The notes below the pieces were generated by a model. That model was not told the origin of the DNA. It saw nothing but the letters and a program-made list of their open reading frames with translations, and made no database searches. A stretch of 64,000 nt of DNA from an uncultured Oscillospiraceae bacterium. GTDB lineage: Bacteria; Bacillota; Clostridia; Oscillospirales; SIG627. The stretch covers positions 15,356-79,355 of the forward strand of contig CAZLEX010000001.1 in NCBI GenBank assembly GCA_964558655.1, given 5' to 3'. A program made the position numbers and the translations under genes. Below are positions 1 through 64,000 of this stretch, piece by piece (the first letter of the stretch is position 1; the number at the start of each line of letters is the position of its first letter).

Positions 1-147
1 GATACCGGCTACAACTATGTTGATGAATTTTTGGGAGAGCTTTCAAGCGGAAACAATTTTTCGACAAAAAATGTTCTGCAGTCATCAAAAATTGCATTGA
101 CAATACAAAAATGGGCAGATGAACGGAGCGAATATGCAAAAATTTAA
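1..147 (+). CDS. 3' end of an upstream gene (partial, product not assignable)
   Basis: Frame 1 is open from base 1 (DTGYNYVDEFLGELSS...ERSEYAKI) to TAA 145-147 and overlaps the likely nagA start at 134. Not in the ORF track because no start codon is present. Confidence 0.55.
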   Translation, partial: DTGYNYVDEFLGELSSGNNFSTKNVLQSSKIALTIQKWADERSEYAKI

Positions 148-1309
148 ATTGTTTGGCGGAACACTGATTACCCCGGAAGGTCTTCGGGAAGCTGATATAC
201 TGCTCAGTAACGGAAAAATAGAAGAGATTGTTTACAGAAACCGTACGGTATCGACCGATTATTATCCTGTGGACTGTACCGGTTTTTATATCAGTCCCGG
301 TTTTGTGGACATTCATCAGCACGGCGGTGGCGGCAGTGATTATATGGACGACGATCCCGATGCCTATTACAACGCCGTAACATCTCACTTAAAGCACGGC
401 GTTACCTCTGTAATGCCAACCTTGCTTTCGGCAGATCAATCCGATACTTTGCGTGCTGTACGCAGATATAATTCGGCTTGCAATGACAAACGAATAAAAT
501 CCAATTTGCTCGGGTTGCATATTGAGGGGCCCTATCTGTCGCCTTTTCAGGCAGGGGCACAAAAACCTGAGCATATTCGAAATTTTGATGAAGCTGAATA
601 TAGATTTTTGTCCGAAAGTGCACAAGGGAATATTCGTCGCTGGAGCGTTGCTCCTGAATTACCCGGAGTTGAAAACTTTGCAAAATTCGCAAAAGAAAAC
701 CGTATAACACTCAGCATTGCTCATTCGGATGCCGATTTCGAATCTGTAAAAAAAGCATTCTGCATGGGATTTAAACATGTTACACATTTCTACTCATGCA
801 TAAGTACCATTACCCGTAGAAACGGTTTTCGGATTCTCGGCATTTTGGAAGCGGCATACCTCATCGAAGAGATGAATGTCGAGATAATTGCCGACGGCTG
901 TCACTTACCGCTTGACTTGTTGCAATTTATAACTAAGTTTAAAAACAAAGAAAATATTGCTTTGATTAGCGACGCTATGCGTGCTGCCGGTCAAAATGTA
1001 CAAAAAAGTTTTTTGGGCAGCAAAGATGATCCGTTGCCTGTAATTATCGAAGACGGGGTTGCAAAAATGGAGAACCGTCAAGCTTTCGCAGGGAGTATTG
1101 CCACCGGTGATCGCTTAATCAGGACAATGCTGGCAACCGGTATTTCACTTACGGAAGCGGTAAATATGGCTACGGCAAATCCTATTCGAATGATGCACTT
1201 AGATGTAAAGAAAGGAAGTATTATTCCCGGATATGATGCCGATCTTTGTGTATTTGATTCCGATATTCAAATAAAAAAAGTGTTCGTCGGAGGTCTACAG
1301 GTCGTATAA
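134..1309 (+). CDS. nagA: N-acetylglucosamine-6-phosphate deacetylase
   Basis: Motifs PGFVDIHQHGGGG, HIEGPY, VAPE, THFYS, IADGCHL, ISDAM, ATANP..GYDADL. Start set at ATG 134 (ORF track starts at 119). Confidence 0.92.
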   Translation: MQKFKLFGGTLITPEGLREADILLSNGKIEEIVYRNRTVSTDYYPVDCTGFYISPGFVDIHQHGGGGSDYMDDDPDAYYNAVTSHLKHGVTSVMPTLLSADQSDTLRAVRRYNSACNDKRIKSNLLGLHIEGPYLSPFQAGAQKPEHIRNFDEAEYRFLSESAQGNIRRWSVAPELPGVENFAKFAKENRITLSIAHSDADFESVKKAFCMGFKHVTHFYSCISTITRRNGFRILGILEAAYLIEEMNVEIIADGCHLPLDLLQFITKFKNKENIALISDAMRAAGQNVQKSFLGSKDDPLPVIIEDGVAKMENRQAFAGSIATGDRLIRTMLATGISLTEAVNMATANPIRMMHLDVKKGSIIPGYDADLCVFDSDIQIKKVFVGGLQVV

Positions 1310-1444
1310 GATTTTCGCACACTAAATTACATACTTTATTTTGAAAATAAAAGCGGAGCAAACACCGTAAAATCCTTATACAAATTTCATGATTTTTCAA
1401 ACATAACAGCGATTACATTATTTTTGGTTATCGCCGTTATACAA

Positions 1445-1475
1445 ACAACCGTTTGCCAGAAGTGCAAACGGCTGT
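1445..1475 (-). terminator. Hairpin terminator after rpoZ
   Basis: 12-bp arms ACAACCGTTTGC / GCAAACGGCTGT (one G-U pair on the minus strand), about 20 nt past the rpoZ stop. Confidence 0.55.
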
Positions 1476-1495
1476 CATTCTTTTTGCTTTTATCA

Positions 1496-1786
1496 TTATT
1501 TTTCGGGAGAGATTATACTTTCGGAGCTGATTTCTTCGACAGAAAGTTTTTCGTTAGGTACAATGACTTCATATTCACCGGCATCAATAGCGTGAACAGC
1601 GGTTTTTACAGGTTTGTCATCATGCACCGGCTTCTTCGAACTTATCTTATCATCATATATAACCGATTTTTCTTCTTCGTTGTATCCGTTAATTATTTCA
1701 CGGGCAACTTTCGAAGTGGCAATACAAATTTGGTATCGATTAAGACCGTTAGAGGTAAGTTTTTCGATTGATGGTTCATTCATCAT
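1496..1786 (-). CDS. rpoZ: RNA polymerase omega subunit
   Basis: PSIEKL..NRYQICIATSKVAREI and C-terminal KPVKTAVHAI; lies directly downstream of gmk, the usual Bacillota order. Confidence 0.85.
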   Translation of the reverse strand: MMNEPSIEKLTSNGLNRYQICIATSKVAREIINGYNEEEKSVIYDDKISSKKPVHDDKPVKTAVHAIDAGEYEVIVPNEKLSVEEISSESIISPEK

Positions 1787-1801
1787 GATATTTATTTCCT
1801 T

Positions 1802-2437
1802 TCAATTATAAAATCTTTTTTTCAGCATTTCGGCACTTTCGCAATATATATCAAGGCCGTTAAGATTTTGCCCGTTCGAAAGCTTTATTATTGCTTCGGT
1901 CAATTCTTCGGCACGATCATCATAATTAATTAAAATATGTTCATAAAGGCATGAATATTCAAGCTCCACTTTCGCCCGCTCAAGTCTTTCGGATATATCT
2001 TCTTCTGTATTTGTTCCTCTGCCCCTCAGACGCTTTTCGAGCGTTTCGTGATTCGGAGGTGACAAAAACACAGACAATATATCTCTTTTGTCAAGAGAAT
2101 TCATCACCTGTTCGGCTCCGTCGACTTCGATTTCAAGAATTACCGTCTTTCCGTCTTCAACAAGCTGTAAAACAGCCTCACGCGGAGTTCCGTAATAATT
2201 CTTGTTAAAAATCGTATATTCCAAAAGTTCTCCGTTTTTTATCATTTCTTCAAAACGAGCTTTCGTCACAAAAAAATAATCTTTACCGTTTTCTTCTCCG
2301 TCTCGCGGTATCCGTGTGGTAGCCGAAACCGAAAAACGAAAAGGTTCTATAATTTTGCTTTTAAACGGAGCAAGAACCGTAGATTTTCCGCTACCTGCAG
2401 AACCTGATATTATCAGAACTTTTCCTCTTTTATTCAT
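1802..2437 (-). CDS. gmk: Guanylate kinase
   Basis: P-loop SGSAGSGKST, SATTRIPRDGEENGKDYFF, YYGTP, LEIEVDGA. Confidence 0.96.
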   Translation of the reverse strand: MNKRGKVLIISGSAGSGKSTVLAPFKSKIIEPFRFSVSATTRIPRDGEENGKDYFFVTKARFEEMIKNGELLEYTIFNKNYYGTPREAVLQLVEDGKTVILEIEVDGAEQVMNSLDKRDILSVFLSPPNHETLEKRLRGRGTNTEEDISERLERAKVELEYSCLYEHILINYDDRAEELTEAIIKLSNGQNLNGLDIYCESAEMLKKRFYN

Positions 2438-2693
2438 CTTCGTCCTCCGTTATTTCTCCGTCTGCCAGAAGTGCCTCCCTAAGCCGCTGCGGCATTATAC
2501 GAGAAAGTATAACATGATCGGAATCGGTCAAAATAACAGCTCTTGTTTTCTTTCCTCCCGATACATCTATGACACGCCCATCGTCTTTGGCGTCCTGAAC
2601 AAGTCGTTTAACGGGAGATGTATCCGGACTGACAATACATATTATTCTATCGGCACAAACCATGTTCCCGGCTCCGAGCATCAACATTTTCAT
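2430..2693 (-). CDS. remA: DUF370 family protein RemA (YlzA)
   Basis: GNMVCADRIICIVSPDTSPVKRLVQDAK..IDVSGGKKTRAVILTDSDHVILS; yicC-remA-gmk-rpoZ synteny. Confidence 0.9.
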   Translation of the reverse strand: MKMLMLGAGNMVCADRIICIVSPDTSPVKRLVQDAKDDGRVIDVSGGKKTRAVILTDSDHVILSRIMPQRLREALLADGEITEDEDE

Positions 2694-2708
2694 ATTAAAT
2701 TCCCCTCG

Positions 2709-3584
2709 TTATTCGATATTTTGCACCTGCTCGCGTATTTTTTCAAGCTCGCTTTTTGCTTCTACCACAAGCCGTGTAATTTCGATTTCGGAACATTTTG
2801 AACCTGTCGTATTTATTTCACGATTCATTTCCTGTATAAGAAAATCAAGTTTTTTTCCTACGGCACCGGACGAATTCATAATATTGTGAAACTGTTCAAA
2901 ATGACTTTTTAATCGACAGAGTTCTTCGTCAACTGCGACTTTATCGGCAAATATCGCAACTTCCGTAAGCAATCTTGTCTCATCGATATCATTTCGTCCG
3001 AGTAATTCAACGATTCTTTCTTTCAATCCAGTTTCGAAATTTTTTACCGACTGCGGTGACAACTTTTCGATTTCAGCACGAATTTTTTCAAGTGCCGACA
3101 ACTTTTCATCTAAATCTTCATAAAGTCTTTTACCTTCGTGAGAACGCATTTTATCATAATCTTCAAAAGCTTCTTTCATTACGGCAGTAACTCTCGACAG
3201 CAAAACTTCTTCATCTTCTTCGACCGCCTTAAGCTGCAAAACTTCCGGAAAGCGAAATGCACTTGATACACCCACATCATTTTTTAGTCCAAAATCTTTA
3301 CTTGCAATTTCAACAGCTTCCAAATAAGAGCGTAACAATTCGCGGTTCAAAACCACTTCTCCACCATCGCCCTCTGTCTTATGTACGGAAAGATATACAT
3401 CTACCTTCCCTCGCGTGATATGAGCTCCGACTTCTTTTTTTATAATATCTTCCAAAAATCCGTATGTTCTCGGAAGCCGTACCGATATATCAAGATATCG
3501 ATTATTTACGCTTTTTATTTCAAACGCCGTCTCAAATCCGTCGGTTATCGCAACCGCTCTGCCATAGCCTGTCATGCTTTTCAT
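2709..3584 (-). CDS. yloC: YicC/YloC family endoribonuclease
   Basis: MKSMTGYG, IKSVNNRYLDI, GKKLDFLIQEMNREINTTGSK, EKIREQVQNIE. Confidence 0.95.
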   Translation of the reverse strand: MKSMTGYGRAVAITDGFETAFEIKSVNNRYLDISVRLPRTYGFLEDIIKKEVGAHITRGKVDVYLSVHKTEGDGGEVVLNRELLRSYLEAVEIASKDFGLKNDVGVSSAFRFPEVLQLKAVEEDEEVLLSRVTAVMKEAFEDYDKMRSHEGKRLYEDLDEKLSALEKIRAEIEKLSPQSVKNFETGLKERIVELLGRNDIDETRLLTEVAIFADKVAVDEELCRLKSHFEQFHNIMNSSGAVGKKLDFLIQEMNREINTTGSKCSEIEITRLVVEAKSELEKIREQVQNIE

Positions 3585-4162
3585 TTTATATCTTTTACAA
3601 TCCTTTCATATTCTTCGGGTTCAAGTAACATATTTACAGCGGACAAAAGTGCTTTTGCACTCATATTGCAAGGAAGATTCAAAATGCGTGAAAGTTTTTC
3701 TCTTCGGCTTTTTGCTTCATTTGTACCCGAAAATCCGTCCGTATAAAATTTTATTCGACTGATTTTTTCAGTTCTTGTAAATCCGTTATTTTCAAAACGA
3801 GAAAAAAGATTCTTGAGAATTTCCGTATCCATTCCTTCAACGCCGAGAAGTCCTTCTTTGGACGGAACGCTTTTCCTTTTTTCCTTCCCGATAACAGGAG
3901 GTATATAAATATGCTCCACTCCGCACCCATGCGTTATGTTATTAATATGCGAACGAAGCAACGCTCCGGCAGAATCGCTGTCGGTTATTACGATAATTCC
4001 TCTTTTTTTCGCAATTGAAGAAATAAGATGACGATTTTCCGAATCATTGAAAATTCCAAATCCGTTTAAAGTTACGATTTCGGCATCGAGCACGGAATCT
4101 AATTTTATTTTATCGTATTTTCCCTCACATATTACAACCTGCGAAAGTTTTATTTTTTTCAT
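3581..4162 (-). CDS. rnmV: Toprim/DUF4093 protein, ribonuclease M5-like
   Basis: VICEGKYD, IITDSDSAG (Toprim DxD), KEGLLGVEG. ATG 4162 follows a GAGG RBS. Confidence 0.8.
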   Translation of the reverse strand: MKKIKLSQVVICEGKYDKIKLDSVLDAEIVTLNGFGIFNDSENRHLISSIAKKRGIIVITDSDSAGALLRSHINNITHGCGVEHIYIPPVIGKEKRKSVPSKEGLLGVEGMDTEILKNLFSRFENNGFTRTEKISRIKFYTDGFSGTNEAKSRREKLSRILNLPCNMSAKALLSAVNMLLEPEEYERIVKDIK

Positions 4163-5226
4163 TTGCACCTCTCGGAAACAAGGCTGATAACAAGTGAATT
4201 CAACAGCAGAATTTTATTCGAGCTCTCTCCTTTAAGTCCTTTATCACATTCAAAACACTCATCAAGACTTATTTTTATACCTTTGAACGTTCTTAACGGA
4301 ATTATTTTATAATATTTATCCGCTTGCCAAGCGGCAAGTCCCACTGTATTTGCCGCATCCGAACATCTTATTCCGCCGAAATAAGCGCTTGATAATGTCG
4401 AAAGTGTACAAACCGTTTTTGAAATCGCCCCGAAGATTACCGTCGGTTCAAAATTTTGCTGTACCAGATTTTCAAATACCGCGACCGCTCTCGCACGCTC
4501 CTGCATTAAAATCGCATCTGACAATTCGTACAGCTCATTTTCGGCAGACGGTTTAACCATCTCACCTATCCATTCCGACGGTACTTCAGCCAAATTACCG
4601 TATTTTGCACGGCATATAAGTTTCTCCGACTCGCTTTTAAGTCTTGTCATTGAAAAATCACACAAATCAATCATACGGTTTAAACAAACATCTGAAATAT
4701 GCAACGATTCGGATGTAAAAAATTTATCGGTCCATGATAAAAGTTTATTTTTGGGCTGCCGCGGAAATTCAACAAACAAAAGTTCTTGAGCAAGAGAACG
4801 AATTATTTTCTTTTCTTTGGCTTTCTTTGTGGAAATATCGAGTTCGTCAAAGTGAAAATAAAAAAGAATTACAGTATCGTCGGCAACGCCGGAAAGCATA
4901 TCGATAAGGATCTTTTCTTCGTCTTTTTTCAAAGTGTTAATGTCAAGTCCCGTAATTTCTATAAGTTTGTGAGGTGCAAGAACCGGAGGCGTATTTATCG
5001 CGTCCGAAATATCCGAAAGCTTGCCTCCTTTCTCAAAAGATACATTAACCAAATTAAATTCGGCCATACCCTCATCGCGAATCTTTTTTCTAACAGCTTC
5101 ACGATAATAATTTTTTAAATATTCTTCCTCTCCCCAAAAAAGATAGCCTCCGACAAAATCAAATTCCAATTTCTCACGAAGTTTTTTTATGTCATCTTGC
5201 CGGTAATTTTGAGAAAAATAAGCCAT
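4159..5226 (-). CDS. holA: DNA polymerase III delta subunit
   Basis: YLFWGEEEYLK, FNLVN, PVLAPHKLIEI, SELEKL-like and D.GLK motifs; 355 aa. Confidence 0.85.
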   Translation of the reverse strand: MAYFSQNYRQDDIKKLREKLEFDFVGGYLFWGEEEYLKNYYREAVRKKIRDEGMAEFNLVNVSFEKGGKLSDISDAINTPPVLAPHKLIEITGLDINTLKKDEEKILIDMLSGVADDTVILFYFHFDELDISTKKAKEKKIIRSLAQELLFVEFPRQPKNKLLSWTDKFFTSESLHISDVCLNRMIDLCDFSMTRLKSESEKLICRAKYGNLAEVPSEWIGEMVKPSAENELYELSDAILMQERARAVAVFENLVQQNFEPTVIFGAISKTVCTLSTLSSAYFGGIRCSDAANTVGLAAWQADKYYKIIPLRTFKGIKISLDECFECDKGLKGESSNKILLLNSLVISLVSERCK

Positions 5227-5227
5227 T

Positions 5228-5566
5228 TTAAGCCATCATTCCCGACATAGGTTTACCGCCCATTATATGAAAGTGAAGATGCTTTACCGTCTGGCAGGCA
5301 TCCGGACCGCAGTTGGATACAAGTCTGTAACCGTTTTCAAGCCCCTGTGATTTCGCGATATCGGGAATTTTTTCAAAAATTGCACGAATAATATCGGAGT
5401 TTTTTGAATTAACACCGTCAAGAGAATCTATGTGCATCTTAGGTATAACAAGTATGTGAACAGGTGCTTGCGGATTAATATCTTTAAATGCATACATTTT
5501 ATCATCTTCATAAATTTTGGTCGAGGGAATTTCTCCCGCTATTATTTTACAAAACAAGCAATCCAT
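5228..5566 (-). CDS. Histidine triad (HIT) nucleotide-binding protein
   Basis: MDCLFCKII, FKDINPQAPVHILVIPK, HLHFH triad. Confidence 0.95.
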   Translation of the reverse strand: MDCLFCKIIAGEIPSTKIYEDDKMYAFKDINPQAPVHILVIPKMHIDSLDGVNSKNSDIIRAIFEKIPDIAKSQGLENGYRLVSNCGPDACQTVKHLHFHIMGGKPMSGMMA

Positions 5567-5578
5567 AAAATTTCTCCT

Positions 5579-8197
5579 TTATTTTCCGTATTTTGCAAAA
5601 AACGCATTGCGTGCTTCGGGGATTTTTTCCGGAAGCTTTCCTCCGGAAGATGCACTGTCCGCACGACCGCCTCCACCGCCGCCCACAATCGGCGAAATTT
5701 CACGGAGTATATTACCTGCGTGTGCTCCGAGTGCTACTGCTTCTTTTCCGCAAAAAGCGGAAAAAATAAGTTTCGAATCTAAAATGCTGTATATAACACC
5801 CACGATATTGGAATACTTGTCGCGAAGTCTGTCTCCCTCTCCTCTGAGTGTCTGAGCGTCTGCTCCCGTTAATTCTCCGAACAGCAATTTAAAACCGCCG
5901 GATTCAACAATTCCGTTTTCCAACTCTTTTGACTCACGGGCAGCTTCTTTGGCTTGAATTTCACGCAATTTGGCATTGGATTCCTTCATATCCCGCACCA
6001 TGACATTAATTTTTTCAACAAGTGCAAAACCGCTTTGTGCGTGTGCTGCCGATACTGCATTTTCTATAAGTTCTTCCTTTTCTTTTAACAAATTCAGAAT
6101 TCCGGTACCGGTAACACCTTCTATTCTTCTTATACCTGCAGCAACACCGGATTCGGAAACAAGCTTGAACAAACCTACCTGTGATGTATTTTTTACATGA
6201 GTACCGCCGCAAAGTTCCACCGACGCACTGCCCATCTTTACCATACGAACAACTTTTCCGTATTTTTCTCCGAACAAAGCCATGGCTCCCGCTGCTTTTG
6301 CACTTTCCGGATCTGTTTCGATCGTATCAACATTTATTGAATCGATAATATATCCGTTTACGATATTTTCCGTCTCCTCAAGTTCCTTTTGTGTCATGGG
6401 TGCAAAATGTTTAAAATCAAATCTGACATGATTTTCGTCAACAAGGGATCCTGCCTGCTCAACATGTTCGCCAAGCACTTGGCGGAGAGCCGATTGCAAA
6501 AGATGTGCGGAAGAATGATTTGCCGCAATTGCTCTGCGGCGACGGAAATTCGGAACCGTACGCACACGATCACCCACACGAACCTCGCAATTTACTTCAC
6601 ATTCATGAATGAAAACTCCGTCACGCTTGAGCGTCGTAACCACATTTATACTTCCGTTATCCGTCAAAATGACACCGTCATCTCCGACCTGACCGCCGCT
6701 TTCTCCGTAAAAAGTCGTGCAATCAAGAACTATAACGGCATCTCCTTCGGAAACGCTTTCGACTCTCTGGGAAGATACAACGATGGCAACAACTTTACCG
6801 TCACATTCAGATTCCGTATACCCTCTAAACACAGTTGGCTCAACTCCGTCAAGAACATTTGCAGAAGTAGAATCCCAACCACCTCCGGTACGCCTTGCCG
6901 CACGGGCTCTTTGCTTTTGTTCAAGCATAAGAATATCGAACGCTTCAATATCAACGCCAAGTCCGGATTCAAGAGCAATTTCCTTTGTTATGTCAACGGG
7001 AAAACCGAAAGTATCGTAAAGTTTAAAGGCAACTTCTCCGGAAAGTTCTTTATTTCCCGAGTTCTTCGCTTCGGAAATTAACTCGGTAAGCTTTTCAAGA
7101 CCGGAATCAATCGTTTGAGAAAATCTTTCTTCCTCAAGAGAAAGTATCTTTTTCACATAATCCGACTTTTCAAAAAGTTCCGGATAAGATTCCCTATTAC
7201 ATTCTATTACCACATCGCACAGAGCAGGCAAAAATTCTCCTTTAATTCCTATAAGCCTTCCATGCCTTGCCGCACGCCTGATGAGACGGCGTAACACATA
7301 TCCGCGTCCTTCATTTGAAGGCATAACTCCGTCACAAATCATAAAAGAAGACGAGCGTATATGATCTGTAATTATACGAATCGAAACATCATCTTTATAT
7401 TTTTCTCCGTATGTTTTTCCGGAGAGCTGACAGACCGTATCAAGAATCTTTCTGACCGTATCAACTTCGAACAAATTATCGACACCCTGCATGACACAAG
7501 CCAGACGCTCAAGTCCCATTCCCGTATCAATGTTTTTCTGCGAAAGCTCCGTATAATTGCCATTACCGTCATTATCAAACTGTGAAAATACATTATTCCA
7601 TATTTCCATATATCTGTCACAATCGCATCCCGGTCGACAGTTCGGAGAATTACAGCCGTATTTTTCTCCGCGATCGAAATAAATTTCCGAACACGGACCG
7701 CAAGGACCGCTACCGTGCTCCCAAAAATTGTCCGCTTTCCCCAATTTAACAACTCGATCGGCAGGTATCCCTACTTCTTTCACCCATATATCGTAAGCTT
7801 CGTCGTCCTGTTCGTAAACACTCGGCCAAAGAAGTTCTTCGGGTATTTCAAGTATTTTCGTCAAAAATTCCCACGCCCAAAAAATAGCTTCTCTCTTGAA
7901 ATAATCTCCGAAAGAAAAATTCCCGAGCATTTCAAAATAAGTGCCGTGCCGTGCGGTTTTTCCGACATTATCAAGATCGGGTGTCCGAATACATTTTTGA
8001 CAAGTCGTAACACGCTTTCTCGGAGGCTCTTTTGTCCCTTTGAAATACGGCTTTAACGGTGCCATTCCCGAATTTATGAGAAGAAGGGATTTATCGTTTT
8101 GCGGCACAAGAGAAAAACTCTCAAGTCGCAAATGTCCCTTGCTTTCAAAAAAAGATAAGTATTTCTCGCGAAGTTCATTAAGTCCTGTCCACTGCAT
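5579..8197 (-). CDS. alaS: Alanine-tRNA ligase
   Basis: LLLINSGMAPLK, ARHGTYFEMLGNFSFGDYFK, DTGMGLERL, HSSAHLL, ELCGGTH, GGGGGR. Confidence 0.98.
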   Translation of the reverse strand: MQWTGLNELREKYLSFFESKGHLRLESFSLVPQNDKSLLLINSGMAPLKPYFKGTKEPPRKRVTTCQKCIRTPDLDNVGKTARHGTYFEMLGNFSFGDYFKREAIFWAWEFLTKILEIPEELLWPSVYEQDDEAYDIWVKEVGIPADRVVKLGKADNFWEHGSGPCGPCSEIYFDRGEKYGCNSPNCRPGCDCDRYMEIWNNVFSQFDNDGNGNYTELSQKNIDTGMGLERLACVMQGVDNLFEVDTVRKILDTVCQLSGKTYGEKYKDDVSIRIITDHIRSSSFMICDGVMPSNEGRGYVLRRLIRRAARHGRLIGIKGEFLPALCDVVIECNRESYPELFEKSDYVKKILSLEEERFSQTIDSGLEKLTELISEAKNSGNKELSGEVAFKLYDTFGFPVDITKEIALESGLGVDIEAFDILMLEQKQRARAARRTGGGWDSTSANVLDGVEPTVFRGYTESECDGKVVAIVVSSQRVESVSEGDAVIVLDCTTFYGESGGQVGDDGVILTDNGSINVVTTLKRDGVFIHECEVNCEVRVGDRVRTVPNFRRRRAIAANHSSAHLLQSALRQVLGEHVEQAGSLVDENHVRFDFKHFAPMTQKELEETENIVNGYIIDSINVDTIETDPESAKAAGAMALFGEKYGKVVRMVKMGSASVELCGGTHVKNTSQVGLFKLVSESGVAAGIRRIEGVTGTGILNLLKEKEELIENAVSAAHAQSGFALVEKINVMVRDMKESNAKLREIQAKEAARESKELENGIVESGGFKLLFGELTGADAQTLRGEGDRLRDKYSNIVGVIYSILDSKLIFSAFCGKEAVALGAHAGNILREISPIVGGGGGGRADSASSGGKLPEKIPEARNAFFAKYGK

Positions 8198-8247
8198 TTT
8201 TTATTCTCCGTTAATAATATAATTAAGACGATTCTTTTTTTCATGAA

Positions 8248-8296
8248 TATTATATATCTATTATATATCTTTATTACTATTATATATCTTTATTAC
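8248..8296. repeat. Short tandem repeat in the alaS promoter/leader
   Basis: TATTATATATC x3 (8248, 8259, 8278); 19-mer TATTATATATCTTTATTAC x2 (8259-8296). Confidence 0.85.
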
Positions 8297-8307
8297 GCCG
8301 CCGTCAA
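8279..8307 (-). promoter_or_regulatory. SigA-type promoter of alaS
   Basis: TTGACG (8307-8302), 17-nt spacer, TATAAT (8284-8279). Confidence 0.7.
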
Positions 8308-8372
8308 GAAAAACAAGGCTTTATTAAGCAAAAATTTTACACTTCCTTTATACCGAGTAATTTCAAAAGCAC

Positions 8373-8942
8373 TCATATAAGCCGTATATCGAAATTTTCT
8401 TTCACTGCGGTATAAAAATCCGACAGCGGAAAACCGACAACATTAAAAAAATCTCCTTCGATTTTTTCAATAAAAGCAGCCGCACGGCCCTGTGCTCCGT
8501 AAGCTCCCGCTTTATCTTTCGGTTCTCCGGTCATGATGTAAGCCGTAATTTCATCATTTGAAAGTTCTTTAAAAGTAACAACGGTTTTAACAGCTCTCGA
8601 AAAGCTTTCCCCTTTGTAAAACACCGTATATCCGGTAAAAACTTCGTGAGATCTTCCCGAATAAGTACGAAGCATTTCAAAAGCTTCGTCTTCATTTTTC
8701 GGTTTTCCTAAAATTTTTCCGTCATGCACAACAACGGTATCTGCGGAAACAACCATTGATTCGGGACGAATTTTCGCAATTTGACCTCCCTTTTTCTGAG
8801 AAATTCGAATTACCGTTTCTGCCGGAGTAATTCCGCTCTCAACGGTTTCGTCAACATCACTTACAATAACTTCCGGATCAAGCGAAAACATTTTGAATAT
8901 TTCAAGTCTCCTTGGTGACTTTGAAGCAAGCACGATTTTCAA
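8373..8942 (-). CDS. maf: Maf family nucleoside triphosphate pyrophosphatase
   Basis: IVLASKSPRR, ADTVVV..ILGKP, EPKDKAGAYGAQG, NVVGFPL. Confidence 0.95.
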   Translation of the reverse strand: MKIVLASKSPRRLEIFKMFSLDPEVIVSDVDETVESGITPAETVIRISQKKGGQIAKIRPESMVVSADTVVVHDGKILGKPKNEDEAFEMLRTYSGRSHEVFTGYTVFYKGESFSRAVKTVVTFKELSNDEITAYIMTGEPKDKAGAYGAQGRAAAFIEKIEGDFFNVVGFPLSDFYTAVKENFDIRLI

Positions 8943-8952
8943 TTAAGTATTC

Positions 8953-11001
8953 TCACTTTCTTGTAAATTTAAAATTTATATCCGTAATTTCCGATTTCTT
9001 AGAAACCAAAGTAAAAATTTTTTCGGCATCTTTTTCGTCGGTAATATAAATTACGCCAAAAGAAATTGCTTCAGCATTCTCACGATCGGCACGGTAAGTC
9101 GGTCTTGAATTATAGATTACCGCTCTGTGAAAAGAATCCGGCAGCACCGGAAATTTTTCCCCTTTTCTGTCACAAAGAACTCCGCTTTTTAGGCACATCG
9201 TATTTTTACACCAAAAGCAACCGTCGCGTGTACCCATAACACAATTTTCAATTAGCATGAGCGGTGCTTTTCCCCAAACGGTATCCCCTATCGGCATGGA
9301 AGATTTCATATTTTTTTTCTGAATTTCGGTTAACTCTCCGGACAAAACAACGGCTTTAAATCCGAAAGATTCAAGTGCCGACAAAGAATAAGAGTTAACA
9401 GCATTGAGCCCTGCCCCGCCAATAACGGCAAATCCGCATTTTTGAGCCATCATTCCCACTCCCAAATTTTCGGCAAAGGCTGTTCTGTATCCCATATCGT
9501 AAACAGTTTTCAGTCTTTCCGTAAATTCTTCACTGTCCTTTTCAAAGACCGCTCTCGGAAGAACGACTGCACTCTTCGGTCCGTAAAATTTTTCAACCGA
9601 AAACAGCGGAAGAAATATTTTTTCGGCTCCCATTGACAAAAGCGATTCGACCGTATTTGACGAAATTTTTTTATTTCTTTCGAAAATTACCCACAATCCT
9701 TTTTTTTCAAAAATTGCTTTTTTCAAAGGCGGAAAGCTGCGTTCCGGAATATTATCCCTTCCCGAAAATATCGTTTTTTCAAGATTTTGTATAGCTTCAC
9801 GGCGAAGTGCATTAAGCACGGAACGCTTGAAGAACACGGGAGATTCGAGAAAAATATCAGCATGATTACACACAAACGGTGTATCACCGAGTTTTGATAT
9901 AGATTGAGCAATAATCTCTCTGTCAGTTCCTCCGTTATCAGCACAAACGGCTTCACATTCACTTTCTCCGGAAATACCGTCTTTCGAAAATATCAGTCTT
10001 GCCCTATCGCCTTTTTGCGTAAAAAACGCACGAACCGGAATTTTCCCGAGTTTGTAATTTACATCTTTTTCGGCTTCCGATGTTTTTTTCTTATCTTCGC
10101 TTTGACGGACCCCAAACATTTGTACGCCTTTTTTGCCTGTATAATAACCGTCGGTAAAACCGTTACGCGAAAAAATCATTTCAAGCTCTTTAATTTCATC
10201 GGGTGATGCGTTTCTTCCCTCGTCAATAAGCCTGCGAAAAACTTGAGTTGTTTTATACACATATTCGGGACTTTTCATTCTGCCTTCTATCTTAAACGAA
10301 GAAACCCCTATCTGACAAAGTTCTCTGACATGAGAACCAAGAGACAAATCACGCAAACTTAAAGGATATTCAAGTGAGCTGTTTCCCAAACTGTACGGCA
10401 GTCTGCACGGCTGTGCACATTCGCCCCGATTTCCGCTTCGTCCGCCCAAATAAGAACTCATAAGACAAGTGCCGCTGTGAGACATACACATCGCTCCGTG
10501 AACAAACACTTCGATTTCAATAGGACTTCCGGCAACTGTTTTTTCAAGATCGTATTCAGACAACTCTCTTGCAACGACTGCTCTCTTTACTCCCAATTCC
10601 GCAAGTGCATATATTTGATCAAGATTATGCGTCGCACACTGTGTGCTTGCGTGAAGCGGAATTTCAGGTATAACATGCGACAAAATTGTCATAAGTCCGA
10701 GATCTTGCACAATCAGAGCATCAACTCCGATTTCTGCACAAAATTTTGCTTCCGAAACAACATCGTCCAACTCTTTATCGAAAACAAGCGTGTTTAAAGT
10801 TAAATATAACTTCCTTTTATGAAGTTTGCAAAGTTTCACCGCTTCGGCTAATTTATCATGTCCGAAGTTTTCAGCACGGCTTCTCGCGTTAAACCGAGAC
10901 AACCCGGCATAAATCGCATCGGCCCCCGCAGAAATAGCGGCTTCCAATGCCTCAAAAGAACCTGCCGGTGCGAGCAATTCGGGTTTTTTCATTAATTTCA
11001 T
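8953..11001 (-). CDS. U32 family protein with DUF3656-type C-terminus (RlhA-like RNA hydroxylase candidate)
   Basis: PELLAPAGS, HASTQ, EVFVHGAMCMSHSGTCLMS, NRGECAQPCR (Fe-S cysteines), FKIEGRMK; 682 aa. Confidence 0.88.
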   Translation of the reverse strand: MKLMKKPELLAPAGSFEALEAAISAGADAIYAGLSRFNARSRAENFGHDKLAEAVKLCKLHKRKLYLTLNTLVFDKELDDVVSEAKFCAEIGVDALIVQDLGLMTILSHVIPEIPLHASTQCATHNLDQIYALAELGVKRAVVARELSEYDLEKTVAGSPIEIEVFVHGAMCMSHSGTCLMSSYLGGRSGNRGECAQPCRLPYSLGNSSLEYPLSLRDLSLGSHVRELCQIGVSSFKIEGRMKSPEYVYKTTQVFRRLIDEGRNASPDEIKELEMIFSRNGFTDGYYTGKKGVQMFGVRQSEDKKKTSEAEKDVNYKLGKIPVRAFFTQKGDRARLIFSKDGISGESECEAVCADNGGTDREIIAQSISKLGDTPFVCNHADIFLESPVFFKRSVLNALRREAIQNLEKTIFSGRDNIPERSFPPLKKAIFEKKGLWVIFERNKKISSNTVESLLSMGAEKIFLPLFSVEKFYGPKSAVVLPRAVFEKDSEEFTERLKTVYDMGYRTAFAENLGVGMMAQKCGFAVIGGAGLNAVNSYSLSALESFGFKAVVLSGELTEIQKKNMKSSMPIGDTVWGKAPLMLIENCVMGTRDGCFWCKNTMCLKSGVLCDRKGEKFPVLPDSFHRAVIYNSRPTYRADRENAEAISFGVIYITDEKDAEKIFTLVSKKSEITDINFKFTRK

Positions 11002-11208
11002 AATTCACCTTATTTTCATTTTCTTACTCATTCAGTATAATATAAAACGCTGAATAATGAAAGTATTTTTCGGATTTTTTTCATTATTTTTTCAGAAAAC
11101 CGACATTTTTTTAAAATAATGCTAAATATTCCTTTATTTGTTCGTTTATTTTTCTTCAAAATAAGTGTACAATTCAATAAACCTCTTACAATCAATTAAG
11201 GAGAAAAA

Positions 11209-11688
11209 ATGGAATTAATAAAAATTTGTGATGAAAAGTCTAAAATCATTATTTCTAATTCCGAACTTAAATACTACGGAATATGCAAAGAAAAAAGCGA
11301 TAATATCGAAGCAATATACAAAGTTTTTTCTGCTTTTAAAAAAAATTTCGGAGTTGATTTTTTAGCAAATTCGATATCGGTAAAAACAAATTTTTGCGAA
11401 AATGGAGACTGTGAACTGACTGTTCGAAAAATCAATTCCGATAACGAATTTCAAATAAAAACTTTTGTTTTCGGAAAAATCGGTTTAAATAAAGCAATTC
11501 TGGCATTAAAAAATTCCAACGCCACAAAAAACAGCAGTCTTTATAAATACAACAACATATACATATGGGAAATATTTTGCGAAAAATCGTCTGTTATTCC
11601 GTGTCGTCTTGCCGATTTCGGAAAAGAAATAAACCTTTCTTCAAGACGTGATTTTCTTTCGCTACTGTGTGATCGTATAAATTTTTAA
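11209..11688 (+). CDS. mecA: MecA-like ClpC adaptor protein
   Basis: N-terminal MELIKICDEKSKIIIS..ELKYYG, central GDCELTV and C-terminal SSLYKY..LADFG resemble MecA; divergent. Confidence 0.55.
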   Translation: MELIKICDEKSKIIISNSELKYYGICKEKSDNIEAIYKVFSAFKKNFGVDFLANSISVKTNFCENGDCELTVRKINSDNEFQIKTFVFGKIGLNKAILALKNSNATKNSSLYKYNNIYIWEIFCEKSSVIPCRLADFGKEINLSSRRDFLSLLCDRINF

Positions 11689-11774
11689 AATTTACCTTTC
11701 ATAATTCTTCGTATTCAGAAAACAATATTAATGCACGCAACAGTGCGTGTACTACTTGTTTTTAGGATTTTCTT

Positions 11775-12524
11775 ATGAAAAAATTCTTTTTTATTTTCTT
11801 ATCTCTTACCTTAATTACAGGTATCGTTTCAAGTGCAAATGTTTCCAAAACATCGATATCGTGGTATACTCGTCCGACTAATGACGGCAGCCGACCGCCG
11901 TGCCCGGCAGAAGCTCCTTTCTTGGAAGAAAATAACGCCTATTATCTCGGGCAAGACGAAAAATCTGTTTACCTGACTTTTGATCTCGGATACGAAAACG
12001 AAAATGTGTTTACAATATTAGATGCCTTAAAAAAGCACAATGCACCTGCGGCATTTTTTGTGCTTGCCCATGAAGTTGAAAACGGAAAAGCAATAGAACG
12101 GATAATTTCCGAAGGACACATCGTTTGTAATCACACTTCTCATCATCCTGATATGTCAAAAATGGCAGACAAAGAAGCTTTTGCCCGAGAGCTTATAAGT
12201 CTTGAAGAAAAATTTTACGAAAAAACCGGCAAGCAAATGGCAAAATATTACCGTCCTCCGCAAGGGGTTTTTTCGGAGCAAAATCTCGTATGGGCAAAAG
12301 AGCTCGGTTATAAAACGGTTTTTTGGAGCTTAACATGGGCAGACTGGGATAATGCAAAACAACTTCCGTGCGATAAAGCAATGGATAAACTCATGTCAAG
12401 ACTCCATCCGGGTGCAATAATTCTACTCCACCCCATCTCCGACACAAACGCAAAGATGATGGACGAATTTCTGACAAAACTTGAAAACGAAGGTTATGTA
12501 TTCAAGAGCCTTGACGAACTGTAA
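11775..12524 (+). CDS. pdaA: Secreted polysaccharide deacetylase, PdaA-like (spore cortex muramic delta-lactam)
   Basis: Signal peptide; YLTFDLGYE, NHTSHHP, YRPPQG, WSLTWADW, IILLH. Confidence 0.8.
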   Translation: MKKFFFIFLSLTLITGIVSSANVSKTSISWYTRPTNDGSRPPCPAEAPFLEENNAYYLGQDEKSVYLTFDLGYENENVFTILDALKKHNAPAAFFVLAHEVENGKAIERIISEGHIVCNHTSHHPDMSKMADKEAFARELISLEEKFYEKTGKQMAKYYRPPQGVFSEQNLVWAKELGYKTVFWSLTWADWDNAKQLPCDKAMDKLMSRLHPGAIILLHPISDTNAKMMDEFLTKLENEGYVFKSLDEL

Positions 12525-12542
12525 TAGCCGATTTTTGAATTT

Positions 12543-13184
12543 ATGAAAAAACTACCGCCTTTAATTCTTATAGTGCTTACTTTAATGACAATTACGGTAA
12601 CTGCCCAAAAAGAAAAATATATCGCACTGACATTTGATGACGGACCTCACACAAAATACACTTTGGAAATACTTGACATTTTGAAAAAATACGATGCCAC
12701 CGCAACTTTTTTTATTATAGGTGAAAACGCCGAAAGAAATCCCGAAATTATCGATAAAATAATTCAGGCGGGATGTGAAGTGGGAAATCACACATGGAGT
12801 CACGCTTATCTTGATAAACAATCCAAAGAAGATGTATACAACGAGTTATTAAAAACAGACGAACTTCTGGAAAAATTAACAGGTGAACGCCCGAAAGTCT
12901 TCCGCCCACCCGGTGGAAGAGCCAACGACAGTGTTTTGGAAATTGCGGATTTATTCGGATATACAACTGTCCTCTGGTCCAAAGATACTCGCGATTGGTC
13001 ATGCCCGCCGGTATCGGATATAATTTTATCGGCATTGGATAATCCTGTCGACGGTGATATAATACTCTTTCACGACTATAACGCAAAAAGCAGTCCGACT
13101 CCCAAAGCCTTAACAAAAATACTCCCAAAACTTTTGGAACAAGGCTATAAAACGGTAACTGTTTCTCAGTTATTAAATTTATAA
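12543..13184 (+). CDS. Polysaccharide deacetylase (CE4/NodB; PdaB-like)
   Basis: ALTFDDGP, GNHTWSH, FRPPGG, WSKDTRDW, IILFHD; N-terminal signal/anchor. Confidence 0.88.
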   Translation: MKKLPPLILIVLTLMTITVTAQKEKYIALTFDDGPHTKYTLEILDILKKYDATATFFIIGENAERNPEIIDKIIQAGCEVGNHTWSHAYLDKQSKEDVYNELLKTDELLEKLTGERPKVFRPPGGRANDSVLEIADLFGYTTVLWSKDTRDWSCPPVSDIILSALDNPVDGDIILFHDYNAKSSPTPKALTKILPKLLEQGYKTVTVSQLLNL

Positions 13185-14014
13185 AACGAATACGGCTTTC
13201 CTTGACGGGAAGTCGTTTCGTTTTCAAAAATATCAAGATTTCTGCGAAGCGTTTCTTCGCCACGCCAAGCAAATGCACGATTTTCAAAATCCTTCGCTTC
13301 AATAAGTTCGGAAAGTTTTTTATTTGTCAGCATATCAATCCTTTCTTTTTTGAAAAATTCAATGGGGGTTTCGGGAATGCGATTCATCGGACAAACTTCC
13401 TGACATTCGTCACATCCCCACACAAGACCGGACCTTTTTATTATTTCCCGTTCTTCATCCGTTATTTTCTTTTTTTGATTAATATATGATACGCAAAGCT
13501 TCCTGTCATCAATTCCTCCGGTAAGGCAAGCCTTTTTGCAAGCTCCACACATAAGACATTTTTGGGGTGAGTTCTTTTTCGCGATTCCTTCAAAAAAGCT
13601 GTCTTCGATTTCTGCGGCGAAAAAAAATTCACCTATAAAAACATATGACCCGTAAGTTTGATTGATCAAAAGTCCGTTTTCCCCCACGCATCCCAAACCG
13701 GCACATAGAGCCGCTTTTACTTCATCAATCGGAGAAATATCGGACGAAAGAAAAAACTCCCTGTCCAATTCACTTTCGGCACGCCGAGACAATTCCCGAA
13801 CATAAAGATGATAATCGCGGCTTTTGGAATATCTCGATATATTCGTCTTTTTATCATTTACATAATAAGGCATTAAAAAAATCACAGCGGTTTTCGGAAC
13901 AAATTTTTCTAACAGTGCTTTTTCCCGACTTACACCGATTACTCTCAATTCTTGCCATCTGAGAGATGCAAATTCAAAAATATTTTCTTTTTTCAAAAAT
14001 TCGGCTATATTCAT
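13166..14014 (-). CDS. queG: Epoxyqueuosine reductase QueG-like Fe-S protein
   Basis: SKSRDYH, GLGCVGENGLLI..YGSYVFIG, CxxCxxCxxxC (CLMCGACKKAC), WGCDECQEVCP. ATG 14014 follows GGAGG. Confidence 0.8.
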   Translation of the reverse strand: MNIAEFLKKENIFEFASLRWQELRVIGVSREKALLEKFVPKTAVIFLMPYYVNDKKTNISRYSKSRDYHLYVRELSRRAESELDREFFLSSDISPIDEVKAALCAGLGCVGENGLLINQTYGSYVFIGEFFFAAEIEDSFFEGIAKKNSPQKCLMCGACKKACLTGGIDDRKLCVSYINQKKKITDEEREIIKRSGLVWGCDECQEVCPMNRIPETPIEFFKKERIDMLTNKKLSELIEAKDFENRAFAWRGEETLRRNLDIFENETTSRQGKPYSFYKFNN

Positions 14015-14129
14015 CATTACCTCCGAAAATAAATACTGTTTTATTTTACCATACTTTTCTTTTCTTGACAAGAAGTCCTTTATTATTTATAATTACTATT
14101 GAAATAAACAATTTGTTGAGAGAAATTTT

Positions 14130-14786
14130 ATGATTGAAATAAACTGTAATGCACTGCCGAAAATCAAAAACAAACAAATTCGTGCCGTAAATATAGAAAA
14201 ATCTCTTGAACGGATTTACCCGAATGCCGAATGTTCCCTAAGCTACGAAAACGATCCTTTTAAATTACTTGTAATGGCACGGCTTTCGGCACAATGCACC
14301 GATAAAAGAGTAAACGAAGTTTCAAAAAATCTTTTTAAAGTTTTTCCGAGCGTGCACGACTTTGCCAATGCCGATATTGCGGCAATAGAAAGCCTCATAA
14401 AATCTTGCGGACTTTACAAAATGAAAGCCAAAAATATTAAAGAAATGTCGTGCCAAATTATAGAAAGACATAGCGGAAATGTCCCGTGCACGAAAAAAGA
14501 GCTTTTAGCTCTTTCCGGCGTCGGAATAAAAATCGCAAATCTTATGATGGGAGACATATTCGGTGATTCCTGTATTGTTCCCGACACTCACTGTATGAGA
14601 ATTTGTCACCGTCTGAAACTTATTTCAAAACCGGAACCCCTTTGCTGTATTGAAGAACTCTCCGCCGTTATTCCGAAAGAAAAACAATCCGATTTTTGTC
14701 ATAGGCTCGTACTTTTCGGGAGAGATATTTGCCGTGCACAAAACCCGGACTGCTCAAACTGTCCGTTTAATAAAGAAAATAATTGA
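14130..14786 (+). CDS. nth: Endonuclease III
   Basis: LVMARLSAQCTDKRVN, HhH motif LLALSGVGIKIAN, catalytic PDTH, C-terminal Cys cluster (only three Cys). Confidence 0.92.
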   Translation: MIEINCNALPKIKNKQIRAVNIEKSLERIYPNAECSLSYENDPFKLLVMARLSAQCTDKRVNEVSKNLFKVFPSVHDFANADIAAIESLIKSCGLYKMKAKNIKEMSCQIIERHSGNVPCTKKELLALSGVGIKIANLMMGDIFGDSCIVPDTHCMRICHRLKLISKPEPLCCIEELSAVIPKEKQSDFCHRLVLFGRDICRAQNPDCSNCPFNKENN

Positions 14787-14796
14787 AAGGAAAAAC

Positions 14797-17355
14797 ATGA
14801 AAAAATTACTTGTCTTTGACGCAAACAGTATTTTAAACCGAGCTTTTTACGGGGTTAAACCGCTTACAACAAAATCCGGACTTCATACGAATGCGATTTA
14901 CGGCTATATTAATATTATCACAAAACATATAGACGCAATAAACCCCGATTGTATAGCTGCCGCATTCGACTTAAAAGCCCCGACTTTCAGGCATAAAATT
15001 TATTCGGAATACAAAGCCGGAAGGCATCAAATGCCAGCGGAACTATCCGAACAGTTACCGTATATCAAAGATGTAACAACTGCTATGGGCATTAAAATTC
15101 TGAGTTCGGAAGGATATGAGGCAGATGACATACTCGGAACGCTTTCGAAAGAATTTTCAGATATAGGTCACACATATATTGTTACAGGGGACAGAGACAG
15201 TCTGCAATTAGTGGGAAAATCCACTACGGTAATCTTGGCTACGACAGGCAAAGACGAAGAATACACTCCTGAAAAAATCCGGGAAAAGTACCTCGTGGAA
15301 CCTAAGCAACTCATAGATGTTAAGGCTTTAATGGGAGACGCATCGGACAATATTAAAGGTGTTTCCGGAATAGGAGAAAAAACAGCAATCAAACTTATTT
15401 ATGAAAACGACAATCTAAACACCCTTTACAGCCGCATAGATACGGAAACTTTTTGCGGTACTCAATCCGTAATTTCAAAATTAAAAAACGATAGAGAAAG
15501 TGCATTTCTCAGCAGAACTCTCGCCGAAATATGTACAGCTGTTCCGTTAAACGAAAATGAAGATACTCTTAAAAGACAGCCTTTAAACACAAAAGAACTC
15601 TCCGAAATTTTCAAAAGACTCGAATTTACAAAACTTTTGGAAAAATTCGGATTAAACAAACCCTCAGCCGAAGACGATACGCTGCAAATGACATTCGAAA
15701 CCGCTGAAATAAACCCATCGGCTCCTACACTTGTAACCTGTGACGAATTTGTCGTAGGTGATATGATTTTCGCAGACTTTGATCCCGTTACAAAAACATT
15801 TTATAAAGAGGAAAACGGGAAAATACTAAAGACACTTTCATCTAAAGAACTTATCGAAAAAATGGGTAAAAAAAGAATCTGTCTATGGGATTCCAAAACT
15901 TTTTGGCACGAGGTTATAGACAAATGTGCAGAAGTTAATGAAGATGCGGTGTTTTTCGATGTTAAAATTGCGGCATATGTGGAAAATCCGGATACCAAAG
16001 GAGATTTTGGTCGTATTCTCATGCGAACTCTTTTTGAATCTTCCACTTCTGTACTGTCAAATCAAGCTTCTTATCGCTGCTTGTTCATCAGAAGACTTTA
16101 CGAAAAACTCAGCGAAGAAATTTCAAATATAAATTCCGAAGAATTATATTATTCAATAGAACTCCCAACAACAAGAATTTTGGCAAAAATGGAAAGTGTG
16201 GGGTTTTCTCTTGACAAGGAAAATCTTTCAAAATACGGCGAATCGCTTCTCGAAAAAATGAAAATTTGCGAAGAAGAAATTTATATGCTATGCGGAGAAA
16301 CATTTAATATCATCTCTCCGAAACAATTGGGGCACATACTTTTTGAAAAGCTCAATCTTCCTATAATCAAGAAGAAAAAAACAGGATTTTCGACCGATGC
16401 CGAAACTCTTGAAAAGCTCCGTTTTCATTCTCCGGTTATAGATTATATTCTCAATTACAGAAGACTTTCAAAATTATACGGAACATATGTTGAGGGACTT
16501 TTGAAAGTTGCAGATAACGACGGACGGGTACGCACCGAATTTAAGCAAACAGGAACGGTCACGGGAAGACTTTCATCAACGGAACCAAATCTTCAAAATA
16601 TCCCGGTACGAACCGAAGAAGGAAGTATTTTACGAAAATTTTTTATACCGGCTCCCGGTAATGTACTGATAGATGCTGATTATTCTCAAATTGAATTGCG
16701 TATTCTGGCTCATATGGCTCAAGATGATGTTATGATAGATGCGTTTAATACGGGAAAAGATATTCACACCATGACAGCTTCAAAAGTTTTTAAAATTCCG
16801 TATGAAAATGTAACCTCCTCTTTAAGAAATCAAGCAAAAGCGGTTAATTTCGGTATCGTTTACGGTATAGGTGATTTTTCGCTCTCGGAAGATTTAAAAA
16901 TAAGCATGTACGAAGCGAAAAATTATATCCGGGGTTATTTTGAAACATATAAAAAAGTTAAGGAATATCTCGACAAAACTGTCGAAAATGCCATATCCGA
17001 AGGATTTGTCGAAACACTCTTTTCAAGACGCAGATACATTCCCGAACTTTCAAGCTCCAATAAAAACTTACAGGCATTCGGAAAACGCGTTGCGATGAAT
17101 ACCCCTATTCAAGGAACAGCTGCAGATATTATCAAAAAGGCAATGATTGCCATTGATCGTCGCCTTGAAAGAGAAAAACTTAAGGCAAGACTGATTTTAC
17201 AGGTTCATGATGAGTTAATTTTGGAATCTCCCGAAGAAGAAAGTCTTTATGCTGCGCAAATTCTCAAAGAAGAAATGGAAAATGCGGCAAATTTATCTTT
17301 AAAATTACGGGCAGATGTCGGAATTGGAAATAATTGGTTAGGTGCAAAGAAATAG
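14797..17355 (+). CDS. polA: DNA polymerase I
   Basis: 5'-3' exonuclease (DANSILNRAFY, YEADD, GDASDNIKGV) and polymerase motifs (DADYSQIELR, AKAVNFGIVYG, QVHDEL). ATG 14797 follows AAAGGA. Confidence 0.98.
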   Translation: MKKLLVFDANSILNRAFYGVKPLTTKSGLHTNAIYGYINIITKHIDAINPDCIAAAFDLKAPTFRHKIYSEYKAGRHQMPAELSEQLPYIKDVTTAMGIKILSSEGYEADDILGTLSKEFSDIGHTYIVTGDRDSLQLVGKSTTVILATTGKDEEYTPEKIREKYLVEPKQLIDVKALMGDASDNIKGVSGIGEKTAIKLIYENDNLNTLYSRIDTETFCGTQSVISKLKNDRESAFLSRTLAEICTAVPLNENEDTLKRQPLNTKELSEIFKRLEFTKLLEKFGLNKPSAEDDTLQMTFETAEINPSAPTLVTCDEFVVGDMIFADFDPVTKTFYKEENGKILKTLSSKELIEKMGKKRICLWDSKTFWHEVIDKCAEVNEDAVFFDVKIAAYVENPDTKGDFGRILMRTLFESSTSVLSNQASYRCLFIRRLYEKLSEEISNINSEELYYSIELPTTRILAKMESVGFSLDKENLSKYGESLLEKMKICEEEIYMLCGETFNIISPKQLGHILFEKLNLPIIKKKKTGFSTDAETLEKLRFHSPVIDYILNYRRLSKLYGTYVEGLLKVADNDGRVRTEFKQTGTVTGRLSSTEPNLQNIPVRTEEGSILRKFFIPAPGNVLIDADYSQIELRILAHMAQDDVMIDAFNTGKDIHTMTASKVFKIPYENVTSSLRNQAKAVNFGIVYGIGDFSLSEDLKISMYEAKNYIRGYFETYKKVKEYLDKTVENAISEGFVETLFSRRRYIPELSSSNKNLQAFGKRVAMNTPIQGTAADIIKKAMIAIDRRLEREKLKARLILQVHDELILESPEEESLYAAQILKEEMENAANLSLKLRADVGIGNNWLGAKK

Positions 17356-17363
17356 GAGGCATT

Positions 17364-17666
17364 ATGAATACCGATATTTATACTCTTGAAGAAATTAAAG
17401 AAAAACTCTTCCCGATTTTTAAACACTATCATGTTAAAAAAGCTTTTGTTTTCGGATCATATTCAAAAAATTGTGCAGTCAAAGAAAGCGATGTTGATAT
17501 TTTTCTTGATAGCGGCTTACATGGTTTGGCTTTTGTGGAATTAATCGAAGATATAAGGAACGCACTCGATAAAACTGTAGATGTAATAGACAAACGCCAA
17601 GTCGATGAAAATTCAATTATAAAATCCGAAATACTTAAATACGGAGAACTCATATATGAGGAATAA
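17364..17666 (+). CDS. Minimal nucleotidyltransferase (MNT) antitoxin, MntA-like
   Basis: Exact GSX10DXD motif (GSYSKNCAVKESDVD); GGAGG RBS overlaps the polA stop. Confidence 0.88.
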   Translation: MNTDIYTLEEIKEKLFPIFKHYHVKKAFVFGSYSKNCAVKESDVDIFLDSGLHGLAFVELIEDIRNALDKTVDVIDKRQVDENSIIKSEILKYGELIYEE

Positions 17667-17988
17667 AGCAATCGTGGCAAAAATGAGATATTTTTTAAAA
17701 AAGATTTTAATTTATACCTCCAAAATGAATTATGATACATTCAGAAGCAATTCGATGCTTGTAGAAGCATGTGTTTTCAGTCTCAGCCAAATAGGAGAAT
17801 TGGCACATAAAGTGAGCCGTGATTACCAAGAAAAAAATCCTGATATACCCTGGAAAAAACTGTACGGCCTCAGAAATCAAATAGTACATGAATATGAAGG
17901 CGTAAATCTTATAATAGTTTGGGATATAATATCAGAGGATTTACCGCAATTGTACGATAGACTCAATCTTTTAATGGAATCAAAATAA
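17656..17988 (+). CDS. HEPN/DUF86 ribonuclease toxin, HepT-like
   Basis: RX4HXY motif (RNQIVHEY), DIPWKKL, IVWDII; overlaps the MNT gene. Confidence 0.88.
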   Translation: MRNKAIVAKMRYFLKKILIYTSKMNYDTFRSNSMLVEACVFSLSQIGELAHKVSRDYQEKNPDIPWKKLYGLRNQIVHEYEGVNLIIVWDIISEDLPQLYDRLNLLMESK

Positions 17989-17999
17989 CACAACGGGTA

Positions 18000-18015
18000 T
18001 GTTTCATGTGAAACA
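18000..18015. promoter_or_regulatory. parS site 1 (TGTTTCATGTGAAACA) inside a 52-bp palindrome
   Basis: 15/16 match to TGTTTCACGTGAAACA; centre of 25-bp perfect arms 17982-18006 / 18009-18033. Confidence 0.88.
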
Positions 18016-18075
18016 TACCCGTTGTGTTATTTTTATTAAAATCGGGGTATACTACAATCAAGAAAGGGTGGTATC

Positions 18076-18708
18076 ATGAACGAGGAAGAAAAAAAGGAGC
18101 ACATTTTTAATATAAATAAAATTGAAATATTGATGATCACAGGGCAAATAGAAGGGCATACATGTGCACCTGCTGAGGTAAAAGTAACAAAATACGAAGA
18201 TATTATACCGATAATTATAGCTATAGAAGAAAGTCGCGAAATTGAGGGCTTGTTAATACTTTTGAACACGGTAGGCGGAGATGTCGAAGCAGGGCTCGCA
18301 ATAGCCGAAGCAATTGCCGGCATAAAAAAACCGACTGTATCACTTGTTCTCGGAGGCGGACACAGCATCGGTATTCCGTTGGCAGTATCAGCAAAACATT
18401 CGTTTATAGTTCCATCAGCATCTATGATAATTCACCCCGTAAGAATAAACGGTGTTGTACTCGGAGTAGAACAGTCATTTAACTACCTTGCGAAAATGCA
18501 GGAAAGAATAAACAATTTTATAATCAAACACTCAAAGGCATCTTCCGCAACCCTTAACAATCTCCTGCTCAATACAGATGAAATGTCCTGTGATATCGGA
18601 AGCATACTTTACGGAAGCGAAGCGGTCGAAAAAGGCATAATAGATGAAGTCGGAAGCATTTCCGATGCACTTGAAAATCTTCATGCACAGATAAGAATTA
18701 AAGTGTAG
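18076..18708 (+). CDS. tepA: ClpP-family protease, TepA-like
   Basis: TKYEDIIP, LNTVGGDVEAGLAIAE, LGGGHSIGIPLAVS, IIHPVR. Confidence 0.85.
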   Translation: MNEEEKKEHIFNINKIEILMITGQIEGHTCAPAEVKVTKYEDIIPIIIAIEESREIEGLLILLNTVGGDVEAGLAIAEAIAGIKKPTVSLVLGGGHSIGIPLAVSAKHSFIVPSASMIIHPVRINGVVLGVEQSFNYLAKMQERINNFIIKHSKASSATLNNLLLNTDEMSCDIGSILYGSEAVEKGIIDEVGSISDALENLHAQIRIKV

Positions 18709-18724
18709 GTAATTTAATGCAATA

Positions 18725-18740
18725 TGTTTCATATGAAACA
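18725..18740. promoter_or_regulatory. parS site 2 (TGTTTCATATGAAACA) inside a 38-bp perfect palindrome
   Basis: 14/16 match to consensus; palindrome 18714-18751 just after the tepA stop. Confidence 0.8.
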
Positions 18741-18851
18741 TATTGCATTAATTTTACTGTTTTTTAATTATTTTATTTTTCGGCTGCAATTGACAAGTTT
18801 TTCTAATTAAAGCTTATAAAATAGTCACATTAAAAAGCAAAGGAGAAAATC

Positions 18852-19592
18852 ATGAAATATTCGGAAATAGACAGCAATATGTTGTTTATCGCGTCTGAGC
18901 ACAAAAAAGAGTACTGTAAAAGCAGAGAAATCACATCTCTCGCAAGAAGTATAGGGAAGGTCGGACTTTTAATTCCGATTACAGTGAAGCCATTATTAGG
19001 CGGAGGCGGTTACGAAATTATATCGGGAAATAAAAGATTTTGTGCCTGTAAACTTATCGGGATTAAAAAAATACCTTGTATGATAATTGAGAAAAATCAG
19101 GATCCCACTCTTATTTTCCTCACAATAAAGCGGTTCAAAGAAAGCGATCCGTTTGAATTGGCCGAAAATATTAAAAATGTATTGGTTAAAGGTGGTATTT
19201 CAGCAGAGAAATTAGCCTATACACTCGGAATGGAAACTTCGGAATTGATTGAATTTCTTACACCAGCTTATATGAGTGGGATTGAACGGGAAATTTCAAA
19301 AAGAAATCTTATAAATTCGGAAAAGATAAGAAAAATTTCGTCCCTGCCCGATAAAGAATCAAGGCTGTCCGCTCTGACGGCAAACACTTCTCATTTGTTA
19401 AAAAACAAAGCTCCGGAAAACAAACACGCACGGAGAATTATATCTTTAAAAAACATAGGTTTTTTCGAAAACACTCTAAAAAGGTCTCTCAAAATTCTTG
19501 AAAACGCAGGTTTTCATACAGCTAAGGAAACCCGCGAACAAAATGGCAATGTAGAATACAGAATTAAAGTGTTCGGAGCAAACAAAATTTAA
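18852..19592 (+). CDS. Divergent ParB/Spo0J/Noc-family paralogue
   Basis: LARSIGKVGLLIPITV, YEIISGNKRFCA (GxxRxxA CTPase motif), HTH-like segment; lies before parA where noc usually sits. Confidence 0.7.
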   Translation: MKYSEIDSNMLFIASEHKKEYCKSREITSLARSIGKVGLLIPITVKPLLGGGGYEIISGNKRFCACKLIGIKKIPCMIIEKNQDPTLIFLTIKRFKESDPFELAENIKNVLVKGGISAEKLAYTLGMETSELIEFLTPAYMSGIEREISKRNLINSEKIRKISSLPDKESRLSALTANTSHLLKNKAPENKHARRIISLKNIGFFENTLKRSLKILENAGFHTAKETREQNGNVEYRIKVFGANKI

Positions 19593-19601
19593 AAAACCGT
19601 A

Positions 19602-19617
19602 TGTTTCACATGAAACA
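19602..19617. promoter_or_regulatory. parS site 3 (TGTTTCACATGAAACA)
   Basis: 15/16 match; 10 nt after the ParB-like gene, about 65 nt upstream of the parA -35. Confidence 0.88.
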
Positions 19618-19680
19618 TCTTACTCATATTTCAAACTTATATCAAAAAAGCAAAAAATACGAAAAACTTTTCAAATTAGA

Positions 19681-19708
19681 TTGACTTTCATTTCAGTTGT
19701 GATATAAT
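19681..19708 (+). promoter_or_regulatory. SigA promoter of parA-parB-serS
   Basis: TTGACT, 16-nt spacer, extended -10 TGa-TATAAT. Confidence 0.65.
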
Positions 19709-19828
19709 AAACTTGTGCTTGAATACAATTTCGTTTCAAACAATAAGAGCAAATTGATTATGTAATTTTGAACAATTTATATTTATCACATTTATCAAAT
19801 CGCAAAACACCGTTAAAGGACTTAAAAA

Positions 19829-20593
19829 ATGGGAAGAATAATCGCTTTTGCAAACCAAAAAGGAGGAGTGGGAAAAACTACTTCTGCTGTAAATATAGCC
19901 GCCGACATCGGACATCTCGGATACTCTACGCTTATAATAGATTGTGATCCCCAGGGGAATGCATCAAGTGCGGTGGGTGCGGCAACAGGAAAGGCCGATA
20001 CATTTGACATATTGGTAAACGGCATCGATCCGACATGTGCTGTTCAAAAAACAAAGTTTAAAAATTTATCTGTGATTCCGTCGGATATGAATTTAGCCGC
20101 AGCCGATATTGAACTTTCGGGAAGAGATAAAAGAGAAATAATTTTTCGCGAAAAATTTTCGTTAATTCGTGACAAATTTGACTACATATTTCTTGACTGT
20201 CCTCCATCTCTAAGTTTAATTACCATAAACGCTTTATCGGCATCGGACGCAGTTATAGTTCCTATGCAATGCGAATATTTTGCCTTGGAAGGACTTTCTC
20301 AGCTGATTTTTTCTTTCAAGCAAATAAAGCGTTTATATAACCCGAATCTTGAGCTTCTCGGAATTATCTTGACGATGTTTGACGGGCGTCTTAATCTGTC
20401 TCTTCAAGTGATGGAAGAAATAAAAAAACATTTCCCAAACAAAACATTTTCTCACTCAATTCCGAGAGCGGTAAGACTTTCAGAATCTCCGAGCCATTCA
20501 AAACCGATACTTTATTATGATAAATATTCTAAAGGAGCTTTGGCGTATATGGAAGTATCAAAAGAGATACTGACAAGGCTCGAAAAAAAATAA
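19829..20593 (+). CDS. parA: Chromosome partitioning ATPase ParA/Soj
   Basis: Deviant Walker A KGGVGKTT, DCDPQGNAS, DCPPSL, PMQCEYFALEG. Confidence 0.97.
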   Translation: MGRIIAFANQKGGVGKTTSAVNIAADIGHLGYSTLIIDCDPQGNASSAVGAATGKADTFDILVNGIDPTCAVQKTKFKNLSVIPSDMNLAAADIELSGRDKREIIFREKFSLIRDKFDYIFLDCPPSLSLITINALSASDAVIVPMQCEYFALEGLSQLIFSFKQIKRLYNPNLELLGIILTMFDGRLNLSLQVMEEIKKHFPNKTFSHSIPRAVRLSESPSHSKPILYYDKYSKGALAYMEVSKEILTRLEKK

Positions 20594-20646
20594 AACGCTA
20601 TATGTAGCGTTAAATTCCAAAAAAATAACTATATGTAGGTGTTTTA

Positions 20647-21528
20647 ATGAAAAAAAACAGTTTGGGAAGAGGGCTTGACATTCTATTTTCAGATGAAGGA
20701 TTTGAGGAATCGGCTGAAAAAGTCGAAGAAATAGAAACGGCACTTGTATATCCCGATAACAATCAGCACAGAAAAATTTTCAACTCCGAAACTCTCGAAG
20801 AACTTGCAGAATCAATTAAACTTCACGGTATAATACAGCCACTGACAGTTCGGAAAACAGAAAAAGGATACAAAATTATTGCAGGAGAACGGCGTTACCG
20901 AGCCGCTATACTTGCAAATCTCGAAAAAATCCCCGTAATCGTAAAGGATATAGATGACAAAGAAGCAGCAGAAATCGCACTTATTGAAAATCTCCAAAGA
21001 GAAGATCTTAACCCCATAGATGAAGCAAGAGGATACGAAACGCTCATAAATACATTCAATATAACTCAGGAAGAAGCAGCTTACAGGGTAGGAAAATCAC
21101 GCTCTGCCGTTACAAATTCTTTACGGCTTCTGAAACTTACACCGCTGTGTATTGACGCTATTTCAAGCGGAAAAATAACTGCCGGGCATGCGCGTGCGAT
21201 TCTATCATTGAAATCACAAACAGATATGGACACTTTGCTTAACGAGATACTCAATTCGTCCATGAGTGTAAGAGATGCGGAAAATCGTGCAAAAAAAATC
21301 AATGACGGAACAATCTTCGAAAAAAAGCCGTTTTCAATAAAAGCCGAATACTTCTCTTCGATTGAAAAAAAGGCTTCGGAGTATCTTGCACGCAAAGTAA
21401 ATATCAAATCAAGAACAGACGGTAAAAAAGGCGGAAAACTCACTCTTTCGTGGTCGGACTCTAATGATCTCGAAGAACTTTTGGAACTTCTGTGCGGTCA
21501 AAATTTTGTTGATAATCTTGACAGATAA
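20647..21528 (+). CDS. parB: Chromosome partitioning protein ParB/Spo0J
   Basis: LGRGLD, IIAGERRYRA, ENLQREDLNPIDEA, VGKSRSAVTNSLRLL, GHARA. Confidence 0.97.
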   Translation: MKKNSLGRGLDILFSDEGFEESAEKVEEIETALVYPDNNQHRKIFNSETLEELAESIKLHGIIQPLTVRKTEKGYKIIAGERRYRAAILANLEKIPVIVKDIDDKEAAEIALIENLQREDLNPIDEARGYETLINTFNITQEEAAYRVGKSRSAVTNSLRLLKLTPLCIDAISSGKITAGHARAILSLKSQTDMDTLLNEILNSSMSVRDAENRAKKINDGTIFEKKPFSIKAEYFSSIEKKASEYLARKVNIKSRTDGKKGGKLTLSWSDSNDLEELLELLCGQNFVDNLDR

Positions 21529-21565
21529 AAATTAATATAAAATTTCTGAAACGAGAGGAAAAAAT

Positions 21566-22849
21566 ATGTTAGACATTAAAAAAATTAAAGAAAATCCCGA
21601 TTTTTATAAGGAAAGACTTGCTACACGCGGAAAGGATTTTTCAGAAGAAATAGACAGACTTATTTCTTTGGACGGCGAACGGCGAGCTCTGATTTCGGAT
21701 ACCGAATCCAAAAAAGCCACTCAAAACAAAATATCTAAGTCAATTCCGCAATTGAAAAAAGAAGGTAAAGACACTTCTTCTATTTTTGCTGAAATGAAGG
21801 AGCTTTCCGACGCAGTTAAAGCCGATACAGACAAAATTTCTTCTATTGATTCCGAAATCGAAAATTTGCTGTTAAGTATTCCGAATACTCCGTCGGAGAC
21901 TGTCCCGATCGGAGCCGATGACAGCGAAAATGTCGAAGTACGCCGTTGGGGAAAACCCACCGAATTTGATTGGGAACCGCTCGCTCATTGGGATATAGGA
22001 AAAAATTTAGGTATTTTGGACCCGGATACAGCGGCAAAAGTTACGGGCACGCGTTTTCACTTTTATAAAGGTGAAGGTGCACATTTGGAAAGAGCGGTAA
22101 TCAATTACTACCTTGATACTCATACCTCCAACGGCTATACGGAAGTTTTTCCTCCGTTTATGGTTAACCGCGATTCTATGAGAGGAACCGGACAACTCCC
22201 AAAATTTGAAGAAGACGCTTTTCGTGTCGCAAATAATGATTATTTTCTTATACCTACGGCTGAAGTTCCCGTTACAAATATGTTCAGGGGAGATATACTT
22301 GACGGTGCATCACTTCCTATCAAATTCTGTGCATATTCCGCATGCTTCAGAGCAGAAGCGGGAAGTGCGGGAAGAGATCAGCGCGGACTTATCCGTCAAC
22401 ATCAGTTCAACAAAGTAGAACTTGTGAAATTCGCTCACCCCGACCATTCATATGAGGAACTTGAAAGCCTCACCAACGATGCCGCACACGCACTTGAAGG
22501 GTTGGGCTTGCCATACAGAGTTGTCGCTCTCTCAACCGGAGATATGGGATTTTCGTCAGCTAAAACATATGATATAGAAGTATGGATGCCTTCATACAAC
22601 CGATATGTTGAAATTTCGTCATGTTCGAACTTTGAAGACTATCAGGCACGCCGAGCTTCAATCAAATTCAAAGAAAACGCAAATGATAAGGCTCGCTTCG
22701 TACACACTCTTAACGGTTCCGGGCTTGCCATAGGAAGAACAGTTGCCGCAATTTTGGAAAATTATCAAAACGATGACGGAAGCGTTACAATTCCCGAAGT
22801 GCTCCGTCCTTATATGCGTGGTGCCGAAAAAATCAAAAAACAATATTAA
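21566..22849 (+). CDS. serS: Serine-tRNA ligase
   Basis: [50 protein letters not shown]. Confidence 0.98.
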
Positions 22850-22871
22850 AACCGTTTAAAAGGATATTACA

Positions 22872-23288
22872 ATGGAAATAACCTCTTCGGAAGTCACTCG
22901 GGTATTGATTTGCTTTCTGATAGGCATATTTGTCGCTTTTTTCGCACAATTTGTTTTGCAGAAAATGTACGGAAAATTTTTAAAATCCTTGCAAGACGCA
23001 GGAGCAACCGACGATACATCGGCAAAAGCTCCAGATGAACTCGGATGCAATAAAAATTTTCTCATAAAGATTGCACTGAAAAGACGCAATACCCTCACTT
23101 TCATAATAAAAAGCACAAAAGACGAAAACGGAAAACTACGCTACTACATTCCCAAAGAAAAATCGGAAAAAGCTGCCTCCGTTTACCGTTCAAACGAAAT
23201 TACTCCCGTTTCAGCCATTATTCTTGTGGTGGGAATCGTTGCAATATTTCTTTTATGTAAATACGCACTTCCACTTATTTTTAAATGA
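22872..23288 (+). CDS. Hypothetical membrane protein (N- and C-terminal hydrophobic helices)
   Basis: 138-aa ORF with AAGGA RBS and two predicted TM segments. Confidence 0.65.
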   Translation: MEITSSEVTRVLICFLIGIFVAFFAQFVLQKMYGKFLKSLQDAGATDDTSAKAPDELGCNKNFLIKIALKRRNTLTFIIKSTKDENGKLRYYIPKEKSEKAASVYRSNEITPVSAIILVVGIVAIFLLCKYALPLIFK

Positions 23289-23300
23289 AAAGAGTAAACG

Positions 23301-24296
23301 ATGAACAAAAGAAAACTTAACCCGATAATAGTTATTTTGCTATGTGCATTTTGTGCTGTTATTGTTACCGTTTTAGTACTCCACTTTGTAGGATATCGGT
23401 ATATTACAGAAGAATTTGACGATTATGAAATAAAATTTATAGGTATGACTAAAGGCGGGATTCCGCAAAACGGTAAACTTTATAAATCTAATTCCAACGG
23501 AGTTGAAAAAGGAAAGCTCGTTTCCAAAGATTCTGCAGTTATATGGGAAGACGGAGAAAAATACACCGGAGATTTAAATGGCTTTATATACAACGGAAAC
23601 GGAACTTTAACGACTTCTGACGGAACAGTGATAGAGGGAACTTTCGTAAACGGTATTCCACAAGGCCAAGTAAAAATAACTTATGCTTCGGGAAATTGCT
23701 ATGAAGGCGAAGTAAACGGATTTAATCTTGAAGGTTTCGGTACATACACCTGGAGCGACGGTTCCGTTTATATAGGGAATTTTTCCGATAATCAAAAAAA
23801 CGGTTACGGATATACAAAACATTCCGACGGCTCCGTTTATATAGGAGAATATAAAAATTCAATAAAAGAAGGCAAAGGCGTATACTATTTTAAAAACGAA
23901 GATATTTATGCAGGTGATTTTTCAGCAGACAAAAGAAGCGGTAAAGGAATATATATCTTTGCAAAAAGCGAAGAATTTGAAACGGAATTCGATGAACTTT
24001 TCGGGAACATAAATTTTTCAAACGATTACGCAAAATCATTTTTCGATTATTTTGAAAATGAATTTCTTTCACATTTTTTACAAGTTGAGGAAAGTGTCGT
24101 TCCGGGATCTGATTTTTGGCAAAAATTCGAACAAATTCTTGAAGAACCGGTCGAGTGTTACATAGGAGAATTTTCCGATAACCTTTTTGAAGGAAACGGT
24201 ACTTACATATGGCTGTCCGGACAAAAACACAGCGGACTTTTTTCAAAAGGTGAAATTGCAACAGATACCGACAGTACTCAAAACGGTGCAAATTAA
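23301..24296 (+). CDS. Membrane-anchored MORN-repeat protein
   Basis: N-terminal TM, then repeated YxGxF/WxxGxxxGxGxY units. Confidence 0.85.
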   Translation: MNKRKLNPIIVILLCAFCAVIVTVLVLHFVGYRYITEEFDDYEIKFIGMTKGGIPQNGKLYKSNSNGVEKGKLVSKDSAVIWEDGEKYTGDLNGFIYNGNGTLTTSDGTVIEGTFVNGIPQGQVKITYASGNCYEGEVNGFNLEGFGTYTWSDGSVYIGNFSDNQKNGYGYTKHSDGSVYIGEYKNSIKEGKGVYYFKNEDIYAGDFSADKRSGKGIYIFAKSEEFETEFDELFGNINFSNDYAKSFFDYFENEFLSHFLQVEESVVPGSDFWQKFEQILEEPVECYIGEFSDNLFEGNGTYIWLSGQKHSGLFSKGEIATDTDSTQNGAN

Positions 24297-24357
24297 ACAT
24301 TTCTTGTTTAAAACAAAATAAGATTTTTAACTTTTACAAACATACAGGAGAAATATC

Positions 24358-25239
24358 ATGGAAAAGAAAAAATTATCTCTAAGTACATTCCATCTTCAAT
24401 ATTATTGGGGCTGGGAAAAAGCTCTGGAAATGGCCGCCGAAGCGGGTTTTGACGGAGTTGATCTTACTGTTGAATACTTTCCGGAAATTTATAAAGCGTC
24501 CGAAGACGAATTTATATCCTGTTTCACTAAAGTAAAAGAAAAAGCCGATTCTCTCGGACTGGAGATTTTTCAAACGCACGGAAGATCGTATACTTACAAA
24601 CCTAACGATGAAGAATACAATAAACAAACAAAAACCGATGCGGAAAAAGATATGCACGCTTCGGCAATTCTCGGAGCTCCCGCCTGTGTTATTCACCCCA
24701 TTTCTCTTTATGAATGGGGATACATACCTTATGAAACGCTTCATTCCGAATGTATAAAAATGTACAGAGATTTTATACCTTTTGCCGAAAAACATAAAGT
24801 TAAGTTATCTCTTGAAACTGTAGGACACGAACCTGTTTCGGGCAAACGGGTTTGCAGCCCTTTTGCATATCCTGATGCAATGATGAGACTTTTTAACGAT
24901 TTGGATACGGAATATAAAACTATTTGTTTGGATTCCGGGCATATTAATGAAAGTCGTGATTATTGGGTTCCCTCTGTTCAAGATATGATTCGTGCAATAG
25001 GAAAGAATGTTTCCATTACTCATCTTCATGATAATGGAGGCACTATAGATGACCATCTTCTTCCTCCTATGGGAAATACAAATTGGCCTGCCGTTTTTGA
25101 CGCTTTTGAAGAAGTCGGTTATCAAGGTGCATATAATTTTGAACTGAGGCTTGCTTTTTGGGGTTCTATGAAAGAAGATGCCGTTAATTTTATCGGTAAA
25201 TTTTTAAGAAAATTCATTGATGAAAGAGGAAGAATTTAA
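24358..25239 (+). CDS. Sugar phosphate isomerase/epimerase (xylose isomerase-like TIM barrel), copy 1
   Basis: AGFDGVD, SLET, CLDSGH, THLHDN..DDHLLP..G..NW, YNFE metal ligands. Confidence 0.85.
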   Translation: MEKKKLSLSTFHLQYYWGWEKALEMAAEAGFDGVDLTVEYFPEIYKASEDEFISCFTKVKEKADSLGLEIFQTHGRSYTYKPNDEEYNKQTKTDAEKDMHASAILGAPACVIHPISLYEWGYIPYETLHSECIKMYRDFIPFAEKHKVKLSLETVGHEPVSGKRVCSPFAYPDAMMRLFNDLDTEYKTICLDSGHINESRDYWVPSVQDMIRAIGKNVSITHLHDNGGTIDDHLLPPMGNTNWPAVFDAFEEVGYQGAYNFELRLAFWGSMKEDAVNFIGKFLRKFIDERGRI

Positions 25240-25262
25240 TTTGCTTCGGGGAGTAGTATATT

Positions 25263-26144
25263 ATGGAAAAGAAAAAATTATCTCTGAGTATTTTTGATTT
25301 ACAAAGAATTGCCGGCTGGGAAAAAGCTCTGGAAATGACCGCCAAAGCAGGTTTTGACGGAGTTGATTTCGATGTTGAACATTATCCGGAAATTTATAAA
25401 GCGTCCGAAGACGAATTTGTTTCCTTTTTTACGAAAATAAAAGAAAAAGCCGATTCTCTCGGATTGGAAATTTTTCAAACACACGGAAGGTGTGAGACAT
25501 ATAAAGGAAACAATGCGGAATATAACGAAATGCTCAAAAACACAGTTGAGAAAGATATACACGCTTCGGCAATTTTAGGTTCTCCCGCCTGTGTTATTCA
25601 CCCCATAGCTCTCAGAAACTACGGAAATATATCATATGAAAAATATATCGACGAATGTATAAATGTGTATAGAGACTTTGTACCTTTTGCCGAAAAACAT
25701 AAAGTTAAGTTATCTCTTGAAACTGTAGGACACGAGCCGTTATTCGGAAAAAATATTTGTTGTCCTTTTGCTTATCCTCAATCAATGCAAAAAATATACG
25801 ACGGAATTGATACGGAATACAAAACTATTTGTCTTGATTCCGGGCACATAAACGAAGTAAGTGATTATTGGGTTCCTTCCGTTCAAGATGTCATTCGCAC
25901 AATAGGAAAGAATGTTTCCATTACTCATCTTCATGATAACAGAGGAACAAAGGATGACCATCTTCTTCCACCTATGGGAAACATAAATTGGCCTGCCGTT
26001 TTTGACGCTTTTGAAGAAGTCGGTTATCAAGGTGCATATAATTTTGAACTGAGGCTTGCTTTTTGGGGTTCTATGAAAGAAGATGCCGTTAATTTTATCG
26101 GTAAATTTTTAAGAAAATTCATTGATGAAAGAGGAAGAATTTAA
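25263..26144 (+). CDS. Sugar phosphate isomerase/epimerase, copy 2 (tandem paralogue)
   Basis: Same length (293 aa) and motifs; about 79% aa identity to copy 1 by hand count. Confidence 0.85.
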   Translation: MEKKKLSLSIFDLQRIAGWEKALEMTAKAGFDGVDFDVEHYPEIYKASEDEFVSFFTKIKEKADSLGLEIFQTHGRCETYKGNNAEYNEMLKNTVEKDIHASAILGSPACVIHPIALRNYGNISYEKYIDECINVYRDFVPFAEKHKVKLSLETVGHEPLFGKNICCPFAYPQSMQKIYDGIDTEYKTICLDSGHINEVSDYWVPSVQDVIRTIGKNVSITHLHDNRGTKDDHLLPPMGNINWPAVFDAFEEVGYQGAYNFELRLAFWGSMKEDAVNFIGKFLRKFIDERGRI

Positions 26145-26147
26145 TTT

Positions 26148-26176
26148 TTGCCCCTTGTCTTAAAGGCAAGGGGCAA
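26148..26176 (+). terminator. Hairpin after the duplicated TIM-barrel genes
   Basis: TTGCCCCTTGTCT-TAA-AGGCAAGGGGCAA. Confidence 0.55.
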
Positions 26177-26193
26177 TCTGTACAAAGATAACT

Positions 26194-26994
26194 ATGATTA
26201 AAACAACCGTTCTATTTTCAGGATCCGAAGGAAACTGCACTCACATAACCGACGGAACAACTCAAATACTTATAGATGCCGGAGGAAACGAAAAAAAAAT
26301 TCAATCTTCTCTGACAAATATCGGTTCAAGTATCAATCAAATTTCGGCAATTCTTATAACACACGAACATACAGATCACACAAAATCGCTTTACACCGTT
26401 TTTAAAAATCACACTATACCGATTTACACATCTGTCAACACAGCTCGTGCAATTTGTTCTAAATCAAATCTAAATGTAAATTTACTTAAAAATATTGCTT
26501 CCTGTGTCAATACCGTTGAAAAAAAATTTACTTATGAAATAAATTCTCTTCTGTTTACACCTTTTTCCACACCGCATGATGTTGAATCTCACGGATTTAA
26601 AATAGAATCACAAATTACAAACAAAACTGTTTCTTATGCTACGGATACAGGCTGTGTTACACGCGAAATGCTTGAATATTTTTACGGCACAAATATTGCG
26701 ATAATAGAATCAAATCATGATCGTGATATGCTTATATCCGGTCCATATCCTGAATTTTTAAAACAAAGAATTTTATCAAACGAAGGTCACCTTTCAAATG
26801 AAACAGCTTCACGGTTTGCATTATGGCTGGCTCAAAACGGAACTGAAAAAATTATTTTGGCTCATCTTTCTCGAGAAAACAATACTCCTATAATTGCTGA
26901 AAATTCTGCGAGAGACAAATTAAATTCAAACGGATTTAATGCCGTTGAAGTAAAAACGGCAACATATACAAATATCACTGAGGAAAAAGTATGA
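26194..26994 (+). CDS. yycJ: MBL-fold metallo-hydrolase, YycJ/WalJ family
   Basis: SGSEGN, LIDAG, THEHTDH, IESNHD, GHLSN, LAHLSRENN; adjacent to rlmH. Confidence 0.85.
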   Translation: MIKTTVLFSGSEGNCTHITDGTTQILIDAGGNEKKIQSSLTNIGSSINQISAILITHEHTDHTKSLYTVFKNHTIPIYTSVNTARAICSKSNLNVNLLKNIASCVNTVEKKFTYEINSLLFTPFSTPHDVESHGFKIESQITNKTVSYATDTGCVTREMLEYFYGTNIAIIESNHDRDMLISGPYPEFLKQRILSNEGHLSNETASRFALWLAQNGTEKIILAHLSRENNTPIIAENSARDKLNSNGFNAVEVKTATYTNITEEKV

Positions 26995-27461
26995 AAATAC
27001 AAATAATACACGCAGGTGACTTTAAAGAACCGTATTTTCAATCTGCATTTCAAGAATACATAAAAAGATTAAGTGCTTTCGTGCAAATAAAAGATATTTT
27101 AATTAAAGAAAGACCTGTGACAGAATCTTCGCAAATAGAAAAATCACTTTTTGAAGAAGGCCGTGATATTCTTTCAAAAATTGATTCTCATACATATGCG
27201 GTTGCTTTATGTGTTGAAGGAAAACAAATAACTTCCGAAGAGTTTGCCTCTTTTTTTGAAAAATGTGCAATTATGTCATATTCAACAGTAGCCTTTATAA
27301 TAGGAAGTTCATACGGACTTTCTCCCGATGTCAAAGCCCGTGCAAATATGAAGCTCTCTTTTTCAAAAATGACATTTCCTCACCAGCTTATGCGTGTTAT
27401 ATTAAGTGAACAAATTTACAGAGCATTTTCAATAATGAACGGATCAAAATATCACAAATAG
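26991..27461 (+). CDS. rlmH: 23S rRNA pseudouridine-1915 methyltransferase
   Basis: FIIGSSYGL, LSFSKMTFPHQLMRVILSEQIYRA, YHK. Confidence 0.96.
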   Translation: MKIQIIHAGDFKEPYFQSAFQEYIKRLSAFVQIKDILIKERPVTESSQIEKSLFEEGRDILSKIDSHTYAVALCVEGKQITSEEFASFFEKCAIMSYSTVAFIIGSSYGLSPDVKARANMKLSFSKMTFPHQLMRVILSEQIYRAFSIMNGSKYHK

Positions 27462-27469
27462 GAGATTTT

Positions 27470-27796
27470 ATGCAAAGTAAGAGATTTAAAAAAAACGACG
27501 AAAGTTTTATATGTGCAGTATGTAAAAAAAAAGTTGAACCTTTAAAATACTCTTCAAGAGATCACTGTCCCTATTGCCTTTCCGGTCTCCATGTTGATAT
27601 TTTTCCTGGTGACAGAAATAATTCCTGTAAAGGAATTTTAAAACCTATACAAACACTTCCAGACGCAAAAAAAGGTTTTATCATCATTTACAAATGTGAA
27701 AAATGCAATGAAATTGTAAGATGCCGTGCGGCAATTCATGGAGAAACTCCGGATTCTACAGAACTGTTAATAAAGCTTACGAAAGCCGATTTTTAA
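27470..27796 (+). CDS. RNHCP domain protein
   Basis: FICAVC, SRDHCPYCLSGLHVD..PGDR, YKCEKC. Confidence 0.85.
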   Translation: MQSKRFKKNDESFICAVCKKKVEPLKYSSRDHCPYCLSGLHVDIFPGDRNNSCKGILKPIQTLPDAKKGFIIIYKCEKCNEIVRCRAAIHGETPDSTELLIKLTKADF

Positions 27797-27798
27797 AA

Positions 27799-28326
27799 AT
27801 GAAAAATTTTTATTTTGAACCTTTTATTTTAATTTCACGAGGAAATGAAAAATTATTAAGTCAAAAACTTCGCGTTAAAGCTCTTTTAAAAATAATCGAT
27901 CCTCCTTTTACGATATATAAAGATAAAAACGGAAAACCTTTTGTTAAAGCAGATATAAAAATCGGAATTAGTATTTCTCACAGCGAAAATGTCACAGCGG
28001 TTATAGTTGCTCCGTTTGAAAAAATAGGAATCGATTTGGAAAAAATAAAAGATTTTTATCCCGAAAAAATTAGCGAAAGATTCTTTAAAAAATCCGAAAA
28101 AGAAAGTATCAAAAATTCCGAAGATTTTTACAAAATCTGGTGTAAAAAAGAAAGTTATGTGAAAATGACGGGAAAAGGAATTTTTCAAATGACATCTTTT
28201 AATTCAAATTACAATAATTTAAATTTGATAGACCTTTCCGAAAAATGTTCTTCGCTTTTAAACGAAAATTTTGCGTTTTTTGTTTGTTCAAATTATAATT
28301 TTAATCCGAAAATTTATATTGAGTAG
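27799..28326 (+). CDS. 4'-phosphopantetheinyl transferase (Sfp-like)
   Basis: KNGKP, ISISHS, IGIDLE, WCKKESYVKMTGKG. Start set at ATG 27799. Confidence 0.85.
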   Translation: MKNFYFEPFILISRGNEKLLSQKLRVKALLKIIDPPFTIYKDKNGKPFVKADIKIGISISHSENVTAVIVAPFEKIGIDLEKIKDFYPEKISERFFKKSEKESIKNSEDFYKIWCKKESYVKMTGKGIFQMTSFNSNYNNLNLIDLSEKCSSLLNENFAFFVCSNYNFNPKIYIE

Positions 28327-28384
28327 CTTTTAAGGTCTTTGAAAAATTTCAAAGACTTTTTTAAAAATTGTTTTCCTCATTACT

Positions 28385-28425
28385 TGTGGAAAACCCTTGA
28401 AAAAAAAGCAATTTCATGATATAAT
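28385..28425 (+). promoter_or_regulatory. dnaA promoter with adjacent DnaA box
   Basis: TGTGGAAAA (28385-28393, one mismatch to TGTGGATAA), then TTGAAA, 17 nt, extended -10 TATAAT (28420-28425). Confidence 0.75.
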
Positions 28426-28547
28426 AAATATAATAAATGTAGGAAACGAATATATTGCGGTATTTTTTAATATTTTCGTACAAAAATTTATTTTTTAATA
28501 TATCAAATCAATTTATAAGATAATAAAAATATAAAAGGATAACTAAT

Positions 28548-29924
28548 ATGGATCCCAGAGAAGAAGTTTTATCTTGTGTTCAAAATTTAATACATGAAAG
28601 CGGCGATTTTACTCAAGCTACATATAATCTTTGGTTCAGAGATTTAAAAATAGAAAGCTTAACCAAAACGCAAGCTATATTGAGCGTTAATTCAGCTTAT
28701 AAAGCGGAAATAATTACCGACAGATATCTCTCTGTTTTAGAACATTATTTTGAAGAAGCACTTGGTTTTCATATTGATGTATGTATTGATATAATGCAAG
28801 AAGACGATAATTATTCCAAAAGTACAATTAAACTTATAAAAACCGAACTTTCGGATCACTCAAAAACAATTGAAGAAAAAGAAAACAGTCCGGTATTTTT
28901 AAAATATAATCCTGAATACACATTTGAAAATTTCATAGTAGGAAATACAAATAAATTGGCTCAAGCCGCTTGCCGTGCAATAGCTGAAAATCCGGATCAT
29001 CACTACAATCCGTTATTTATTTACGGGGCTTCAGGACTTGGAAAAACTCATCTTTTATATGCAATTACAAATCATATACTTATAAACAGACCTGATGCAA
29101 ATATCGTATATGCACGAGGAGAAGAATTTACAACAGAATTGATAAATTCTCTTTCTAAAAAAATTCCTATGCAGTATTTTCGTGACCGTTACAGAAAAGC
29201 AGATGTCTTATTAATAGACGATATTCAATTTATTGCCGGAAAACCTTCAACTCAAGAAGAATTTTTCCATACTTTCAATACTTTGTACGATGAAAAAAAG
29301 CAAATAATTTTGGCATCGGATCTCCCTCCGAAAGATATCAAAAATTTAGAGGAAAGACTCATAAGCCGTTTTTCTTGGGGACTTATAGTAGATGTTCAGC
29401 CTCCGGATTTGGAACTGCGTATAGCAATATTAAAATCAAAAGCAGAAATGATGAATATCAACATAGATGATAATGTTATAACTTATATTGCAGACAATAT
29501 AAAAAACAATATCAGACAGCTTGAAGGTGCCATAAAACGCTTAAAAGCAATGTCATATTTAAATGATACAAAAATAACAATGTCAGTTGCAAAAGAAGCT
29601 CTTAAAGATTTTCTTTCGGAAAATGCATCTACCGGAGTAACAATCGATCAAATATTTGAAATTGTTGCAAACCACTATAATATTTCGGTAGAAGATATGA
29701 GAGGCAAAAAACATCTTAAAGAAATTACAACGGGACGCCATGTTACAATCTATATTTTAAGAACAATAACAGAACTTTCTCTCAACGATATTGGAAAATA
29801 TTTTGATATGCATCATACATCGGTACTTTATGCCGTCAACAATATTACCGAAAATTTGAAAAATGATCCAAAACTTGAGTTTGAAGTTTCATCTATAATC
29901 AGAGAAATAAAAGAAGGGCATTAA
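28548..29924 (+). CDS. dnaA: Chromosomal replication initiator DnaA
   Basis: YTFENFIVG, YNPLFIYGASGLGKTHL, LLIDDIQF, IRQLEGA, HHTSVLYA. Confidence 0.98.
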   Translation: MDPREEVLSCVQNLIHESGDFTQATYNLWFRDLKIESLTKTQAILSVNSAYKAEIITDRYLSVLEHYFEEALGFHIDVCIDIMQEDDNYSKSTIKLIKTELSDHSKTIEEKENSPVFLKYNPEYTFENFIVGNTNKLAQAACRAIAENPDHHYNPLFIYGASGLGKTHLLYAITNHILINRPDANIVYARGEEFTTELINSLSKKIPMQYFRDRYRKADVLLIDDIQFIAGKPSTQEEFFHTFNTLYDEKKQIILASDLPPKDIKNLEERLISRFSWGLIVDVQPPDLELRIAILKSKAEMMNINIDDNVITYIADNIKNNIRQLEGAIKRLKAMSYLNDTKITMSVAKEALKDFLSENASTGVTIDQIFEIVANHYNISVEDMRGKKHLKEITTGRHVTIYILRTITELSLNDIGKYFDMHHTSVLYAVNNITENLKNDPKLEFEVSSIIREIKEGH

Positions 29925-30219
29925 CGGTTCTGTCAAAAAAATGTGGATAAAAATGTTAATCCGTGTGAAAAAAATTAAAGCTGTGCAAATTTAATTTTTT
30001 CATAAAAAACGGTTGTAAATATCGATCATGTAAATTTACAAAAATATTTAAACATTTATTTGACATTAAAAATACCGAAAATAAACTGTATATGACACAT
30101 TTTTGTGTTTTACACAATTCTGACAGTTACTACTAATACTACTAAATATAAAAATATATTATATTAAATTATTTTTGATAAAAAAACAAATTTAAAATTT
30201 TGTCAGAGGAGAAAATTTT
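29925..30219. other. oriC (dnaA-dnaN intergenic): DnaA box, DnaA-trios and AT-rich unwinding region
   Basis: Perfect TGTGGATAA at 29942-29950; weaker boxes at 29964 and 30108; TAC-TAC-TAA-TAC-TAC-TAA at 30128-30145, followed by an almost pure A/T tract. Confidence 0.85.
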
Positions 30220-31323
30220 ATGAAAATAAGAGCCGATAAAAAAAGTTTACTCAGTGCAATACTTCCTGCAATGTGTGCAATTTCATCACCTGCTCCGATA
30301 TCTGTATTGGAAAGTTTAAAATTTACAGTACAAAACGATGTATTATATGTTACCGGATATGATTTATCAAAAGGTGTAAAAACGGAAACTCGTGTATTTG
30401 TGGAAGAAGAAGGTACAATTCTTTTAAATCCGCAAAAAATAAGTGCTATTGTCCGTTCAATGCCTGATGATATGATAAATATAGAAACCGATGACAAAGG
30501 TATTGTAAAAGTAACATGCAATAAAACAAAATTTGAAATTATAGGAATAAATTCCGAAGGTTATCCGAATTTACCTGAACTTTCGGGAGATAAAAGTTTT
30601 GATATTGAAAAAGGTGTTTTAAAAAATTCTTGCCAACAAGTCCTTTTTTCCGTAGCATATGATGATAAAAAACCTGTTTTAACAGGTGTGTTTTTTGAAC
30701 TTTCAAATAATAAAATGACACTCGTCAGTTGTGACGGTTTCCGACTTTCAATATGTAATAAAAATGTCGTAACGAATGAAATGCTTCGTTTTATAGTACC
30801 CGGAAAAACTCTTTCGGATTTAATAAAACTGCTTGATGACAGTGATGAAAAAATAACAGTTGAATTAACTTCAAAACATCTTATTTTACATTTTGGAGAT
30901 ATTTATTTCTTCTCAAGGCTTATTGAAGGAGATTATATTGATTATGTCAGGAGTATTCCGCAAAATCAAAAAATAGAAGCAAAAATAAAATTGAGCGAAT
31001 TTATTTCATGTCTTGAAAGAGCGTCACTTGTAATTGACGAAAAAGCAAAAAGCCCGATAAAATTAAATATAGTGCCTTTTGGAATGCTTGTTTCATGTCT
31101 TACGGCAAACGGAAAAATAGAAGATGAAATACATGCTGAAGTACAGGGAGAACTTGAAATAGGTTTTAATAACAGATATCTTCTTGATGCACTTAAGGCG
31201 GCATCAATGTCTGGAGATGAAGAAGTAATATTAAAAATGTCAACTCCTCTTACCGGCATGACAATTCAGCCGGCAGATCATGATGAATATTTTTATCTTG
31301 TATTGCCTGTCCGGCTTAACTGA
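30220..31323 (+). CDS. dnaN: DNA polymerase III beta clamp
   Basis: GYDLSKG, YPNLP, VSCDGFRLS, FSRLIEGDY, IGFNNRYLLDAL, LVLPVR. Confidence 0.97.
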   Translation: MKIRADKKSLLSAILPAMCAISSPAPISVLESLKFTVQNDVLYVTGYDLSKGVKTETRVFVEEEGTILLNPQKISAIVRSMPDDMINIETDDKGIVKVTCNKTKFEIIGINSEGYPNLPELSGDKSFDIEKGVLKNSCQQVLFSVAYDDKKPVLTGVFFELSNNKMTLVSCDGFRLSICNKNVVTNEMLRFIVPGKTLSDLIKLLDDSDEKITVELTSKHLILHFGDIYFFSRLIEGDYIDYVRSIPQNQKIEAKIKLSEFISCLERASLVIDEKAKSPIKLNIVPFGMLVSCLTANGKIEDEIHAEVQGELEIGFNNRYLLDALKAASMSGDEEVILKMSTPLTGMTIQPADHDEYFYLVLPVRLN

Positions 31324-32408
31324 TGAAACTTAAAAGTATAGAAATTAAAAATTTCAGAAATATAGCACATCAAAAATTGCATTTTTCACCGGAAACTACT
31401 TTAATTTTCGGAAATAATGCCGAAGGAAAGACAAATGTAATAGAGGCAATATATTCTTTCAGTTATTCAAAGAGTTTTCGTAAATCAAAAGAGCGTGATT
31501 TAATAAAATTTGGAGAAGAAGAAGCTGTTATCAGTGCAATTTTTGAAGAAAAAACAAGAGAATGTAATTTAAAAATAAAAATTTCAAAAAAAGACGGAAA
31601 AAATTTTTATTATAATGGGACAAGACTTGAAAAAATGAAAGATTTTTTCGGTCATTTTCCTGCGGTATTGTTCGTTCCAGAATATTTGAAAATAATAAAA
31701 AACGGTCCGAGTGAAAGAAGAAGTTTTATTGACAGTGCAATTTGTCAGATAAAACCGTCGTATATTTCATTGCTTTTTGCTTATCACAGACTTTGTGAAG
31801 AAAAAAATGCATTAATAAAAAATTTTTCTTTCGATCATCAAGATAAAATACTTTTTGAAGTATATAATGAAAAACTTGCAAAAAGTGCTGCCGCAATAAG
31901 CTTTGAAAGATATGAATTTATAAAAAAAATTAATTTAAAAGCAAAATATCATTTTGAAAAAATGTCGGAGAAAGATATTATTGATTTTGAATTTTTATCG
32001 TCGGGTTTAAATGTAATACCGGAAAATTTTGAAGAATATTACAATATGCTTTTTAAAAAATGTTTTGAAAATGATTTGAAATTTCAAAGAATGTCAACAG
32101 GTGCTCAATTTGATGATATTGAAATATTGATAAATTCAAATTCGGCGAGGACATTTGCTTCTCAGGGACAGCAAAGAAGTGCTGTTGTTGCAATGAAACT
32201 TGCGGAAGGAGAAGTAATTGAAGAAATGACAAAAAACAATCCGATTTATTTGTTTGATGATATTCTTTCGGAACTTGATGAAAAAAGAAAAAATTATATA
32301 TTAAAATCACTTTCAAACAAACAAGTAGTTATAACATCTTGCCAAAATGGCAGAAACACGGGAGTTTGTGCCTATTATGCAAAATCCGGCACATATGAAA
32401 AAATTTAA
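31323..32408 (+). CDS. recF: DNA replication/repair protein RecF
   Basis: NFRN, GNNAEGKTNVIEAI, GPSERRSFID, SQGQQRS, LFDDILSELD. Confidence 0.96.
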   Translation: MKLKSIEIKNFRNIAHQKLHFSPETTLIFGNNAEGKTNVIEAIYSFSYSKSFRKSKERDLIKFGEEEAVISAIFEEKTRECNLKIKISKKDGKNFYYNGTRLEKMKDFFGHFPAVLFVPEYLKIIKNGPSERRSFIDSAICQIKPSYISLLFAYHRLCEEKNALIKNFSFDHQDKILFEVYNEKLAKSAAAISFERYEFIKKINLKAKYHFEKMSEKDIIDFEFLSSGLNVIPENFEEYYNMLFKKCFENDLKFQRMSTGAQFDDIEILINSNSARTFASQGQQRSAVVAMKLAEGEVIEEMTKNNPIYLFDDILSELDEKRKNYILKSLSNKQVVITSCQNGRNTGVCAYYAKSGTYEKI

Positions 32409-32410
32409 TT

Positions 32411-32677
32411 ATGGCAGTATATTTACACGCTGAACAAAAGAAAAGTATAAAAAGTAAGGATATAGTAGGCATTTTTGATATGGATAATACAACTGTATCC
32501 GGAATAACGAGAAATTTTTTAAATATTGCCCAAAAAAACAATAAAATTATTAATATTACCGACGATATACCAAAAACATTTTTATTGTGCGGTAAAAAAA
32601 ACGAAAGGGAATCAGTCGTTGTAATTTCTCAATTTTCAACAAAGACACTTTACGACAGACTGAAAAGGAAAATTTAG
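32411..32677 (+). CDS. remB: DUF370 family protein RemB (YaaB)
   Basis: YLHAEQ..IKSKDIVGIFDMD, PKTF, SQFSTKTL; located between recF and gyrB. Confidence 0.85.
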   Translation: MAVYLHAEQKKSIKSKDIVGIFDMDNTTVSGITRNFLNIAQKNNKIINITDDIPKTFLLCGKKNERESVVVISQFSTKTLYDRLKRKI

Positions 32678-34726
<2,049 letters not shown>

Positions 34727-34734
34727 AATTTTTA

Positions 34735-34962
34735 TGTGAAAAAACAAGACAAACAATAGTTTTCCACAACCTGTGGAAAACTATGTTGAAAACTTTTGTT
34801 GATTAAAAATACATAAAAAAAAATAAACAGTTTTATCTTTGTTTCGGAAAAGTCAGCAAATAAAGGCACATTTTTTAAAGTGTAATAAATTTTAAAAAAA
34901 TAACAAAATTTTTCAAAACACTTTTTCAAACATGAAACTCACAAAAATACATATGTGGAAAA
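34735..34962. promoter_or_regulatory. DnaA-box cluster between gyrB and gyrA
   Basis: One-mismatch boxes at 34760-68, 34772-80 and 34954-62; two-mismatch boxes at 34735, 34784 and 34797. Confidence 0.75.
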
Positions 34963-34993
34963 CTTGTTGGAAAAATGTAAGAAAGGTAAATTA

Positions 34994-37582
34994 ATGGATA
35001 TCAACACAGAAGGACAAAATATACTTCATGTAGAGATTAATAAAGAAGTAAAACGATCTTATATTGAATATGCAATGTCAGTTATAGTTTCCCGTGCACT
35101 TCCCGATGTACGCGACGGTTTAAAACCGGTACATCGCAGAATTTTATATTCCATGTATGAAGATAATTTAACACATGATAAACCGTTTCGTAAATCGGCA
35201 ACTACAGTAGGTAATGTGCTCGGTCACTATCACCCTCACGGAGATGCCGCAGTTTATGATTCAATGGTTCGTCTTGCTCAACCGTTTTCATTGCGTTATC
35301 CGCTTGTTGACGGTCACGGAAATTTCGGTAATGTTGACGGTGACGGAGCTGCAGCATACCGTTATACAGAAGCAAGAATGTCAAAAATTGCCTCTGAAAT
35401 GCTTACCGATATAGAAAAAGATGTTGTGAATTTTTCTCCGAACTTTGATAATAAACTTAAGGAACCAGATGTTTTACCTTCAGGTTTTCCAAATCTTTTG
35501 GTTAACGGAAGTGTCGGTATTGCCGTCGGTATGGCAACATATATTCCGCCTCATAATTTGTGCGAAGTAATAGACGGTGCAATTTATCTTATGGAAAATC
35601 CGAATTGTGAAATATTTGATATTATGCAGTTCATTAAAGGTCCTGATTTTCCGACATATGCGACAATTTACGGTACATCGGGTATTAAACAGGCTTACCT
35701 TACCGGAAAAGGTCATGTTATGGTGCGTGCAAAGTATCATATGGAAGAACATCATTCTAAGAAAAGTATTGTGTACACTGAAATTCCTTATCAAGTTAAC
35801 AAATCTAATTTGGTTAAAACAATTGCCGATCTTGTAAATGATAAAAGAATAGAAGGAATTTCCGACATTAGAGATGAATCCGGCAGAAACGGTATGCGTA
35901 TTGTCGTTGATTTAAAGCGTGATGCAAATGAGATGATAGTTATAAATCTTCTTTATAAGTATACTCAATTGCAGGATACTTGTGCAATGAATATGTTGGC
36001 ACTTGTAAACGGAGAACCGAAAACCCTTAATTTAAAACAAATACTTTATTATTATATTAAACACAGAGAAGAAGTTGTCACAAGACGCATTACTTTCGAT
36101 TTAAACCGTGCAAAAGCGAAAGAGCATATTTGGCAAGGATATAAGATAGCACTTGACAACATAGATGAAGTAATAAAAATAATCCGTGCTTCAAAGACAG
36201 TTGCGGAAGCTAAACAAGCTCTTATTTTACGCTTTGAACTTACAGATGTACAATCACAGGCTATTGTAGAATTACCGCTCGGAAAACTTTCTTCTATGGA
36301 AGTTGACAATATACTTGCGGAATTAGACAGATTAATGAAGCTTATAGCCGAACTTGAAGAAATTCTTTCCGATGAGACGAAAATTTTCGAAATCATTAAA
36401 GAAGAGATGCTTGAAATAAAGCGTCGGTACGGTGATGAAAGAAGGACATCAATTGAAGAAGTTGAAGACGATATAGTTCTTGAAGATTTGATAGAACGCC
36501 ATAAGTGTCTTATTACTACAACTCATGACGGTTATATTAAGCGTATACCGGTTGATACATATGAGTCCCAAAATCGCGGAGGTAAAGGCGTAAACGCCAT
36601 GAAGACGAAAGAAGAAGATTCTGTTAAAGATATATTTGTATCTCACAGTCATAACTATTTGTTTATGTTTACTTCTTTAGGGCGTCTCTATATTAAAAAA
36701 TGCTATCAAATTCCGGAAGGAACCCGTACATCAAAGGGCACTCATATAAACAATATTTTACCTCTTTCCGAAGGAGAAAAGATTACCGCTTTTATTTCGG
36801 TTGCAAAAATCAATACAGATGAAGTGCTTGTAATGACAACGGAAAAAGGAATGATAAAGCGTTGTCCGCTGTCTTCTTTCCGTCATATTCGTAATAAAGG
36901 TATAATAGCAATTAAATTAAATGATGATGATAAGTTGTTATTTGTAAACAAAACCGACGGAAACAGCGAAATTTTTATTGCAGCATCAAACGGACAAGCA
37001 TTAAAATTTTCCGAAAAGCGTGTGCGTGTGATGGGGCGTACTTCAAGAGGTGTTAGGGCAATTAAACTTGAAACAGGAGAAAAAGTTGTCGGATCTCTTG
37101 CAATCAAGCCGAATGAAAACGGCGAATATGAGAGAATGCTCTTGACTTTAACCGAAAACGGTTTCGGAAAACGATGTGATTTTAAATTGTTTGCTGAAAA
37201 AAATCGTGGCGGTAAGGGTATGAGATGTCACAAACTTACTGAAAAAACAGGTAGTTTAGCGGGAATTGAAGCGGTTGAAGATACTGACGATGTTATGCTT
37301 ATGACAGACGGCGGAATGCTTATCAGAACCGTTGTAGAACAGATTTCGGTAAGCGGAAGAAGTGCTTCAGGTGTAATTGTGATGAGACTTAACGGGGTTT
37401 CAAAAATAATAGGATTTGAGAGAATTAAGCGTGAAGAAGACGCAGAAAAGGAAGCTCTTGAAGAAAACGACGGGGAAGAACTTGAAATTGTCGAAGATGA
37501 TATTGATGATGTAGAAGAAGATATTCAAGATACAGACGAAGATATTACGGATGACGAAAATGAGGAAGAATCCGAAGAATGA
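34994..37582 (+). CDS. gyrA: DNA gyrase subunit A
   Basis: [29 protein letters not shown], GyrA-box QNRGGKG, acidic tail. ATG 34994 follows GAAAGG. Confidence 0.98.
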
Positions 37583-37634
37583 TAAAAAAAGGTTGTATTT
37601 TTTCACCGCCGTATAAGAAAGTGTTTTATATGTG

Positions 37635-37674
37635 AAAAACAGTGAAGTATCTTTAATGATACTTCACTGTTTTT
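37635..37674 (+). terminator. Bidirectional intrinsic terminator after gyrA
   Basis: 17-bp perfect arms AAAAACAGTGAAGTATC / GATACTTCACTGTTTTT. Confidence 0.85.
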
Positions 37675-37707
37675 TAAATAAAATTTAATAAAGTGCAAAT
37701 TGAAAAT

Positions 37708-38172
37708 TTATTTTTCCGGTAATTTCAAAAAACGCTTGTTATTCATCTTTTCATTTGTGATATAATTACCATCTAAAAATAATACATATGTTGTAATTGG
37801 CGTCGGGGCTTTTTGAGCTTGTTCTTTGCTCTGCAAATGAATTGCTTTAAATTGTAGTGCTTTTTTGCAATCTTTTCAATTACAGGAAATTTTGCATTAA
37901 GCAGGCATTGATTTGTGTAATACAAAACATAACCTTCTTTTTCGTCAGTATGCAGATGTTTTGCACACTCTTTGACTTACGGCAATACGGCATTTTCAGC
38001 AGCGGGTATATATTCAATAAAACACATGTACTTTTCAGAAAAACCAACCCATCTTCAAACCGATTCGATAACCAGGCTTTTTTGAAGACACTTGAATATC
38101 GTTGTTATTGGAAATCGCACAACATATATGTTCTTTTACTATGTTTTCGTTTGTAACCTTAATGTAATCCAG
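37708..38172 (-). pseudogene. YoaP-domain (GNAT-like) pseudogene
   Basis: Three frames give DYIKVTNENIVKEHICCAIS..KKAWLSNRFEDGLVFLKS, CFIEYIP, KECAKH..GYVLYYTNQC and AQKAPTPITTY..DGNYITNE. The middle is deleted and a CTG stands where ATG is expected. Confidence 0.75.
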
Positions 38173-38231
38173 TATATAAAATTTTCTCCAAGTTAGATTT
38201 TCCCATATCATTATAAAATTTGATTTTTTAA

Positions 38232-38752
38232 TTAAATAACATATTCGTATAATTCATAATTTGTCCAACCAGTATCTTCATAATACATTTTTAGTGTATC
38301 CATATACTGAAAACCCATCCGTGTGTAGAGATTTTTGGCCGGAATGTTACCTTTAAGCACATCTAATCTGATTGCTTTTTGATGATTGTCAGTCGCAATT
38401 TCGAATGCTTTTTTACCATCAACTTAGCATAGCCTTTTCCGAAATGAGTCGGATGAATACCAAGTGCATGTATTACAGTAATTTCATTTTCCTTTGCGTT
38501 AGTTTGCCAATGAAATTTTTTGTAACCATCATTATATTGATGATTCAATATCATTGCTGCAATAATCTCGCTATTCTCCATACCTATATATAGTTCTTCA
38601 TTAGCAATAGAATTTTGAATAAATTCAGGAGAAGGGTAAATATCTTTTTTCCAGCCTATCTTATACAAAGAATTCTGCATACCGTCAATCAGAGAATGAT
38701 AAAAAAACATAACGGCATCACATTGATTCTCGTTTGCCTTAATAATAATCAT
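38232..38752 (-). pseudogene. GNAT N-acetyltransferase with a single-base frameshift
   Basis: MIIIKANE..HALGIHP..GKGYAKLMVK continues in another frame as AFEIA..AIRLDVLKGNIPA..LYTRMGF..GWTNYELYEYVI*. The shift is at an A6 run (38409-38414). Confidence 0.85.
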
Positions 38753-38856
38753 TTCAGTACCTCCTAAATTCCGACGATTTAACTTTTTAAACACTTACAG
38801 AAAAAGAGAGTTGATATCACTTGACAATAATTTTTTTCAGATGAAGCATTATAAAT

Positions 38857-40038
38857 TTATTTGGATTCGTTTAACAAAAACAGTGCACACAATGCGGCAA
38901 AAACAGCCCATATAATAAACATCGGAGAATATCCTAACGATTCTACCAGTATTCCGAAGATAACCGAGCCGATTGAAGCACCCGAATATGTTAAAACATC
39001 CATATAACTCGATACGGAGGAAACACAGCCTCTTTCAAGATAACGAGCCGGAAAAACGGAAGTTACCGTCGTATTAGCCATGGCAATTGTACAGGCAATT
39101 CCTCCGAAACAAATAAGTGAAGCCCAGAGAGGTAAGAATCCGATTGCAAGAAATGCGGAAAGCAAAGCACAAATTCCCAAAGAAATACACGCAACGAGAT
39201 TTTCGTTGTTGTGACAAATTTTTAATACAGGCAAAAAGACAATTCTTCCGATAAGTGTCAAAAATGGGATAATAAATACATAAAGAGCAAGATTTTCAAG
39301 TTTAAGTCCAAAACAAGCTGTAAAAAACAGACCAAACCATACATTTACATTATCTTTTATGACTCCGTGAAGAAATGACGGTATTATCATTCTCTTAAAT
39401 GCCGGATCGCGAAATAATTCGGATAAAGGCATTGGCGGTAGGCTTTGCTTTCCGGTTTTTTTACTGTCGTGTACAAATATGAGAAAAAGTAATGCGGTAA
39501 TAAAAGTTATGATTGCGGGTAAGAAAAATCCTGCCGAAACGCTGTCAAAAAAAGATATTCCGAAATTTGCTACGACAACTCCCAAAATACTTCCTGTACC
39601 GACGCAGGTAGCAAGAAGTGAGACTACGGATGCTCTTTTTTCGGCGGTGAATTTTGAAGATACAATTCTTAATATCGGTCCCCATACAAGCGATTGGGCA
39701 ATACCGTTTAAAAACCATACTGTATATAAGACTCCTATCGGAAAGAAAAAACCGAAAATAAAATTTGTAATTGATGATAGAAAAAGTCCTCCTACGATAA
39801 GCATTTTCGGAGGAAGTTTGTCTCCTGCTCTTCCGAGTAAAATTTTTCCGAAAGCATATGCCGCAAGAAACAGAGAAGAGATTAAGCCTATTTGTGAATC
39901 CGTCATTATGCCAAGTTCCTTTATTCCGACTGAGGCTACCGAGAAGTTAAGGCGACAGAGGTAGACACAACTGTAAGCGATGTAAGAAAATAAAGCAACA
40001 ACAGTTCCGCGTGTTAGATGTTTATCATTTTGATTCAT
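38857..40038 (-). CDS. MFS transporter (OPA/UhpT-like)
   Basis: About 12 hydrophobic helices; YLCRLNFS, GRAGDKLPPK (motif A), NGIAQSLVW. Confidence 0.88.
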   Translation of the reverse strand: MNQNDKHLTRGTVVALFSYIAYSCVYLCRLNFSVASVGIKELGIMTDSQIGLISSLFLAAYAFGKILLGRAGDKLPPKMLIVGGLFLSSITNFIFGFFFPIGVLYTVWFLNGIAQSLVWGPILRIVSSKFTAEKRASVVSLLATCVGTGSILGVVVANFGISFFDSVSAGFFLPAIITFITALLFLIFVHDSKKTGKQSLPPMPLSELFRDPAFKRMIIPSFLHGVIKDNVNVWFGLFFTACFGLKLENLALYVFIIPFLTLIGRIVFLPVLKICHNNENLVACISLGICALLSAFLAIGFLPLWASLICFGGIACTIAMANTTVTSVFPARYLERGCVSSVSSYMDVLTYSGASIGSVIFGILVESLGYSPMFIIWAVFAALCALFLLNESK

Positions 40039-40170
40039 TATATTACCTCAAATTTATCAAAAATTTATATAATATCAGACAGGAATAATATTCTATTACA
40101 AAAGCCGAAATTTGTCAAGATTTATCATGTTTGGGTATGTTTAAATAAATAAAAATCTGTTTTTATCCGT

Positions 40171-40213
40171 AAAAATATGCACCTCTGTAAGTATTTTACT
40201 TCGAGGTGCATAT
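40171..40213 (-). terminator. Terminator, copy 1 of a repeated ATATGCACC/GGTGCATAT element
   Basis: 11-bp outer stem, inner AAGTA/TACTT stem and U-tract on the minus strand, about 25 nt after the lipoprotein stop. Confidence 0.7.
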
Positions 40214-40238
40214 AATTTTTTAGTTTATTGTTTTTATT

Positions 40239-40994
40239 TTAGTCATTAATCCAGAAAAAATTATTGAGAATTTGACTGTTTAAATTTTCCGGAGATGAAG
40301 TAATCGCAAGTTCGACTAAATATCCTTCATTTTTGAAAACAACATATGTTTGATATAAAACATTTCCGTTAATTTCAGCCGAAATATCCAACGCATCAAC
40401 TTCTCGGTTGCCGATATTTACTTTTTTGTATTCTCCGGTTACATTTTCATAACCAGAATTCACCAAAGCACGCTGTATAATACCGTCTTCAAGATATTCG
40501 GAAATTGAAATGGCTTTGTAATCGTCTGCTGTCATTTTGGTTGTGGAAAGAGTAACATTGTTTAAACCGGTTGCATCGGAAGCATACAAATCACAAACGG
40601 TCTTAATTTTTTCCGCCGCTTCAACAAATTCGTCAAAATCGGTTGCGTCATTCAAACCGTTGAGAATCATAAGATCTTTATCGCTTTTAAAGCTCCATGA
40701 ATCGCTTGCTTTGAATCCAAGACCTAAAAAAGTGTTTTTCCAAGTGTTTCCATCAACATCAGAACAAAGGAAAATGTCTTTTATATCCAAAGAAGAAGTC
40801 TCAATTTCGGTATAGTTGTCATTATCGTCATTATCACCGTCTAAGTCGGAAATATCGTCAATCGGATTTGTCGTTGCCGGTGTTTTATCTGTTGTGGTAG
40901 GATTGTTATTATCGCCCTGTTCTTCTTCTTTGTTGCAGGAAGCAAAACATAAAACGAAAGATAAAACAAGCATTAAAATTAAAAATTTTTTCAT
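40239..40994 (-). CDS. Hypothetical lipoprotein
   Basis: MKK, hydrophobic core, lipobox FAS-C, then a T/D/N-rich linker. Confidence 0.8.
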   Translation of the reverse strand: MKKFLILMLVLSFVLCFASCNKEEEQGDNNNPTTTDKTPATTNPIDDISDLDGDNDDNDNYTEIETSSLDIKDIFLCSDVDGNTWKNTFLGLGFKASDSWSFKSDKDLMILNGLNDATDFDEFVEAAEKIKTVCDLYASDATGLNNVTLSTTKMTADDYKAISISEYLEDGIIQRALVNSGYENVTGEYKKVNIGNREVDALDISAEINGNVLYQTYVVFKNEGYLVELAITSSPENLNSQILNNFFWIND

Positions 40995-41154
40995 AAAATT
41001 CTCCCGTATAGATCTTAAAACTATTCATTTGTTAATGTGAAAAGATATTACACTACATTATAACACAAATAAATAAAATTGACAAGTGCTTTTAAAAAAT
41101 CCGTTATTTTAAACTAAAAAAAAGAAAATTTTTAAGCGAGTTGCCGAAACAGCG

Positions 41155-41184
41155 AAATAAAGGCTTCTCTTGAAGCCTTTATTT
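41155..41184. terminator. Hairpin terminator after the CNNM gene
   Basis: AAATAAAGGCTTC-TCTT-GAAGCCTTTATTT. Confidence 0.7.
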
Positions 41185-41242
41185 TTTATACAATTCAAGC
41201 GATTTACAGATTGAGTTTGTATAGAGATATCTATCACTAACT

Positions 41243-42517
41243 TTATTCGTTACCTTTGTTTTTTTCTTCCTGATCTTCTTCGGGTTTTTCAAGCAGTTCA
41301 ACGCGAACTAAAGTTACTCGATGAGATTCGCATTTTTCAACTTTAAAAATTGCGAACTCGGACTCATATATGTCACCTTCGTCAGGAACTTTTTCAAGCT
41401 TCTCGGCAAGCCACCCGCCGAGAGAGACACTGTCCGATTCAATTTCACTCAGGTCAAATTTTTCACAAAAGTCGTCTACGGAAACAGTCCCGTCTACAAG
41501 ATATGTTCTTTCGCCTATTTCATTGTATTCTTCGATAACTTCGTCGTGTTCGTCCCAAATATCTCCTACAAGTTCCTCAAGGATATCTTCCATTGTAACT
41601 ATTCCCAAAGTACCGCCGTATTCGTCAAGTACAACGGCTATATGAGATTTTTCTTCCTGAAGCAGTTTGAGCAGATTAGATATTTTCTCTGTTTGATGAA
41701 CGAACAGCGGAGGAGACCAAATATCTTTTATATCACCTTCGTATACGCCGCCGTTTACATAAAAATCTTTTTGATGTATAACTCCGACGATATTGTCTAT
41801 GTTGTCTTCGTAAATAAGAAGCCGTGAAAAACGGGTTTGAGTGAAAGTTTCGGCAATTTCTTCTTTTGTTGCATCTGACGGAAGAGCTTCAAGATCTACT
41901 CTGTGCGTAAGAATTTCTTCGGCACGCTGATCGGTGAATTCAATAACATTTTTCAGAAGTTCTCCTTCATCTGTATCAATACTTCCTTCTTGCTGACCTT
42001 CTTCAACAAGAATGAGCAGTTCTTCCTGAGAGACCCCCTCTTCTTCTTTTGAACCAAATAATTTAAATATTAATTTACGCCACAACGAAAAAAGTGCTGT
42101 TATCGGCATCATGAGTGTCAGAAAAAATTTTAAAATTTGTGCTGTCGACATTGAAAAAGATTCCGAATGAACCCGTGCCAAAGTTTTTGGCGTAATTTCT
42201 CCGAAAACAAGGACTATAACCGTTGCAACAATTGTTGAAACCGTGGCACCGATTTGCTGATTTTTCAAAATATCAACAAAAAGCAATGTAGCAATTGAAG
42301 AAAACAGTATATTGACTATGTTGTTTCCTATAAGAATTGTAGAAATAAGTTTATCGTATTTTTCGGAAAGTTTAAGCACAAGGTCGGCTTTTTTATTCCC
42401 TTTTTCCGCAAGGGCTTTCAGTTTTGTTTTATTAACTGTCGAAAAAGCGGTCTCGGTAGCCGAAAAATAGGCTGACATTACAAGACATACCGCCATAATT
42501 GTTATGTATACTGTCAT
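41243..42517 (-). CDS. HlyC/CorC (CNNM/DUF21 + CBS + CorC) family membrane protein, putative Mg2+/divalent cation transporter
   Basis: SAYFSATETAF, ILIGNNIVNI, VFGEITPKTLA, FSRLLIY, VLDEYGGTLGIVTMEDILEELVGDI. Confidence 0.92.
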   Translation of the reverse strand: MTVYITIMAVCLVMSAYFSATETAFSTVNKTKLKALAEKGNKKADLVLKLSEKYDKLISTILIGNNIVNILFSSIATLLFVDILKNQQIGATVSTIVATVIVLVFGEITPKTLARVHSESFSMSTAQILKFFLTLMMPITALFSLWRKLIFKLFGSKEEEGVSQEELLILVEEGQQEGSIDTDEGELLKNVIEFTDQRAEEILTHRVDLEALPSDATKEEIAETFTQTRFSRLLIYEDNIDNIVGVIHQKDFYVNGGVYEGDIKDIWSPPLFVHQTEKISNLLKLLQEEKSHIAVVLDEYGGTLGIVTMEDILEELVGDIWDEHDEVIEEYNEIGERTYLVDGTVSVDDFCEKFDLSEIESDSVSLGGWLAEKLEKVPDEGDIYESEFAIFKVEKCESHRVTLVRVELLEKPEEDQEEKNKGNE

Positions 42518-42651
42518 GCGAACAAATCCTCCTTAAAAATAGACACAAAAAGGCATACCTGCACACTTCTTGCAAGTGCAGATATGCCAAAATCTATATC
42601 ATTATTAAAAAAGTAAGTATTCGCGTCGGGATCGCAACTGCCACCGTCCAT
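42514..42651 (-). CDS. Putative 45-aa leader peptide (MDGGSCDPDANTYFFNN...), stop overlaps the CNNM start
   Basis: AAGGAGG at 42670-42664; 46-codon open frame; TGA (42516-42514) overlaps ATG 42517 as ATGA. Confidence 0.5.
   Translation of the reverse strand: MDGGSCDPDANTYFFNNDIDFGISALARSVQVCLFVSIFKEDLFA
42547..42588 (-). terminator. Attenuator-type intrinsic terminator in the CNNM leader
   Basis: GGCATATCTGCAC / GTGCAGGTATGCC 13-bp stem followed by TTTTT, upstream of the gene's RBS. Confidence 0.75.
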
Positions 42652-42689
42652 TTTGACTATCATCCTCCTTAAGTAATACAGTTTGTAGA

Positions 42690-42718
42690 ATTATAACAAA
42701 TAAATCTGTGCTTGTCAA
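42690..42718 (-). promoter_or_regulatory. Consensus SigA promoter of the CNNM leader
   Basis: TTGACA (42718-42713), 17 nt, TATAAT (42695-42690). Confidence 0.85.
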
Positions 42719-42791
42719 GGGCTTTATTGCATTTTAACAAAAAAGTTATGTTTAAACTAAGGTAAAAAACATACGGTGACAGCCAATTTAT

Positions 42792-44432
42792 TTATTCGAC
42801 ATTTGCTCCGAACCGTTTTATTTTGCGTGTAGTCGTTTTTTCGAGTGCTTCGCTCAAAATTTCTATTTTTTTAATATGTTTGTAACTCGGTATTTTTTCG
42901 TTAACCGTTTCTATTACGCTTTTTATAATTTTTTCGGTTTCCTCTTTGGAAGGAATGTGCCCTAACTTACTCTGAATATAGTCGAGTTTCGGAAAAATCT
43001 TTGCTTTTATTACTGTGCGTCCGGATTTTTTGTCTTCTACAACAATAACATCGGACACCTCATCGTTCAAAGAAATTCGTCCTTCAAGTTCTTCCGGAAA
43101 TATATTTTTTCCGTTTTCCGAAACGATTACATTTTTAATTCTTCCCTTTATGTACAATTCTCCGTCATTTCCCACGACACCGAGATCCCCTGTATGAAAC
43201 CAACCGTCACGAATAACCGCTTCGGTTGCAGCCGTGTCGTTAAAGTATCCCAGCATAATATTCTCTCCTCGTGCAATTATCTCGCCGACTCCCTCGCTAT
43301 TTGGGCAATCGATTTTTAATTCCACCCCGGGTATAGCAATTCCGGTAGAAAGAGCATTGAAATAAAAATCGCTGTTACCTGCCAAAAGCGGAGAACACTC
43401 TGTAAGACCATATCCTTGAAGAGTTCTAATCCCCAATGCCGTAAAATCATCTACAAGCGAAGTGTCCAATTCGGCAGCTCCGACAATAAAAAGTCTCAAA
43501 TTTCCACCGAGTGTTTTTCTTACTTTGCTCTGTATGATGTTTCTCATGAAGAAAGGAAGTTTTTTCAAACCGTATGCTAACCCGTTTTCCTCAAAATATT
43601 GCTTGTATTTTTGCGGACAGCCGTCAATTACGGACGATTTTATGCGTCTGGAAAGAATAGCAAGCAATTCGGGAACAACAACCAAAACGCTGGGAGAATA
43701 TTCGCGGATACTTCTTGCAATTGTTTGAAGCGATTCCGTATAACAAATACATGCACCGCGTGATAAAATCAAAAGGCAGTTCAATGTACATTCATAAGTA
43801 TGATGTAGCGGCAAAACAGACATTGTTTTGTCGTTATCAAAAATTTTCACAACGCTTACAGTTTGATAAATATTCGAAAGAATGTTATTTTGAGAAAGCA
43901 TTACACCTTTGGAAGAACCTGTTGTTCCCGAAGTAAAAAGGAGGACGCTCATTTCGTCTTTGCTTTTTACAATCATATCTGTTTCTTTTCTTTCGGCAGA
44001 TATATCATTGTCAACAATTTCCGAAAGTTCATCAAAAGATACTCGGTTTAAATTTGCGGAAATTTTTTCGGAAACTTTTAAATCGCAAAAAATCACTTTA
44101 CATTCGGCAAGCATAAAAAAATCTTTAATATCGGTTCCGGCGAGTTCCTTATCAATAGGTACCGCCACTCCTACCGTTGCCGCACAAATATAAGATAATA
44201 CCCATTCGTAACAATTTTTTCCGGAAATTGCGATTTTAGCTCCTTTGTATCCGTTTTTTATAAGATAGGAACACATTTTGTAAAAATGTTCTCTGAATTC
44301 CGAAAAAGTAATTTCACGATATTCGCCATTCTTTAATTTTATCTGAAATGCCTTTCGATTTTTAAATTTTTCGGCAATATAATTTACCATATCGCAAAAG
44401 CTTTCAAATTTTGGAGCGTTATATGTTTTCAT
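42792..44432 (-). CDS. Long-chain fatty acid-CoA ligase (AMP-binding)
   Basis: FTSGTTGSSKGV, LPLHHTYE, QGYGLTECSP, WFHTGDLG, GRIKNVIV..GKNIFPEELE. Confidence 0.92.
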   Translation of the reverse strand: MKTYNAPKFESFCDMVNYIAEKFKNRKAFQIKLKNGEYREITFSEFREHFYKMCSYLIKNGYKGAKIAISGKNCYEWVLSYICAATVGVAVPIDKELAGTDIKDFFMLAECKVIFCDLKVSEKISANLNRVSFDELSEIVDNDISAERKETDMIVKSKDEMSVLLFTSGTTGSSKGVMLSQNNILSNIYQTVSVVKIFDNDKTMSVLPLHHTYECTLNCLLILSRGACICYTESLQTIARSIREYSPSVLVVVPELLAILSRRIKSSVIDGCPQKYKQYFEENGLAYGLKKLPFFMRNIIQSKVRKTLGGNLRLFIVGAAELDTSLVDDFTALGIRTLQGYGLTECSPLLAGNSDFYFNALSTGIAIPGVELKIDCPNSEGVGEIIARGENIMLGYFNDTAATEAVIRDGWFHTGDLGVVGNDGELYIKGRIKNVIVSENGKNIFPEELEGRISLNDEVSDVIVVEDKKSGRTVIKAKIFPKLDYIQSKLGHIPSKEETEKIIKSVIETVNEKIPSYKHIKKIEILSEALEKTTTRKIKRFGANVE

Positions 44433-44689
44433 TTGTTCCTCCGTAACTCGTTTTGTTTTTTTGACTTTGTTATCTGGTTTTCGATACTATGTTACCATAT
44501 TTTTCGAACCATGTCAAGCGTTTGTGCCAAAAAAGTTTCAATCGTAAAGATGAATTTTGATATTTTTCTTCGAAAGTACTGTTTTTTCATTAATTTTCGC
44601 GGAAATCTTAAATTTAAAAGATTGCGGTATCATCGGCTTGCAATTTTTTGTGAAGATATTTTAGGAAAGTTGAACCGTTTGAGTATAAT

Positions 44690-44733
44690 AAAATATGCAC
44701 CTTCAAAGTACCTCTACTTTCTCCGGTGCATAT
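44690..44733 (-). terminator. Terminator, copy 2 of the ATATGCACC/GGTGCATAT element
   Basis: Same 9-bp outer stem and an AAAGTA/TACTTT inner stem, about 15 nt after the P-II stop. Confidence 0.65.
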
Positions 44734-44748
44734 CGTTAATATATTATG

Positions 44749-45417
44749 TTATATTTTAAAAGCTTTTTCAACGGGTACAGAACAAACAATTCCCGATGCT
44801 TCCGTCTTTAATCCGAAGTGGGTATTAATTTCATTCATTATGGCATTTGCAATATTGTCGGATGCCAGAATAGAAACAATTTCTTTTTCTTCGGAAAGTT
44901 CCCTCTCATCTGTCATTTTAAGCGATTCGCTTCCCGCAAGTCTGGCTCGAATTACCGTACCGCCTGCTGCTCCGACACGCCTTGCACATTGCATAACTTC
45001 TTCCGTATAACCGGAATTTACCGTAACAAAAATAAGGCTGTGTTTTGTATTATTGTCCATTTTTTCAACTCCTTTATCACTCGAATCGTTCACACGGTTA
45101 AGAATTTCCGAAGTAAGCCTGTTAATTGCAGAAAGAGGCAATATCATCAATATTCCACCGAATTTCGGCGTATATTCCACATCGGTAGAAAAAAGCGATT
45201 CTATTTGCCCGAGAATTTTTTCGGGAGCCAAACTTATAATCACATCTTTATCGTTAGTGCCCAGACCGAAAATATCCATCATTTCCGATGGAGCCGTTCC
45301 CTGTCCGACACTTTGAAAATGCAGTTTTATATTGTTTTTTTCCAGCAATTCAACAAAAGATTTACTCTTGCCTCGCTTTATAAATGTAACAATCATTGCA
45401 ATACGGTTTGTATTCAT
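44749..45417 (-). CDS. P-II-family signal transduction protein (two P-II-like domains)
   Basis: Two repeats with GQGTA and AGGTV..EKEIVSI..GIVCSVPVE; adjacent to DUF1538. Confidence 0.75.
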   Translation of the reverse strand: MNTNRIAMIVTFIKRGKSKSFVELLEKNNIKLHFQSVGQGTAPSEMMDIFGLGTNDKDVIISLAPEKILGQIESLFSTDVEYTPKFGGILMILPLSAINRLTSEILNRVNDSSDKGVEKMDNNTKHSLIFVTVNSGYTEEVMQCARRVGAAGGTVIRARLAGSESLKMTDERELSEEKEIVSILASDNIANAIMNEINTHFGLKTEASGIVCSVPVEKAFKI

Positions 45418-45418
45418 T

Positions 45419-46933
45419 TTACACCTCCGTATAGAAAATCATATCATCGGGTATTTGCAAAAGTTCGCTGTGAGCACGCTTAAGCTGCTTTTGCTGTTTT
45501 ATTTTTCCGACAAGTCCGAGAATTTGAATGGTTATAAGCGGAGTCATCGCAACCATTGCAACAATTCCGAATGCATCGGTAAGTATGTTCCCCTCAAGAG
45601 TTTCACAAGCACCGATAGCAAAAGGCAGAATAAATGTTGTAGTCATAGGACCGCTGGCAACGCCTCCGGAGTCAAACGCTATTCCCGTATAAACAGGAGG
45701 AACAAAAAAAGTTATTATAAGCGAAATCAAGTATCCGCCGACTATAAACGGATAAATAGAAATTCCGGTTACAACCCGAAGCATCGACACTCCGACGGAA
45801 ACGGCAACACCAATCGAAAGTGCAGTGCCAATGGATTTTTGACTTATCGCACCGTTGGTTATCTCTTCGACCTGCTTCTTCAAAGTATGTACCGCAGGCT
45901 CGGCAGATACCACAAAATATCCCATAAGAGCTCCTACCGGTATAAGAATATACTTTGATTCCCCTCTTGCCAATTCCGAACCTATAAGCCTACCTGCCGG
46001 CATAAATCCGACATTCGCGCCTGTCAGAAAAAGCACAAGCCCTAAGTATGTATAAATAAGACCTACGGATATTTTCAAAACCTGATGCATATGAAATTTT
46101 CGGAATATAAGTTCAAAAATTACAAATACTCCTATGATAGGCATAAATGCCACCGCAACTTCCTTTGCATACTCCGGCAACTCACGGACAAAAGCTCCGA
46201 ACGCCTCTTTGGATGTTTCAAAAACACCTATTGTATCCTGTACCGTATTCGAATCTGTTTTAAAGAAAAGACTTAATATAAGAACCGAAAGTATCGGGCC
46301 TATACTGCAAAGTGCAATTAATCCGAAACTGTTTTCCTGTGCACGCTTATCGTTTGAGAGAGACGCCATTCCCGCACCCAAAGCCATAATAAACGGCACC
46401 GTCATAGGACCTGTCGTAACTCCGCCGGAATCGAATGCGGTCGGAATAAAATCGTCAGGTACGAAAAGAGCGAGCACTATGGTTAGTGTGTAAAAAATCC
46501 ACAAAAGTCGTGACAGCGGAATATTTTTCCTTATACGAAACATTGAAAGCATAAGAAACAATCCTACACCGACAGCTACGCAAAAAATGAGAACCGAATT
46601 AGGAATTGAAGGAACCTGTTCGGCAAGCACTTGCAAATCGGGTTCGGCAACGGTTATAAGTGCCCCGAGAATAAAGGAAACTATAAGCGGAATTGCAATT
46701 TTTTTAGATTTTGCAAGCTGGACACCTATATTTTCGCTTAACGGTTGCATAGAAATGTCGGCACCTATTGTAAAAAGACTCATTCCGAAAATTATCATCA
46801 AAGTTCCGAAAAAGAAAAGTACAAGCACACCGGATTGCATGGGTGCGACAGAAATGCTTAAGAGCAACACTATCACAAATATCGGAAGTGAAGAAAGTGC
46901 CGACTCCTTCATCGCTTTTCCAAGTAATTTCAA
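45419..46933 (-). CDS. DUF1538 membrane protein (two fused domains)
   Basis: Paired motifs TVAEPDL / VSAEPAV and AFDSGGVTTGPMT / AFDSGGVASGPMT. Confidence 0.85.
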   Translation of the reverse strand: MKLLGKAMKESALSSLPIFVIVLLLSISVAPMQSGVLVLFFFGTLMIIFGMSLFTIGADISMQPLSENIGVQLAKSKKIAIPLIVSFILGALITVAEPDLQVLAEQVPSIPNSVLIFCVAVGVGLFLMLSMFRIRKNIPLSRLLWIFYTLTIVLALFVPDDFIPTAFDSGGVTTGPMTVPFIMALGAGMASLSNDKRAQENSFGLIALCSIGPILSVLILSLFFKTDSNTVQDTIGVFETSKEAFGAFVRELPEYAKEVAVAFMPIIGVFVIFELIFRKFHMHQVLKISVGLIYTYLGLVLFLTGANVGFMPAGRLIGSELARGESKYILIPVGALMGYFVVSAEPAVHTLKKQVEEITNGAISQKSIGTALSIGVAVSVGVSMLRVVTGISIYPFIVGGYLISLIITFFVPPVYTGIAFDSGGVASGPMTTTFILPFAIGACETLEGNILTDAFGIVAMVAMTPLITIQILGLVGKIKQQKQLKRAHSELLQIPDDMIFYTEV

Positions 46934-47074
46934 GCCAAATCCTCCATATCTTTTTATTTATCACTAATTTTATTATATGCCACCATATACTGAATTTTAG
47001 CACAAAAATATGAACCATTCAATAATAAAACCTTTATTTTTTCAGAAAAATAAAGGTTTTTGTCATTTTTTATA

Positions 47075-47488
47075 TTACAGTGCCATAATGAGTGTTCCGA
47101 TTCCTATAAAAACACAGCCCACCAAAGATTTAGCATTAAATTTTTCATGCAAAAAAATAAAAGAAAGCACCAATGTAAATATTACACTGAGTTTATCAAC
47201 GGGAACAACCCTCGATACATCTCCGACTTGCAATGCTCTGTAATAGCAAAGCCAGGAAGCACCTGTTGCAAGTCCGGACAAAATCAAAAAGATCCAGCTT
47301 TTCCGACTTATCTCGAAAATACCGCTTTGAGTGTCGGTAAGAAAAACCATTCCCCAAGCCATAACAACGACAACAACCGTTCTTATAGCTGTCGCAAGAG
47401 TTGAATTTACACCGTCAATACCCGCTTTTGCAAGAACGGAAGTAAGGGAAGCAAAAATCGCTGACAATAGTGCAAACAAAAACCACAT
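47075..47488 (-). CDS. EamA/DMT family small transporter
   Basis: ALLSAIFASLTSVLAK, SWLCYYRAL, VVPVDKLSV. Confidence 0.88.
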   Translation of the reverse strand: MWFLFALLSAIFASLTSVLAKAGIDGVNSTLATAIRTVVVVVMAWGMVFLTDTQSGIFEISRKSWIFLILSGLATGASWLCYYRALQVGDVSRVVPVDKLSVIFTLVLSFIFLHEKFNAKSLVGCVFIGIGTLIMAL

Positions 47489-47528
47489 AAAAATTCCTCC
47501 TTGATTTTTTGCGATTACAATTAAGAAT

Positions 47529-48092
47529 TCACGATTTTGTAAAGTTCGGCGACAAAGGATTGCTTTTATGTTTTCCGATTATTTTCTCCATGTAAATCAT
47601 ATTGTACCATCTACCGAATTTACAGCCGCACCTGTAAAATTCACCGACCTTTTTAAAACCGATATGAGAATGAAAATCGGCACTGCTTTTCGTAAGATAT
47701 TCGTCTTCTTTTTCCGGATAAGCAATACAGGCGTACAAATTCGTTATCCCCATCTCGAAAAGACGGTTTTCCAGTGCTTCATAAAGCATTTTGCCCATGT
47801 TGCACTTTTGACTGTTTATATCAATATATATGGTAAGCGTACATGACCATTCATACGCTTTTCTGTCCATAAATGGTGCTGCATAAGCGAATCCTTCAAT
47901 TCTGCCGTTTTTTAAAATTACAAAATAAGGATATTTTCGGCAAATGTTCTTCATTCGCATTTTAAATTCTTCAAGCGAAGGTACTTCATATTCAAATGTT
48001 ATTGCCGTATTTTTTACATAGTAACCGTATATTTCCAGAAGACGCTGTGCATCTTCAATTAAACATTCACGAACTTTTAATGAATTTTCCAT
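47529..48092 (-). CDS. GNAT acetyltransferase (Pat/YncA-like)
   Basis: TAITFEYEVP, GFAYA..RKAYEWS..IY, FHSHIGF..VG..KFGRWY. Confidence 0.88.
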   Translation of the reverse strand: MENSLKVRECLIEDAQRLLEIYGYYVKNTAITFEYEVPSLEEFKMRMKNICRKYPYFVILKNGRIEGFAYAAPFMDRKAYEWSCTLTIYIDINSQKCNMGKMLYEALENRLFEMGITNLYACIAYPEKEDEYLTKSSADFHSHIGFKKVGEFYRCGCKFGRWYNMIYMEKIIGKHKSNPLSPNFTKS

Positions 48093-48109
48093 ATAATAAC
48101 CGTCGCTTT

Positions 48110-48991
48110 TCAGCGATATTCCTGCTTTAAATAATCTTTGATTATGGATTTGCTTACCGTAAATTCTGGAGTGCCCATTGAACCGGGAGCGACTTCATAT
48201 TTATCGAACACTATAACAAGATCTCCGTTATCGTTCCAGTAAAAGTTGTGATCTAATGACAGCTCGTTAAAGTCCCATCCTACAAATGCGTCATCAACCC
48301 AATAAATAATTCCGTTTTCGGGATCGAGCAAAGAACGCATTTGCTCTTTTATGTTGTTTTCAGTTACGGTATAAAATTCATCGTTTGCAACGATATCGCT
48401 CAATTGAACAATTTTTCCGCTCACATTATCTATGTGATAATATTTATAATAAGTGTTACTGCTTCCCGCAGCTTCGTGAACGGTAATTTTAAGTGTAAAC
48501 CATTTTTGAGTATTTGTTATTACATCATAATCAACATAAATTGAGCTATGTCCTTCAATTCCGACAATTTTAAGATCTTCGTTGAACCTGTCCGAAAGAA
48601 TTTTCGTAAGTTCGTCTATATCTTTGTTGATATATTCGTCGGCATCGTGATTTTCACTTTCAATTTTCGGAACGGAAATATTCATTTCGTGATATTCGTC
48701 GGTGTAAAAATAATTTCTTATTGTAACAGCTTTGACAATATCGCTTATAATCGGAATTTTCTCCATAGTTTTTGCATACACCGTGCTTACATTCGGCAAA
48801 ATTATAAGGCAAATTATTATCAGAGACGCTGCAAGCGATATTGCCGGAGAAAGTAACTTTGTCTTCTTGATTTCTTTTTCGGATAGCGACGAAAGAGTTT
48901 TTTCGATTTTTTCTTTGGCACTGTCTGAAATATCCGATTTTTCCTCTTTTGCTTTTGCTCTTATAAAATCATCAAAATCATTCATTCTCAA
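48110..48991 (-). CDS. Anti-sigma factor, RsiV-like (DUF3298 C-terminus)
   Basis: N-terminal cytoplasmic part, one TM, LPNVS..YAK..IP, NFYWN..GDLVIVFDKYEVAPGSMG.PEF. Confidence 0.85.
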   Translation of the reverse strand: MRMNDFDDFIRAKAKEEKSDISDSAKEKIEKTLSSLSEKEIKKTKLLSPAISLAASLIIICLIILPNVSTVYAKTMEKIPIISDIVKAVTIRNYFYTDEYHEMNISVPKIESENHDADEYINKDIDELTKILSDRFNEDLKIVGIEGHSSIYVDYDVITNTQKWFTLKITVHEAAGSSNTYYKYYHIDNVSGKIVQLSDIVANDEFYTVTENNIKEQMRSLLDPENGIIYWVDDAFVGWDFNELSLDHNFYWNDNGDLVIVFDKYEVAPGSMGTPEFTVSKSIIKDYLKQEYR

Positions 48992-49469
48992 AGTCCTCCT
49001 TTAATATTTCCCGCAACTGTTTTCTGGCACGGGAAAGACGCTTTTTAACGGTAACTACGGAAGAACAGGTAATTTTTGAAATTTGCGATATTGAAAAATC
49101 TTCATAATAAAAAAGTACAATTACCGTTCTGTACGGCTGTTTCAAACTTTCAACCGCATCACGCAAAGAAATGTTTGTTATCAAGCGGCTTTGATCGCTT
49201 TTGCCGATAATAAACTCCGCTTCTTCCAAAGAAACAGTCCCGGAATTTTTACGGATGAATTCGACCGCCGTGTTATGCACTATTCGCAATATCCACGGTT
49301 TAAAAGCGTTATCATTTTTCAGGGTATCAAATTTTTTATACGCACGGTATATGGACTCACTTATTATTTCAGATGCATCGGCATCGTTTTTCACTATTGA
49401 AAACGCAAGAGAATACATCGCCTTTTCGCAGAGCCGCACTTGTTCACAAAATGTATCTCTTTGAGTCAA
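48978..49469 (-). CDS. ECF RNA polymerase sigma factor, SigV-like
   Basis: MYSLAFSIVKNDADA, FKPWILRIVHN, region 4 LKQPYRTVIVLFY..TVKKRLSRAR. TTG 49469 follows AAGGAG. Confidence 0.88.
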   Translation of the reverse strand: MTQRDTFCEQVRLCEKAMYSLAFSIVKNDADASEIISESIYRAYKKFDTLKNDNAFKPWILRIVHNTAVEFIRKNSGTVSLEEAEFIIGKSDQSRLITNISLRDAVESLKQPYRTVIVLFYYEDFSISQISKITCSSVVTVKKRLSRARKQLREILKEDFENE

Positions 49470-49471
49470 AA

Positions 49472-50299
49472 TTATTTCTCCTTGATATATTTGGCAGTCT
49501 CTTTGCGTATCCATTCGCCCCACTCTAAATAGTATTTACCGTAAAGATGTGCATTATCGAAAGTTTTATCAGAAGACAAACACCCGTTTTCATCGTCAAA
49601 AAGGTAATTTGCATCAATGTAAAATATTTTTTCATTATCGGCAAATTTTGCGATTTCTGCATTGAGCATGTTTATTTTTTTATTGTTAATTACTTTATCA
49701 CTGTCCGAACGGTCTTTTGAAAGATGAAGATTGGCTTGAATGAATATAATTGCTTCGGGCTGCTTTTCACTTATAAAATCAACCAGTTGTTTGTATTTAT
49801 TAACTATACTCTGAAAATCATATCCCAATTCGTTAATACCGAGCATTACATATATTTTGCCGTATTTTTTACTGCTTAAAAGTTCTGTTAAGTAAACTTT
49901 TCCCACGCCTTCCACCGAAATGCGATCATCGTAAATATTAAACACACTCATACCGGTATGTGCGAAAAAATCAGCTTCCGTTATATTTGCATATTCATAA
50001 ATTCCGACGGTTCTCGAATCCCCGATAAACAGTGCATCGGTCATGCTTGCCGGAGTAAGCTCTTTTTCATCGTACTCCGGAGTTTGAGGAATGTCTGTAT
50101 CACTTGGAGCGGTAACATTACTGTCTTCCGATTTTTTCGGTATATCCGTGTTAGGTGTCGTGTATGTACTGTCATCTTGACCTATATCCGAAAAATCTTC
50201 CTCTTTGCTTTCGTCTGCTTTTATAAAACGGCTGAAAATCACCACAGCAATAATCATTACGGCAAATGCGGCCAAAGTTATTAAATTTGATTTTTTCAT
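49472..50299 (-). CDS. Membrane-anchored SGNH/GDSL hydrolase-fold protein (PatB/AlgJ-like O-acetyltransferase candidate)
   Basis: TM anchor, low-complexity linker, FIGDSRT (Ser), MLGINE, DNAHL (DxxH). Confidence 0.75.
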   Translation of the reverse strand: MKKSNLITLAAFAVMIIAVVIFSRFIKADESKEEDFSDIGQDDSTYTTPNTDIPKKSEDSNVTAPSDTDIPQTPEYDEKELTPASMTDALFIGDSRTVGIYEYANITEADFFAHTGMSVFNIYDDRISVEGVGKVYLTELLSSKKYGKIYVMLGINELGYDFQSIVNKYKQLVDFISEKQPEAIIFIQANLHLSKDRSDSDKVINNKKINMLNAEIAKFADNEKIFYIDANYLFDDENGCLSSDKTFDNAHLYGKYYLEWGEWIRKETAKYIKEK

Positions 50300-50310
50300 T
50301 TGGTACCTCA

Positions 50311-51705
50311 TTAAAATCTAAAATACAAAAACGGATCGTCAAATCCTCTGTACATACAATAAAGACTTGCAAAAAACACTGTCGCAAGAAATACAAATAT
50401 TATGATGCGATTTTTTATTTTTTTTATAAATTTATAAGGAATTTCGGTTGAAAAAAGCAAGCCTGTAATCAGGAAAGGATAGTACTGCCCTAAATATTTA
50501 AGATAATCATGTCTGAACACCGACCAAACTCCGCCGCCGAAGAAAGGGAAAAGTCTGGTAAAAAAGCAAACAAGGTTTTCAAAATCCGTTATGGCAAACA
50601 GTGCAAAAGACAGCGGTATGACAAATGCCATATATATGTGTCCTATCACACGGTGACGGTTCAGATAATCTCCCAAAAACAGTTTTTCGATAAATATAAG
50701 CAAAAAAAGTACAAAACCCCATAAAAGAAAATTATATCCGGCACCGTGCCATATTCCCGTTAAAATCCAAACGATAAATAAATTTCTTACGGTATTGGCA
50801 AAACCGTGTCGGCTGCCTCCGAGCGGAATATATACATATTCTTTAAACCATGAGCCGAGCGTTATGTGCCAATTTTTCCAAAAATCCGTTACGGTAACGG
50901 TAGTATACGGATGATTGAAATTCTTCGGAAGTTTAAAACCGAGCATTTCTCCAAGTCCTATTGCCATAAGAGAATATCCGAAAAAATCAAGATATATTTG
51001 TAAAGTATAGGCGATAAGTGCGATCCACGCCAGCGGAGTTGATATGCTTTCAAACCCGATCGCCTGCGTTTGAGACCAAAGTTTTCCGAGAGGATTTGCG
51101 AGCAAAACTTTTAAGCCAAGTCCGAATATAAAAATCCCTATTCCGTTGACAGAGCGATGAACGGTTATCTTTCTGTGATTAAGTTCGGCTTTTACAGTGT
51201 CGTAAGTAACAATCGGTCCGGCTATAAGCTGTTCAAACATAGATATGTAAACGGCATAATTCAATAAACTTTTCTCAGCTTTTACTTTTCCTCTGTACAC
51301 ATCGGCTAAATAAGACATTCCCTGAAATGTGTAAAAAGAAATTCCTATGGGTAAAACGATTTGTGCAAATGAAGAAAAATCGTCGGAAATACGGCTCAAT
51401 TCTCCCACAATAAAATTGGCATATTTAAAAATACAGAGACTTATCAAATGAAAAACAACTCCGGCAATCAGTAACGGTTTTCTGATTCCTCTGAATTTTT
51501 CCATTCCGAATCCGACGGCAAAATCCATAATAATGGTTATTACAAAAAGTATAAAATGATACGGAGAATTTATTGTGCCGACAAAATAGAAAACCATACT
51601 GCCCCAAAGCAAAACCGCATTTTTAAAATTAAAGGATACCGAATAATAGCAAACAAAAAATATCGGCATAAATATTAAAACAAATTGTAAGCTGCTGAAA
51701 ACCAT
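50311..51705 (-). CDS. MBOAT family O-acyltransferase (AlgI/PatA/DltB-like)
   Basis: LPIGISFYTFQ, LIAGPIV, DFFGYSLMA, NFNHPY, FKEYVYIPLGG, GIWHG (catalytic His). Confidence 0.93.
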   Translation of the reverse strand: MVFSSLQFVLIFMPIFFVCYYSVSFNFKNAVLLWGSMVFYFVGTINSPYHFILFVITIIMDFAVGFGMEKFRGIRKPLLIAGVVFHLISLCIFKYANFIVGELSRISDDFSSFAQIVLPIGISFYTFQGMSYLADVYRGKVKAEKSLLNYAVYISMFEQLIAGPIVTYDTVKAELNHRKITVHRSVNGIGIFIFGLGLKVLLANPLGKLWSQTQAIGFESISTPLAWIALIAYTLQIYLDFFGYSLMAIGLGEMLGFKLPKNFNHPYTTVTVTDFWKNWHITLGSWFKEYVYIPLGGSRHGFANTVRNLFIVWILTGIWHGAGYNFLLWGFVLFLLIFIEKLFLGDYLNRHRVIGHIYMAFVIPLSFALFAITDFENLVCFFTRLFPFFGGGVWSVFRHDYLKYLGQYYPFLITGLLFSTEIPYKFIKKIKNRIIIFVFLATVFFASLYCMYRGFDDPFLYFRF

Positions 51706-51763
51706 TTCGGTATCCTCCGTTTCTTCATCTGATATACAGACGAAACAAAACAGTAAAAGGTGA

Positions 51764-52744
51764 CTATTTTATTTGTCTGAATTTAATTTTTATATTAAAT
51801 TTACTTTCGAGATATATTATATTTTCTTTCTTGTATCCCACATTTGCTGATATTTCACGGGACGGAACAAAAATTTCCACAGTATCTCCCTCTTTAAAAT
51901 TCACCCCATTCAGATATCTTTCGAGTTCGTCACGCTTATCGCGGGAAATAACTCTCTCTCCCCACGATTCGTCATAAATACTTACGGCATCATCACCTCT
52001 CACGCCTTCGGAGGAACATAAACCGATTCTGAGAATCTTTACATTACTTTCTTTGAATATGCGATATACGGCGAGAGTTCTTTCGATGCTTTCTTCGAGA
52101 GTTAGAGGAGTAAACTCACCGGACTGCATAATTTCGGCAAGACCGGTTTCTTTGAAAACGACCGTAGGATAAATTCTTGCGGATTCCGCTTTACATTCAA
52201 CAATTTTTTTGGCTGTGCAAATTTCGCTTTCGGAATTTGCACCGTACATTCCCGTCATCATCTGACCGGTAAGACGAAAAGAATGGGAAACCACTCTTTT
52301 CATTGCTTCTATTGCACATTCGGCATTATGCCCGCGTGCATTTCCGATTAGGACCGAATCGTCAAGAGACTGTATTCCGAGCTCTATATCTTCAACATAG
52401 TGTTTTGAAAGAATATCCAAAATTTCTTCGCTTACCGCATCGGGACGGGTGGAGAGGCGTACACTTTTTACACAGCCTTTTTCGACATATTCATCGGAAA
52501 TTTTAAGAAGTGCAAGCATAAGCTCCCTTTCTATAGCCGTAAAACTTCCTCCGAAAAAAGCTATCTGTACATCATAATCGCTCGGTATCGTCGATAAACA
52601 CGCATCTATTTCGCTTCTAACAGTATCAATCGAAAAACGGCTTTTGCCGGAAATTTTCCTTTGATTGCAAAACAGGCAGGTATTGGGACACCCTTCATGC
52701 GGAACAAATATGGGAATCGAACAATGTTTTACGCTCTTTTCCAT
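51764..52744 (-). CDS. Radical SAM protein (Elp3/HemN-like)
   Basis: IFVPHEGCPNTCLFCNQ (CxxxCxxC), FFGGSFTA, STRPD, ELGIQS. Confidence 0.85.
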   Translation of the reverse strand: MEKSVKHCSIPIFVPHEGCPNTCLFCNQRKISGKSRFSIDTVRSEIDACLSTIPSDYDVQIAFFGGSFTAIERELMLALLKISDEYVEKGCVKSVRLSTRPDAVSEEILDILSKHYVEDIELGIQSLDDSVLIGNARGHNAECAIEAMKRVVSHSFRLTGQMMTGMYGANSESEICTAKKIVECKAESARIYPTVVFKETGLAEIMQSGEFTPLTLEESIERTLAVYRIFKESNVKILRIGLCSSEGVRGDDAVSIYDESWGERVISRDKRDELERYLNGVNFKEGDTVEIFVPSREISANVGYKKENIIYLESKFNIKIKFRQIK

Positions 52745-54123
52745 TTTGTCCCGTCCGCTGTATCTTCGAGAATTATTCCGCGTTTTTTGAGTTCGTCACG
52801 AATTTTATCGGCAGTGGCAAAATCACGGATTTTTTTGGCTTCGCTTCTTTTTGCTACGAGTGCGTCTATTTCGTCATCATCTTCTTTTCTTTCTTCTATC
52901 GGTGCAAGGAATCCCAAAAGTCCGGCGAGTTCTTCCCAGAGAGAAAGGATTTTCAAAGTTTCGTTTTTATTCAAATTTGCTTTTGAAATCAATATATTCA
53001 CCGCACGGCAAAGTTCAAAAAGCACAGAAACAGCATCGGCAGTATTAAAATCATTGTCGAGAACTTCAATAAATTTATTTCTGAAAGAATCGAGCACTTC
53101 CACTTCTTTTGAAATATCGGTGCCTTCAACGGCCGTATTTACCGTATTGCGTATTGCATTTTCACAGTTATAAAGACGCTCAAGAGAGGCTTTGGCTGAT
53201 GAAAGGCTTTCCGAAGTGAAGTTTATGGGGCTTCTGTAATGAGAAGAAATCAAGAAAAATCTTATTGAGGGATACCCGTATTTTTCCGCCGCATCACGCA
53301 CTGTAAAAAAGTTTCCGAGTGATTTTGACATTTTCCTGTTATCCACATTAATATATCCGTTATGCAAAAATACACGGCAAAACGGAACTCCGAAAGCCGC
53401 TTCTGATTGTGCGATTTCGTTTTCGTGATGAGGGAATGTCAAATCTTGTCCTCCGCAATGAATATCTATGGTTTTTCCAAGATATTTATCGACCATTGCG
53501 GAACATTCTATATGCCAGCCGGGTCTGCCTTTGCCCCACGGTGATTCCCAATACGGTTCACCGTCCTTATAAGCTTTCCAAAGTGCAAAGTCAAGCGGAT
53601 CGCGTTTGATTTCGTCAACATCTATTCTTGCACCGCTTTCCAAATCGTCAATATTAAATCCGCCGAGTTTTCCGTAAGATTTGAAGGACCGTGCCGAATA
53701 ATACACATCTCCGTTAGGTGCGGGATATGCGTAACCTTTTTCGACCAATTTTTCGATAATTGATATTATTTCATTCATGTTTTCCGTTGCTCTCGGATGA
53801 AATGTTGCGGGATTAATTCCCAAACCGCGTGCATCGGTAAAATATTCATCGATATATTTTTGTGCAATTTCCTGTACGGTGGTTTTTTCTTCGTTCGCTC
53901 TTTTTATCATTTTATCGTCGATATCGGTAAAATTTTGAACAAAAACTACTTTATTGCCGCGATATTCGAGATATCGGCGTAAAAGGTCGAAAACGACAAA
54001 ACAACGGGCGTTGCCTATATGAAAATAATTGTAAACGGTTGGACCGCAAGCATACATACGCACGGTATTGTCTTTAATCTCAAAGTTTTCGGTGGTTTTG
54101 GTAAGTGAATTGTAAAATCTCAT
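52729..54123 (-). CDS. cysS: Cysteine-tRNA ligase
   Basis: [44 protein letters not shown]. Confidence 0.98.
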
Positions 54124-54746
54124 TTTTTGTCTCCTTTCAATTCTTCAATTGTTTTTTTCAAATTATCTATCTCGCTCTGAAGTCGGCAAAATTCCTGAGA
54201 GATGGGATCCGGAATATGTATCTGATCCATATCTTCTTTTTTTCCTCCTCTGCGGACAATTCTTGCAGGCACACCGACTGCGGTGCAATTATCGGGAATT
54301 TCGGTCAGTACAACCGCACCTGCTGCTATTTTGACATTATTTCCTACTACAAAAGGTCCGAGTACTTTAGCTCCGGAACCTATCAGCACATTGTTTCCGA
54401 TGGTCGGGTGACGCTTTCCGGTATCTTTCCCGGTACCGCCGAGAGTAACTCCCTGATAAATCGTACAGTCATCGCCTATTTCTGTGGTTTCTCCTATAAC
54501 TACACCCGTACCGTGATCGATAAAAAGTCCTCTGCCGATAATCGCTCCGGGATGTATTTCAATTCCGGTTAAAAATTTTGAAAATTGAGAAATCGCTCTT
54601 GCCAAAAAGAAAAAATGTATTTTATAAAAAAAATGTGCTATTCTGTGATTAATAAGAGCGTGAAATCCAGAATAAAGTAAAATTATTTCTATGTACGAGC
54701 GTGCGGCGGGATCACGACGCCGTATTGCCTTCAAGTCTTTAATCAT
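54120..54746 (-). CDS. cysE: Serine O-acetyltransferase
   Basis: [40 protein letters not shown] 54746 follows GGAGG. Confidence 0.96.
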
Positions 54747-54807
54747 TTTTACCTCCGATTTATAAAATCTTCCAATTATATTATATATAAGCATTTCTTT
54801 TCGTGAT

Positions 54808-54990
54808 AAAAAAACGCCTCTCGCACTTATGCAAGAGGCGCAAGAGTTTGCGCGGTTCCACTCTCATTTATTACTTTTTCGGCTCAAAGTGCCACTTGCG
54901 GACGCACTTTCAGCGATTCCCTAAAAAACGGCTCTCAGCAACGCCGTTCTCTCTGTTTTTAAAAGATTCGTTTACTCTTTCCGAATGTTT
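54808..54990 (-). ncRNA. T-box riboswitch with Cys (UGC) specifier
   Basis: AGUA and GAA loop-E strands, AG box CAGAGAG, GCUGAGA distal loop, UGC at 54906-54904, T-box GAGUGGAACCGCG (54863-54851), terminator 54840-54815 plus U7. Confidence 0.88.
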
Positions 54991-55025
54991 ACACACCTGG
55001 CAACTTGTTATATTAACTTTCACTC

Positions 55026-55054
55026 ATTTTAACATATAAAATTGCTCTCGTCAA
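55026..55054 (-). promoter_or_regulatory. SigA promoter of the cysE-cysS T-box leader
   Basis: TTGACG, 17 nt, TAAAAT. Confidence 0.7.
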
Positions 55055-55392
55055 GCATTGCTTTATACGAAAATTCGTATTCAAAAAATGAATTTATTTT
55101 CAAAAAATCACAACATATTGTGCTTTTGATTGCATTTTTTTCAAAAAAATCATATTTCCCTCTGAGATTTTGAATGTTAAGTTCTATATGCTTCCTAAAA
55201 TTTTAGCATTTTGTGCAAAATCAAGCGATTAATTTTATGCAATTTGCTAAAAGTTTTTAAAATATCTTACGATATTTAGTAATAAAAAGAATGTTTTTTA
55301 AGTTTTTATCCCGGAAAGCGAAAATTTTTTCTAAGACATACGAATTTTTGCAATTTGATTTTTATTTTAATTTGTGATATAATCCCCTGTGC

Positions 55393-57084
55393 GTGAAAAT
55401 TTACGACACTTACAAAAAAGGAGGCTTTGGAACTGTGGCATTCGATGAAGAACTCGATTCCGTATCAAAAGAGGCGGAATTCACGGCTGTATGTGAAAAA
55501 GTTTCCGATGGAAAAAGGAAAAAGGTCGGTCATTTCAAAATTTGCAGAAATTCCGGGCTTTCCCGTATAGATTCGCTCTTTTCCTGCTTGTATTTGAATT
55601 CGTGTAAAAAATCGGGACGCGGCATAAAGCTTCTTGAAAAGCTTGCTGTACCGCTGTCAAAAATATCTTCTACCGCTCTTTGTAAAAAGTATAAAAAAAG
55701 AATCGGGATTTTTTCAGACTCTTCAACGGAGATTGTCGGAAATATAGTGAAATTTTTTAGAAAGAGACCGCTGGAAACGCTTTCTTGCGTCCTTACAATT
55801 GTTTTTGCATTGCTCGTGTACAGTCATAATGCGCAGACTGCCGTTTATGAAGTTTATATAGACGGTGTCAGTGTAGGTTCGGTAGATGACATATCCGTAC
55901 TTAATTCGGCAAAAAGCCGTGCCGAGAAGCATATAACGGATATCACAGGTCTTTCTTATAATCTTCCCTGTACAATTTCTTATGCTCTTTCGGACAGCCG
56001 CTCGTCTACGCTTGATGAAGAAAATTTGTACAAAATGTTCAGTACTTACACTTCGGACGAAATTTGTTACGGTTGGGGACTTTATGTTGACGGCGAAGAA
56101 ATTGCCGTCTTAACGGACCGCGAAGATATTACATCTGTTTTCCTTGAACTTGAGCAAAAATATTATGAAAAAACGGGCAACGATGCCTCAATTGCCAATA
56201 CGGTAAATATATGTTACGATGAGTTTGATGCCGATAGCATTATTTCTCGCGAAGATCTGATGACGCTTTTGATAAGTTCCGAAACTTCTGTTGAAAATGA
56301 CACTCCGTCAACTCTTCTCGCGTCTGATACGGTTTCAACCTATACACTTCCTGCTGTGGAAACTCCCGATACACCGGTAAATGAAGACGGGCAAAAGAAA
56401 AATATTTCTTCGGTTGTTATAAGCTATGAAGTAGTTACTTTTGAAACTGTGCGGGAAACATTGCCGTATGAGACTCATTATATCGAAGACAGTTCGTTGT
56501 TTAAAGGACAGACAAAAGTATCAAAATACGGTTATAACGGTCAAGCTAATGTGACTTATGCGGTATCAAGTATTGATGATGAAGAAATATCCAGAGAAGT
56601 TGTCTCTGTTTCTACCGTTTATGAACCTATTACGGAAATTGTTAAAGTCGGTACCCGTGACCTTCCCGAAAAGATGTCGGAAGATGTTACTGACGGAAAG
56701 TATATGATACTTCCGGTTGCCGATGCTTATATTTCCGACAGGTACGGTTCCCGAATTCTTAACGGTAAGAGCGACTATCATTACGGTCTCGACCTTGCCG
56801 CAAATGCAGGCACTCAAATTTATGCCGCCGCTTCGGGTACGGTAATTTATGCACAGTATAATTCCTCTTTCGGAAACTGTGTTAAGATTCAGCATCCCGA
56901 CGGAGTAATATCGCTTTATGCTCATTGCAGTTCTCTTTCGGTAGAGGTGGGAGAGGTTGTCGAACAGGGACAGCCGATAGCGAAAGTCGGGAACACAGGT
57001 TACTCTTTCGGTAATCACTGTCATATGGAAGTTATTGTAGACGGGGAACGAGTGAATCCGGAGCTTTATATTTATACCGAATAA
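55393..57084 (+). CDS. Membrane-anchored M23 family peptidoglycan endopeptidase with G5 domain
   Basis: One TM, G5-like ETLPYET..GYNGQ..EIVKVGT, M23 motifs HYGLD and HCH. Start uncertain (GTG). Confidence 0.85.
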   Translation: MKIYDTYKKGGFGTVAFDEELDSVSKEAEFTAVCEKVSDGKRKKVGHFKICRNSGLSRIDSLFSCLYLNSCKKSGRGIKLLEKLAVPLSKISSTALCKKYKKRIGIFSDSSTEIVGNIVKFFRKRPLETLSCVLTIVFALLVYSHNAQTAVYEVYIDGVSVGSVDDISVLNSAKSRAEKHITDITGLSYNLPCTISYALSDSRSSTLDEENLYKMFSTYTSDEICYGWGLYVDGEEIAVLTDREDITSVFLELEQKYYEKTGNDASIANTVNICYDEFDADSIISREDLMTLLISSETSVENDTPSTLLASDTVSTYTLPAVETPDTPVNEDGQKKNISSVVISYEVVTFETVRETLPYETHYIEDSSLFKGQTKVSKYGYNGQANVTYAVSSIDDEEISREVVSVSTVYEPITEIVKVGTRDLPEKMSEDVTDGKYMILPVADAYISDRYGSRILNGKSDYHYGLDLAANAGTQIYAAASGTVIYAQYNSSFGNCVKIQHPDGVISLYAHCSSLSVEVGEVVEQGQPIAKVGNTGYSFGNHCHMEVIVDGERVNPELYIYTE

Positions 57085-57111
57085 ATACATTTTTACTTTT
57101 TATATTGTGAT

Positions 57112-57146
57112 GAAAACGGGCTGTCTCACTTTTTAGTGAGACAGCC
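57112..57146. repeat. Palindromic repeat copy L (bidirectional terminator)
   Basis: GGCTGTCTCACT-TTTT-AGTGAGACAGCC, a perfect 12-bp stem; near-identical to 57909-57948. Confidence 0.8.
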
Positions 57147-57179
57147 TTAAATTTTTATGCAAAACGGTATTATGTAAAA

Positions 57180-57500
57180 TTATTTATTATCTGAACGGCA
57201 GAGCAATAAGATGCCTCCGATAAGACTGACAAAAAGCATTGAACAAACCTTAAGTCCCGTACCAATCGGCTCATTCCTTTTCATTTTGTTGCAAACCGAT
57301 ATTGTTATCGGCAAACACCATGCGAGCGGAAGCAGTAACCACCCCTGACCGATGCAACCCAAAATAAGAAAAACTTTACTTGCTACTCCTAATCCGTCAT
57401 TGCCTCCTTTTCCATTTTTTTCAGACGCAGGAGAACCGCAATTCGGACACATCACAGCATCATCGGCAATTTGCTTTCCGCAACTTTGACAAAATTTCAT
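57180..57500 (-). CDS. Zinc-ribbon membrane protein
   Basis: CQSCG..MCPNCG followed by hydrophobic helices. Confidence 0.8.
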   Translation of the reverse strand: MKFCQSCGKQIADDAVMCPNCGSPASEKNGKGGNDGLGVASKVFLILGCIGQGWLLLPLAWCLPITISVCNKMKRNEPIGTGLKVCSMLFVSLIGGILLLCRSDNK

Positions 57501-57545
57501 ACTTAATACTCCTTTTAAAATAATATGTCAGAATTTGACATAAGT

Positions 57546-57592
57546 ATTATACTCAATCTTTGAGTATTTGTCAACACTCAATTTATGAGTAT
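57546..57592 (-). promoter_or_regulatory. Consensus promoter of the zinc-ribbon gene overlapped by two 19-bp operator-like palindromes
   Basis: TTGACA (57574-57569), 17 nt, TATAAT (57551-57546); ATACTCAA-TCT-TTGAGTAT (57549-67) and ACACTCAA-TTT-ATGAGTAT (57574-92). Confidence 0.75.
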
Positions 57593-57630
57593 TATAAAAT
57601 AAAACCATCTTTTATTCAGGGGTGGTTGTA

Positions 57631-57867
57631 ATGGATTACAGAACAAGAATTAGAAATGTCCGTGAGGATAGAGATTTTACGCAGGCGGAAATCGGCAAGC
57701 TTCTTCAAAAATCACAGCAAGGATATAATCATATAGAAACAGGCAGGGCAGAATTAAAAATCGAGGATTTAGCAAAACTTTGTAAATTTTACGATATAAC
57801 AGCCGATTACCTAATCGGAATAATCGATGAACCTAAACCGTTAAAAACAAACTGCAAAAAATCTTAA
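57631..57867 (+). CDS. XRE-family HTH transcriptional regulator
   Basis: RIRNVREDRDFTQAEIG..YNHIETG..LAKLCKFY..ADYLIG. Confidence 0.88.
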   Translation: MDYRTRIRNVREDRDFTQAEIGKLLQKSQQGYNHIETGRAELKIEDLAKLCKFYDITADYLIGIIDEPKPLKTNCKKS

Positions 57868-57908
57868 AATTTCATTTAAAACAAATATCGAATTCAAAGC
57901 AAAAATCA

Positions 57909-57948
57909 GAAAACGGTCTGTCTCACTTTTTGTGAAACAGACCGTTTT
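57909..57948. repeat. Palindromic repeat copy R (bidirectional terminator)
   Basis: AAAACGGTCTGTCTCAC-TTTTT-GTGAAACAGACCGTTTT, 17-bp stem with one mismatch. Confidence 0.8.
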
Positions 57949-57972
57949 TAAAAAACAGATATTGTTATATTT

Positions 57973-58791
57973 TTAAAACTTAATTTTTCCGTGTTCAATA
58001 TCTTTGATAATTTGTGATATTGCACTTTCTTCGTTTGACACGGTAACAACATCGGAGGAGGCTTTTGCGGCAGCTGATGCATTTGCCACAGCTATTCCCA
58101 CTCCCGCTTCTTCAAACATTGAAATGTCATTATCGTTATCGCCGACAGCGATTGTTTTTTCGGGAGAAACATTTAAAAATTCAGCAATTTTGGATAGAAG
58201 TTTTCCCTTTCCGATACCCTGCGGTAAAATTTCATAATAGTTTATATCGGAACGGATAAATTGGAATTTTTCGGTAAATTTTCCGTTGGACAAATCATTT
58301 ATAAGTATGTCGAGATTATCGGGAGTATCTGCAAACAAAATTTTTGAGATATCACCTTCAAACGAATCCAAATCGGTTTGCTTAAAAGGAAGATTTTCGT
58401 TTTTCAAATGAGTAAGTACGGAGTTATTGGGACTGACAACCAAAATTTCTTTATTTGTATTAATTTCAATTCCGATGTTCGAATATTTTTCTTTTACATA
58501 TCTTACCGGTTCCAGAACTGCTTTTTCCAAACATACCGACCAAAGTATACATTGATTTTTCACATCGTAAACAAATCCGCCGTTTCCGCACCCAATGGGA
58601 GCATTAACATTCACAATGTCAAGTATCCGTGACAACGCATAAGGCATACGCCCCGTTATAACGGTAAAATAACCGCCTTCTTTCATAAAATAATCAATGG
58701 CACAAAGATTTTCGGCAGATATGGATTTGTCTTTTTTTAGCAATGTTCCGTCAAGATCCGATGCCAATAAAATACCGTCAAATTTTCCCAT
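57973..58791 (-). CDS. Cof-type HAD-IIB hydrolase
   Basis: SDLDGTLL, ITGR, YEILPQGIGKG, AVGDNDND. Confidence 0.93.
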   Translation of the reverse strand: MGKFDGILLASDLDGTLLKKDKSISAENLCAIDYFMKEGGYFTVITGRMPYALSRILDIVNVNAPIGCGNGGFVYDVKNQCILWSVCLEKAVLEPVRYVKEKYSNIGIEINTNKEILVVSPNNSVLTHLKNENLPFKQTDLDSFEGDISKILFADTPDNLDILINDLSNGKFTEKFQFIRSDINYYEILPQGIGKGKLLSKIAEFLNVSPEKTIAVGDNDNDISMFEEAGVGIAVANASAAAKASSDVVTVSNEESAISQIIKDIEHGKIKF

Positions 58792-58922
58792 ATAAACCTC
58801 CTGTCAAAACACTGTCATTATATAACACTTTTAAAAATAATTCAACATTTTTAATATAAAAGCTTGAAAAGGCTTTTTTCGTGTATTATAATATGATTAC
58901 AAAAATAACGGAGGTGTTTAGG

Positions 58923-59762
58923 TTGTTGATAACTCATGATTTTCACATTCACACCAAACTTTCGGTATGTGCGGGAGAAAACGGAGGAACTCTTCGAGGG
59001 TACCTGGATCAAGCCGAAAAATTAGGATTGAAAAAATTGGGTTTTGCCAATCATTTTTGGGACTCTGCTGTCGGATTTGACGGTCTCTATGTTGACAGTG
59101 TACAAAAAGACGGTGTACCTTATTTTTATAAAACTCAAAATTTTGAACATATTTACAAATTGAAAGAAGAAATAGACAATACGGACACCGGAAATATTAC
59201 GGTCCTTTTCGGTGCCGAAGGCGAATACGATCCGGTAAATCACTCAGTGGCGATTACCGAAAAAGTTGCCGAACAGCTCGATTTTTTGATTGTTCCGCAT
59301 TCTCACACTCATATGATGATGGATAAAAAGCTTTATAAGCCGAGAGAAGCACACCGCGATTTTATGGTAAAAGCTTTCGAAGAAATTGTCACCTGTCCGA
59401 TGTCGAAGTATGTCGACGCCATCGCACACCCTTTTGCACCGGTCGGAGTTTCTCTCGAAGAAGAAATTCTTATTATAGCGTGCATCGAAAACGATATATT
59501 TAAGCGTATTTTTACTCTTTGTGCCGAAAAAGAAATTGCGTTGGAGTTTAATTCATCGGCAATGGCAAGAGTTTTTGACAGTACAGACAATCCGGAAGAA
59601 TATATGCGTATGTTTTCAATCGCCAAAGAGTGCGGTTGTAAATTTTCATTCGGAAGTGACGCTCACAGCGAAATATGGCAAACACGGCATATTGAAATTG
59701 CCCAAAAATGTGTGGAAAAATTCGGTATTACCGAAAACGATATTGCTGAGTTTGTAAAATAA
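58923..59762 (+). CDS. PHP-domain phosphoesterase
   Basis: HDFHIHT, FANH, GAEGE, IAHP, EFNS, FGSDAH. TTG 58923 follows GGAGG; promoter TTGAAA-17-TATAAT at 58864-58892. Confidence 0.85.
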   Translation: MLITHDFHIHTKLSVCAGENGGTLRGYLDQAEKLGLKKLGFANHFWDSAVGFDGLYVDSVQKDGVPYFYKTQNFEHIYKLKEEIDNTDTGNITVLFGAEGEYDPVNHSVAITEKVAEQLDFLIVPHSHTHMMMDKKLYKPREAHRDFMVKAFEEIVTCPMSKYVDAIAHPFAPVGVSLEEEILIIACIENDIFKRIFTLCAEKEIALEFNSSAMARVFDSTDNPEEYMRMFSIAKECGCKFSFGSDAHSEIWQTRHIEIAQKCVEKFGITENDIAEFVK

Positions 59763-60551
59763 TTATCCGTTTATACGGCCATCATGTCTCGGACTGTGGC
59801 CGTATTTCTTTTTAAAGGCACGGCAAAAATAACTGCTGTCATCAAATCCGGATAATTGTGCCGCTTGCTTTGTGAGCGAGTGCGGGTTCGCAAGTAAATA
59901 ATTCTTTGCCCATTCAAGACGCATGTCCAAAATAAATTCAAAAACGGTTTTTCCGAAAGCCGTTTTAAAATCATGACAAAGTTTCGACGGAGATACGCCC
60001 ATACTTTTCGCCAAAAAATCAATCGTCAAATGCTCCGAAAAATGTTTTTCAATAAAAAGTTTTGTCTTTTCGGCAGGCGTACAAAGCTTTTTATCGGCTT
60101 CTTCAAAAAAATCCACGAAAAAAGAATATGCCATTGCCGATGCGGTTGCGGCGTTCACATTATTTTCATATTCAAGTGCGATTTTCTCTATTCTGTCAAC
60201 CCATTTTTCTACATTAACTGATTCCCAAAAGCGAAAACCGTTTTGGGTGTAATGCCGGGAAAATAAATCCATTGCATCTCCGCAGACTGTAAGGAAAGCA
60301 CTTTTCATTCCGGTTGAAGCACTTGAATGAGAATAAGCCACTCCCCGTGCGATATAAAAGGCATTGCCCTCAGTAATAGGATATTCTTTTCCCTGACAAA
60401 GAAGATTTCCCCCGCCTTTAACCGAAATAAAAATTTGATGAAAGAACATTTCCTCTTCACTGCGTGCGATATAACGCTGTTCGTGATTGGAACACGCCGA
60501 ATAGAAATTTACCGGAAGATTTTCGTGCGAAATATTTAATATGATTTTCAT
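59763..60551 (-). CDS. AraC family transcriptional regulator
   Basis: C-terminal double HTH (LAKSMGVSPSKL..FK; GFDDSSYFCRAFKKKYG.SP). Confidence 0.9.
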   Translation of the reverse strand: MKIILNISHENLPVNFYSACSNHEQRYIARSEEEMFFHQIFISVKGGGNLLCQGKEYPITEGNAFYIARGVAYSHSSASTGMKSAFLTVCGDAMDLFSRHYTQNGFRFWESVNVEKWVDRIEKIALEYENNVNAATASAMAYSFFVDFFEEADKKLCTPAEKTKLFIEKHFSEHLTIDFLAKSMGVSPSKLCHDFKTAFGKTVFEFILDMRLEWAKNYLLANPHSLTKQAAQLSGFDDSSYFCRAFKKKYGHSPRHDGRING

Positions 60552-60627
60552 GATAATTCCTTGCAAGATAATTATATCTTTTTGCAATATATTTTATTTA
60601 CATAATTAAAAAAATACCTTATTATAG

Positions 60628-63546
<2,919 letters not shown>

Positions 63547-63631
63547 TCCTACCGGCATATGAAATGGACTTGATATTTTTGATAATATGAGTATAATTGT
63601 ATTGTGAAAAATATTTTATGTAGGTGATAAA

Positions 63632-64000
63632 TTGAAAGATTTGACCAGCGGTAATATACACAAAAACTTTTTTTCGTTTGCTGTTCCGATAATGCTGTCC
63701 GGACTTTTGTCGCAGTCTTACAATATTATCGATACGGTCATTATAGGACATTGGTTATCTGACGACGGACTTGCGTCGTCAGGTGCCACTTCCACATACA
63801 TAACACTTATTTCTGCGATACTTTGGGGATTTTCAACCGGAGGCGGGATTTTTTTCGGAATGTTATTCGGGGGAAAGGATTATGAAAGGCTAAAAAATTC
63901 TGTTTTTACAACTGCGGTAATTTTGTTGGGCTCATCGCTGATAATAAGTCCCCTGTCAATTATTTTTAAAGACGAAATTTTTGGTTTTCTCAAAATAGAT
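63632..64000 (+). CDS. MATE family efflux transporter (5' part, runs off the window)
   Basis: TTG start after AGGTGA; KDLTSGNIHKNFFSFAVPIMLSGLLSQSYNIIDTVIIG..GLASSG; the frame is open to the window end. Confidence 0.85.
   Translation, partial: MKDLTSGNIHKNFFSFAVPIMLSGLLSQSYNIIDTVIIGHWLSDDGLASSGATSTYITLISAILWGFSTGGGIFFGMLFGGKDYERLKNSVFTTAVILLGSSLIISPLSIIFKDEIFGFLKID

Follow-up and report, generated by a model that had tools for sequence, protein, structure and literature searches.

Few cis-acting DNA signals of bacteria are as conserved as parS, whose centre is usually treated as invariant. The canonical centromere of the parS/ParB (Spo0J) system reads TGTTNCACGTGAAACA in Bacillus subtilis and most bacteria (PMC7022226). 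The three sites described here lie in a 64,000-nt window (the whole stretch of DNA that was analysed) of a genome referred to as G000, whose assembly of 1.68 Mb in 67 contigs is 98% complete and which probably belongs to gut Clostridia of the Oscillospirales type. They resemble the canonical ones in that they are 16-bp sequences with identical 7-bp arms, located by parA–parB and no more than about 10 kb from dnaA; they are orthologous to canonical sites, and the ParB encoded beside them has the ParB_N and HTH domains and the GERRxRA motif. They differ at the central CpG, which has become TpG/CpA (asymmetric) or TpA in all copies, and no CG copy is left in the assembly. The divergence of ParB and Noc is another case in which a ParB-family binding site was altered in evolution: NBS, the site of Noc, differs from parS at positions 1 and 6 of the half-site, and protein changes were needed (Jalal et al. 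2020, PMC7383237). In G000, by contrast, only the central position 7 is altered, and the ParB recognition helix is not.

Avoidance of restriction sites, that is, of short palindromes, is an established concept in prokaryotic genomes (Gelfand & Koonin 1997, Rocha et al. 2001). The loss of ACGT in G000 is comparable in that a 4-bp palindrome is rare in one lineage, in all frames and independently of CpG content, but the depletion (O/E 0.03) is about 10 times deeper than for the words of the resident restriction–modification (R-M) systems (0.37–0.71), and no cognate system was found in the assembly. A contraction of the same word is known from Helicobacter pylori populations, where M.Hpy99XI methylates ACGT (m5C) and the motif falls to 53–295 per Mb, with losses skewed to ATGT/ACAT and deamination as the inferred driver (PMC10423294). 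G000 shows a similarly lineage-specific and very deep loss (89 motifs/Mb), mostly into ATGT/ACAT. The cognate m5C methylase is known in H. pylori, whereas no intact ACGT methylase was found in G000; in G000, moreover, the purge extends to the frame where C>T alters the amino acid, and the H. pylori work draws no link to parS. Neither the variant sequences themselves nor any tie between parS and restriction or ACGT avoidance turned up in the literature searched. The locus suggests that a DNA signal found in nearly all bacteria can be rewritten when a genome shuns a four-letter word, within the narrow limits set by ParB.

The parS Sites and Their Gene Neighbourhood

The window contains three perfect-arm matches to TGTTTCANNTGAAACA, a pattern for which 0 matches are expected in shuffled sequence (100 shuffles). 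Site 1 (TGTTTCATGTGAAACA, positions 18000–18015) has the centre TG, site 2 (TGTTTCATATGAAACA, 18725–18740) has the centre TA and is fully palindromic, and site 3 (TGTTTCACATGAAACA, 19602–19617) has the centre CA; none of them is assigned to a strand. The arms of the 16-bp inverted repeat, TGTTTCA and TGAAACA, keep 14 of 14 bases at all three sites, and the central CG of the CACGTG core is replaced at all three. The preliminary description had reported these same centres and perfect outer bases, and the sites are confirmed at its positions; its three distinct kinds of centre, on the other hand, come down to two (one-hit TG/CA and two-hit TA), because site 3 repeats the 16-mer of site 1 as its reverse complement. 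It had also proposed to look for canonical CG-centred parS sites elsewhere in the genome. There are none in the 98%-complete assembly, where nothing else lies within two mismatches of TGTTTCACGTGAAACA.

The gene order is polA, MNT, HepT, site 1, a ClpP-like gene, site 2, a ParB_N-only paralogue, site 3, parA, parB and serS, and each of the three sites is found directly 3' of a stop codon. Site 1, which follows the stop codon of HepT, occupies the apex of a 44-bp palindrome (17986–18029, no strand assigned) that has a 20-bp stem with 8 G–C pairs and, on each strand, a T-run after it, and that looks like a terminator. The gene between sites 1 and 2 (18076–18708, + strand) encodes a ClpP-fold, TepA-like protein (PF00574, 5e-23; 81% identity to the nearest congener). 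Site 2 comes directly 3' of it, within a second terminator-like palindrome of 38 bp (18714–18751, + strand) that has a 17-bp stem and is followed by TTTT. The ParB_N-only paralogue between sites 2 and 3 (18852–19592, + strand; PF02195, 1e-10) is Noc/Spo0J-like, gives no HTH_ParB match, and has orthologues in all congeners, among which it evolves fast. Then come parA (soj; 19829–20593, + strand), with AAA_31, CbiA and ParA matches, and parB (spo0J; 20647–21528, + strand), whose product has the ParB_N and HTH_ParB domains, a GERRYRA motif and the canonical recognition helix VGKSRSAVTNSLRLL. Since the sites lie 0.2–1.8 kb upstream of parA, and dnaA (28548–29924, + strand), followed by dnaN, recF, gyrB and gyrA, is about 9 kb away, they are, judging from sequence and position, origin-proximal chromosomal parS centromere sites, which ParB presumably binds.

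A Derived and Species-Specific State

The canonical TGTTTCACGTGAAACA is present in 13 of 15 genomes of the same genus. None of these 13 site-bearing congeners has a non-CG centre, as against three of three sites converted in the purged G000. Their AACGTT/TTGCAA ratio ranges from 0.18 to 0.71, compared with 0.016 in G000, and their local ACGT O/E from 0.57 to 1.18. The nearest congener, G006 (81% identity in ParA, 73% in ParB and 91% in SerS), shares the gene order of G000, and its local ACGT O/E is 1.06. At the three orthologous intergenic positions (9251, 9934 and 10814 of its locus L115, for sites 1, 2 and 3, respectively) it carries TGTTTCACGTGAAACA, CGTTTCACGTGAAACA and TGTTTCACGTGAAACA, all of them CG-centred. 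The presence of CG sites together with normal ACGT in this genome places the loss of ACGT as well as the change of centres after its split from G000.

The Genome-Wide Purge of ACGT

ACGT is the most depleted of all tetramers in G000, with 150 copies (Markov O/E 0.033); the depletion that had been noted across the window holds, with 4 copies there. CpG as such is enriched (O/E 1.41), so the loss of ACGT is not a general CpG decay. As many as 30 of the 150 copies are located on three small contigs where ACGT has its normal density (C61, C66 and the right half of C44), which are recent acquisitions or mis-binned DNA. GCGC is also depleted specifically in this genome (O/E 0.13).

The purge reaches all three reading frames. 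Codon-pair O/E, calculated for 1,320 ORFs of G000 and for 237 kb pooled from congeners, is 0.01 against 0.77 for ACG-T (the hyphen separates the codons), 0.02 against 1.39 for nAC-GT and 0.04 against 0.71 for nnA-CGT. In the last of these frames the Arg codon would become a Cys codon through C>T or a His codon through G>A, and those products are flat (nnA-TGT, 0.88 against 0.86; nnA-CAT, 0.97 against 0.84). The frame has been emptied instead via synonymous CGT>CGC, AGA and wobble A>G/C changes, with nnA-CGC at 1.42 against 0.86 in the congeners, nnG-CGT at 1.87 against 1.26 and nnC-CGT at 2.24 against 1.65. Its retention of ACGT is just 2–3 times that of the other two frames, and CGT is still the second commonest Arg codon of G000. 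The rise of the synonymous alternatives while the Cys and His products stay flat argues that the word itself is selected against, by any silent route. Where transitions are silent, they dominate the loss, and ATGT/ACAT shows the biggest rise among the 12 one-step neighbours of ACGT (1.87x relative to congeners). This rise is expected equally from selection on silent changes and from deamination.

The explanation that we consider probable is that selection against the ACGT word changed the parS centres within the limits accepted by ParB. After its split from the nearest sequenced congener, the G000 lineage shed about 97% of its ACGT words, and in that period each parS lost the ACGT of its CACGTG core through transitions at the central CpG. 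The driver of the purge would be selection against the word, most likely exerted by a restriction activity specific for ACGT, which may no longer, or not yet, be identifiable in the assembly. The ParB of the order would accept only a pyrimidine–purine (YpR) step at the centre; given this limit and the 14 arm bases kept, there would be exactly three ways out of ACGT, namely TG, CA and TA. A change in ParB would not be needed, and the protein would continue to bind the altered sites.

Restriction, Methylation and Deamination

The R-M systems found in G000 are a CfrBI-like pair, a HpyAIV-like pair, type I and type IIG systems and a decayed m5C module; neither an intact ACGT-specific R-M system nor an intact C5-methyltransferase (C5-MTase) was found in the 98%-complete assembly. 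The intact type II pairs were considered as the agent and rejected, as they correspond to CCWWGG (CfrBI-like) and GANTC (HpyAIV-like) and not to ACGT; these two words are mildly avoided (O/E 0.37 and 0.71, respectively). PF00145 has only two matches, a 74-aa fragment on contig C3 and an N-truncated ORF on contig C44. No frame of the latter encodes motif I (the intact homologues have 311–319 aa), and the neighbours of this ORF are a Vsr fragment (C44:814–1008), an HNH nuclease and a reverse-transcriptase-like gene. Full-length homologues (46–54%) go with six converted purged genomes, counting G000, and with none of nine unconverted ones. As a candidate ACGT methylase the C44 enzyme was nevertheless discarded: its homologues adjoin nucleases of the NgoFVII, Bsp6I and LlaJI types (GCSGC, GCNGC and GACGC), and one of them belongs to a non-purged congener. 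Its family thus probably recognizes a GCNGC-like word rather than ACGT. The missing ACGT-specific agent is the main weakness of an explanation by restriction.

It could be argued that an ACGT-specific m5C methyltransferase, followed by deamination, drove both the genome-wide loss and the parS changes, the word itself being selected against hardly or not at all. H. pylori offers a precedent, the rise of ATGT/ACAT in G000 is enough to absorb the ACGT loss, GCGC is another classic m5C target, and the genome carries just a Vsr fragment together with C5-MTase remnants. This alternative is nonetheless unlikely. The depth of the purge in nnA-CGT, in which C>T replaces Arg by Cys or His, is close to that in the other frames. 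In a separate sample of ParB loci, from which the genus of G000 is absent (best ParB identity 50%), locus L061 has 0 ACGT observed against 25 expected, and both of its sites read TGTTTCTCGTGAAACA, having lost ACGT by an A>T transversion (A7>T). The only sizeable C5-MTase remnant belongs to the GCSGC/GCNGC/GACGC-linked family. Two deaminations in succession would not naturally yield the TA centre, since the site ceases to be a methylase target after one C>T, and the remaining cytosine is then unmethylated. Finally, transition-only centres occur throughout the order, normal-ACGT genomes included. The preliminary description had taken the three centres as diagnostic of cytosine deamination; they turn out to be the only centre variants above background order-wide, purged or not (58 genomes), and deamination as the mechanism is not specifically supported, given the non-C>T routes in nnA-CGT, the A>T change of L061 and the lack of an intact m5C methylase in the assembly.

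parS Centres across the Order

Perfect-arm sites were classed by centre in 401 genomes of the same order. The centre CG occurs in 241 genomes and TG, CA or TA in 58, from 41 of 178 genera; any transversion-containing centre is limited to 7 genomes, no higher than in a reversed-pattern control. TA is rare, being found only in G000, G086, G125, G220 and G390. The central CpG of parS is thus a soft spot that gives way to TG/CA or TA and, in these 401 genomes, essentially never to a transversion. The simplest reading of this restriction to TG, CA and TA is that ParB, or the shape of the DNA, needs a pyrimidine–purine step at the dyad, and the YpR-only centre offers a testable rule for ParB recognition or for the deformability of DNA at the dyad. 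There is also a practical side to it, as parS finders that require CACGTG miss the centromeres of about one species in seven in the order.

The AACGTT/TTGCAA count ratio served as a proxy for ACGT depletion, and all 27 low-ratio genomes were re-measured with the true Markov O/E. The ratio is low in all ACGT-purged genomes, yet it had to be rejected as a two-way proxy, since 8 of the 27 (G094, G269, G314, G184, G154, G182, G070 and G226) are depleted in AACGTT specifically, with a true ACGT O/E of 0.60–0.87 and no ACGT purge. Genomes with a true ACGT O/E of 0.13 or less, 13 of the 27, were regarded as truly purged. Transition-centred parS sites are found in 8 of these 13 and in 50 of the 388 others (OR 10.8, p=9e-5). 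The association holds without G000 (7/12 against 50/388; OR 9.5, p=4e-4) and when counted by genus (8/11 against 33/167; OR 10.8, p=4e-4), a test in which phylogeny is corrected only crudely. The correlation between parS centre and ACGT O/E that had been proposed as a check is therefore borne out over the 401 genomes. The further claim that a methylation or restriction system had rewritten the centromere stands in so far as the change is tied to a species-specific purge; for the system itself, no ACGT-specific candidate was found in the assembly.

The pattern of G000 recurs in independent genera (G324, G112, G212 and G386, plus the L059 and L080 genomes). Within single genera, G324 (O/E 0.06; centres CA and TG) contrasts with CG congeners, and G112 (O/E 0.03; CG+TG) contrasts with G022. 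In the ParB-locus sample, L080 (O/E 0.12) has the centres TG and TG, and L059 (O/E 0.03) has CG+TG. Taking all mechanisms together, a causal link between the change of the parS centre and the ACGT purge is very likely. Avoidance of ACGT, a defence-related pressure, would raise the odds of a converted centre about ten-fold, and would in this way link genome defence to the signals of chromosome segregation.

Six truly purged genomes are still CG-centred (L051, L044, L089, G090, G396 and G408). In four of them (L051, L044, L089 and G396) the parS sites are the sole remaining ACGT in 11–20 kb, and CG sites account for two of the 3 local ACGT in G090 and for three of the 6 in G408. Conversely, all perfect-arm sites are TG at normal ACGT in G188 (O/E 1.06), G291 (0.98), G348 (0.89), G033 (0.70), G380 (0.94, six sites) and G319 (0.90, five sites), and G327 also has a fully converted set, its ACGT falling within O/E 0.85–1.06. 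The purge is thus neither sufficient nor necessary for the change of the centre. The same centres at a similar frequency in clades without ACGT depletion would speak against a connection, as had been recognized beforehand: such all-TG sets do exist (O/E 0.85–1.06), although at a much lower frequency.

These exceptions are what a mere coincidence would predict, with TG, CA and TA as neutral variants that ParB tolerates and that were fixed by drift regardless of ACGT. Besides the CG retained in six purged genomes and the converted sets at normal ACGT (those of G319 and G380 with 5–6 sites each), 50 of the 58 genomes with transition centres lie outside the purged group. Drift alone is improbable all the same, and more so than deamination, in view of the roughly 10-fold enrichment in truly purged genomes, of the conversion of every site in G000 and of none in its 13 site-bearing congeners, and of the recurrence in independent genera.

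Pooled over the purged genomes, 19 parS sites are ACGT-free and 17 are still CG. There is a somewhat better than even chance that this reflects a general rule, in which ACGT avoidance repeatedly overwrites the parS core in purged gut Clostridia: about half of the copies would lose CACGTG, and the other half would survive as virtually the last local ACGT, the only changes being a YpR centre or A7>T. If this is true, parS sites are either protected from a nearly complete purge or kept one by one by selection against it, and a natural tug-of-war maps the tolerance of ParB at the dyad centre. The purged genomes that keep CG and those that convert it provide a natural experiment.

ParB and Its Probable Tolerance at the Dyad

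The ParB of G000 is intact, with ParB_N and HTH_ParB above the Pfam cut-off and a weak ParB_C match below it; its closest solved structures are 1vz0, 6sdk, 4umk and 6t1f. The recognition helix VGKSRSAVTNSLRLLKL is the same as in most CG-type congeners, and the segments GHARA(I) and SVRD(AE) are common to G006, a user of CG sites. Four lineage-specific substitutions, K132T, D136T, P165T and R173S, flank the helix-turn-helix and may contribute. The preliminary description had left it that ParB either tolerates the altered centre or has adapted to it; the unchanged helix, as far as a comparison of protein sequences can tell, favours tolerance, which is plausible, over adaptation. It is very improbable that ParB co-evolution came first, its preference having moved to a central T that the sites then followed with the purge as a side issue: G319 and G380, with 5–6 sites all TG and no purge, suggest a directional force besides ACGT avoidance, and the four substitutions lie by the helix-turn-helix, but the recognition helix and the other DNA-contacting segments are those of CG-site users, and one wild-type half (TGTTTCAC) is retained at two of the three sites.

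Centre of the parS sites and ACGT content

Several genomes that are ACGT-purged, that is, in which ACGT has been nearly removed, retain parS sites with the canonical CG centre (loci L051, L044 and L089, and genomes G396, locus L158, and G090, locus L157). In these, the CG-centred parS is the sole or nearly sole ACGT in 11-20 kb, which implies that it is under strong purifying selection, or else protected. TG or CA centres also occur where the ACGT content is normal: G319 (L145), G380 (L146), G188 (L144), G291 (L147) and G348 (L148) each carry 2-6 parS sites with all 14 outer bases intact, every one of them TG/CA-centred, whereas the same-genus genomes G053, G120 and G230 use CG centres. Fixation of the asymmetric site may thus reflect a directional force distinct from ACGT avoidance, for which ParB co-evolution and gene conversion are candidates.

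Surroundings of the parS sites

Two of the window's parS sites lie at the apex of perfect palindromes, with stems of 20 bp (17986-18029) and 17 bp (18714-18751). Both palindromes stand immediately 3' of stop codons and are followed by T-runs, and therefore look, from their sequence, like intrinsic terminators. Extended palindromic flanks at parS are also found in relatives (L112, L117, L120, L123, L044 and L089). An MNT/HepT toxin-antitoxin pair (nucleotidyltransferase/RNase; 17334-17988), which overlaps the end of polA, lies between that gene and parS site 1. A ParB_N-only paralogue (18852-19592) is encoded between parS sites, a position conserved throughout the genus, and evolves fast, its genus orthologues (L111-L122) showing 28-44% identity, compared with 53-73% for ParB.

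Other contigs and word composition

The first part of contig C44 of G000, the genome carrying the window, is a decayed defence or mobile islet (1-5500), containing a serine recombinase fragment, a Vsr fragment (814-1008), an HNH_2 nuclease resembling modification-dependent enzymes (984-1784), an N-truncated C5-MTase (2169-3017) and a reverse-transcriptase-like gene of 516 aa (3007-4557). The rest of C44 (5500-8849) and contigs C61 and C66 have a normal ACGT density of 2-5 per kb, whereas the core genome has 0.07 per kb; they were either acquired recently by horizontal transfer or mis-binned.

Other words are also depleted. CTAG (32 copies in G000, O/E 0.05) is near zero throughout the genus and GGCC is low genus-wide (0-0.2 in G000 and congeners), whereas GCGC depletion (0.13) is confined to G000. 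In that genome AGGT/ACCT stands at half the congener level, and GGATG/CATCC (0.38) and GACCC/GGGTC (0.32) are low as well. In G094, G269, G314, G184, G154, G182 and G070, AACGTT is strongly depleted (AACGTT:TTGCAA ratio 0.03-0.09) while ACGT is not (O/E 0.60-0.87), which suggests that these genomes avoid a six-base, AACGTT-specific system.

Follow-up and report, generated by a model that had tools for sequence, protein, structure and literature searches.

A cluster of predicted DnaA boxes conserved between gyrB and gyrA in uncultured gut Clostridia

Why should an AT-rich gap crowded with DnaA-box-like sequences lie between the two genes of DNA gyrase? The question arose from a preliminary description of the window, which is the whole stretch of 64,000 nucleotides analysed here from an uncultured Oscillospiraceae bacterium (NCBI GenBank assembly GCA_964558655.1, contig CAZLEX010000001.1, positions 15,356 to 79,355 of the forward strand). 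Clusters of DnaA boxes outside the origin tune initiation and neighbouring genes in Bacillus subtilis, where they occupy variable positions, and little is known of them in Clostridia. The comparative sequence analysis described below gives a probability of roughly two in three that the gyrB-gyrA gap holds a cluster of DnaA boxes maintained by selection, of the non-unwinding kind found in B. subtilis, with predicted DnaA binding and probable repression of gyrA. We infer the binding of DnaA itself, the sign and size of any effect on gyrA, and any effect on the timing of initiation.

The genes around the gap form a run that lies entirely on the + strand, and all of them match NCBIfam models: rlmH, a phosphopantetheinyl transferase gene, dnaA (28548-29924), dnaN, recF, remB, gyrB and gyrA. 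The features of interest within this run are as follows.

30108-30190, + strand: unwinding module of the origin, between dnaA and dnaN (box, 10-nt spacer, DnaA-trios, AT-rich stretch)
32678-34726, + strand: gyrB, DNA gyrase subunit B (NCBIfam NF004189/TIGR01059, 974 and 932 bits, above both cut-offs)
34727-34993: gyrB-gyrA intergenic gap with the DnaA-box cluster, 267 bp, 22.8% GC
34735-34743, - strand: DnaA box TTTTTCACA, outlying and species-specific, not kept in the genus alignment
34756-34784: palindrome ATAGTTTTCCACA-ACC-TGTGGAAAACTAT, two DnaA boxes set head to head, whose 13-bp arms enclose a 3-nt loop
34760-34768, + strand: DnaA box TTTTCCACA, left arm of the palindrome, in the conserved block of the 12-species alignment
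34772-34780, - strand: DnaA box TTTTCCACA, right arm of the palindrome, in the same conserved block of the 12-species alignment
34784-34792, - strand: third box of the distal module, TTTTCAACA (one mismatch), which is TTTTACACA in 9 of the 12 genus members
34793-34953, + strand: variable AT-rich spacer, presumed site of the gyrA promoter, with weak sigma-70-like matches only
34954-34962, - strand: proximal DnaA box TTTTCCACA, ending 32 nt before the gyrA ATG, kept in the closest relative (G006)
34965-34974, - strand: decayed proximal box TGTTGGAAAA, with a 1-nt insertion; the closest relative (G006) has a clean TGTGGAAAA
34994-37582, + strand: gyrA, DNA gyrase subunit A (NCBIfam NF004043/TIGR01063, 1141 and 1110 bits)

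The preliminary description had spoken of a 267-bp AT-rich gap with six box-like sites, and these were found where it had placed them: four match TTWTNCACA, three of the four being strict TTWTCCACA, and two are degenerate. Its inverted pair proved to be the palindrome listed above, the close spacing that it had remarked upon resolves into starts 12 bp apart in both the distal set (34760, 34772 and 34784) and the proximal set (34954 and about 34966), and the box that it had put about 30 nt before gyrA is the last good one before the ATG at 34994. The gap is also, as it had claimed, richer in good boxes than the dnaA-dnaN gap, with three strict and four relaxed boxes against one strict and three relaxed. 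Two sub-sites can be told apart. The distal one, about 30 nt past the gyrB stop codon, is a three-box module that reads box(+), 3 nt, box(-), 3 nt, box(-) with a 12-bp period, and the proximal one consists of one to three boxes in the last 100 nt or so ahead of the gyrA ribosome-binding site, with some 100-160 bp of freely drifting AT-rich DNA between the two. A hidden small gene seems unlikely, as the sole ORF in the gap, a 65-aa minus-strand frame at 34732-34929, crosses the AT-rich spacer, which is only 55% identical between species.

Chance or base composition was ruled out as the source of the boxes by shuffling and by a genome-wide scan. With dinucleotide-preserving shuffles of the 267-bp gap (n = 20,000) as the chance model, the four relaxed boxes stand against a mean of 0.19, and none of the 20,000 shuffles reached four; the three strict boxes stand against a mean of 0.027, and a fraction of 5e-5 of the shuffles reached three. 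Four boxes were found in only one of 439 equally AT-rich 267-bp segments of the genome. The gap is the densest DnaA-box cluster of the 1.68-Mb assembly (98% complete) and the only place where three of the genome's 64 strict boxes fall within 300 bp. Two more three-box clusters, at C42:3166-3253 and C14:36290-36554, lie within long ORFs and look like chance or coding repeats. What is found in the gap, namely several consensus boxes in non-coding DNA, far over chance, is what characterizes a cluster of the B. subtilis type.

The conservation of the boxes could be followed in the genus to which this bacterium belongs (g1), where the gyrB-gyrA gap was recovered from 12 species, all of the genomes being metagenome assemblies. 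These species are not close, the DnaA of most of them sharing only 56-58% identity with that of this genome. All 12 nevertheless have a gap of 248-334 bp, with 21-30% GC and 3-7 boxes. Pairwise identity between the species is 89% in the distal block near gyrB vs 55% in the spacer, and the alignment of the block, just past gyrB, reads GTTTTCCACA-NNN-TGTGGAAAAC-TNT-GTGTAAAACT. The second conserved part is made up of the boxes that immediately precede the gyrA ribosome-binding site. All 12 species have boxes there, two TTTTCCACA and one TGTGGAAAG in most of them and TGTGGAAAA boxes in this genome and in the relative nearest to it. In these two genomes the proximal (+) boxes of the other species have decayed and only the (-) boxes by the ribosome-binding site are left, so the arrangement of the proximal sub-site is not fixed.

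A similar plan was found in genus g5 of the same family. Its gaps are GC-richer and cannot be aligned with those of g1, and they show the same succession of distal boxes, pair and proximal boxes: tandem boxes straight after the gyrB stop codon, followed by the inverted pair and, 30-55 nt ahead of gyrA, by two TGTGAAACA boxes. Of 20 species of g1 and g5, 18 retain the inverted pair at its 3-nt spacing with at most two changes per arm, the sequence of the loop being free. The gyrB-gyrA gaps of g4 and g6 also carry boxes. The preliminary description had proposed that conservation in the gyrB-gyrA gaps of relatives be checked, and the boxes turn out to have been kept while their flanks drift, in 12 of 12 g1 species and in three further genera (g4, g5 and g6). 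A search for the exact inverted pair, TTWTCCACA-N3-TGTGGAWAA, found it in 23 of 51 genomes of the family, with 0 for a reversed-pattern control, and all the matches fetched from g5 (8 species) lie between gyrB and gyrA.

Not every member of the family has the cluster. A gene for a PfkB-family hexose kinase (TIGR03168, 242 bits) lies between gyrB and gyrA in g2, g3, g7 and g8 and in the neighbouring family f6, and no DnaA boxes were found between gyrB and gyrA in any of these. The loci with the kinase gene are L121, L123-L126 and L129, and gene and cluster never occur together in the sample. The cluster is dispensable in close relatives, as four genera of the family have the kinase gene and no boxes, and there has been more than one switch between the two states; they are interleaved, with modest support, in a GyrB tree built from one protein. 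Further away, the gyrB-gyrA gaps of other families of the order measure 28-88 bp and were found to hold no boxes, and of 236 genomes from the order that do not belong to the family, just 8 have the exact inverted pair. The nearest named relatives of this GyrA are from Oscillospiraceae, Acutalibacteraceae and Lawsonibacter (66-74% identity), which makes the host probably an uncultured member of Oscillospirales. A general gyrA-upstream feature was ruled out with 80 diverse gyrA loci, which have a median of 45 bp between gyrB and gyrA: 76 had no relaxed box in the 300 bp ahead of gyrA, four had one and none had two.

Whether these 9-mers are DnaA boxes for this organism can be judged from its own origin. 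An origin unwinding module comprises DnaA boxes, DnaA-trios and an AT-rich stretch (Richardson 2019 PMC6669920, Pelliciari 2021 PMC8287927), and the criterion used here was a DnaA box, no more than 16 bp of spacer, three or more DnaA-trios and then an AT-rich stretch. The module of the window has the box TTTTACACA (30108-16), a 10-nt spacer and the DnaA-trios TTACTACTAATACTACTA (30127-44). Ten g1 genomes share this layout, usually as TTTTCCACA followed by a second, degenerate box, a short spacer, trios of the CTACTACTA type and ATATAT-rich DNA. The 9-mer that adjoins the DnaA-trios in the dnaA-dnaN gaps of g1 is TTTTCCACA, the same as that of the palindrome arms, and the three-box module itself is part of an origin in a sister family, which identifies the motif as the DnaA box of this organism itself. 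A functional DnaA-box cluster is supported because the boxes are conserved as the spacer drifts and because their 9-mer is the origin box of g1. The DnaA of B. subtilis reads TTATCCACA-like boxes. Several other observations were made around dnaA. The gene is preceded in this genome by rlmH and the phosphopantetheinyl transferase gene, not by rpmH-rnpA (28327-28547). About 160 nt upstream of it, at 28371-28393, an imperfect inverted pair, TTTTCCTCA-ttact-TGTGGAAAA, is a candidate autoregulation site. Past the dnaA stop codon, at 29942-29972, there are tandem (-) boxes at intervals of about 10-12 bp (TGTGGATAA, then TGTTAATCC in degenerate form, then TGTGAAAAA), which resemble the tandem boxes after the gyrB stop codon in g5.

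The sister family with the module at its origin is f21, in which TTTTCCACA-N3-TGTGGAAAA-N3-TGTTGAAAA lies in the dnaA-dnaN gap, right past the dnaA stop codon (near position 1501 in L158, L159 and L160). Several members of the family of this bacterium have the module a second time, downstream of tsaD (also known as gcp) and before rex (L141, L142, L145, L148 and L152). The loci of the tsaD-downstream cluster, which occurs in f21 as well, also include L157, and this genome has a decayed copy of it outside the window (G000 contig C24:14079-14210). The module starts a few tens of nucleotides past a stop codon in all three settings, that is, after dnaA, tsaD and gyrB. The gcp-ydiF gap of B. subtilis is one of six non-origin clusters that are bound by DnaA in vivo (PMC3245932), which supports the view that the motif belongs to DnaA and suggests that at least one cluster position, the one downstream of tsaD, may be common to Bacilli and Clostridia.

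How might a cluster of this kind act on gyrA? Rising levels of active DnaA would fill the distal and proximal sub-sites cooperatively. DnaA at the proximal boxes would then sit on the gyrA promoter or just downstream of it and would reduce gyrA transcription by occluding or blocking, and the distal module, about 165-200 bp upstream, could cooperate by looping and hinder read-through from gyrB. The cluster would also double right after initiation and take up DnaA beside the origin, since the unwinding site is 4.6 kb away. With a gap of 250-330 bp, gyrA must have either a promoter of its own or read-through from gyrB, and the spacer probably carries such a promoter. No convincing + strand sigma-70 promoter was called by the scan in the window's own gyrB-gyrA gap, and the candidates in the gaps of relatives are weak AT-rich matches. 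Most g1 species have a -10-like hexamer or a conserved CTAAAAT directly against the first proximal box, some 90-100 nt ahead of the ATG, and a last proximal box that abuts the gyrA ribosome-binding site. Every species of g1 and g5 has boxes between 20 and 100 nt ahead of the gyrA ATG, where the promoter matches are weak, and boxes about 20-60 nt from it occur in g1, g5 and g6 and in one of the two g4 species. Both the titration site and the DnaA control of gyrA that the preliminary description had suggested would fit these data. It is because the boxes persist by the start of gyrA in both g1 and g5 that we lean towards an effect in cis on this gene. The fullest form of such control, in which DnaA on a two-part operator gates gyrA, uncouples it from gyrB and sets the level of GyrA according to active DnaA, is put forward tentatively, as a possibility with rather less than an even chance of being right.

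Among the other explanations, the one that survives best is that the boxes act purely as a sink, which tunes the timing of initiation by titrating or inactivating DnaA near the origin, has no meaningful effect on gyrA and occupies the gap as a tolerated site. The clusters of B. subtilis do act on initiation, work best near the origin and vary in position between species (PMC3245932), and the distal module is both the best conserved part of the gap and one that recurs downstream of tsaD and dnaA whatever the next gene may be. A strong gyrA promoter is, moreover, not predicted in the window's gap. However, in g1 and g5 the boxes have kept their place directly ahead of the gyrA ribosome-binding site even though the gaps of these genera cannot be aligned, a position for which a sink has no need, and DnaA bound within a gap of 250-330 bp would affect either the gyrA promoter or read-through, whichever is used. 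An effect on initiation alone is considered unlikely.

A second possibility is that the cluster is one arm of a split origin, needed for initiation, which would loop to the dnaA-dnaN module and replace the dnaA-upstream cluster of Bacillus and Clostridium. There is precedent for origins in two parts, which are known from B. subtilis, C. difficile and H. pylori (PMC3479198, PMC7561715). The genomes compared have 0-1 boxes upstream of dnaA and 2-4 in the dnaA-dnaN gap, and the boxes between gyrB and gyrA equal or exceed those of the dnaA-dnaN gap in 8 of 10. Upstream of dnaA, in the region at 28327-28547 of the window and its equivalent in relatives (L111-L128 and L031-L057), this genome and other Oscillospirales-like genomes have 0-1 boxes vs 3-6 in Clostridium-type relatives. 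Yet the related families, which likewise have 0-1 boxes there, have short and box-free gyrB-gyrA gaps, so the cluster is neither a relocated second origin arm nor compensation for a lost dnaA-upstream cluster; a single-part origin looks, from these sequences, to be the norm in the order. Four genera, half of those in the family, do without the cluster. DnaA-trios were found in no gyrB-gyrA gap: 20 stretches downstream of gyrB were scanned and none had a run of four or more NTA triplets, and runs or near-runs of such triplets are present in dnaA-dnaN gaps. A second unwinding site between gyrB and gyrA was rejected on the same grounds, the canonical module being in the dnaA-dnaN gap. That module lies 4.6 kb upstream of the cluster, the very distance from the unwinding element given in the preliminary description. 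The satellite origin element that it had also entertained is disfavoured by the missing trios and by the related families that have neither boxes upstream of dnaA nor a gyrB-gyrA cluster, and a split origin is judged very improbable.

The palindrome might, finally, be read without DnaA, as a stabilizing or terminating hairpin at the 3' end of gyrB or as the operator of a dimeric repressor, with its likeness to DnaA boxes incidental. It folds well as RNA (-17.8 kcal/mol, z = -4.2), begins about 30 nt past the gyrB stop codon and has a loop of fixed length and varied sequence. Against an intrinsic terminator, the stem is followed by no U-tract on the + strand, and the scan called a terminator on the - strand only, where no gene ends. 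An Rfam search of the gap gave no match above threshold, the sole hit being a plant microRNA model (18 bits vs a threshold of 249 bits, E = 0.66). The same 9-mer also occurs singly and in both orientations elsewhere in the gap and beside the DnaA-trios of the origin. One-sided changes within the 9-mers of the arms, among 21 species with a recognizable pair, fall at the W or N position of TTWTNCACA in 4 of 4 cases; they break the pairing exactly at the free positions of the box, a pattern that fits two boxes read separately. Both arms changed together in one species only (G007), where the L009 gap has the same change in each arm (TTTCCCACA and TGTGGGAAA) and the palindrome stays perfect. Such a paired change might be due either to selection for a hairpin or to correction by template switching inside the palindrome, and template-switch mutation can produce paired palindrome changes without selection. 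An extra role as a gyrB 3' hairpin, beside the predicted DnaA binding, is possible; as the whole explanation, which would leave the other boxes of the gap unexplained, it is the least probable of all.

The preferred reading, a selected DnaA-box cluster that probably represses gyrA, would make the locus a clear comparative case in uncultured gut Clostridia, in which the strongest predicted DnaA site of the genome lies between the gyrase genes, not at the origin, and has been kept there across at least four genera. Should DnaA control gyrA, the level of the initiator and the supercoiling of the chromosome would be directly wired together, and gating of gyrA by DnaA would complete a feedback loop that ties initiation potential to the negative supercoiling needed for opening of the origin. 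To our knowledge, a link of this kind between initiator level and supercoiling by way of gyrA has not been described before. The three-box module, with its inverted pair, third box, 12-bp period and place past a stop codon, also offers a practical search pattern for DnaA sites in the order.

The locus can be set beside several known systems. The datA site of Escherichia coli, 470 kb from oriC, promotes hydrolysis of DnaA-bound ATP in an IHF-dependent manner. It has some five DnaA boxes, located at a distance from the unwinding site, and lowers initiation potential; the clustering of boxes is alike here, but nothing in the gyrB-gyrA gap indicates an IHF site or the datA mechanism. The likeness to an origin unwinding module lies in the box sequence, which is the same, and in the three-box module that the sister family has in its dnaA-dnaN gap; unlike an unwinding module, the gyrB-gyrA gap has no DnaA-trios beside any box. 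DnaA also represses promoters with boxes in the leader, as is the case for dnaA in B. subtilis and E. coli and for ywlC and yydA in B. subtilis. Much as in those leaders, the boxes here may lie between a promoter and the downstream start codon, ahead of which they are kept across genera, with the difference that the promoter is only predicted and that the target would be gyrA. A literature search for DnaA boxes at a gyrA promoter found no paper on the subject, and the nearest case is that of Borrelia burgdorferi, whose DnaA binds the divergent gyrB-dnaA region in gel-shift assays (PMC9879097).

The closest resemblance in kind, however, is to the non-origin DnaA-box clusters of B. subtilis, which are found at gcp-ydiF, yydA-yycS, ywcI-vpr, ywlC-ywlB, thdF-jag and yqeG-sda (Okumura et al. 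2012, PMC3245932). The same authors noted that the positions of such clusters differ between species and tend to be near the origin, and the gyrB-gyrA position is not among the DnaA-bound regions published for B. subtilis (PMC3245932); nor are gyrA, gyrB or gyrase mentioned in the main text of the B. subtilis in vitro DnaA-binding study. The gyrB-gyrA cluster differs from those of B. subtilis in being inside the gyrase gene pair, in having fewer boxes (4-7), in being a predicted binding site and in its stereotyped build, with the inverted pair and third box on a 12-bp period just past a stop codon. What it shares with them are intergenic consensus DnaA boxes close to the origin and separate from the unwinding site, and the B. 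subtilis clusters, too, are mostly near the origin, and some of them control the neighbouring gene. The likeness extends to one position, as this bacterial family has, downstream of its tsaD (= gcp), a cluster that corresponds in position to gcp-ydiF of B. subtilis and is built from the same module as the one between gyrB and gyrA.

Follow-up and report, generated by a model that had tools for sequence, protein, structure and literature searches.

The window analysed here, a stretch of 64,000 nucleotides from an uncultured Oscillospiraceae bacterium, carries a gene for a 424-aa protein in which Pfam recognises CNNM (DUF21), CBS pair (x2) and CorC_HlyC domains, with E-values of 6e-53, 2e-17 and 2.5e-15. 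The best PDB matches of this protein are 7m1t/7m1u ("Hemolysin, contains CBS domains"), which we take to be archaeal CorB, a Mg2+ transporter, 7cfg/7cfh/7cfk ("Hemolysin"), presumably the Mg2+ transporter CorC of Thermus, and 4hg0 (magnesium and cobalt efflux protein CorC). In the comparison with the NCBIfam models for PaeA, GldE and CorC, the CNNM scores all stayed under the cut-offs. The gene probably encodes a magnesium exporter.

Between its promoter and its start codon lies a compact leader, the features of which are collected in Table 1. The earlier note had listed a promoter, two Shine-Dalgarno sites, a short upstream open reading frame (uORF), a hairpin with a U-tract inside that frame and a uORF stop overlapping the transporter start, and every one of these elements was found on the minus strand at the same coordinates. 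The two promoter hexamers are separated by a spacer of 17 nt, TG precedes TATAAT, and the 12/12 consensus match is unique within 41000-44600. The uORF encodes the peptide MDGGSCDPDANTYFFNNDIDFGISALARSVQVCLFVSIFKEDLFA; an in-frame ATG at 42663 is unlikely to be its start, since it directly abuts the Shine-Dalgarno site. The terminator hairpin is made of 13 bp with a loop of 11 nt, and the leader of 191 nt has a folding energy of -56.3 kcal/mol, which lies at z = -4.3 relative to dinucleotide-shuffled sequences. Nowhere else in the 1.68-Mb genome, which was scanned in full, do a Shine-Dalgarno site, an acidic, small-residue N-terminus and a terminator occur together. A candidate on contig C5, MCECDHDDCECDCEHCHEDK, was ruled out as a further leader of this kind, since it forms the C-terminal end of a longer ORF rather than a small gene of its own. 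The arrangement of the leader element is not due to chance, and the unit represents an unannotated small ORF plus regulatory element that was missed by genome annotation.

Table 1. Features of the leader and of the transporter gene, in the order in which they are read on the minus strand
Feature	Position	Strand	Remarks
-35 hexamer TTGACA	42713..42718	-	with -10: 12/12 consensus; TTGAC(A/T) kept in 7 relatives, 4 genera
Extended -10 TGtTATAAT	42690..42698	-	TATAAT (42695-42690) invariant in 7 aligned relatives
Shine-Dalgarno site of leader ORF, AAGGAGG	42664..42670	-	AAGGAG invariant in 7 closest relatives
Leader ORF (uORF), 45 codons + TGA	42514..42651	-	ATG 42651, TGA 42516-42514
uORF codons 2-11 (D G G S C D P D A N), proposed IRD motif	42619..42648	-	acidic, small-residue segment
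Terminator hairpin, 5' arm GGCAUAUCUGCAC	42576..42588	-	folding, family covariation
Terminator hairpin, 3' arm GUGCAGGUAUGCC	42552..42564	-	covariation across 75 leaders
U-tract UUUUUGUGUCUAUUUUU after hairpin	42535..42551	-	UUUUUG(U/C)GU invariant in relatives
Shine-Dalgarno site of CNNM gene, AAGGAGG	42528..42534	-	predicted paired with uORF codons 10-15
ATGA, overlap of uORF stop and CNNM start	42514..42517	-	CNNM start at 42517
CNNM/CorC-family transporter gene, 424 aa	41243..42517	-	Pfam domains

The leader is not confined to this genome. With a covariance model, 109 distinct copies were gathered from the order of the window, from other orders of Clostridia and from 3 genomes outside the class, the matches falling in 60 of 401 genomes of the order, in 33 of 400 of the class and in 3 genuine cases beyond it. 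All copies have in common a Shine-Dalgarno site, a uORF starting M-D-x-D-S-S-D-D/E and an intrinsic terminator. As the earlier note had expected, the uORF start (consensus MDxDSSD[D/E]; MDGGS.. here) is kept upstream of CNNM genes across Clostridia, and the hairpin covaries. In relatives whose CNNM proteins share only 53-73% identity, conservation of the leader far exceeds that of its flanks; the ATG and the Shine-Dalgarno site are kept across the family, and an SD-like purine run stands at the equivalent position in further aligned leaders. The architecture is well supported, and the leader constitutes a large, unnamed family in class Clostridia, of which a literature search found no description. 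In 99 of the 109 copies the gene that follows encodes a CNNM/CorC transporter, paralogues of only some 30% identity among them; in 8 it encodes a P-type ATPase of type IIA (Ca2+-type). These are two unrelated types of divalent-cation transporter, and the sharing of the leader between them is a point that had been overlooked.

The conserved coding signal lies at the beginning of the uORF. Frame 0 is open from the ATG to 10 nt or less from the hairpin in 89 of 92 copies, as against 51 and 3 of 92 for the other two frames. Residues 2-12 consist, over the family, of 34.5% D, 19% S and 9% N. At least four of ten residues are Asp, Glu or Pro in 90/109 leaders versus 28/1406 long ORFs of the window's genome (2%), and at most one is bulky in 97/109 leaders versus 8/1406 of the same long ORFs (0.6%). 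The acidic codons keep GA and vary at the third position (GAC/GAT/GAA/GAG), with D to E swaps, and distant members differ widely in nucleotides while keeping a start rich in D, E, S and N, e.g. MDTDDSDSDQ, MSEDNSDEDN and MDDNSESDEGDP. The C-terminal tail lacks conservation: copies differ in which of the three frames traverses the hairpin, and their uORFs have 15 to 49 codons. Selection acts only on the uORF N-terminus and on how far the ORF reaches. The informative conserved part is the acidic, small-residue N-terminus, which escaped the earlier note and is a candidate motif of the IRD type. IRD, intrinsic ribosome destabilisation, is a stochastic abortion of elongation, and its determinants are richness in Asp, Glu and Pro, small residues and an N-terminal position (bioRxiv 10.1101/2021.02.02.429294); judged by sequence, the leader N-termini show them to an extreme degree.

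Covariation of the hairpin was assessed in 75 leaders, in which compensatory changes occur at 12/12 modelled pairs, 92.6% of cells are paired, and 0/500 shuffles reached the observed values for 4 of 5 measures. At its base, GGCAUA/UAUGCC, the hairpin varies unusually little. Some 5' arms share a constant GG...UGCG, which might be an elemental pause signal. Among 92 copies, the uORF stop lies after the hairpin in 42, inside it in 33 and 1-10 nt before the 5' arm in 17, and never more than 10 nt upstream of that arm. The distance from the start codon to the 5' arm has a median of 60 nt (IQR 55-65), and from the end of the last acidic codon within residues 1-14 to the arm the median distance is 34 nt (15-62 nt). 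This spacing implies that a ribosome lost on the acidic run would leave the hairpin free, while one finishing the uORF would cover it. Together with the open frame in 89/92 copies, the geometry fits the earlier proposal that ribosome progress decides termination.

No other conserved RNA structure was found besides the terminator. When 33 leaders were folded without the 3' arm in search of an antiterminator, the 5' arm paired with different partners from leader to leader and no conserved alternative helix appeared. An extra helix proposed by RNAalifold was spurious, as it pairs the untranscribed -10 region, and a small hairpin ACAGU...ACUGU, formed by codons 4-5 with Asn-Cys codons, recurs in some leaders and is absent here and in several subfamilies. 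At gathering thresholds no part of the window matched Rfam, and a search with the leader at E<=10 gave nothing beyond chance resemblances to miRNAs or snoRNAs; the lack of a matching Rfam family is in line with the earlier proposal.

A further part of the earlier proposal, coupled translation of the uORF and the transporter gene, concerns features that are confined to the genus rather than general. The ATGA overlap occurs only in the window's genome and in genomes G015 and G005, and in 4 genus-level relatives the CNNM ribosome-binding site (RBS) has a predicted P(unpaired) of 0.07-0.32; the helix predicted to pair this site with uORF codons 10-15 is long and encloses the terminator. Masking of the RBS as a general feature was rejected, the family median P(unpaired) of the main RBS being 0.46 and unchanged when the uORF is masked. 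In this genus, translation of the uORF would also open the CNNM RBS and feed CNNM translation through ATGA.

On balance, we lean towards reading the leader as a ribosome-operated transcription attenuator, in which an IRD-prone acidic leader gates an intrinsic terminator and the exporter is switched on with cation excess. This reading starts from the anatomy, conservation, coding signature, hairpin covariation, geometry and gene association described above; IRD itself, the cation cue, the polarity and the coupling of transcription with translation are what we infer. Transcription from the strong promoter would yield a leader RNA that opens with a short, well-initiated ORF. Its codons 2-11 (here MDGGSCDPDAN), an Asp-rich run of small residues right after the initiator Met, would be prone to IRD, and the intrinsic terminator lies about 60 nt past the start codon, where the uORF always reaches or crosses it. 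At low cation levels, the ribosome would abort on the acidic run and leave the RNA behind the polymerase naked, so that the hairpin would form and transcription would terminate before the transporter gene. With ample Mg2+ or other cations, a stabilised ribosome could trail the polymerase and cover the 5' arm, preventing the hairpin and allowing read-through. Cation excess would thus switch on the exporter, a CNNM/CorC protein or, in some relatives, a Ca2+-type P-type ATPase. The broader view, that such ribosome-as-sensor attenuators form a widespread, undescribed class in Clostridia, with an Asp/Ser-rich peptide reading free cytoplasmic Mg2+ or polycations via IRD and terminator masking turning on divalent-cation exporters of both the CNNM/CorC and the Ca2+-type P-type ATPase kind, is plausible and we hold it more tentatively.

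Studies in enterobacteria bear on this reading. IRD in E. coli is more frequent at low free Mg2+ and is suppressed by some 30 neutral codons placed between the start codon and an acidic run. It was shown experimentally for the N-terminus of E. coli CorC/YbeX, MSDDNSHSSDT, and the same study proposed that high Mg2+ leads to more CorC (bioRxiv 10.1101/2021.02.02.429294). High Mg2+ induces Salmonella corC and mgpA, a physiology that agrees with the proposed model, and the mechanisms controlling the expression of the two genes are still unclear according to this 2025 study (PMC12421838). Two points count against the model: the organisms for which IRD has been demonstrated are E. coli and eukaryotes, Clostridia not being among them, and the P-type ATPase partners resemble Ca2+ pumps rather than Mg2+ pumps. 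Ribosome-mediated antitermination requires close coupling of transcription and translation or a pause of the polymerase. A 2020 report in Nature by Johnson et al. is said to describe transcription outrunning translation in B. subtilis, which argues against easy coupling in Firmicutes.

The same architecture might respond to a cue other than Mg2+-dependent destabilisation, such as a specific metal or polyamine that the nascent chain, rich in Asp, Cys and Asn, would bind in the exit tunnel to stall or release the ribosome, or general translation capacity, pH or L31 status. The presence of the leader before genes of both kinds, CNNM and Ca2+-type P-type ATPase, would suit such a cue, as would the polyamine exporter PaeA among the CNNM relatives and the frequent Cys at positions 11-13 and Asn at positions 10-11 of 92 leaders. 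Nevertheless, we consider it unlikely: Cys is not invariant, reaching only 16-20 of 92 per position and standing at position 6 in the window's genome, no known arrest-peptide motif was found in the leader peptides, Pfam and NCBIfam gave no family match for five of them, and the features conserved are exactly the published IRD determinants, which counts against other cues. It is more improbable still that there is no conditional switch, the uORF being a constitutive translational enhancer, a reinitiation device or a functional acidic peptide and the hairpin a leaky terminator or a stabilising structure. Although the genus-level ATGA overlap and the predicted paired CNNM RBS would work without sensing, the stop/start overlap and RBS masking are missing from most of the family, and an unconserved tail, translated in three different frames, makes a functional peptide unlikely. 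A constitutive enhancer would also not explain why an Asp-rich, poorly translatable N-terminus and a strong covarying terminator are kept across such divergence.

If sensing took place at the level of RNA, through either a riboswitch so far unrecognised or a site bound by an RNA-binding protein, the conserved GACAGUAGCGAC run would be significant as RNA and the ORF incidental. The run GAC AGU AGC GAC is indeed strikingly constant within the order, AGY makes up 97% of the Ser codons in the motif, as opposed to 26% in the genes downstream, and the sequence of the hairpin base is kept; the AGY bias and the constant base leave some nucleotide-level constraint unexplained. The bias, however, can result when codons of the RRY set (D/G/N/S) change into one another by single steps, and the replacement of D by E preserves the charge but departs from the RRY pattern. 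Distant members alter the nucleotides and retain acidic and small residues, the ATG, the Shine-Dalgarno site and the open frame, and with the terminator as sole conserved structure, no antiterminator and no Rfam match, we give an RNA-level sensor very little credence. An equally poor prospect is a classical amino-acid attenuator, governed by the supply of charged tRNA at Asp/Ser codons, or an NTP sensor of the pyrBI type, in which UTP would set polymerase speed through a U-rich stretch. The run of Asp codons at the uORF start, the U6 run upstream of the hairpin in this genus and the terminator within the leader ORF, overlapped by it without an antiterminator as in pyrBI, would agree with one or the other. 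Glu replaces Asp, however, the U-run is not kept in other genera, and a 2:3 antiterminator is absent, no consistent partner of the 5' arm having been found in 33 leaders for an attenuator of the trp/his type. The genes downstream, CNNM or ATPase, are cation transporters and not Asp/Ser or pyrimidine genes.

If the attenuator reading holds, the leader would supply the regulator of Mg2+ efflux that has been missing for Gram-positive anaerobes and would offer a large part of the gut Clostridia a simple answer, in which exporter transcription is set by the Mg2+-dependent stability of the ribosome. It would mean that Clostridia functionally couple transcription to translation or make use of a programmed pause, and it would provide a natural example of ribosome-mediated attenuation from a phylum in which coupling is presumed to be poor. 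Sensing based on IRD would extend beyond MgtL, the leader of one enterobacterial importer, to a broad family in which the polarity is reversed and the readout differs. Furthermore, the leader is a compact candidate for a cation-responsive switch in practical use.

Several known systems resemble the Clostridial leader in part. The M-box (RF00380) and other metal riboswitches likewise place a 5' leader with an intrinsic terminator before metal transporter genes in Firmicutes, whereas this leader has no aptamer, matches no Rfam model for M-box, yybP-ykoY, NiCo and others, and contains a translated ORF instead. The pyrBI (and pyrE) attenuators of E. coli share an intrinsic terminator inside or at the end of the leader ORF, the lack of an antiterminator and read-through that needs a closely following ribosome. 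Their variable is polymerase speed, with UTP-sensitive pausing, while the Clostridial leader keeps its nascent peptide, so that its variable would be ribosome progress, and the downstream genes are unrelated. The small ORFs MgtQ (mgtC-mgtB intergenic uORF) and YoaL (mgpA/yoaE leader) of Salmonella also adjoin Mg2+ transporter genes. The acidic residues D2 and E5 of MgtQ set translation efficiency, and YoaL overlaps the region upstream of a CorC-domain Mg2+-protection gene, where loss of its start codon lowers MgpA translation. Both act on downstream initiation through RBS-masking stems, not through an intrinsic terminator, and are not homologous to the Clostridial leader.

Two further likenesses are MgtL, the mgtA leader of E. 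coli and Salmonella, and the N-terminus of E. coli CorC/YbeX. MgtL is a short leader ORF before a Mg2+ transporter gene, in which the acidic/proline segment EPDP near the N-terminus aborts translation more at low Mg2+ through IRD, so that the ribosome is the cation sensor and premature transcription termination the readout. The Clostridial leader likewise has a short ORF with its own RBS upstream of a cation transporter gene and a small-residue segment rich in Asp, Glu and Pro that is translated within the first ~10 codons, with the exit tunnel not yet occupied. Membership in the MgtL family proper was ruled out: there is no Pfam, NCBIfam or Rfam match, no alternative pairing and no sequence homology between the leaders, one found in Clostridia and the other in enterobacteria. 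MgtL controls an importer, abortion turning it on via alternative stem-loops and Rho, whereas the Clostridial leader precedes exporters that abortion would turn off, no alternative stem was found, and its intrinsic terminator would be sterically masked by the ribosome. In E. coli CorC/YbeX (MSDDNSHSSDT, Chadani et al. 2021), a run of Asp and small residues likewise follows directly after Met in a CorC-family gene, leaders such as MSDDDSDSSN and MSEDNSDEDNDS are near-identical to it in style, and the proposed logic is shared, high Mg2+ giving less abortion and more exporter. The E. coli motif lies within the CorC protein and acts on its own translation, whereas the Clostridial motif sits on a separate leader ORF with a terminator, which would make the decision transcriptional.

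The minus-strand leader ahead of the CNNM/CorC gene is genuine: a conserved regulatory unit whose architecture can be read with high confidence as a translated leader gating a terminator. The promoter, two AAGGAGG sequences, 45-codon upstream ORF (uORF), hairpin and ATGA overlap described in the earlier note were all confirmed at their coordinates (see the table), and the leader folded 4.3 SD better than shuffles. A scan of the window genome for a Shine-Dalgarno sequence (SD), an acidic, small N-terminus and a terminator returned this one site. The 424-aa product carries CNNM, CBS-pair and CorC_HlyC domains. Among its closest solved structures are one deposited as CorC, 4hg0, and two deposited as hemolysins, 7m1t and 7cfg, which are presumably the CorB and CorC Mg2+ transporters.

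Features of the leader and of neighbouring genes in the window
Feature	Position	Strand	Remark
-35 hexamer TTGACA	42718-42713	minus	part of perfect extended promoter, 17-nt spacer
Extended -10 TGtTATAAT	ends at 42690	minus	after 17-nt spacer
First AAGGAGG (uORF SD)	42670-42664	minus
uORF, 45 codons	ATG 42651 to TGA 42516-42514	minus
13-bp hairpin, then UUUUUGUGUCUAUUUUU	arms 42588-42576 and 42564-42552	minus
Second AAGGAGG (ahead of CNNM gene)	42534-42528	minus
CNNM gene, 424 aa	41243-42517	minus	ATGA overlap: uORF stop / gene start
Hairpin AAAGGCUUC-AAGA-GAAGCCUUU, then AUUU	41158-41180	minus	~60 nt past CNNM stop codon
Second extended promoter TTGTCA-17-TATAAT with TG (11/12)	41057-41085	minus	precedes 251-aa protein
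251-aa protein	40239-40994		signal or lipoprotein-like start
AMP-binding (acyl-CoA synthetase-like) enzyme	42792-44432	minus	upstream of leader; stop at 42792
DUF1538 membrane protein (504 aa), 1 nt on a 222-aa protein	44749-46933	minus

The hairpin past the CNNM gene is likely the terminator of its transcript, and the second promoter lies just beyond it; the 251-aa protein had no match in Pfam, and the 222-aa protein following the DUF1538 gene matched P-II weakly. No convincing terminator was seen between the AMP-binding gene and the leader promoter, so that transcripts of that gene may in part run on into the leader.

The leader was almost invariant in three congeners whose CNNM proteins are just 71-73% identical, and it could still be made out in three other genera, where CNNM identity falls to 53-62%, with promoter, SD, ATGGAC start and hairpin present in all six relatives. 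At order level, a covariance model built from these seven sequences, with the terminator as its sole structure, matched 60 of 401 genomes (34 of 178 genera), and a rebuilt model matched 33 of 400 genomes at class level; three genuine cases lay outside class Clostridia. An exact-pattern scan of named genomes gave matches in gut and rumen MAGs labelled Acutalibacteraceae, Oscillospiraceae, Ruminococcaceae, Eubacteriales or Clostridia, and 109 distinct leaders were analysed in total. Orthologues of the window CNNM gene (at least 45% identity) follow 82 of them, CNNM paralogues of just ~30% identity follow 17, and P-type ATPases follow the eight leaders of the MDDADSSDADRSN subfamily, two leaders being uninformative. 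Since these ATPases scored best against the NCBIfam models of the PMR1 and SERCA Ca2+ pumps (type IIA), not MgtA, the leader goes with two unrelated families of divalent-cation transporter.

The earlier note had suggested looking ahead of CNNM genes for a conserved uORF start and hairpin covariation, and both were found across Clostridia. All 12 modelled hairpin pairs showed compensatory changes (92.6% of cells paired), four of five measures were never equalled by any of 500 shuffles, and slid pairing registers collapsed. The hairpin is a selected RNA helix which, with the invariant U-tract behind it, has the build of an intrinsic terminator. The stem base GGCAUA...UAUGCC-UUUUUG is nearly constant across deep divergence, although the uORF crosses it in three frames (GIS...VCLFV in the window genome, commonly AYL...RYAFLR, also MPFCV), and this constancy exceeds the need of a plain terminator. 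The frame giving AYL...[RC][YC]AFL[RC] is used by 32 of the 47 uORFs that read through the hairpin, and the stem-base constancy could stem from shared ancestry, or the sequence might act as a pause signal or encode a second peptide module. A consistent antiterminator was looked for in 33 of the leaders and not found.

The uORF begins with ATG, rarely GTG, 3' of the SD, and in 89 of 92 leaders no stop interrupts its frame until at most 10 nt short of the hairpin, as against 51 and 3 for the other frames. Its N-terminal consensus is M-D-[SGA]-D-S-S-D-[DE]; residues 2-12 comprise 34.5% Asp, 19% Ser, 9% Asn and 7% Gly, with Lys, Leu, Ile and Val almost absent. Acidic codons retain GA while the third base wobbles (GAC/GAT/GAA/GAG), and distant leaders encode the same type of peptide from different nucleotides (MDTDDSDSDQNN, MSEDNSDEDNDS, MSDDDSDSSN, MDDNSESDEGDP), which marks the N-terminal conservation as a coding signature rather than an aptamer. 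Within the motif, 97% of Ser codons are AGY, versus 26% in the downstream genes; single-step changes between the RRY codons of D, G, N and S can account for this bias, and an RNA-level constraint on the motif is another possible source of it. Beyond the N-terminus the peptide is not conserved and the uORF spans 15 to 49 codons. The stop falls after the hairpin in 42 leaders, inside it in 33 and 1-10 nt ahead of the 5' arm in 17, never more than 10 nt upstream of it among the 92. The start codon lies a median of 60 nt (IQR 55-65) from the 5' arm, and 15-62 nt separate this arm from the end of the last acidic codon among the first 14 residues.

Intrinsic ribosome destabilisation (IRD) is determined by Asp/Glu/Pro-rich stretches of small residues that are translated before the nascent chain fills the exit tunnel. 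In E. coli, IRD segments cause stochastic elongation abort, which becomes more frequent when Mg2+ is low or bL31 is absent (Chadani et al., bioRxiv 10.1101/2021.02.02.429294). These authors also showed IRD on the start of E. coli CorC/YbeX, MSDDNSHSSDT, and proposed that high Mg2+ relieves abortion and yields more CorC. High Mg2+ also induces Salmonella corC and mgpA, by mechanisms called unclear there (PMC12421838). At least four Asp/Glu/Pro among residues 2-11 were counted in 90 of 109 leaders and in 28 of 1406 long ORFs of the window genome, and at most one bulky residue in 97 of 109 and 8 of 1406, respectively; the conserved leader features coincide with the published IRD determinants, by rules known from E. 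coli. Several leaderless CNNM paralogues, among eight loci, have acidic, small-residue N-termini of their own (MDSPGS, MDIDSHS, MDPDS, MDSGGS, MEDGNP) that recall the IRD-prone CorC/YbeX start, and lineages may differ in whether the protein or a leader bears the acidic motif.

The IRD determinants and the uORF/hairpin geometry together suggest a ribosome-abortion attenuator. A ribosome aborting on codons 2-10 would leave the RNA free, so that the terminator forms and the exporter is off, and a continuing ribosome would cover the 5' arm, or occupy a stop codon at most 10 nt away, during synthesis of the 3' arm and U-tract, blocking the hairpin and allowing read-through. Expression of the putative exporter would climb when cations are sufficient or in excess, as makes physiological sense for a CNNM/CorC efflux system and a Ca2+ pump. 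Ribosome-mediated antitermination requires coupling or a pause, and B. subtilis is known for runaway transcription. We have moderate confidence that Mg2+ or other cations are sensed through IRD and that the switch is ON at cation excess.

The overlap of the uORF stop with the transporter ATG, to which the earlier note drew attention, holds for the window genome and two relatives of its genus, G015 and G005, but is not general, most uORFs of the family stopping 50-100 nt ahead of the main start. In folding predictions for this genus, uORF codons ~10-15 pair with the ribosome-binding site of the CNNM gene in a long helix enclosing the terminator (predicted P(unpaired) 0.07-0.32 in four relatives of the genus). 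Given the family-wide median of 0.46 predicted for the main site and the earlier uORF stops, such a second layer, acting on translation, is no general trait of the leader family.

An Rfam search of the window and leader found no family, nor did five leader peptides match one in Pfam or NCBIfam, and a literature search found no description of the element. Mg2+ importers are controlled by acidic nascent chains in MgtL and MgtQ, and the proposed use of the ribosome as a Mg2+ sensor via such a chain resembles MgtL; however, the leader has no homology to it, an opposite predicted polarity, and an intrinsic terminator where MgtL uses a Rho-dependent one. With the pyrBI attenuator it shares a terminator inside the leader ORF and the absence of an antiterminator, but neither homology nor the variable. 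The leader therefore belongs to neither family, and recombines known principles in a new variant.
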